Virus record (IMG/VR): IMGVR_UViG_2703718804_000005 | Length of the DNA stretch: 9,161 nucleotides | Direction: 5' to 3' (one strand) | DNA from: a virus | Taxonomy: Duplodnaviria; Heunggongvirae; Uroviricota; Caudoviricetes | Shown here: positions 1-9,161 of the stretch, one piece after another | Layout of the letters: each line of letters starts with the position of its first letter | How positions within the stretch are numbered: the stretch's first letter is position 1 | Program-made: the position numbers and the translations under genes | The notes under the pieces: generated by a model | The model's input: only the letters and a program-made list of their open reading frames with translations | What the model was told of the DNA's origin: nothing | Databases searched by the model: none

Positions 1-132
1 AACGACGGCACGAACGGGCAGATAGGGCCACAGGCGCTGAAGGCTGTTTATGACGTAGCCCGTAAGGCGGCAATGGATGTTGTGACCGGGCAGATGCGCG
101 ATGGTGGTCTGTTCTCCGGAGGTGGACGATGA
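1..132 (+). CDS. H: Tail tape measure protein (lambda gpH-like), C-terminal fragment; 5' end lies outside the window
   Basis: Frame 1 is open from the window start to TGA at 130-132 (translation ends ...QMRDGGLFSGGGR). The stop overlaps the M start in an ATGA arrangement. Its position directly upstream of M-L-K-I-J matches lambda tail gene order. It is not in the ORF track because it has no start codon in the window. Confidence 0.6.
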   Translation, partial: NDGTNGQIGPQALKAVYDVARKAAMDVVTGQMRDGGLFSGGGR

Positions 133-458
133 AAACCTTCCGCTGGAAAGTGAAACCCGGGATGGATGTGACATCGGCTCCTTCCGTCAGGGAGGTGCGC
201 TTTGGTGATGGCTATTCCCAGCGTGCGCCTGCCGGGCTGAACGCTGACCTGAAAACGTACAGCGTGACGCTGTCTGTCTCCCGTGAGGAGGCCACGGCGC
301 TGGAGTCGTTTCTGGCAGAGCACGGAGGCTGGAAGGCCTTTCTGTGGACGCCGCCTTATGGTTACAGGAAGATAAAGGTGACCTGCGCAAAATGGTCGTC
401 GCAGGTCAGTATGCTGCGTGTTGAGTTCAGCGCAGAGTTTAAACAGGTGGTGAACTGA
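129..458 (+). CDS. M: Minor tail protein M (tail tip complex)
   Basis: 109-aa ORF starting MKTFRWKVKPGMDV, same length as lambda gpM and closely resembling it from memory. GGAGG at 118-122 sits 6 nt upstream of the ATG. Stop TGA 456-458 overlaps the L start by 1 nt (TGATG). Confidence 0.9.
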   Translation: MKTFRWKVKPGMDVTSAPSVREVRFGDGYSQRAPAGLNADLKTYSVTLSVSREEATALESFLAEHGGWKAFLWTPPYGYRKIKVTCAKWSSQVSMLRVEFSAEFKQVVN

Positions 459-1156
459 TGCAGGATATCCGGCAGGAAACACTGAATGAATGCACCCGTG
501 CGGAGCAGTCGGCCAGCGTGGTGCTCTGGGAAATCGATCTGACAGAGGTCGGTGGAGAACGTTATTTTTTCTGTAATGAGCAGAACGAAAAAGGTGAGCC
601 GGTCACCTGGCAGGGGCGACAGTATCAGCCGTATCCCATTCAGGGGACGGGATTTGAACTGAACGGCAAGGGCAGTGCTGCCCGTCCGACACTGACGGTC
701 TCTAACCTGTACGGTATGGTCACCGGGATGGCGGAAGATATGCAGAGTCTGGTCGGCGGAACGGTGGTCCGGCGTAAGGTTTACGCCCGTTTTCTGGATG
801 CGGTGAACTTCGTCAACGGAAACAGAGACGCCGATCCGGAGCAGGAGGTGATCAGCCGCTGGCGCATTGAGCAGTGCAGCGAACTGAGCGCGGTGAGTGC
901 CTCCTTTGTACTGTCCACGCCGACGGAAACGGACGGCGCTGTTTTTCCGGGGCGTATCATGCTGGCCAACACCTGCACCTGGACCTATCGCGGTGATGAG
1001 TGCGGTTATCACGGTCCGGCAGTCGCGGATGAATATGACCAGCTGACGTCCGATATCACGAAGGATAAATGCAGCAAATGCCTGAGCGGCTGTAAGTTTC
1101 GCAATAACGTCGGCAACTTTGGCGGCTTCCTTTCCATTAACAAACTTTCGCAGTAA
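458..1156 (+). CDS. L: Minor tail protein L (tail tip complex)
   Basis: 232-aa ORF starting MQDIRQETLNECTRAEQSASVVLWEIDLTEV, same length as lambda gpL. The C-terminal Cys cluster (CTWTYRGDECGYHG...CSKCLSGC) fits the Cys-rich metal-binding tail of gpL. AGGTGG lies just upstream of the ATG; synteny between M and K. Confidence 0.9.
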   Translation: MQDIRQETLNECTRAEQSASVVLWEIDLTEVGGERYFFCNEQNEKGEPVTWQGRQYQPYPIQGTGFELNGKGSAARPTLTVSNLYGMVTGMAEDMQSLVGGTVVRRKVYARFLDAVNFVNGNRDADPEQEVISRWRIEQCSELSAVSASFVLSTPTETDGAVFPGRIMLANTCTWTYRGDECGYHGPAVADEYDQLTSDITKDKCSKCLSGCKFRNNVGNFGGFLSINKLSQ

Positions 1157-1160
1157 ACCC

Positions 1161-1904
1161 ATGACAGAAACAGAATCAGCGATTCTGGCGCACGCCCGGC
1201 GATGTGCGCCAGCGGAGTCGTGCGGCTTCGTGGTGAGAGCGCCGGAGGGGGAAAGATATTTTCCCTGCATGAATATTTCCGGTGAGCCGGAGGGTTATTT
1301 CCGGATGTCGCCGGAAGACTGGCTGCAGGCAGAAATGCAGGGTGAGATTGTGGCGCTGGTCCACAGCCACCCCGGTGGTCTGCCCTGGCTGAGTGAGGCC
1401 GACCGGCGGCTGCAGGTGCAGAGTGATTTGCCGTGGTGGCTGGTCTGCCGGGGGACGATTCATAAGTTCCGCTGTGTGCCGCATCTCACCGGGCGGCGCT
1501 TTGAGCACGGGGTGACGGACTGTTACACGCTGTTCCGGGATGCTTATCATCTGGCGGGGATTGAGATGCCGGATTTTCATCGCGAGGATGACTGGTGGCG
1601 TCACGGTCAGAATCTCTATCTTGACAATATGGAGGCAACGGGTTTTTACCGTGTCGCACTGACAGAGGCGCAGCCGGGCGACGTGCTGCTGTGCAGCTTT
1701 GGTTCATCGGTGCCGAATCATGCTGCCATTTACTGTGGCGACGGCGAGCTGCTGCACCATATTCCTGAACAACTGAGTAAACGAGAGAGGTACACCGACA
1801 AATGGCAGCGACGCACACACTCCCTCTGGCGTCACCGGGCATGGCACGCATCTGCCTTTACGGGGATTTGCAACGATTTGGCCGCCGCATCGACCTTCGT
1901 GTGA
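1161..1904 (+). CDS. K: Tail tip assembly protein K: N-terminal MPN/JAMM-type domain plus C-terminal NlpC/P60-type cysteine peptidase domain
   Basis: ORF in the frame of the 1119..1904 track entry; the first ATG (1161, MTETESAILAHARRC...) lies 4 nt after the L stop. An intact JAMM motif HSHPGGLPWLSEAD (H-x-H-x7-S-x2-D) is present with an upstream Glu in AESCGFV. The C-terminal half has NlpC/P60-like Cys/His context (GVTDCYTLFRDAYH ... NHAAIY ... LHHIP). Alternative starts are TTG 1119 (inside L) and ATG 1305 (preceded by GGAGGG 1289-1294), so the start is uncertain. Confidence 0.85.
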   Translation: MTETESAILAHARRCAPAESCGFVVRAPEGERYFPCMNISGEPEGYFRMSPEDWLQAEMQGEIVALVHSHPGGLPWLSEADRRLQVQSDLPWWLVCRGTIHKFRCVPHLTGRRFEHGVTDCYTLFRDAYHLAGIEMPDFHREDDWWRHGQNLYLDNMEATGFYRVALTEAQPGDVLLCSFGSSVPNHAAIYCGDGELLHHIPEQLSKRERYTDKWQRRTHSLWRHRAWHASAFTGICNDLAAASTFV

Positions 1905-2443
1905 AAACGGGGGCTGAAGCCATCCGGGCGCTGGCCACACAGCTCCCGGCGTTTCGTCAGAAACTGAATGAGGGCTGGTATCAGATACGGATTGCCGGGC
2001 GTGATGCAGGTGAAACCGAATTATCAGCCCGTCTTAATGAGCCGCTGGAAAATGGTGCCGTGATCCACATCGTGCCGCGTCTGGCGGGTGCTAAAAGTGG
2101 CGGTATTTTTCAGGCAGTGCTGGGGGCTGCTGTTATGGCAGTTGCTATATGGATGCCAGGAGTAGGAATTATGGCGAGTAATCTGCTGTTTTCTCTCGGT
2201 GCCAGTATGACGCTTGGCGGTGTTGCACAGATGCTGGCCCCTAAACCCAAAACCCCCCGCACACAGACAACGGATAACGGCAAACAGAACACCTATTTTT
2301 CTTCACTGGATAATATGGTTGCCCAGGGCAATGTCCTGCCCGTTCTGTACGGTGAAATGCGTGTGGGGTCGCGCGTGGTTTCTCAGGAGATCAGCACGGC
2401 AGACGAAGGGGACGGTGGTCAGGTTGTGGTGATTGGTCGCTGA
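1802..2443 (+). CDS. I: Tail tip assembly protein I (ubiquitin-like N-terminal domain, hydrophobic Gly/Ala-rich C-terminal region)
   Basis: 213-aa ORF starting MAATHTLPLASPGMARICLYGDLQRFGRRIDLRVKTGAEAIRAL, lambda gpI-like. An in-frame stop at 1778-1780 makes ATG 1802 the only possible start. GAGAGG at 1785-1790 precedes it. The start overlaps the 3' end of K by 103 nt in a different frame, as is typical for lambdoid K/I. Confidence 0.85.
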   Translation: MAATHTLPLASPGMARICLYGDLQRFGRRIDLRVKTGAEAIRALATQLPAFRQKLNEGWYQIRIAGRDAGETELSARLNEPLENGAVIHIVPRLAGAKSGGIFQAVLGAAVMAVAIWMPGVGIMASNLLFSLGASMTLGGVAQMLAPKPKTPRTQTTDNGKQNTYFSSLDNMVAQGNVLPVLYGEMRVGSRVVSQEISTADEGDGGQVVVIGR

Positions 2444-2461
2444 TGCAAAATGTTTTATGTG

Positions 2462-2490
2462 AAACCGCCTGCGGGCGGTTTTATCGTTTA
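2462..2490 (+). terminator. Stem-loop in the I-J intergenic spacer (possible attenuator, terminator or RNA-processing structure)
   Basis: AAACCGCC (2462-2469), loop TGCG, then GGCGGTTT (2474-2481) form a perfect 8-bp inverted repeat followed by a T-rich run (TTTTATCGTTTA). It sits in the 60-nt gap between the I stop and the J start. Confidence 0.35.
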
Positions 2491-2503
2491 TGGAGCGTGA
2501 GGA

Positions 2504-5500
2504 ATGGGTAAAGGCAGCAGTAAGGGGCATACCCCGCGCGAAGCGAAGGACAACCTGAAGTCCACGCAGCTGCTGAGTGTGATCGATGCCATCAGCGAAG
2601 GGCCGGTTGAAGGTCCGGTGGATGGATTAAAAAGCGTGCTGCTGAACAGTACACCTGTGCTGGACAGTGAGGGGAATACCAATATCTCCGGCGTCACGGT
2701 GGTGTTCCGGGCCGGTGAGCAGGAGCAGACACCGCCGGAGGGGTTTGAATCCTCCGGCTCCGAGACGGTGCTCGGTACGGAAGTGAAATACGACACGCCG
2801 ATCACCCGGACCATCACGTCGGCAAACATCGACCGTCTGCGCTTTACCTTCGGTGTGCAGGCACTGGTGGAAACCACCTCAAAGGGTGACCGGAATCCGT
2901 CGGAAGTCCGCCTGCTGGTTCAGATACAACGTAACGGTGGCTGGGTGACAGAAAAAGACATCACCATTAAGGGCAAAACCACGTCGCAGTATCTGGCCTC
3001 GGTGGTGGTGGATAACCTGCCGCCGCGACCGTTCAATATCCGGATGCGCAGGATGACACCGGACAGCACCACAGACCAGTTGCAGAACAAAACGCTCTGG
3101 TCGTCATACACCGAAATCATCGATGTGAAACAGTGCTACCCGAACACGGCACTGGTCGGCGTGCAGGTGGATTCGGAGCAGTTCGGCAGCCAGCAGGTGA
3201 GCCGTAATTATCATCTTCGCGGGCGCATTCTGCAGGTGCCGTCGAACTATAACCCGCAGACGCGGCAATACAGCGGTATCTGGGACGGGACGTTTAAACC
3301 GGCATACAGCAACAACATGGCCTGGTGTCTGTGGGATATGCTGACCCATCCGCGCTACGGCATGGGGAAGCGTCTCGGTGCGGCGGATGTGGACAAATGG
3401 GCGCTGTATGTCATCGGCCAGAATTGCGACCAGTCGGTGCCGGATGGCTTTGGTGGCACGGAGCCGCGCATCACCTGTAACGCTTACCTGACCACACAGC
3501 GCAAGGCGTGGGATGTGCTCAGTGATTTCTGCTCGGCGATGCGCTGTATGCCGGTATGGAACGGGCAGACGCTGACGTTCGTGCAGGACCGACAGTCGGA
3601 TAAGGTGTGGACCTATAACCGCAGTAATGTGGTGATGCCGGATGATGGCGCGCCGTTCCGCTACAGCTTCAGCGCCCTGAAGGACCGCCATAATGCCGTT
3701 GAGGTGAACTGGATTGACCCGAACAACGGCTGGGAGACGGCGACAGAGCTTGTTGAAGATACGCAGGCCATTGCCCGTTACGGTCGTAATGTCACGAAGA
3801 TGGATGCCTTTGGCTGTACCAGCCGGGGGCAGGCACACCGCGCCGGGCTGTGGCTGATTAAAACGGAACTGCTGGAGACGCAGACCGTGGATTTCAGCGT
3901 GGGTGCTGAAGGGCTTCGCCATGTACCGGGCGATGTCATTGAAATCTGCGATGATGACTATGCCGGTATCAGCACCGGTGGTCGCGTGCTGGCGGTGAAC
4001 AGCCAGACCCGGACGCTGACGCTCGACCGTGAAATCACGCTGCCATCCTCCGGTACCACGCTGATAAGCCTGGTTGACGGAAGTGGTAATCCGGTCAGCG
4101 TGGAGGTTCAGTCCGTCACCGACGGACTTAAGGTGAAAGTGAACCGGGTTCCTGACGGCGTTGCAGAATACAGTGTGTGGGGGCTGAAGTTGCCGACGTT
4201 GCGTCAGCGCCTGTTCCGCTGTGTGAGTATCCGTGAGAACGATGACGGCACGTATGCCATCACTGCCGTGCAGCATGTACCGGAAAAAGAGGCCATCGTG
4301 GATAACGGGGCGCACTTTGACGGCGACCAGAGCGGCACGGTGAATGGTGTCACGCCGCCAGCGGTGCAGCACCTGACCGCCGAAGTCACCGCAGACAGCG
4401 GGGAATATCAGGTGCTGGCGCGCTGGGACACGCCGAAGGTGGTGAAGGGCGTGAGTTTCCTGCTCCGTCTGACCGTAACAGCGGATGACGGCAGTGAGCG
4501 GCTGGTCAGCACGGCCCGGACGACGGAAACCACATACCGCTTCAGGCAACTGACGCTGGGGCGTTACAGGCTGACAGTCCGGGCGGTAAATGCGTGGGGA
4601 CAGCAGGGCGATCCGGCATCGGTATCGTTCCGGATTGCCGCACCGGCAGCGCCGTCGCGGATTGAGCTGACACCGGGGTATTTTCAGATAACTGCCACGC
4701 CGCATCTTGCGGTTTATGACCCGACGGTGCAGTTTGAGTTCTGGTTCTCGGAAAAACGGATTGCGGATATCAGGCAGGTTGAAACCACAGCCCGCTATCT
4801 TGGCACGGCGCTGTACTGGATAGCTGCCAGTATCAATATCAGGCCGGGCCATGATTATTATTTTTACGTTCGCAGTGTGAACACCGTTGGCAAATCGGCA
4901 TTCGTGGAGGCTGTTGGTCAGCCGAGTGATGATGCATCCGGCTATCTGGATTTTTTCAAAGGCGAGATAGGAAAAACCCATCTGGCTCAGGAGCTGTGGA
5001 CGCAGATTGATAACGGTCAGCTGGCGCCTGATCTGGCTGAAATCAGGACGTCCATTACGGATGTCAGCAATGAAATCACACAGACCGTCAATAAGAAACT
5101 GGAAGACCAGAGTGCGGCAATTCAGCAGATACAGAAGGTTCAGGTTGATACAAATAATAACCTGAACAGCATGTGGGCTGTGAAGCTGCAGCAGATGCAG
5201 GACGGACGCCTTTATATCGCGGGTATTGGTGCCGGTATTGAGAACACCCCTGACGGCATGCAGAGTCAGGTGCTGCTGGCGGCGGACAGGATTGCGATGG
5301 TTAATCCTGCGAATGGCAACACAAAACCGATGTTTGTTGGTCAGGGCGATCAGATATTCATGAACGACGTGTTCCTGAAGCGCCTGACGGCCCCCACCAT
5401 TACCAGCGGCGGCAATCCCCCGGCCTTTTCCCTGACACCGGACGGAAAGCTGACGGCGAAAAATGCGGATATCAGTGGCAGTGTGAATGCGAACGCCGGG

Positions 5501-5983
5501 ACGCTCAATAATGTCACGATTAATGAGAACTGTCAGATTCTGGGAAAACTGTCAGCTAATCAGATTGAAGGCGATATTGTTAAAACGGTGGGTAAGGCTT
5601 TCCCCCGTGACTCCCGGGCACCGGAGCGGTGGCCGTCAGGGACCATTACCGTCAGGGTTTATGACGATCAGCCTTTTGACCGGCAAATTGTCATTCCGGC
5701 GGTGGCATTCAGCGGTGCCAGACATGAGAGAGAGCATAATGACATTTATTCATCATGCCGTCTGATAGTGCGGAAAAACGGTGCTGAAATTTATAACCGT
5801 ACCGCGCTGGATAATACGCTGATTTATACAGGTGTGATTGATATGCCAGCGGGTCGCGGTCACATGACGCTGGAGTTTTCGGTATCAGCGTGGCTGGTGA
5901 ATGACTGGTATCCCACGGCAAGCATCAGCGATTTGCTGGTTGTGGTGATGAAGAAATCCACAGCCGGTATCAGTATCAGCTGA
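2504..5983 (+). CDS. J: Central tail fibre / host specificity protein J (tip attachment protein)
   Basis: 1159-aa ORF starting [42 protein letters not shown], lambda gpJ-like in length and sequence character. It carries FN3-like segments around residues 620-800 and a helical Q/N-rich segment ([53 protein letters not shown]). SD-like GGAG/GAGGA lies upstream of ATG 2504; position follows I. Confidence 0.95.
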
Positions 5984-6002
5984 ATGTTCAGAAACCAGAC
6001 CG

Positions 6003-6030
6003 GGTGCCAGAAATGGCACCTTTTTTATTT
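6003..6030 (+). terminator. Rho-independent terminator between J and stf
   Basis: GGTGCCA (6003-6009), loop GAAA (a GNRA tetraloop), TGGCACC (6014-6020): a perfect 7-bp GC-rich stem followed immediately by TTTTTTATTT (6021-6030). It lies 20 nt after the J stop codon. Confidence 0.8.
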
Positions 6031-6041
6031 GTGGAACGAAT

Positions 6042-8627
6042 ATGGCAGTAAAGATTTCAGGCGTGCTGAAAGACGGTGCAGGTAAACCGGTACAGAACTG
6101 CACCATTCAGCTGAAAGCAAAACGTAACAGTACCACGGTGGTGGTGAACACGGTGGCCTCAGAAAATCCGGATGAAGCCGGGCGTTACAGTATGGACGTT
6201 GAGTACGGCCAGTACGGTGTCATCCTGCTGGTTGACGGTTTTCCGCCTTCACATGCCGGCACCATCACCGTGTATGAAGATTCTGAGCCGGGGACGCTGA
6301 ATGATTTTCTCGGTGCCATGACGGAGGATGATGCCCGTCCGGAGGCACTGCGCCGTTTTGAGCTGATGGTGGAAGAGGTGGCGCGTAACGCGTCCGCAGT
6401 GGCACAGAACACGGCAGCCGCGAAGAAGTCAGCCGGCGATGCCGGAACATCTGCCCGTGAGGCGGCAACCCATGCGACTGATGCTGCGGACTCAGCACGC
6501 GCCGCCAGCACGTCCGCCGGACAGGCTGCGACGTCAGCACAGGAAGCATCTTCCGGCGCAGAAACAGCCTCAGCAAAGGCCGCTGAGGCATCAAAAAGTG
6601 CTGCCGCTGCAGAGTCCTCAAAAAGCGCGGCGGCCACCAGTGCCGGTGCCGCGAAAACGTCAGAAACGAATGCGGCAGCGTCACAACAATCAGCCGCCAC
6701 GTCTGCATCCACCGCGACCTCGAAAGCGTCAGAAGCTGCCACGTCAGCCAGGGATGCGGCGGCCTCAAAAGAGGCGGCAAAATCATCAGAAACGAGCGCA
6801 GCCTCGAGCGCCGGTAGCGCAGCTTCCTCGGCAACGGCGGCAGGAAATTCCGCGAAGGCGGCAAAGACGTCTGAGACGAACGCCAGGTCTTCTGAAACGG
6901 CAGCGGAACAGAGTGCCTCCGCAGCAGCAGGCTCAGAAACTGCCGCTGCATCATCGTCCCGTGAGGCGTCAGTTAAAGCGGAGGAGGCCTCAGCCAGTGC
7001 CACCGCCGCCGGAAAATCGGCAGAAAGTGCCGCATTGTCCGCTTCAGCAGCCACAACGAAGGCTGGCGAAGCCACTGAACAGGCCACTGCAGCAGTGAGG
7101 TCTGCTTCCGCTGCGAGGACATCCGAGACGAACGCGAAAGCGTCGGAAACCCGTGCAGAATCTTCAGAAACGGCTGCCGTATCGTCCGCCAGTTCGGCGG
7201 CGTCATCAGCATCATCGGCGTCAGCTTCAAAAGATGAGGCGGCAAGGCTGGCGTCAGAGGCGCAGGGCAGTGCCACGACGGCATCCGCGAAGGCGACAGA
7301 GGCAGCTGGCAGTGCGACAGCGGCAGCACAGAGCAAAAGCACGGCAGAATCTGCGGCAACGCGCGCCGAGACTGCGGCAAAACGGGCGGAGGATATTGCA
7401 TCTGCCGTGGCGCTTGAGGATGCGAGCACGACGAAAAAGGGGATAGTCCAGCTCAGCAGTGCAACCAACAGTACATCTGAAACACTTGCCGCGACACCAA
7501 AGGCCGTAAAAGCCGCCTGTGAGAATGCTGAGAAACGACTGCAGAAAGATAAGAACGGTGCGGATGTCCCCGACAAAGACACCTTTACGAAAAATATTGG
7601 TGCCTGCCGTGCCTTCGGTGGGGCCGTAAGCACAACGACAGGAGACTGGACGACCGCACAGTTTATCGGGTGGCTGGATTCTCAGGGCGCATTTAACCAC
7701 CCATACTGGATGTGCAAGGGCTCCTGGTCTTACGGTAATAATAAAATCATCACGGATACGGGCTGCGGAAATATTCATCTCGCCGGCGCTGTCATTGAGG
7801 TGATGGGGATAAAGTCAGCGATGACGATCCGCATAACCACACCGACAACATCCAGCGGAAGTGGAACGGCGAATGCGCAGTTTACCTATATTAATCATGG
7901 TGATGGTTATTCCCCTGGCTGGCGTCGTGACTACAACACGAAAAACAAGCCACCGGCCTTTGCGCTGGGAAAAACCGGGGAAACGCTCGCCGATACAGAT
8001 GCCGTCGCCTGGAACCTGGACAGTGGCGCTTATTGTGCACAGGATGGTGGCGCATCATCCTTAATTCTTCATTTTAATACAGGGGAAGGCAGCTGCCCCG
8101 CGGTCCAGTTTCGGGTGAATTACCGGAATGGCGGGATATTTTACCGCTCCGCCCGTGATGGCTATGGCTTTGAGGCGGACTGGGAGCGTCTGTTCACGAC
8201 AACGGGCGGGACCCTGGAAGGTGCTGTGGGTATCGGTGCACAGAATACGCTGGGCGGCCATTCACTTGCGCTGGGGAGGGGCGACACAGGCCTGAAACAA
8301 AACGGCGACGGTAATCTTGATGTTTACGCCGGTAACGCACGTGTAATGCGCTTTACAAACGGCAGCATTCAGGTCAGTAAAGGGCTGAATGTGTCCGGGC
8401 GCGTTAATCCTTCCGATTACAGTAATTTTGATATCCGCTATGTCAGGGATATCCGGCTGGGCACGCGTGTTGTTCAGGGCATGCAAAAAGGCGTGACGTA
8501 TGAGAAATCCGGCCATGTCATTACGGGGCTTTGTCTTGTCGGGGATGCTGATGGCGATAACTCAGCGGTTTACCGGCCGGTGCAAAAATACATAAACGGC
8601 ACATGGTTTAACGTATCGCAGGTATAA
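6042..8627 (+). CDS. stf: Side tail fibre protein (Stf-like): conserved N-terminal tail-attachment region, Ala/Ser/Thr-rich shaft, divergent C-terminal distal domain
   Basis: 861-aa ORF. The N-terminus MAVKISGVLKDGAGKPVQNCTIQLKAKRNSTTVVVNTV...DGFPPSHAGTITVYED is lambda Stf-like from memory. The widely shared fibre junction motif GIVQLSSATNSTSETLAATPKAVK is encoded at 7440-7511. The gene sits downstream of J and is followed by tfa. Confidence 0.9.
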   Translation: MAVKISGVLKDGAGKPVQNCTIQLKAKRNSTTVVVNTVASENPDEAGRYSMDVEYGQYGVILLVDGFPPSHAGTITVYEDSEPGTLNDFLGAMTEDDARPEALRRFELMVEEVARNASAVAQNTAAAKKSAGDAGTSAREAATHATDAADSARAASTSAGQAATSAQEASSGAETASAKAAEASKSAAAAESSKSAAATSAGAAKTSETNAAASQQSAATSASTATSKASEAATSARDAAASKEAAKSSETSAASSAGSAASSATAAGNSAKAAKTSETNARSSETAAEQSASAAAGSETAAASSSREASVKAEEASASATAAGKSAESAALSASAATTKAGEATEQATAAVRSASAARTSETNAKASETRAESSETAAVSSASSAASSASSASASKDEAARLASEAQGSATTASAKATEAAGSATAAAQSKSTAESAATRAETAAKRAEDIASAVALEDASTTKKGIVQLSSATNSTSETLAATPKAVKAACENAEKRLQKDKNGADVPDKDTFTKNIGACRAFGGAVSTTTGDWTTAQFIGWLDSQGAFNHPYWMCKGSWSYGNNKIITDTGCGNIHLAGAVIEVMGIKSAMTIRITTPTTSSGSGTANAQFTYINHGDGYSPGWRRDYNTKNKPPAFALGKTGETLADTDAVAWNLDSGAYCAQDGGASSLILHFNTGEGSCPAVQFRVNYRNGGIFYRSARDGYGFEADWERLFTTTGGTLEGAVGIGAQNTLGGHSLALGRGDTGLKQNGDGNLDVYAGNARVMRFTNGSIQVSKGLNVSGRVNPSDYSNFDIRYVRDIRLGTRVVQGMQKGVTYEKSGHVITGLCLVGDADGDNSAVYRPVQKYINGTWFNVSQV
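6390..7440 (+). repeat. Low-complexity Ala/Ser/Thr-rich degenerate repeat region encoding the stf shaft
   Basis: About 350 codons dominated by GCN/TCN/ACN/GAR codons. The unit (A)-K/R-T-S-E-T-N-A recurs at 6651-6680, 6861-6887 and 7113-7136, spaced 210 and 252 nt apart (70 and 84 codons, both multiples of 7). The region is free of stops in all three forward frames and on the antisense strand. Confidence 0.6.
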
Positions 8628-8630
8628 GTA

Positions 8631-9161
8631 ATGCAGCACTTAAAAAATATTACAGCAGGTAATCCCAAAACCGTTGCTCAGTATCAACTGACAAAAAATT
8701 TTGATGTTATCTGGTTGTTTTCAGAGGACGGAAGAAACTGGTATGAAGAAGTGAGTAACTTTCAGAAAGACACAATAAAGATGGCTTACGATGAAAACAA
8801 TATTATCGTTGCCATCACCCGGGATGCCTCAACGCTTAATCCGGCGGGATTAAGTGTTGTTGAGGTGGCAGATATAACGGCGAACCGCCGTGCAGACGAT
8901 TCGGGGCAGTGGATGTATCTGGACGGTCAGGTGAGGAAACGCGAGTATTCGTCAGAGGAAGTCAACAGACAGACAGAGCAACGCAAGGCCACGCTGCTCA
9001 GTGAAGCAGATACCATCATCCGGCTTCTGGAGCGGTCGGTAAGGCTGAGTATGGCCACGGAAGAAGAGCGAACCCGGCTGTCGGCATGGGAGCGTTACAG
9101 CGTCCTGCTCAGCCGGGTGGATTCAGCGAACCCGGAATGGCCACAAAAGCCAGAGCAGTAA
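8631..9161 (+). CDS. tfa: Tail fibre assembly protein (Tfa-like chaperone)
   Basis: 176-aa ORF immediately after stf (3-nt gap), with AGGT 8 nt upstream of the ATG. The C-terminus [33 protein letters not shown] matches the conserved Tfa C-terminal motif as I remember it from lambda Tfa (of the form LEAWKKYRVLLNRVD...EWP). The stop codon TAA is the last three bases of the window. Confidence 0.85.

What the first reader, a model, noticed from the sequence alone, without database searches (positions are those of the whole stretch)
1161..1904. K is a two-domain enzyme-like protein with an intact JAMM motif; the true start codon is ambiguous
The sequence shows a perfect H-x-H-x7-S-x2-D JAMM signature (HSHPGGLPWLSEAD) and a downstream NlpC/P60-like Cys/His set. 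The classic lambda annotation gives gpK as 199 aa (from memory), which corresponds here to the internal ATG at 1305 (MSPEDW..., preceded by GGAGGG). The frame is open back to ATG 1161, 4 nt after the L stop, giving 247 aa. Only the longer form contains the N-terminal strand with the conserved Glu (AESCGFV) that a complete MPN/JAMM fold needs, and it closes the otherwise unexplained L-K gap. Both forms could be made. The target of the putative peptidase activities during tail assembly is, as far as I know, not well defined.
Basis: partly seen in the sequence, partly recalled or inferred. Interest (0 to 1): 0.4.

Follow-up and report, generated by a model that had tools for sequence, protein, structure and literature searches.

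The report
Lambda-type tail-assembly peptidase K, full-length form
This is the ordinary, already-described tail-assembly protease K of a lambda-like E. coli prophage; its real start is the upstream ATG (247 aa), and the classic 199-aa lambda form comes from one missing G in the 1982 reference sequence.

Summary
Window 1161-1904 is an open 247-codon frame that starts 4 nt after the L stop. It encodes an N-terminal JAMM/MPN domain (E19, H68-S-H70, S78, D81) and a C-terminal NlpC/P60 domain (C121, H187, H199).

The start is not really ambiguous:
- RefSeq already calls this exact sequence as 247 aa.
- 102 of 103 distant homologues align from residue 20 or earlier.
- E19, C21, G22, N38 and F47 are 95-100% conserved.
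- Codons 2-48 are under purifying selection.
- The internal Met49 is Ile, Leu or Val in most homologues.

New here: the 199-aa lambda annotation is not a choice of start codon. J02459/NC_001416 lacks a G after nt 14266, which puts the upstream ATG out of frame. Five resequenced lambda records, ten contaminant lambda contigs and a published lambda-gt10 variant table all carry the G. Lambda K is therefore also 247 aa.

[quoted passage not shown] A 2025 meeting report says gpK cleaves that domain. The finding is already known and of low interest, apart from the reference-sequence correction.

The parts
458..1156 (+). Gene L (tail tip protein L, 232 aa). Its TAA stop at 1154-1156 lies 4 nt before the K start.
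   Evidence: ORF list. Pfam Phage_tail_L, 328.6 bits.
1161..1904 (+). Gene K, full-length CDS (247 aa plus stop). There is no Shine-Dalgarno sequence, so K is probably translated by coupling to L.
   Evidence: PGAP calls the same 744 nt in the identical E. coli prophage, WP_000140697.1. Homologues align from the N-terminus.
1170..1472 (+). JAMM/MPN (Prok-JAB) metalloprotease domain, residues 4-104.
   Evidence: Pfam PF14464, 52.7 bits. AF2 model with pLDDT 96.5. Foldseek hits to 2kks, PfJAMM1 (5ld9/5lda), AMSH, Sst2 and CSN5.
1215..1217 (+). Codon for E19, the Glu of the E-x(n)-H-S-H-x7-S-x2-D motif. It is present only in the long form.
   Evidence: 99% conserved in 104 sequences and invariant in 27 loci. 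Aligns with the Glu of NEACG in PDB 2kks.
1362..1403 (+). JAMM signature HSHPGGLPWLSEAD (H68, S69, H70, S78, D81).
   Evidence: Read from the sequence. H68, H70 and D81 are invariant; S69 and S78 are at least 90% conserved in 129 sequences.
1289..1307 (+). Internal GGAGGG (1289-1294) plus ATG (1305-1307, Met49). This is the start of the historical 199-aa form and is not a conserved initiation site. Position 1295 corresponds to the G missing from the lambda reference after nt 14266.
1491..1832 (+). NlpC/P60 (C40) cysteine-peptidase domain, residues 111-224. Catalytic candidates are C121 (1521-1523), H187 (1719-1721) and H199 (1755-1757).
   Evidence: Pfam PF00877, 51 bits. C121, H187 and H199 are 99% conserved. 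Foldseek hits to MepS/Spr, LytE and other NlpC/P60 structures.
1802..2443 (+). Gene I (213 aa), the likely substrate. It has an N-terminal ubiquitin-like domain (residues 14-97, ending VPRLAG96-AKSGG101), then a hydrophobic linker and a C-terminal tip-plug domain. It overlaps the K 3' end by 103 nt in the -1 frame.
   Evidence: Pfam Lambda_tail_I, 87.3 bits. The overlap is conserved across clades. Literature: PMC1779556, PMC10721106, PMC12908700.

Best explanation
Window 1161-1904 encodes the full-length (247-aa) homologue of phage lambda tail-tip assembly protein K, in a lambdoid E. coli prophage tail cluster (M-L-K-I-J).

Translation starts at ATG 1161, 4 nt after the L stop, probably by termination-reinitiation coupling because there is no SD sequence.

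The protein is a fused two-peptidase enzyme:
- An N-terminal JAMM/MPN+ zinc metalloprotease. H68, H70 and D81 would bind Zn. E19 would be the general base and S78 would stabilise the intermediate.
- A C-terminal NlpC/P60 papain-like cysteine peptidase (C121, H187, H199).

It acts as a non-virion assembly factor. The JAB domain removes the N-terminal ubiquitin-like domain from the product of the overlapping downstream gene I once gpI has joined the tip complex. Only the C-terminal plug domain of gpI remains in the tail.

Basis of each step:
- Shown here: the gene structure, domains, conservation and start site.
- Taken from the literature: the substrate and timing (a prediction from 2006 and a meeting report from 2025).
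- Open: the role of the NlpC/P60 domain.

The 199-aa 'classic' gpK is an artefact of a G missing after nt 14266 in J02459/NC_001416.
For: Domains: Pfam hits over the curated cut-offs.

Conserved motif residues:
- In 129 homologues H68, H70, D81, D120 and N38 are invariant. E19, C21, G22, F47, S69, S78, C121, H187, H199 and H200 are at least 90% conserved.

Start site:
- The identical sequence is annotated as 744 nt by PGAP. Phage 21, 569R4 and resequenced lambda PV340536 are annotated the same way.
- 102 of 103 representatives at 62% identity or less align from query residue 20 or earlier. None align from residue 45 or later.
- dN/dS for codons 2-48 is 0.30-0.47 pooled, against 0.23-0.24 for the rest.
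- The K start is always within -1 to +14 nt of the L stop. It is an overlapping TGATG in the divergent clade.
- Met49 is Ile in 68, Leu in 14, Val in 6 and Met in 13 of 104 aligned sequences.

Structure:
- The AF2 model built on the alignment has pLDDT 96.5 and pTM 0.90.
- Residues 1-48 form helix 3-15 and strands 21-27 and 30-36 of the MPN domain.
- Foldseek matches JAMM deubiquitinase-type structures, including PfJAMM1 bound to the Ub-like SAMP2, and NlpC/P60 enzymes.

Lambda reference error:
- The reference reads GGAGGC-TAT and has a TGA 7 codons upstream of the K ATG.
- Five resequenced lambda records and ten lambda contigs in unrelated assemblies have the extra G and an intact 247-aa ORF.
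- The MutaMouse lambda-gt10 variant table lists 14266 C>CG.

Function:
- PMC1779556 predicts that the JAB domain of TAPK releases the Ub-like domain of TAPI.
- PMC12908700 reports that gpK cleaves the Ub-like domain of gpI after gpI joins the tip complex.
- By mass spectrometry the virion lacks gpK, and only gpI residues 135-223 are resolved.
Against: - No experimental N-terminus or initiation-site mapping of K was found.
- ATG 1161 has no SD, whereas the internal ATG has a good GGAGG 11 nt upstream. Some internal initiation in the E. coli lambda clade therefore cannot be excluded.
- Codons 2-48 are somewhat less constrained than the rest.
- The gpK-cleaves-gpI result is known to me only from a conference summary, not a paper with data.
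- Two records (OR974322, OR474059) reproduce the reference without the G. They may be reference-guided assemblies.
- The role of the NlpC/P60 domain is unknown.
Confidence: 0.88

Rival explanations
1. Two isoforms are made: the 247-aa JAB+NlpC/P60 enzyme, and a 199-aa product from ATG 1305 that has only half a JAB domain. The short form would have its own (for example regulatory, or NlpC/P60-only) role.
For: GGAGGG lies 11 nt upstream of ATG 1305, while ATG 1161 has no SD. Gene callers often pick the internal start: 199-aa clusters hold about 11,000 member sequences even where the upstream frame is open.
Against: - Met49 is not conserved: Met in 13 of 104 sequences, and CTG or ATC even in close relatives L030 and L035.
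- GGAGG is kept where there is no ATG, because it encodes Glu-Pro-Glu. It is absent where ATG is kept in Citrobacter.
- The truncated JAB falls below the Pfam cut-off and would lack helix 1, strands 1-2 and the catalytic Glu.
Confidence: 0.08
2. Only the 199-aa form (ATG 1305) is the real gene, as in the classic lambda annotation. The upstream 144 nt would be non-coding or a separate small ORF.
For: The annotation of J02459/NC_001416 and of some derivative records such as DE3 and lambda imm434.
Against: - That annotation rests on a reference sequence missing one G.
- The records that keep 199 aa (DE3, imm434) do have the open 247-codon frame.
- There is strong amino-acid conservation and purifying selection upstream of Met49.
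Confidence: 0.02
3. Translation starts further upstream at TTG 1119 (261 aa), overlapping the end of L.
For: The frame is open back to 1086, and TTG 1119 is the first start codon in it.
Against: In lambda and many relatives the L-K spacer is 5 nt instead of 4. The upstream frame is then closed 21 nt before the ATG, with no start codon in it. Homologues begin at the residue aligned with M1.
Confidence: 0.01

Closest known systems
Phage lambda gpK / TAPK (tail tip assembly protein K). RefSeq NP_040598 is the 199-aa form; the corrected 247-aa form is XSB40720.1 in PV340536.
   Same: 93.5% amino-acid identity over all 247 residues to resequenced lambda K. Same M-L-K-I-J synteny, same JAB+NlpC/P60 architecture and the same 103-nt overlap with I.
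   Different: Only a few substitutions. The window is an E. coli prophage allele (100% identical to strains ARS-C301 and D217-5), not lambda itself. The L-K spacer is 4 nt rather than 5.
Archaeal and prokaryotic stand-alone JAMM/MPN+ proteases that process ubiquitin-like proteins: PfJAMM1 (PDB 5ld9/5lda with SAMP2), the haloarchaeal desampylase, and DSY2949 (PDB 2kks).
   Same: Same E...HSH-x7-S-x2-D motif and the same compact MPN fold. Foldseek TM(target) is 0.57-0.67 at rmsd 2.7-3.6. phmmer to 2kks gives E=1.5e-5 over residues 7-105. The substrate is a beta-grasp Ub-like domain ending in Gly.
   Different: K is fused to an NlpC/P60 domain. It scores far below the desampylase family cut-off (28 against 130 bits). 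It would cut a linear peptide bond inside gpI, not an isopeptide conjugate (inference).
NlpC/P60 (C40) peptidases such as E. coli MepS/Spr and B. subtilis LytE.
   Same: Pfam PF00877 across its full length, a conserved Cys-His-His set, and Foldseek matches at rmsd about 2.7-3.5.
   Different: K has no signal peptide or lipobox context. It is a cytoplasmic assembly factor absent from virions (PMC10721106), so cell-wall hydrolysis is unlikely. Its substrate is unknown.

Membership tests
JAMM/MPN+ metalloproteases (Pfam Prok-JAB PF14464) | Profile match above the curated gathering score | tested here: met
   52.7 bits against a cut-off of 25, covering profile positions 4-112 of 114, for the 247-aa form. 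The 199-aa form scores 23.3 bits, below the cut-off.
JAMM/MPN+ metalloproteases (Pfam Prok-JAB PF14464) | Complete E-x(n)-H-S/T-H-x7-S-x2-D motif | tested here: met
   E19, H68, S69, H70, S78 and D81 are present and 93-100% conserved in homologues.
JAMM/MPN+ metalloproteases (Pfam Prok-JAB PF14464) | MPN fold | tested here: met
   High-confidence AF2 model (pLDDT 96.5). Foldseek hits to PfJAMM1, AMSH, Sst2 and CSN5. This rests on a predicted structure, not a solved one.
JAMM/MPN+ metalloproteases (Pfam Prok-JAB PF14464) | Zinc binding and peptidase or isopeptidase activity | not testable with these tools
   The only support is a meeting report that gpK cleaves gpI (PMC12908700).
NlpC/P60 (peptidase family C40, PF00877) | Profile match above the gathering score | tested here: met
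   51 bits against a cut-off of 23, covering profile positions 1-105 of 105.
NlpC/P60 (peptidase family C40, PF00877) | Catalytic Cys plus His plus a third polar residue (His) | tested here: met
   C121, H187 and H199 are each 99% conserved in 104 sequences.
NlpC/P60 (peptidase family C40, PF00877) | Hydrolytic activity and substrate | not testable with these tools
   No data found.
Lambda gpK / TAPK tail-tip assembly proteins | Position between L and I in an M-L-K-I-J tail-tip cluster, next to a Ub-like I protein | tested here: met
   Pfam hits for Phage_min_tail, Phage_tail_L and Lambda_tail_I on the flanking ORFs. The gene order matches lambda.
Lambda gpK / TAPK tail-tip assembly proteins | Close sequence identity to lambda K over the full length | tested here: met
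   93.5% over residues 1-247 against resequenced lambda.
Lambda gpK / TAPK tail-tip assembly proteins | Required for tail assembly but absent from the virion | not testable with these tools
   Literature only: PMC10721106 and PMC12617516.

The most novel reading that the evidence does not exclude
In the E. coli lambda clade the internal GGAGG-ATG (1289-1307) is a real second initiation site. It would yield a 199-aa NlpC/P60-only isoform with a crippled JAB domain, which modulates or times gpI processing alongside the 247-aa enzyme.
Probability: 0.07. Interest if true: 0.4.

Novelty: already known. Interest (0 to 1): 0.2.

Why it matters
Biologically this is a textbook-family protein. Its architecture (2003, 2006) and its likely substrate (2006 prediction, 2025 report) are already described.

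The practical value is a correction. The lambda reference genome (J02459/NC_001416) still carries a 1-nt error that truncates gpK to 199 aa. That removes helix 1, two strands and the catalytic Glu of the JAB domain. Recent work still uses the truncated entry:
- HHpred analysis on '199 residues in total' (PMC7291167).
- A trigger screen citing NP_040598.1 (PMC12236752).

Constructs or models built from the truncated entry would lack an intact JAB domain. About 18% of the automatic gene calls for close relatives listed repeat the short form.

Tried and rejected
- Single-sequence AF2 gave a useless model (pLDDT 35). It was replaced by the alignment-based model.
- I looked for a paper stating the K start or the lambda sequence error. 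Only the MutaMouse variant table lists 14266 C>CG, and it does not interpret it.
- Casjens & Hendrix 2015 and the 2013 lambda ribosome-profiling paper are not held. I cannot say whether they already note the error.
- I considered that the reference frameshift is real and bypassed by -1 frameshifting. By eye there is no X XXY YYZ slippery heptamer at the junction, and every independent resequencing has the G, so I rejected this.
- I considered a programmed K-I fusion, since I is in the -1 frame and K-I fusion proteins exist in the databases. Those fusions are clusters of 1-2 member sequences, and no slippery site is visible in 1802-1901, so they are probably sequencing errors or pseudogenes.
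- TTG 1119 as the start was rejected because it is not in frame in lambda-type sequences.

Full report
**What is there**

The window is the tail-tip gene block of a lambdoid E. coli prophage:
- M: 129-458
- L: 458-1156
- K: 1161-1904
- I: 1802-2443
- J: 2504-5983
- a side-fibre gene and its chaperone

The K region is 100% identical to chromosomal prophages of E. coli ARS-C301 and D217-5. It is 95-97% identical to several lambda-like phages.

- The L stop (TAA) is at 1154-1156 and the K ATG is at 1161.
- The frame is open for 247 codons.
- The internal ATG is at 1305, preceded by GGAGGG at 1289-1294.
- The JAMM signature is HSHPGGLPWLSEAD (H68...D81).
- E19 lies in AESCGFV.

Pfam places Prok-JAB on residues 4-104 (52.7 bits, cut-off 25) and NLPC_P60 on residues 111-224 (51 bits, cut-off 23). 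The 199-aa form keeps only profile positions 63-112 of 114 for JAB and drops below the cut-off, at 23.3 bits.

**Which start is real**

The comparative evidence is one-sided.

*Annotation.* PGAP annotates the identical sequence as 744 nt starting 4 nt after L (WP_000140697.1). Phage 21, vB_EcoS-569R4 and a resequenced lambda are annotated the same way.

*Distant homologues.* A full HMMER scan of 1.84 billion cluster representatives found 2859 relatives.
- Of 103 full-length representatives at 62% identity or less, 102 align from query residue 20 or earlier. None align from residue 45 or later.
- The N-terminal 48 residues hold some of the most conserved positions of the family: H11 84%, A12 82%, P17 90%, E19 99%, C21 95%, G22 100%, N38 100%, F47 97%.

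*Selection.* In codon alignments of 27 loci, codons 2-48 evolve under purifying selection. Pooled pN/pS is 0.47 in the lambda-like clade and 0.30 in a clade about 48% identical to it. The rest of the gene gives 0.23-0.24.

*Position relative to L.* The K start always sits within -1 to +14 nt of the L stop. It is an overlapping TGATG in the divergent clade.

*The internal start is not conserved.*
- The residue aligned with Met49 is Ile in 68, Leu in 14, Val in 6 and Met in only 13 of 104 sequences.
- It is CTG or ATC in two close relatives that keep the GGAGG (L030, L035).
- The Citrobacter alleles that keep ATG have no GGAGG.
- GGAGG is simply the coding sequence for Glu-Pro-Glu.

*Other candidates.* The TTG at 1119 is not in frame in lambda-type sequences.

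*Why 199-aa calls exist.* Protein clusters of 199 aa are common in automatic annotations: about 11,000 member sequences, against about 51,000 in 247-aa clusters among the listed close relatives. One checked example has the open 247-codon frame. In that case the short call reflects the gene caller's choice of start, not a truncated gene.

**Why lambda says 199 aa**

In J02459/NC_001416 the upstream ATG exists 5 nt after the L stop, but it is out of frame with K.
- The reference reads GAGCCGGAGGC-TATTTCCGTATG, where relatives have one more base.
- This places a TGA seven codons upstream of the K ATG.
- It turns the upstream ORF into a 76-aa dead end.

Independent evidence that the G is present in real lambda:
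- Five independently deposited lambda or lambda-derivative sequences read GGAGGCGTAT and have an intact 247-aa ORF. They are PV340536, OM418626 (imm434), EU078592 (DE3 from BL21(DE3)), KT232076 and LC730321.
- Ten contigs of contaminating lambda DNA in genome assemblies of unrelated bacteria carry a K gene identical to resequenced lambda, including the G.
- A published variant table for the lambda-gt10 transgene of MutaMouse lists '14266 C>CG' in all copies, without comment (PMC6760142).

Only OR974322 and OR474059 reproduce the reference. They may be reference-guided assemblies.

The most economical reading is a one-base error in the 1982 sequence. The GGCG context would suit a gel compression, but that is my inference. 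The 148-nt 'L-K gap' and the 199-aa gpK are its consequences. I found no paper that says so, but two key reviews were not available to me.

**Structure**

With a 129-sequence alignment, AlphaFold2 gives a confident two-domain model (mean pLDDT 96.5, pTM 0.90).
- Residues 1-48 form helix 3-15 and strands 21-27 and 30-36, at pLDDT 97-98. They are an integral part of the MPN domain, and E19 sits just before the first strand.
- Foldseek against the PDB returns JAMM-type enzymes for the N-terminal half: DSY2949 (2kks), Pyrococcus JAMM1 alone and bound to the Ub-like SAMP2 (5ld9/5lda), AMSH, Sst2 and CSN5.
- It returns NlpC/P60 enzymes for the C-terminal half: MepS/Spr, LytE and others.
- The only sequence-level PDB hit, 2kks, aligns with residues 7-105 and matches the ESCG Glu.
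- NCBIfam gives a weak hit to the haloarchaeal desampylase model over residues 3-103, well below its cut-off and only for the long form.

**How it works**

*Shown here.* K is a fused JAMM metalloprotease and NlpC/P60 cysteine peptidase, with both catalytic residue sets intact and conserved. It is encoded immediately after L. Its 3' end overlaps gene I in the -1 frame, by 103 nt in the lambda clade and 58-73 nt where an ATG start is visible in the divergent clade. Gene I encodes an N-terminal Ub-like domain (Pfam Lambda_tail_I, residues 14-97). That domain ends in a conserved VPxxxG motif: VPRLAG96, then AKSGG101, in the window; VPIVEG in the divergent clade.

*From the literature.*
- Lambda K was listed as a JAMM protein in 2003 (PMC300881).
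- Iyer, Burroughs and Aravind (2006) described TAPK as JAB+NlpC/P60. They predicted that it releases the Ub-like domain of TAPI at its C-terminal Gly (PMC1779556).
- Cryo-EM and mass spectrometry find no gpK in virions, and only gpI residues 135-223 are resolved, as a plug (PMC10721106).
- A 2025 meeting summary reports that Davidson's group showed gpK cleaves the Ub-like domain off gpI, and only after gpI has engaged the tip complex (PMC12908700).

*Inferred.* K is translated at a low level by coupling to L. The role of the NlpC/P60 domain remains unknown.

**Verdict**

It is wrong that the start is ambiguous or that both forms are likely, and it is outdated on the target. The feature is an already-known protein family with an already-standard annotation for this exact sequence. 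The only added value is the documented explanation of the lambda 199-aa annotation as a reference-sequence error. Interest is low.

Noticed in passing
L001/L002 position 1267-1268 (lambda nt 14266/14267); equivalent to window 1295: The lambda reference genome J02459/NC_001416 lacks a G that is present in all independently resequenced lambda DNA. This splits K into a 76-aa dead-end ORF and the 199-aa 'K'. RefSeq still annotates 199 aa.
   Followed up: yes
L013, L015-L017, L020-L025 and others (genome-contig hits): Genome assemblies of unrelated bacteria contain low-coverage contigs with a K gene identical to lambda. The organisms include Neobacillus, Shewanella, Chromatium, Bradyrhizobium, Paenibacillus, Leeuwenhoekiella and Pseudomonas. 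Several contigs are about 48.4-48.5 kb. This is most likely contaminating lambda control DNA. The record 'Campylobacter phage CJLB-4' (MW057783, 48,361 bp) also matches lambda at 99.7% over the 341-nt query (end of L and start of K).
   Followed up: partly
window 1802-1904 (K/I overlap): The start of gene I is annotated inconsistently: ATG 1802 (lambda, phage 21), TTG 1868 (569R4), or GTG 1901 (PGAP, PV340536). The Pfam Ub-like domain begins at residue 14 of the 1802 ORF, so the later starts would truncate it. The K/I overlap in the -1 frame is seen in both the lambda clade and the divergent clade. K residues 227-247, which lie over it, are absent from most distant homologues.
   Followed up: partly
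proteins P0015, P0028, P0100, P0066, P0078 (K-I) and P0006, P0025, P0036, P0043 (L-K); phrog_28576 and phrog_7305: Fused L-K and K-I proteins occur in the databases. Most are clusters of 1-2 member sequences (P0025 has 11), so they are probably frameshift errors or pseudogenes. One PHROG family of 76 aa matches K residues 1-76. Its length equals the dead-end ORF created by the lambda reference error.
   Followed up: no
window 2463-2489: A GC-rich hairpin (ACCGCC...GGCGGT) followed by a T run lies between I and J. It is at the place where the phage 21 record annotates a terminator.
   Followed up: no
window 6042-8627: The side-tail-fibre-like ORF (861 aa) has a long Ala/Ser/Thr/Glu-rich low-complexity repeat region, roughly residues 110-470. 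This region also produces long spurious ORFs on the opposite strand and in other frames.
   Followed up: no
window 980-1110 (L C-terminus): L ends with a cluster of six Cys residues (CTWTYRGDEC...CSKCLSGC). It lies in the C-terminal domain where a review (PMC7291167) reports a 4Fe-4S cluster in lambda gpL. It sits immediately upstream of the K start.
   Followed up: no

Follow-up and report, generated by a model that had tools for sequence, protein, structure and literature searches.

The C-terminal part of protein J sets the receptor of lambda-type phages, which is a classical result (PMC3509688), and a 2018 study of 1207 natural homologues described a "specificity region" in J with hypervariability, indel hotspots, discordant phylogeny, and modular exchange (PMC6646904). 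The window analyzed here, i.e. the whole stretch of 9,161 nucleotides from a Caudoviricetes virus record, carries a J gene whose product had been predicted to have an altered or different receptor specificity. The clues given were a substituted C-terminus, a compositional shift, and a protein longer than lambda gpJ. The question raised by this locus is which outer-membrane protein this J recognizes, and which of these clues bear on the answer.

Gene J and its genomic context

An intact J gene and a terminator-like element behind it were identified in the window:

2504-5983, plus strand: J, tail tip attachment / central fibre protein, intact (ORF, 1159 aa; NCBIfam lambda_TipJ, NF049904)
6002-6031, plus strand: intrinsic terminator-like hairpin (6002-6021) and T-run after J, homologous to the J-stf spacer of phage 21

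The product scored 2379.6 bits with the lambda_TipJ model, above its curated cut-off of 1950, and aa 1-1159 aligned with positions 1-1163 of the 1163 in the model. Six Pfam domains were found as in lambda J, in the order FNIII-A_GpJ, Phage-tail_3, Ig_J, Ig_J_second, Phage_Tail_Tip, and Ig_GpJ_C, the last of which, the C-terminal receptor-binding domain, covered aa 1029-1159. The tail module was arranged as M-L-K-I-J-stf-tfa (ORF calls, with Pfam matches for stf and tfa). This lambda-like tail operon position of J, between M, L, K, and I and the side tail fibre genes, was also found in the RefSeq annotation of a near-identical prophage. Over its 9161 bases, the window showed two differences from a complete prophage in Escherichia coli ARS-C301, where this copy lies beside a truncated ydfJ. 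The single difference within J was synonymous, so that the protein was WP_062877997.1, named "phage attachment tail tip protein J" in RefSeq. The window corresponds to the distal tail module in an E. coli lambdoid prophage.

The best sequence match of J in the PDB was 9wca ("A8 gpJ 713", E = 3e-175), with an alignment that reached the last residue. From the PDB matches and from aa 1-815, which are 97% identical to lambda, we infer that in virions J would be a trimer making up the tail tip and the central fibre.

The side tail fibre gene followed directly after the terminator-like hairpin. The homologous J-stf spacer of phage 21 carries an annotated terminator, and the stem showed a compensatory change of T-A to C-G. 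Apart from this post-J terminator, promoter- and terminator-like features in 4600-6200 on both strands were found at the counts expected from shuffled sequences. ORFs on the minus strand (3104-4981, 5709-5921, and 5885-6106) were treated as spurious; RefSeq annotates no minus-strand gene in 4600-6200.

Mosaic structure of J

J was divided into four segments by comparison with eight J proteins:

2504-4948, plus strand: aa 1-815, lambda-type hub domains and two FNIII/Ig domains (Pfam FNIII-A_GpJ, Phage-tail_3, Ig_J, Ig_J_second)
4949-5383, plus strand: aa 816-960, variable alpha-helical shaft and upper beta-prism fibre of the "long" phage 21 type (segment identities)
5384-5527, plus strand: aa 961-1008, conserved lower-fibre joint linking the shaft and tip modules (77-98% identical to all eight comparators)
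5528-5980, plus strand: aa 1009-1159, receptor-binding domain (Ig-like) of the 1A2 / 640R1 / O157-prophage class (Pfam Ig_GpJ_C; segment identities)

The names of the shaft and fibre were taken from cryo-EM work on lambda (PMC11101478). Amino acid identities (%) to the window J over aa 1-815 / 816-960 / 961-1008 / 1009-1159 were as follows:

lambda: 97 / 43 / 94 / 44
phage 21: 98 / 96 / 88 / 66
lambda h434: 97 / 44 / 90 / 43
Stx2a_WGPS2: 73 / 61 / 79 / 93
vB_EcoS-640R1: 98 / 99 / 94 / 93
Stx2 phage 1717: 76 / 98 / 77 / 63
2H10: 98 / 43 / 98 / 62
PhiR42_1: 98 / 98 / 92 / 42

The N-terminal segment was 97-98% identical to those of lambda, phage 21, h434, 640R1, 2H10, and PhiR42_1, and 73-76% identical to those of WGPS2 and 1717. 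The shaft segment grouped these phages differently, with about 43% identity to lambda, h434, and 2H10, which have a short form, and 96-99% to phage 21, 640R1, 1717, and PhiR42_1, which have the long form. The tip class of the window was also found on an N-terminus of 73% identity (WGPS2). These segment identities were incongruent across the eight comparators, and N-termini, shaft forms, and tip classes were seen in every combination, indicating that the three modules of J assort independently. At the nucleotide level, identity to lambda was 8-43% within 4964-5143, returned to 95-98% at 5384-5503, and dropped again from about 5504, which placed breakpoints near 4930-4965 and near 5504-5563. Further, dS between the window and 640R1 was 0.15 in aa 1-815 and 0.50 in the tip, indicating that parts of J have different histories. 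By its segment identities, J is a three-module mosaic consisting of a lambda-like part (aa 1-815), a phage 21-type part (aa 816-960), and, after the joint, an exchanged tip (aa 1009-1159). The position corresponding to lambda aa 964, at which gpJ chimeras have been grafted as the "last stretch of identity" (PMC11338833), falls in this joint.

The original prediction had described the C-terminus as related to the lambda tip domain but substituted, and the quoted peptide was indeed present, in a tip that shared 44% identity with lambda as against 97% over aa 1-815. Alignment with lambda and with J proteins of known receptor, proposed there as a check, located the drops in identity at aa 816-960 and 1009-1159. 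Near-identity to lambda across the C-terminal domain, the case that would speak against an exchange, was looked for; identity was 44%, and this objection fails.

Base composition along J

The described change from a GC-rich 5' part to a more AT-rich last 1.2 kb or so was borne out by measurement. GC was 0.594 (GC3 0.723) at 2504-4699 and 0.516 (GC3 0.584) at 4700-5983 (chi-square p = 7e-6), and the proposed GC scan yielded one best change point:

4678 (aa 725): best single GC change point by maximum likelihood, with GC of 0.596 upstream and 0.513 downstream

The two AT-rich runs that had been named were less exceptional. The run at 5101-5170 had a GC of 0.443, at the 6th percentile of the 70-nt windows of J, and that at 5740-5850 had a GC of 0.423, at the 1.3rd percentile of the 111-nt windows. 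Both values are low, but neither is extreme, and lower ones occur elsewhere in J.

As a clue to an altered receptor, the shift did not hold up. The best GC change point of lambda J was also at aa 725 (0.593 to 0.532), and distal GC was lower in all nine J genes compared (9/9). In the window, the shift preceded the first divergence and breakpoint relative to lambda by about 90 codons (about 250 nt) and lay within sequence that was 90-100% identical to lambda. Being shared by lambda and every J gene in the comparison, the drop characterizes the gene family and was not left behind by recombination in the window J. It is accordingly very improbable that the drop and the AT-rich runs arose when the entire distal J was recently acquired by horizontal transfer from a donor of lower GC. 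The size of the step and the clear exchange of the tip module would fit such an event, but the drop was present even in aa 725-805, which are 97-100% identical to lambda and lie upstream of the first recombination breakpoint.

Length of J and the alpha-helical shaft

The lengths given in the original prediction, 1159 aa for the window J and 1132 aa for lambda J (NC_001416), were both correct. The difference resulted from 28 additional residues in the shaft minus a 1-residue deletion in a tip loop:

5009-5101, plus strand: 28 residues missing from lambda J (aa 836-856 and 860-866; gaps in BLASTP and MAFFT alignments)

These residues fell in a gap between Pfam models, as Ig_J_second ended at aa 818 and Phage_Tail_Tip started at aa 872 (845 in lambda). 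By sequence position, they are part of the alpha-helical shaft named in the lambda cryo-EM work (PMC11101478). By our own reckoning, they would make up four heptads and, as a helix, extend over roughly 4 nm.

The long shaft was found in phage 21, 640R1, 1717, PhiR42_1, and WGPS2, and the NCBIfam lambda_TipJ model has 1163 positions; the long form of J is the norm. It was paired with three tip classes, namely that of the window, the phage 21/A8-like class, and that of h434, and the short shaft was paired with the tips of lambda, h434, and A8. Since neither shaft form is tied to a single tip class, shaft length is independent of the receptor or tip class. For the same reason, and because the additional residues map to the shaft, an assignment of the extra length to the receptor-binding domain was ruled out, and the greater length of the protein (27 residues, lying in the shaft) lost its value as a receptor clue.

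Class, variation, and frequency of the tip domain

The tip (aa 1009-1159) was 93% identical to those of 640R1 and WGPS2. At 90-95% protein identity, its class was common to many Stx-converting and O157-type prophages, PPompW prophages, 640R1, and PhiR47_1. For comparison with tips of assayed receptor use, the DNA of the A8 and 1A2 chimeras was taken from the supplement of Brödel et al. (Nature, 2024); the text was OCR-damaged, and a frameshift-tolerant protein-to-DNA alignment was used. Of the 184 codons that could be read for the last 191 aa, 166 (90.2%) agreed between 1A2 and the window J, and the two aligned without indels; given the OCR damage, this value is a lower bound and carries some uncertainty. 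The same segment was 70% identical to A8 and 44% to lambda. Among the known phages, 640R1 was 94% identical to 1A2, the 2H10 tip 97% to A8, and the phage 21 tip about 81% to A8.

By sequence, the tip is not the LamB-binding domain of lambda, whose "specificity region" spans lambda J residues 960-1132 and from which it differed by the 44% identity over aa 1009-1159 and by a 1-residue indel next to the hotspot at lambda residue 1107. Nor is it a receptor-binding domain of the A8 / phage 21 type. Identity to these was 62-66%, and both indels of that class (4 residues fewer at the lambda-1012 site and 5 more at the lambda-1048 site) were absent from the window.

Within the class, 10 tip substitutions were found between the window and 640R1, including D1134N, R1073K, and H1078N (window residue first). 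D1134, which is N in 640R1, WGPS2, and 1A2, aligned with lambda residue 1107, one of two residues universally required for the laboratory gain of OmpF use by lambda and a natural indel hotspot (PMC6646904). R1073 and H1078 flanked a known indel hotspot. The dN/dS of the tip between the window and 640R1 was 0.065, indicating purifying selection and a conserved function within the class.

Among 5426 complete E. coli genomes, 3347 had a match covering at least 80% of the tip DNA (5528-5983), in most cases with 80-95% identity. Only 28 records had the exact sub-allele (at least 99%), as against 1835 records at 90-95% identity; the tip of the window is a minority sub-lineage of its class. PhiR46_1, PhiR55_1, and PhiR47_1, from the PhiR phage collection, carried the tip of the window. 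The SNIPE paper on PhiR phages tested dependence on ManYZ, not outer-membrane receptors (PMC13190303).

Predicted receptor

Lambda particles have previously been redirected to OmpC with a tip of the class found in the window (PMC11338833). With the 1A2 segment grafted after lambda aa 964, delivery reached 98.7% of MG1655 cells carrying the ompC of EDL933 (MOI 232), whereas on wild-type MG1655, which has LamB and the K-12 OmpC, it was about 5% (MOI 50). The A8 chimera functions on both the K-12 and EDL933 OmpC types, and A8 and 1A2 together cover 21 of the 23 OmpC variants tested (PMC11338833). Since exchange of the ompC allele alone made delivery by 1A2 efficient, its grafted C-terminal segment suffices to switch from LamB to OmpC, in an allele-specific manner. 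As the tip of the window is at least 90% identical to 1A2, the window J is most likely OmpC-directed too. On the strength of this homology, we consider it likely that the window J uses OmpC, probably of the EDL933-like type, and not LamB. The predicted change in receptor specificity was thus upheld as far as it rested on a swapped C-terminal module closely related to the OmpC-directed 1A2, and not in its appeal to base composition and length; receptor use itself remains a prediction from homology. A 2026 preprint on receptor prediction was considered as a further source and set aside, as it covers gpJ of Drexlerviridae and not lambda-type tips.

The receptor can be predicted only imperfectly from the similarity of tips. 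LamB is the native receptor of phage 21, whose J gains OmpC by a single mutation (PMC11336670); the tip of this LamB user is nonetheless about 81% identical to that of the OmpC user A8. The window tip might on these grounds still use LamB, as in lambda and phage 21, with its substitutions tracking LamB alleles or neutral drift. The 66% identity between the tips of the window and phage 21, and the very few mutations that can change the receptor in this family (PMC11336670, PMC6646904), would be in accordance with such use. We regard it as improbable, because the much closer 1A2 tip fails on LamB-positive MG1655 and is efficient once the ompC allele is exchanged (PMC11338833), and because identity between the tips of the window and lambda is only 44%, and the tip of phage 21 differs from that of the window by indels at known hotspots.

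The OmpC-allele range of the window J could differ from that of 1A2, or, less probably, the receptor itself could. The low dN/dS of 0.065 at a dS of 0.50 within the class speaks for a conserved function, and no indels were present relative to 1A2. It is therefore rather unlikely that the tip binds OmpF or another porin, or OmpC alleles other than those used by 1A2, through its 10-12 substitutions, even though D1134 lies at the equivalent of the lambda-1107 specificity site, other changes lie beside indel hotspots, and the exact allele is in the minority (28 against 1835 records). There is likewise a small chance that the sub-allele defined by D1134, R1073, and H1078 recognizes another porin, or a set of OmpC variants distinct from that of 1A2; if so, it would be a natural example of fine receptor retargeting inside one tip class.

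With OmpC of the EDL933-like type as the preferred receptor, infection would be expected to follow the course shown for lambda (PMC11101478). The three tip domains of the J trimer would dock on a trimeric outer-membrane porin, here most likely EDL933-like OmpC and not LamB. By analogy with lambda, docking would cause a twist up the fibre and shaft, by which the tail tip would open and DNA would be ejected (PMC11101478).

The finding itself is already known, being a well-known phenomenon that was correctly read in an annotated protein. It is of little importance beyond annotation, and its practical yield is a receptor prediction for the prophage (OmpC, probably EDL933-like alleles). As a caution, the receptor of a lambda-type J can be read neither from a fall in GC along the gene nor from the length of the protein.

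Comparison with known systems

The closest relatives of the window in the tip were 1A2, 640R1, Stx2a_WGPS2, PPompW prophages, and VT1-Sakai, with which it shared the tip class, at least 90% (about 93%) aa identity over the grafted segment, the indel pattern, and the C-terminal end. The window differed from this class by 10-12 substitutions, among them D1134, which is N in 1A2, 640R1, and WGPS2, and its J ended in STAGISIS where 1A2 and 640R1 end in ATAGITIS. In addition, 1A2 was assayed on the short-shaft backbone of lambda, whereas the window J has a long shaft.

Lambda gpJ (P03749; PDB 8iyk, 8xcj, 8xck), whose receptor is LamB, resembled the window J in its six domains, genomic position, and GC change point, but lacked the 28 shaft residues and had one extra loop residue in the receptor-binding domain. 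The lom gene, located downstream of J in lambda, was absent in the window. Phage 21 J (OL657228, 1160 aa), which natively uses LamB, shared with the window the long shaft, the arrangement J-terminator-stf without lom, and the homologous spacer; its tip, of the A8-like group, was 66% identical with indels. A8 (PDB 9wca/9wcb), whose tip matches 2H10 and which uses OmpC of K-12 and EDL933, had an Ig-like tip like that of the window and an identical stretch of the last 20 residues, but the tips were 62-70% identical and differed by a 4-residue deletion and a 5-residue insertion at hotspots. Lastly, the J of lambda h434 (OM418627), which confers OmpC use (PMC3509688), was like the window J in its lambda-like N-terminus and domain order; its shaft is short, and its tip, at 43% identity, belongs to a separate class.

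Related and overlapping reading frames of J

1612-5084 of L006 (the sequence of the Stx1 prophage VT1-Sakai), J gene
3104-4981 of the window, minus strand, antisense ORF inside J, 625 aa

The J gene of VT1-Sakai belonged to the same tip class as that of the window, with a nucleotide identity of 90.6% over window positions 4700-5983. It was annotated as two truncated CDS, split by mutation, and this copy is therefore probably defective. The part of the window J that holds the antisense ORF has a high GC3 (0.72), and the ORF, for which no RefSeq annotation was found, probably arose as a side effect of this.

Gene I and the side tail fibre region

1802-2443, gene I ORF, 213 aa counted from the first ATG
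6042-8627, side tail fibre ORF, 861 aa, uninterrupted in the window

Gene I was intact in the window and truncated in the otherwise near-identical prophage of E. coli strain ARS-C301, because the window carried CAG (Gln) at position 2384, whereas ARS-C301 carried TAG, at which the PGAP gene I call in its RefSeq genome stopped. The C-terminus of the window gene I was the same as that of lambda I. The side tail fibre ORF was uninterrupted in the window, whereas its counterpart in ARS-C301 was labelled by PGAP as a pseudogene ("missing C-terminus"). The Pfam match of the window ORF (phage_tail_N) covered only the first 134 of 861 aa, and its middle (about 6450-7650) was GC-rich (0.56-0.64) and strongly skewed towards A over T (0.33-0.41). 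The GC minimum of the window (0.41-0.45) lay at 8400-8850, extending from the 3' end of the side tail fibre gene into the beginning of the tail fibre assembly gene (Caudo_TAP); this segment looks like another exchanged fibre-tip module.

Spacer downstream of J

5984-6041, J-stf spacer, 58 nt, containing a terminator hairpin

In the window, J was followed by the side tail fibre gene with no intervening lom, in contrast to lambda, 640R1, WGPS2, 1717, 2H10, and PhiR42_1, in all of which lom was present. Phage 21 likewise lacked lom, and its spacer and hairpin were homologous to those of the window, with a compensatory change in the hairpin stem (GGGTGCC…GGCACC in the window versus GGGCGCC…GGCGCC in phage 21).

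Follow-up and report, generated by a model that had tools for sequence, protein, structure and literature searches.

A side tail fibre gene joining a lambda-type attachment domain and shaft to a receptor-binding module of the P2/Mu type

Background

The tail fibre genes of temperate phages can combine parts of different ancestry, and the gene described here raises the question of where its distal end came from, how it was joined to the rest and what it might recognise. The stretch of DNA analysed (the window; 9,161 nucleotides) belongs to a tailed virus of the class Caudoviricetes (IMG/VR record IMGVR_UViG_2703718804_000005), a lambda-like prophage of E. coli. An initial annotation, made from the letters alone, proposed that its stf gene is of the lambda type up to a junction motif and that the remainder is a horizontally swapped host-range cassette.

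Organisation of the locus

The window contains three genes of interest:

2504 to 5983: J, with all J domains present
6042 to 8627: stf, a single open reading frame of 861 amino acids
8631 to 9161, + strand: tfa, encoding a complete tail fibre assembly protein (176 amino acids) of the P2 G/Mu U type

The gene order is that of an Stf-type fibre: stf lies directly 3' of J and is followed by tfa, which begins 3 bases past its end. In lambda, lom is located between J and stf, whereas the window has no lom. No tandem DNA repeats were found in stf-tfa at a score of at least 40.

The proximal part of stf includes the following features:

6042 to 6443, + strand: N-terminal attachment domain of the lambda type (residues 1-134)
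6402 to 7439, + strand: shaft rich in Ala, Ser and Thr (residues 121-466; 38% Ala, 21% Ser)
7440 to 7511, + strand: junction motif GIVQLSSATNSTSETLAATPKAVK, a phage tail fibre repeat (residues 467-490)

The attachment domain matches Pfam PF08400 (phage_tail_N) with an E-value of 5.9e-73, is 87-93% identical to that of lambda Stf, and has a match over residues 1-94 to a chain of known structure from the lambda tail fibre (9E7M; E 5.5e-52). The shaft can be aligned with lambda Stf apart from an extra stretch of approximately 105 residues (about 301-405) and is 83-100% identical to the Stf of PhiR42_1. The description of the protein as lambda-type as far as the motif is borne out by a full-length BLASTP comparison with lambda Stf, in which the alignment is not uniform over the 861 amino acids but covers residues 1-488 only.

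The initial annotation also cited AT-richer DNA from about position 7450 in favour of an exchange. The drop itself is real: the GC content is 0.627 in the shaft and 0.51-0.575 thereafter. However, it results from the Ala and Ser codons of the shaft, whose second-position GC (GC2) is 0.766. GC at the third codon position (GC3) is flat across the motif (shaft, 0.535; distal body, 0.570; chi-square p 0.44). The raw drop is therefore an amino-acid effect and not evidence of foreign origin, and GC content was rejected as such evidence.

The junction motif and the similarity breakpoints

Pfam PF03406 (Phage_fiber_2) covers residues 462-502 with an E-value of 1.2e-20 and 73.2 bits, against a gathering cut-off of 22. 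The motif is present in 422 phage records. There is one copy here, as in lambda and Mu S, but two in PhiR42_1 (44 residues apart) and three in P2 H. Of the fibres originally listed as sharing it, lambda Stf, Mu S and P2 H do so, as does P1 S, but T4 gp37 is not among the sampled tblastn matches.

Comparison of the DNA with lambda gives 57/72 identical positions upstream of the motif, 62/72 within it and only 22/72 downstream (Fisher p 6e-9). The comparison with the third motif copy of P2 H is the mirror image: 25/72 upstream, 53/72 within and 57/72 downstream (p 1e-7; the P2 H copies match the motif at 53-60 of the 72 positions), and P2 H can be aligned from the motif through to the end of the protein. 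The step expected at the motif is thus sharp and reciprocal.

The end points of similarity were counted in a spread sample of 60 of the 5109 E. coli matches. Clusters are seen around the end of the motif (base 1470), with 19 rows at stf bases 1460-1487, and further on at bases 1532-1539 (13 rows) and base 1916 (8 rows). The nested mosaic has its breakpoints near stf bases 1470, 1535 and 1916.

The distal body

Downstream of the motif, three segments precede the insert and tip described below:

7512 to 7604, + strand: linker AACENAEKRLQKDKNGADVPDKDTFTKNIGA (residues 491-521)
7605 to 7958, + strand: first half of the distal body, S'/H type (residues 522-639)
7959 to 8237, + strand: second half of the distal body, S'/H type (residues 640-732)

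The distal 371 residues had been described as unlike the lambda Stf distal part. This is so: the best BLASTP match between them and the 389 distal residues of lambda Stf has an E-value of 0.08, and no similarity is detectable. A separate search with the distal part finds relatives elsewhere. With tblastn, P2 H is 59% identical over the full 371 residues, and P1 Sv' and Mu S' are about 71% identical; for residues 491-732, identity to Mu S', P1 S' and P2 H is 71-76%. The solved structure 8JU3 (Mu S/S') matches residues 495-732 with an E-value of 9.5e-133. Judged by these similarities, the distal part is not an orphan but belongs to the well-known Mu S'/P1 S'/P2 H type. The same distal module follows several different N-terminal domains (PF08400, PF12571, PF26078/PF26079 and PF21446). 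An AlphaFold2 monomer model of residues 491-861, made with an alignment of 13 sequences only, had a mean pLDDT of 32 and a pTM of 0.23.

Identity varies from segment to segment. The motif and linker together (residues 467-521) reach 84% identity with P2 H and 64% with Mu S. For many relatives (Rac stfR, phage 2H10 and phage Turner among them), similarity ends within the linker, at stf bases 1532-1539. The first half of the body is 90% identical to PhiR42_1 Stf, with lower values for P2 H and P1 Sv' (80-81%) and for Mu S' (76%); approximately 690 complete E. coli genomes match this part only, at approximately 88% DNA identity. The similarity to PhiR42-type lambdoid stf genes stops at stf base 1916, that is, at residue 639. 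The second half of the body is 63-69% identical to P2 H, Mu S' and P1 Sv' and contains a match to Pfam PF12604 (gp37_C; E 3.6e-6).

Stf has eight cysteines (residues 20, 493, 522, 558, 575, 665, 685 and 831), seven of which are distal, in the sequence contexts first reported for them. Cys522, Cys558, Cys575 and Cys685 are invariant across the aligned S'/H-type homologues, with the exception of the deletion variant P0003, which has Ala at 522. All four are missing from Mu S.

The tip, its chaperone and the probable receptor class

The remainder of stf comprises:

8238 to 8426, + strand: Gly-rich insert (residues 733-795)
8427 to 8624, + strand: C-terminal tip, the probable receptor-contact and Tfa-docking region (residues 796-861)

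The insert is missing in Mu S', P1 Sv' and vB_EcoM-12474 H and is found in P0005, P0006 and P0008. It shows weak matches to S16 gp37 (6F45; E 3e-4) and, below the cut-off, to Pfam gp37_trimer (E 0.009). Together, insert and tip (residues 733-861) are 74% identical to gpH of the P2-like phages pro147, P2_AC1 and L-413C. For the tip itself, the best match is vB_EcoM-12474III H (79% identity), with P2 H at 56%, Mu S at 53% and Mu S' at 32%. It aligns with residues 396-502 of 5YVQ_A and retains the C-terminal motif INGTW(F/Y)N.

Tfa matches Pfam PF02413 (Caudo_TAP; E 1.9e-29) and, over residues 1-175, the full length of Mu U (5YVQ_B; E 1e-84). It shares 78% identity with vB_EcoM-12474III G; for Mu U the figure is 74%, for P2 G 67% and for Mu U' 50%. 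vB_EcoM-12474III is the best match of both the tip and Tfa, and the cognate tfa travels with the tip. Lambda Tfa can be aligned only with the C-terminal domain (residues 113-174; 42% identity). This fits the published design of these chaperones (PMC9608196): the N-terminal domain is variable and attaches to the fibre, and trimerisation is driven by the C-terminal domain, which is conserved.

The receptor was initially considered to be unknown, but its class can be deduced from homologues with mapped receptors. Those of P2 vir1 and L-413C have been mapped to LPS core sugars (PMC3182234), and the Mu fibres are described as binders of the LPS outer or inner core (PMC11821841). By analogy, the LPS core is the likely receptor class of this fibre; a receptor other than LPS is possible. 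In the P2-like phage P88, host range is altered by small changes in a stretch called HR2 (PMC5285337), which maps onto residues 813-843 of Stf (nucleotides 8478-8570). The prediction extends to a receptor class and not to one sugar epitope: identity of the tip to fibres that have been characterised is no more than 53-79%, and small changes of this kind shift host range. Two of the cysteines, Cys493 in the linker and Cys831, are lineage-specific, and Cys831 lies inside the region aligned with the mapped host-range determinant. It is conceivable, if rather unlikely, that a disulfide between them reshapes the tip, so that the fibre sees an LPS-core or other epitope distinct from those of P2, Mu and L-413C.

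A chimeric gene and its probable origin

By sequence comparison stf is shown to be a chimera, with residues 1-466 of the lambda type, the repeat (residues 467-490) as the joint, and a remainder that belongs to the fibre pool of contractile-tailed temperate phages. A horizontally exchanged, putative receptor-binding module behind a lambda-type attachment domain and shaft is supported. The proposal of a swapped cassette therefore stands as regards the exchange at the motif, given the reciprocal breakpoints and the pile-up of end points, but not as regards a single cassette: the distal part is a nested mosaic of linker, two body halves, insert and tip, with the cognate tfa accompanying the tip. 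We consider it very probable that the gene arose by module exchange at the motif together with switch-free mosaicism involving the fibre pool of P2/Mu-type phages, and that it ends in a tip whose likely receptor class is the LPS core.

Fibre genes that are otherwise unrelated have the repeat and the adjacent linker in common at the DNA level. These conserved stretches would therefore offer short patches of homology for recombination, and a series of exchanges there and at the boundaries between domains could have built the nested mosaic. In the resulting particle, the attachment domain and shaft would fix the fibre to the tail, adjoining J. The variable N-terminal domain of Tfa would fit the matching tip and, docked there, Tfa would assist trimerisation, as in the homologous systems. 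The tip, around residues 813-843, would bind LPS core sugars reversibly, as do the fibres of P2, L-413C and, reportedly, Mu. A siphovirus would thereby gain an accessory adsorption specificity unlike that of Ur-lambda Stf, which reportedly uses OmpC or unmodified O16 O-antigen (PMC11990801).

Alternative explanations

The distal part might instead have been acquired through, or be a fixed remnant of, a Din-family invertible segment resembling Mu G or P1 C, with an invertase acting at a crossover site in the linker in place of homologous recombination at the repeat. In this class of host-range segments, which includes e14 P, inverted gix, cix or pix sites flank the variable fibre end. We regard this as unlikely, although several observations are compatible with it. 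Such segments have Mu S' and P1 Sv', the nearest homologues of the body, as their variable ends; the breakpoint class within the linker, at residues 511-513, precedes the position aligned with Mu gix by a few codons; PhiR42_1 carries a PinQ/PinR-type recombinase right after tfa; and a statement in PMC3945230, citing Sandmeier 1994, credits ancient fibre exchange partly to invertases. Against this, similarity to lambda and to P2 H breaks precisely at the repeat and not at the gix-equivalent position. A pattern for the crossover site, which recovered both gix sites in Mu and both cix sites in P1 as positive controls, found no match to the gix/cix consensus in the window or in PhiR42_1 with up to 3 mismatches, and the best gix match within 7400-7700 is 14/26. 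The aligned position, which reads FIQNLGLQE in Mu and FTKNIGACR here, is no longer a crossover site. Finally, in a genome that is 99.98% identical, tfa is followed directly by a ydfJ remnant, with neither an invertase nor a second, inverted Sv'/U' set beside it. An active inversion switch was rejected on these grounds (no consensus site, no invertase): stf, which has no invertase, crossover site or second inverted fibre end, is not a phase-variable switch.

It is far less probable that stf is a decayed pseudogene or an assembly chimera whose distal part is functionless at present. The prophage occupies the ydfJ (Qin) site, which in E. coli K-12 contains a defective prophage, and in the two genomes checked RefSeq lists stf as 'incomplete; missing C-terminus', cutting the intact 861-codon gene to a pseudogene that ends at codon 521. 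The reading frame nevertheless runs without interruption for all 861 codons, and from the motif to the last residue the product aligns in frame with P2 H, Mu S' and others. The protein retains the four family-invariant cysteines as well as INGTW(F/Y)N at its C-terminus, the cognate tfa beyond the gene is complete, and the same stf-tfa pair occurs at 95-100% identity in 33 independent complete genomes, which argues against an assembly artefact and for intact maintenance. The RefSeq flag has a practical consequence, since protein-level surveys of receptor-binding proteins would miss the module in those records. Should the fibre indeed see a distinct epitope, this systematic flag would have hidden such receptor-binding proteins from protein-based surveys.

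Vertical divergence from a lambda-like ancestor without any exchange can practically be dismissed: receptor-binding ends do evolve fast and GC3 is unchanged at the motif, but identity to lambda falls from 79-86% to a random level (31%) within 72 bases with P2 H as the mirror image, the signatures differ (eight HxH motifs and no cysteine in the lambda distal part, no HxH and seven cysteines here), and the distal part is 71-76% identical to myovirus fibres with unrelated N-termini.

Comparison with known systems

The exchange at the motif, with mosaicism downstream, is real but of an ordinary and long-known kind of host-range module exchange, and its novelty is low. The principle of modular fibre exchange has been known since the early 1990s, and stf adds an instance, not a concept, to tail fibre mosaicism. 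It is a clean case of temperate coliphages reshaping their host range with exchangeable fibre parts, and its joints, at the repeat, in the linker and near residues 639, 732 and 795, are natural splice points that could inform the design of chimeric fibres.

The nearest phage relatives in DNA are the lambdoid Stf genes of the PhiR42_1, mEp460 and SPF_0923 type (1023 amino acids), with 89% identity over stf bases 1-1916. This likeness takes in the first half of the S'/H body; after residue 639, the PhiR42_1-type Stf has a lambda-type end and a lambda-type Tfa, unlike the present gene. For stf bases 1917-2586, megablast found no recent donor in complete E. coli genomes (beyond the 33 carriers) or phages; even the nearest non-identical DNA for residues 640-861 has diverged beyond the reach of this search. 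Among plasmids, two records match, and only at the end of stf and in tfa (76-77% identity).

As in Ur-lambda, stf follows J and encodes the same N-terminal domain, shaft and motif; the Tfa proteins have their C-terminal domain in common. The distal residues of Ur-lambda Stf differ, and their HxH motifs are a signature of the T4 gp37 fibre.

The likeness to P2 gpH is continuous from the motif to the C-terminus, and Tfa is 67-78% identical to the gpG of P2-like phages. In these phages, however, the N-terminal domain is PF12571 (tail collar), in place of PF08400 here, and no single P2-like fibre is equally close to all of the sub-modules.

Among the closest counterparts is the phage Mu G(-) tail fibre S', the structure of which (PDB 8JU3) was reportedly described by Mori et al. 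in 2024 (Virology 593:110017; cited in PMC11821841). Residues 491-732 are 71-72% identical to this protein and to P1 C(-) Sv', with the four invariant cysteines in common, and in Mu S the repeat motif likewise lies upstream of the variable part. The present fibre departs from Mu S' in its dissimilar tip, its added insert of 63 residues and a chaperone closer to U than to U'. Unlike those of Mu S' and P1 Sv', its module lies outside any invertible segment, and it is joined to a lambda-type siphovirus Stf N-terminus instead of the myovirus baseplate-binding N-terminus of Mu and P1. An S'-type body combined with an insert and tip of the pro147/L-413C type and a Tfa of the Mu U type may be a new arrangement among characterised siphovirus side fibres.

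Genomic context

The region represents the tail-tip end of a lambda-like prophage, with the following genes:

129-458, M
458-1156, L
1119-1904, K
1802-2443, I
2504-5983, J, with all lambda J domains present
6042-8627, stf, an intact ORF of 861 aa
8631-9161, tfa, complete (176 aa)

Only 58 bases (5984-6041) separate J from stf, whereas lambda (L001, 3316-3936) and PhiR42_1 (L002, 1837-2436) carry lom at this position. In Escherichia coli ARS-C301, which is 99.98% identical to the window, the end of the prophage comes directly after tfa, at a truncated ydfJ, and no invertase is found downstream. In L006, approximately 260 bases (10651-10914) lie between tfa and the ydfJ remnant (10915-12198). 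The same site is occupied by the defective Qin prophage in E. coli K-12; the prophage described here has the full tail gene set. Long ORFs in other frames or on the opposite strand overlap the stf shaft (6185-7633, minus; 6265-6954, minus; 6439-7098, plus; 6973-7401, minus; up to 482 aa). These are most likely not genes but a side effect of a shaft sequence rich in Ala/Ser codons and poor in stops.

The breakpoint

The junction motif, GIVQLSSATNSTSETLAATPKAVK, lies where the initial annotation had placed it (7440-7511, Stf residues 467-490). It corresponds to the Pfam phage tail fibre repeat PF03406 (E 1.2e-20) and occurs in 422 phage records (lambdoid, Stx, P2-like, P1-like and other phages). 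As had also been proposed, the distal part is unlike its lambda counterpart: BLASTP aligns Ur-lambda Stf to residues 1-488 only, and the distal parts share no significant similarity (best E 0.08). That of lambda includes eight HxH motifs and no cysteines, whereas that of the window includes seven cysteines and no HxH.

At the DNA level, matches to lambda are 57/72 upstream of the motif, 62/72 within it and 22/72 downstream (Fisher p 6e-9). Compared with P2 H at its third copy of the repeat, the same three stretches score 25/72, 53/72 and 57/72 (Fisher p 1e-7). The abrupt step in similarity at the motif is real and far beyond chance.

We surveyed breakpoints in 60 rows, a spread sample of the 5109 matches that stf-tfa has in E. 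coli. Similarity breaks off at stf bases 350, approximately 842, 1297, 1460-1487 (19 rows; the motif ends at base 1470), 1532-1539 (13 rows, Rac stfR among them) and 1916 (8 rows). In the same sample, an unrelated 'tail-collar fibre' gene matches only bases 1390-1460 (90%).

The repeat is present once in the window Stf, lambda and Mu S, twice in PhiR42_1 Stf (residues 467 and 511) and three times in P2 H (residues 219, 263 and 307), with a 44-residue period. Megablast matches to PhiR42_1 fall into two pieces whose 132-base gap is the stretch between its two copies. The single repeat of the window looks like the PhiR42_1 arrangement minus this stretch, as from unequal crossing-over between copies.

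A nested mosaic

Judged by its sequence, the distal part belongs to a known family and is not an orphan. In tblastn comparisons it is 59% identical to P2 gpH over all 371 residues, approximately 71% to P1 Sv' and Mu S' over the first 240, and 76% to the P2-like phage vB_EcoM-12474. In the Protein Data Bank, Mu S/S' (8JU3) matches residues 495-732 (E 9.5e-133) and Mu S (5YVQ_A) matches the tip. A sliding identity profile and per-segment identities show it to be a nested mosaic:

Segments of the distal region of Stf (residues, segment, identity)
467-521, motif and linker: 84% P2 H, 89% PhiR42_1 Stf
522-639, body 1: 90% PhiR42_1; 76-81% P2 H, Mu S' and P1 Sv'
640-732, body 2: 63-69% P2 H, Mu S' and P1 Sv'; PhiR42_1 similarity lost
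733-795, Gly-rich insert: missing in Mu S', P1 Sv' and vB_EcoM-12474 H
796-861, tip: 79% vB_EcoM-12474III H; 53-56% Mu S and P2 H; 32% Mu S'

Insert and tip together share 74% identity with the fibre ends of pro147, P2_AC1 and L-413C, a phage of Yersinia pestis. Among public proteins, N-terminal domains of at least four types precede this distal module. The whole stf-tfa is found in only 33 of 5426 complete genomes, always at 95-100% identity, and megablast of stf bases 1917-2586 gave no match in this set outside those 33.

Two database variants were also encountered. The E. coli protein P0003 (631 aa) shares the N-terminus and distal module of the window Stf but is missing approximately 230 residues, the motif among them, and its shaft leads directly into STTTGDWTT; either a genuine deletion or faulty assembly may account for this. 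P0001 (500 aa, from a 2386-base Logan contig) has a terminase Nu1-like N-terminus (PF07471) before the distal module, probably a mis-assembly or a miscalled ORF.

The chaperone and the fibre tip travel together. Tfa matches Mu U (5YVQ_B) over its full length (E 1e-84), with identities of 78% to vB_EcoM-12474III G, 74% to Mu U, 67% to P2 G and 50% to Mu U', whereas lambda Tfa shares only residues 113-174. This pattern fits the described Tfa design, in which the N-terminal domain is variable and attaches to the end of the fibre, and the C-terminal domain is conserved and brings about trimerisation (PMC9608196).

The step at the motif and the P2/Mu/P1-type distal matches thus support the proposed lambda-type Stf with a horizontally exchanged distal module. 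The idea of a single swapped cassette needs amending, however, to a nested mosaic of a known family, with tfa included.

Composition and cysteines

The DNA is indeed AT-richer after about 7450 (GC 0.627 in the shaft, 0.51-0.575 in the distal part), but this is not evidence of exchange. The Ala (38%) and Ser (21%) content of the shaft raises its GC2 to 0.766, and GC3 is level across the motif (0.535 in the shaft, 0.570 in the distal body; p 0.44), so composition is silent on exchange there. GC3 steps occur elsewhere: between J (0.672) and stf (0.53-0.57), and between the N- and C-domains of Tfa (0.473 and 0.682; p 0.011). The latter is a hint that the two halves of tfa, one fibre-specific and one conserved, differ in their histories. 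The lowest GC of the window (0.41-0.45, at 8400-8850) covers the end of stf and the first 110 tfa codons.

Seven of the eight cysteines (residues 20, 493, 522, 558, 575, 665, 685 and 831) are distal to the motif, as originally noted. Cys522, 558, 575 and 685 recur throughout the set of S'/H-type homologues compared (except at 522 in P0003), so cysteine richness is a family trait rather than an oddity. Cys665 is shared with P2 H; among these homologues, Cys493 and Cys831 are confined to the near-identical lineage of the window Stf.

Origin of the chimera

A Din-family crossover-site consensus that recovered gixL/R in Mu and cixL/R in P1 found no match in the window or PhiR42_1. The Stf position aligned with the Mu gix site reads FTKNIGACR, and the best gix-like 26-base stretch in 7400-7700 matches at 14/26. 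Neither an invertase nor an inverted second fibre end lies by stf-tfa; stf is therefore a fixed chimera and not an inversion switch. Its simplest origin would be homologous recombination at the conserved repeat and linker, an older invertase-mediated step being possible. Experiments have demonstrated relaxed homologous recombination of lambda with the stf-tfa of Rac or Qin (PMC3945230). That paper also revisits the classic case for ancient exchange of fibres between unrelated phages, citing Haggard-Ljungquist 1992 and Sandmeier 1992, 1994.

Receptor

Stf would form a trimer with Tfa docked on its tip, and the tip would bind LPS core sugars (the AlphaFold2 monomer model has a pLDDT of 32). Tfa is reported to remain on mature Mu and Ur-lambda particles (PMC9608196). 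The initial annotation considered the receptor unknown. Its class can be inferred as LPS core from P2 vir1, L-413C and the Mu fibres, although the sequence does not specify the exact epitope. For P2 vir1 and L-413C, the receptors have been mapped to terminal GlcNAc and heptoses in the LPS core of Y. pestis (PMC3182234), and gpH of L-413C binds directly to cells (PMC7460101). The outer and inner LPS core are the described targets of the two Mu fibres (PMC11821841). Host range of the P2-like phage P88 is set by its residues 716-746 (PMC5285337); these align with Stf 813-843, which includes Cys831. In contrast, the reported receptors of Ur-lambda Stf are OmpC or unmodified O16 O-antigen (PMC11990801).

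Annotation and comparison with known systems

Whole Stf (6042-8624) gives piecewise matches to 39 different PHROG families. Several of these are small 'unknown function' families that coincide with single sub-modules (for example phrog_21834, residues 489-620, and phrog_17305, residues 814-861). Annotating mosaic fibres in fragments seems to have given rise to spurious families.

One practical point concerns RefSeq (PGAP). In the two independent genomes checked (L006, 7531-9093; L010, 1531-3093), the equivalent of the intact 861-codon ORF at 6042-8627 is labelled 'incomplete; missing C-terminus' and called as a pseudogene whose annotation ends at codon 521, which leaves 340 distal codons unannotated. 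The corresponding region is represented in draft genomes by 'partial' proteins (P0002, 164 members; P0004, 132 members). Fibre-module exchange itself is of a long-known kind, to which stf-tfa adds one member.

Follow-up and report, generated by a model that had tools for sequence, protein, structure and literature searches.

A Mu/P2-type tail fibre assembly gene and its mosaic side tail fibre partner at the right end of a lambda-like Escherichia coli prophage

That lambda-, Mu-, P2- and P1-like phages exchange fibre tips and their chaperones is textbook material, recognised since the early 1990s. For phage Mu, passages in two papers (PMC9608196 and PMC7291167), each citing the 5YVQ work, attribute the binding of the fibre tip to the N-terminal domain of Tfa, and the receptor of the Mu fibre is given as being of the LPS type (PMC7291167). 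The stf and tfa genes described here are very probably a standard, fixed tail-fibre tip and chaperone pair located at the right end of a lambda-like Escherichia coli prophage.

The whole stretch of DNA analysed (the window, 9161 bases) corresponds to the distal part of a lambda-like tail operon, and strong Pfam matches were obtained for all of its genes. The following features were recognised:

129–458: gene M, Pfam match.
458–1156: gene L, Pfam match.
End at 1904: gene K, Pfam match.
1802–2443: gene I, Pfam match.
2504–5983: gene J, Pfam match.
6042–8627, plus strand: stf, complete, 861 aa, mosaic side tail fibre gene, uninterrupted ORF.
6042–7019, plus strand: proximal part of Stf (aa 1–326), lambda Stf type (PF08400, E = 5.9e-73; 85% identity to aa 1–326 of lambda orf-401, the lambda Stf).
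7602–8281, plus strand: distal shaft of Stf (aa 521–746), Mu S / P1 S / P2 H type.
8282–8627, plus strand: distal tip of Stf (aa 747–861), co-inherited with the tfa N-domain.
8631–9161, plus strand: tfa, 176 aa, Mu U / P2 G / P1 U type (ORF, Pfam, PHROG and PDB matches).
8631–8900, plus strand: N-terminal domain region of tfa (aa 1–90), AT-rich (GC 0.33–0.36) and best conserved.
8901–9161, plus strand: linker and C-terminal helical domain region of tfa (aa 91–176), GC-rich (GC3 0.67–0.70).

The genome of E. coli ARS-C301 (NZ_CP132983.1) differs from the window by only two SNPs, at positions 2384 and 3080. Position 2384 (6985 of the ARS-C301 locus) lies in tail gene I, where the window has CAG and ARS-C301 has TAG, so that the gene is truncated in ARS-C301 and intact in the window. 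The region comprising the distal part of stf and tfa was covered to at least 80% in 33 of 5426 complete E. coli genomes. The gap between J and stf in the window (5983–6042) is 58 bp long and does not contain lom; an Ail/Lom gene is found between J and stf in another prophage with the same cassette (L010, 217–816). A viral-database contig with an identical tfa also ends exactly on the tfa stop codon, and for this reason the window edge may be a provirus-prediction boundary.

The tfa ORF starts with ATG at 8631 and stops with TAA at 9159–9161, closing on the final base of the window and encoding 176 aa. On re-reading, the ORF, translation, C-terminal motif and terminal position of the stop given by an earlier sequence-only reading of this DNA proved exact in every respect. 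The protein matched the Pfam family Caudo_TAP (PF02413) with E = 1.9e-29 and 102.9 bits (profile cut-off 22.1 bits) and PHROG 136 over its full length (E = 7.9e-72). It aligned collinearly and gap-free, residues 1–175 to 1–175, with the characterised Mu gpU (PDB 5YVQ_B; E = 1e-84, 74% identity), both the N-domain and the C-domain being present, and it showed 70–78% identity across aa 1–175 to P2 G, P7 U' and many P2-like Tfa proteins. In addition, the tfa ATG lies directly 3' of the stf stop at 8627, on the same strand, and the fibre encoded there has a tip of the cognate type. With lambda Tfa the alignment was confined to aa 113–174 (40%, E = 1e-10), with none N-terminally, and the whole-length homology expected of a lambda-type Tfa was not found. 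The predicted tfa product is a Caudo_TAP tail fibre assembly protein of the Mu U / P2 G / P1 U subfamily. Nothing speaks against this identification; the identity along Tfa is uneven and amounts to only about 50% at aa 96–140.

The protein itself is already known and holds nothing new. It is deposited in exactly this form as WP_001164144.1 in RefSeq (GpG in one depositor's naming), under the title 'MULTISPECIES: tail fiber assembly protein [Escherichia]', on 843 contigs. From its 74% identity to Mu Tfa and the literature (PMC9608196, PMC7291167), it would be expected to act as a chaperone that binds the fibre tip and is needed for folding of the trimer.

The sequence-only reading had taken the N-terminal half of Tfa for a divergent part. 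On the contrary, this half is the best conserved part of the protein, with 80–89% identity to the Mu, P2-like and P1-like proteins. Residues 1–29 are identical to those of Tfa of phage 520873, and residues 1–87 show 83–87% identity to P2-like and P1-like Tfa and 80% to Mu U, as compared with 66–67% to relatives for residues 88–176. At aa 1–90 the identity to relatives was 82–89%, and the N-domain gave dN values of 0.05–0.11 against dS values of at least 0.9, indicating purifying selection. At the nucleotide level, identity to P2-like phages reached its peak of 0.83–0.90 at 8616–8795 and went down to 0.60–0.67 at 8900–9035. Residues 96–140, approximately, were only about 50% identical to each of 52 distinct relatives (viral contigs), and identity to relatives was 72–86% at aa 141–176. 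Codons 91–140 gave dN values of 0.37–0.41 against relatives and just 0.03–0.10 between the relatives themselves, so that this segment is not a generally fast-evolving one. The truly lineage-specific part of Tfa is aa 96–140, approximately, and not the N-terminus.

The same picture was obtained when the two halves were searched separately, as the sequence-only reading had proposed. In E. coli genomes the N half returned 1763 records, 325 of them at 80–90%, and the C half 1030 records with 0 between 80% and 95%; in the phage collection 68 records at 80–90% were found for the N half and 0 above 80% for the C half, the C half being the less conserved. The N-terminus is divergent only when lambda Tfa is taken as the yardstick. 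The C-terminal motif had rightly been called typical of the family, since lambda Tfa aligns just there (aa 113–174) and many distant phage Tfa proteins match only aa 92–175, approximately; the matches to the Tfa of Gifsy-1, SfV, APSE and Klebsiella phages were confined to the last 60–80 residues. Of a uniform similarity of the whole Tfa to one known protein, which that reading had also considered, the full-length and gap-free alignment was found with Mu U, but the degree of identity varies along the protein.

The lowest GC content of any 180-nt stretch in the window was found at 8631–8810 (0.344; mean 0.564, sd 0.054, z = −4.0), and the lowest value anywhere before 8400 was 0.456. The 5' part of tfa is therefore AT-richer than the upstream operon, as had been noticed before, though the trough begins in the stf tip. 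The block of low GC3 starts at about 8282 within that tip, not at the tfa ATG, and ends at about 8900 inside tfa: GC3 was 0.36–0.40 from 8282 in the tip and 0.33–0.50 in the N-terminal part of tfa, then 0.67–0.70 from about 8900, matching the upstream lambdoid genes (0.65–0.69). The AT-rich 5' part of tfa and the stf tip form one compositional block.

The AT-richness is not peculiar to this gene. The first 180 nt of tfa had a GC content of 0.29–0.36 in every relative examined (a P2-like prophage, both tfa copies in a P1-like plasmid and both in phage 520873) and, being common to all of them, the AT-rich 5' end is an inherited trait of this Tfa subfamily. The GC content at codon positions 1 and 2 was 0.36–0.41 in the N half versus 0.44–0.55 in the C half, and amino acid composition thus contributes to the AT-richness. 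The low GC content of this part results from a strongly constrained N-domain rich in K, N, I, Y, D and E, together with low GC3, and is not a mark of divergence. Because the AT-rich stretch coincides with the gene's most constrained part, it should be read neither as a sign of divergence nor as one of recent import.

Separate PHROGs families exist for the two parts of the protein, PHROG 24494 matching aa 1–92 alone and PHROG 3792 aa 101–175 alone, which places the break in conservation and composition at the domain boundary; a break inside tfa at this point fits a two-domain model of Tfa. The break could also mark a recombination junction (at about nt 8900, codon 90 or so), tfa being a chimera in which an stf tip and Tfa N-domain of the Mu/P2 type were joined to the linker and C-domain of an unsampled, GC-richer Tfa lineage. 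The step in GC3 at about 8900, from 0.33–0.50 to the upstream lambdoid level of 0.67–0.70, the fall in nucleotide identity to relatives at the same point (from 0.83–0.90 to 0.60–0.67) and the high dN of codons 91–140 against relatives (0.37–0.41, with 0.03–0.10 among them) are consistent with such an event. The two separate PHROGs families also indicate that the Tfa domains occur in other combinations, and the U' proteins have the N-domain in common (66–68%) and not the C end (18–21%). However, dS values are saturated throughout, from about 0.9 to above 2 and with the N-domain included, so that no segment of tfa is demonstrably younger or older than another. A search of 5.8 billion proteins with aa 96–176 returned 24 candidate donors of the C part, with nothing closer than 70% outside its own cluster; E. 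coli genomes contained 0 at 80–95%. A separate scan of genome contigs for relatives gave 107 pattern matches, 0 of them confirmed, and contributed no information. Drift of the linker in this lineage together with amelioration of GC3 could yield the same picture. A chimeric origin is accordingly put forward as a tentative reading, on the doubtful side of even. If it holds, the two Tfa domains would be naturally exchanged independently of each other, and the C-domain may be adapted to a partner other than the fibre tip.

Distal to its lambda-type proximal part, Stf resembles fibres of another kind. Residues 521–732 matched the Mu fibre S/S' (PDB 8JU3_A) with E = 1.1e-104, and the distal shaft showed 71% identity to P1-like Sv' and 59% to P2-like H. 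For residues 717–861 the identity to the variable fibre part (Sv) of phage 520873 was 67%, the last 65 residues were 80% identical to a P2-like H tip, and residues 759–859 matched the Mu S tip in its complex with Tfa (5YVQ_A, E = 5e-16). In agreement with the earlier suggestion that the distal part of stf and tfa travel as one cassette, the similarity in DNA to P2-like phages runs unbroken over the stf/tfa boundary (8282–9154) and a single block of low GC3 extends from 8282 to about 8900. The expectation that the N-terminal part of Tfa is matched to its cognate tip was likewise supported by 53 unique tip/Tfa pairs, in which the Tfa part whose identity followed that of the tip most closely was the N-domain (Spearman 0.67, OLS coefficient 0.96; Tfa middle 0.32, C end 0.49, both Spearman); the pairs are of the U type only (tip identity 66–100%, 0 minus-strand U'/Sv' pairs), and a correlation of this kind also arises from physical linkage and shared ancestry. 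The result agrees with the role of the N-domain in Mu Tfa (PMC9608196, PMC7291167).

In all nine genomes seen (9/9), stf is annotated by PGAP as a pseudogene ('missing C-terminus'). The annotation stops at codon 521, and about 1 kb of the 3' part of stf (window 7605–8630; stf itself occupies 10643–13231 of the ARS-C301 locus) is left unannotated. The ORF is intact, with 861 aa in the 8 other genomes whose length was checked, and the homology to Mu S and P2 H continues in a single frame across the end of the supposed pseudogene. The label looks like an annotation artefact of a mosaic fibre; such systematic mis-annotation of stf as a truncated pseudogene could mislead predictions of host range. 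An antisense ORF of 482 aa (window 6185–7633, minus strand) lies over the Ala/Ser-rich repeat region of stf, and several further long ORFs overlap the same region; these most likely arise from the biased composition of the repeats and are not genes.

Downstream of tfa, the ARS-C301 genome contains 264 non-coding bases, followed by ydfJ without its N-terminus, ydfI, ydfZ and other core genes. The prophage end at ydfJ is the integration site of Qin in K-12, the last 155 bp or so before ydfJ being 94.5% identical to the Qin end, and the full tfa–ydfJ junction is common to 14 genomes. Four further end sites were found: tRNA-Ser next to hyaA, dusA (with a DinI-like gene and an integrase), yecD/aspS, and uspF/ompN (the Rac site). 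In ARS-C301 and 8 other sampled loci, representing the five sites, no further phage gene follows tfa before the prophage end or host DNA is reached. The first 89 bases or so after the tfa stop, which are non-coding, are the only stretch common to all 33 genomes.

The stf–tfa cassette is at least 98.8% identical in lambdoid prophages at five chromosomal sites (L001, L003, L008, L010 and L011), and some genomes have several copies of it, in up to 4–5 places per record, which suggests that the fibre module is frequently exchanged among resident prophages. In E. coli MEI7BO1-21 (L013, 1–1547), genes for an enterotoxin A-family protein and an enterotoxin are located directly 5' of a truncated fibre-gene fragment, which is accompanied by a tfa of the present lineage and followed by an IS66 element; the toxin cargo beside the cassette is located at the Rac site.

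Invertible segments are well represented among the relatives. P7 U' lies in the C-segment, a P1-like plasmid has U, U' and Sv' together with a recombinase, and phage 520873 has an invertase. Downstream sequence of at least 3.5 kb was available for 55 related viral loci; 18 of these had an inverted tfa' starting 34–35 nt from the stop, and 11 had an invertase in the part of the locus covered. In K-12 Qin, at the same ydfJ site, pinQ stands next to tfaQ. With an inverted tfa' in 18 of 55 related loci and the complete invertible architecture in P7, the P1-like plasmid and phage 520873, it was reasonable to consider, as the sequence-only reading had done, that the stf tip and tfa are one side of a host-range switch that works by inversion (Mu G, P1 C or e14 P type), with an inverted alternative tip and tfa' and a serine invertase, or moron cargo, just past the window edge.

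The downstream DNA, however, is of a different kind. In the 9 sampled loci from five integration sites, tfa is followed by the 89 shared non-coding bases and then by the prophage end or host genes, and none of these loci has an annotated invertase. By tblastn, the Cin-like invertase and that of phage 520873 found nothing across the 25.7-kb ARS-C301 locus, and U', tfaB, Sv', the tip and two invertases gave no significant match in 1.5 kb of downstream sequence from five contexts. A 26-nt crossover site derived from phage 520873 had 0 matches in the window at up to 3 mismatches, the crossover core AAACCNNGGTWT was absent from stf, tfa and the tail of the ARS-C301 locus, and no inverted repeat bracketing the tip and tfa was found. 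Of the features of invertible host-range segments such as Mu G, P1/P7 C, e14 P and p15B Min, neither an adjacent serine invertase of the gin/cin/pin family, nor an inverted tip/tfa' set, nor a pair of inverted crossover sites of about 26 bp with one site in the fibre gene accompanies the genes. The downstream extension that the sequence-only reading had proposed thus gave no inverted tfa', invertase or crossover site, and the prophage end and host DNA found in place of a cassette or cargo, at five sites, are the outcome which that reading had itself named as contradicting it. That the pair is half of a switch is hardly credible any more, and the presence of an alternative set or cargo just past the edge is just as extremely improbable. 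The stf–tfa lineage found here is of the fixed kind, and the invertible reading is refuted at this locus.

A candidate relic of an inverted tfa' was noted in two other contexts, 113–157 bp after the stop, as the minus-strand peptide HVKSITAGN (tblastn E of about 0.1–0.2). It was rejected: the DNA belongs to a non-coding element of prophage ends that occurs in 5396 of 5426 genomes without ever carrying a tfa annotation, it is missing from the near-identical ARS-C301 locus, and its geometry is unlike that of a classic invertible segment. Of the 5426 complete E. coli genomes, 5396 have a non-coding segment of about 170 bp near lambdoid prophage ends, with a median of 3 copies per genome that are mostly 80–90% identical; in some cases the segment borders on a DinI-like gene. 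It is located as follows:

L010, 4052–4218: prophage-end segment of about 170 bp.
K-12 (L014), about 4404–4571: the same segment.

The compact end of the present prophage might also be secondary, a pin-type invertase (with ydfK/ynfT-like genes) having once followed tfa and been deleted later. The terminal arm is homologous to that of Qin, in which about 1.7 kb with pinQ, ydfK and ynfT lies between tfaQ and the arm. But tfaQ is a lambda-type and not a Mu-type gene, so that the Qin module and the present one are not orthologous; moreover, the direct junction of tfa with the 89 bp recurs at five different integration sites, and no relic of pin or tfa' was detected in 1.5 kb downstream of tfa in five contexts. 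A later deletion is for these reasons considered unlikely.

A hairpin is located 55–92 nt after the tfa stop (13817–13854 of the ARS-C301 locus) and is kept in five prophage contexts. It has 13 pairs, 2 of them with compensatory changes, and a folding z-score of just −1.6; it has no U-tract, and an Rfam scan of the tail gave no family match. No terminator with a U-tract was found within the prophage after tfa, the sole pattern match being inside ydfJ. The hairpin could be an operon-end terminator or an RNA-stabilising structure.

On the basis of the gene identities, mosaic boundaries, conservation and composition profiles and downstream context, all of them observed directly, a mode of action may be proposed for the fixed pair by homology to Mu. 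The lambda-type proximal third of Stf would presumably mount the fibre on the lambdoid tail, and its distal two-thirds, like the Tfa that follows, are of the Mu S–U / P2 H–G / P1 S–U type. By analogy with Mu Tfa, the N-domains of Tfa would bind the distal tip of the nascent Stf trimer, and the C-terminal helical domain would gather the three chains, promoting trimerisation and thereby folding of the fibre. Tfa would probably stay on the virion, attached to the finished fibre. As with Mu (PMC7291167), a receptor of the LPS type is likely for Stf. The late operon would be transcribed to a point shortly after tfa, the prophage itself ending 264 bp downstream at a Qin-type junction in ydfJ. Beyond correct annotation, the importance of these findings is small.

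Among the known systems, lambda Tfa (orf-194) and K-12 TfaQ and TfaR resemble the present Tfa in that they follow stf as the end of a lambdoid late operon and in their homologous C-terminal 60 aa or so (40%), and Qin occupies the ydfJ site that is also used by the present prophage. In contrast, the N-terminal 110 aa or so of lambda Tfa are unrelated (no alignment) and the lambda tip resembles T4 gp37 and not Mu S; in Qin and Rac tfa is followed by a pin gene (for PinQ and PinR), which the present prophage lacks. The P1/P7 C-segment is similar in that P7 U' is 75% identical to the present Tfa and that the N-domain is common even to the alternative U' (66–68%), but it differs in being invertible, with a Cin recombinase and large inverted repeats that the present locus lacks.

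The P2 pair gpG/gpH and its P2-like counterparts (phage 520873, Yersinia phage vB_YpM_22) show contiguous DNA similarity of about 76% from the last 115 or so fibre codons through tfa, 71–78% identity over full-length Tfa and up to 80% in the last 65 aa of the tip, and have the same AT-rich 5' end of tfa. They belong to a myovirus baseplate, and their tfa is followed by a moron site, tail sheath genes or an inverted tfa'. With dS of at least 0.9, the split from the P2-like lineage is ancient and does not reflect a recent transfer. In the Mu pair U/S, Tfa is of the same length and aligns gap-free, with 80% identity in the N-domain, just 52% at aa 101–140 and 83% at the C end; the tip and shaft of the present fibre are Mu S-like, and tfa lies directly downstream of the fibre gene in both. 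The Mu pair is located in the invertible G segment of a myovirus, with U', S' and the Gin invertase, whereas the present pair is fixed and belongs to a lambdoid (siphovirus-type) tail operon with a lambda-type Stf N-terminus.
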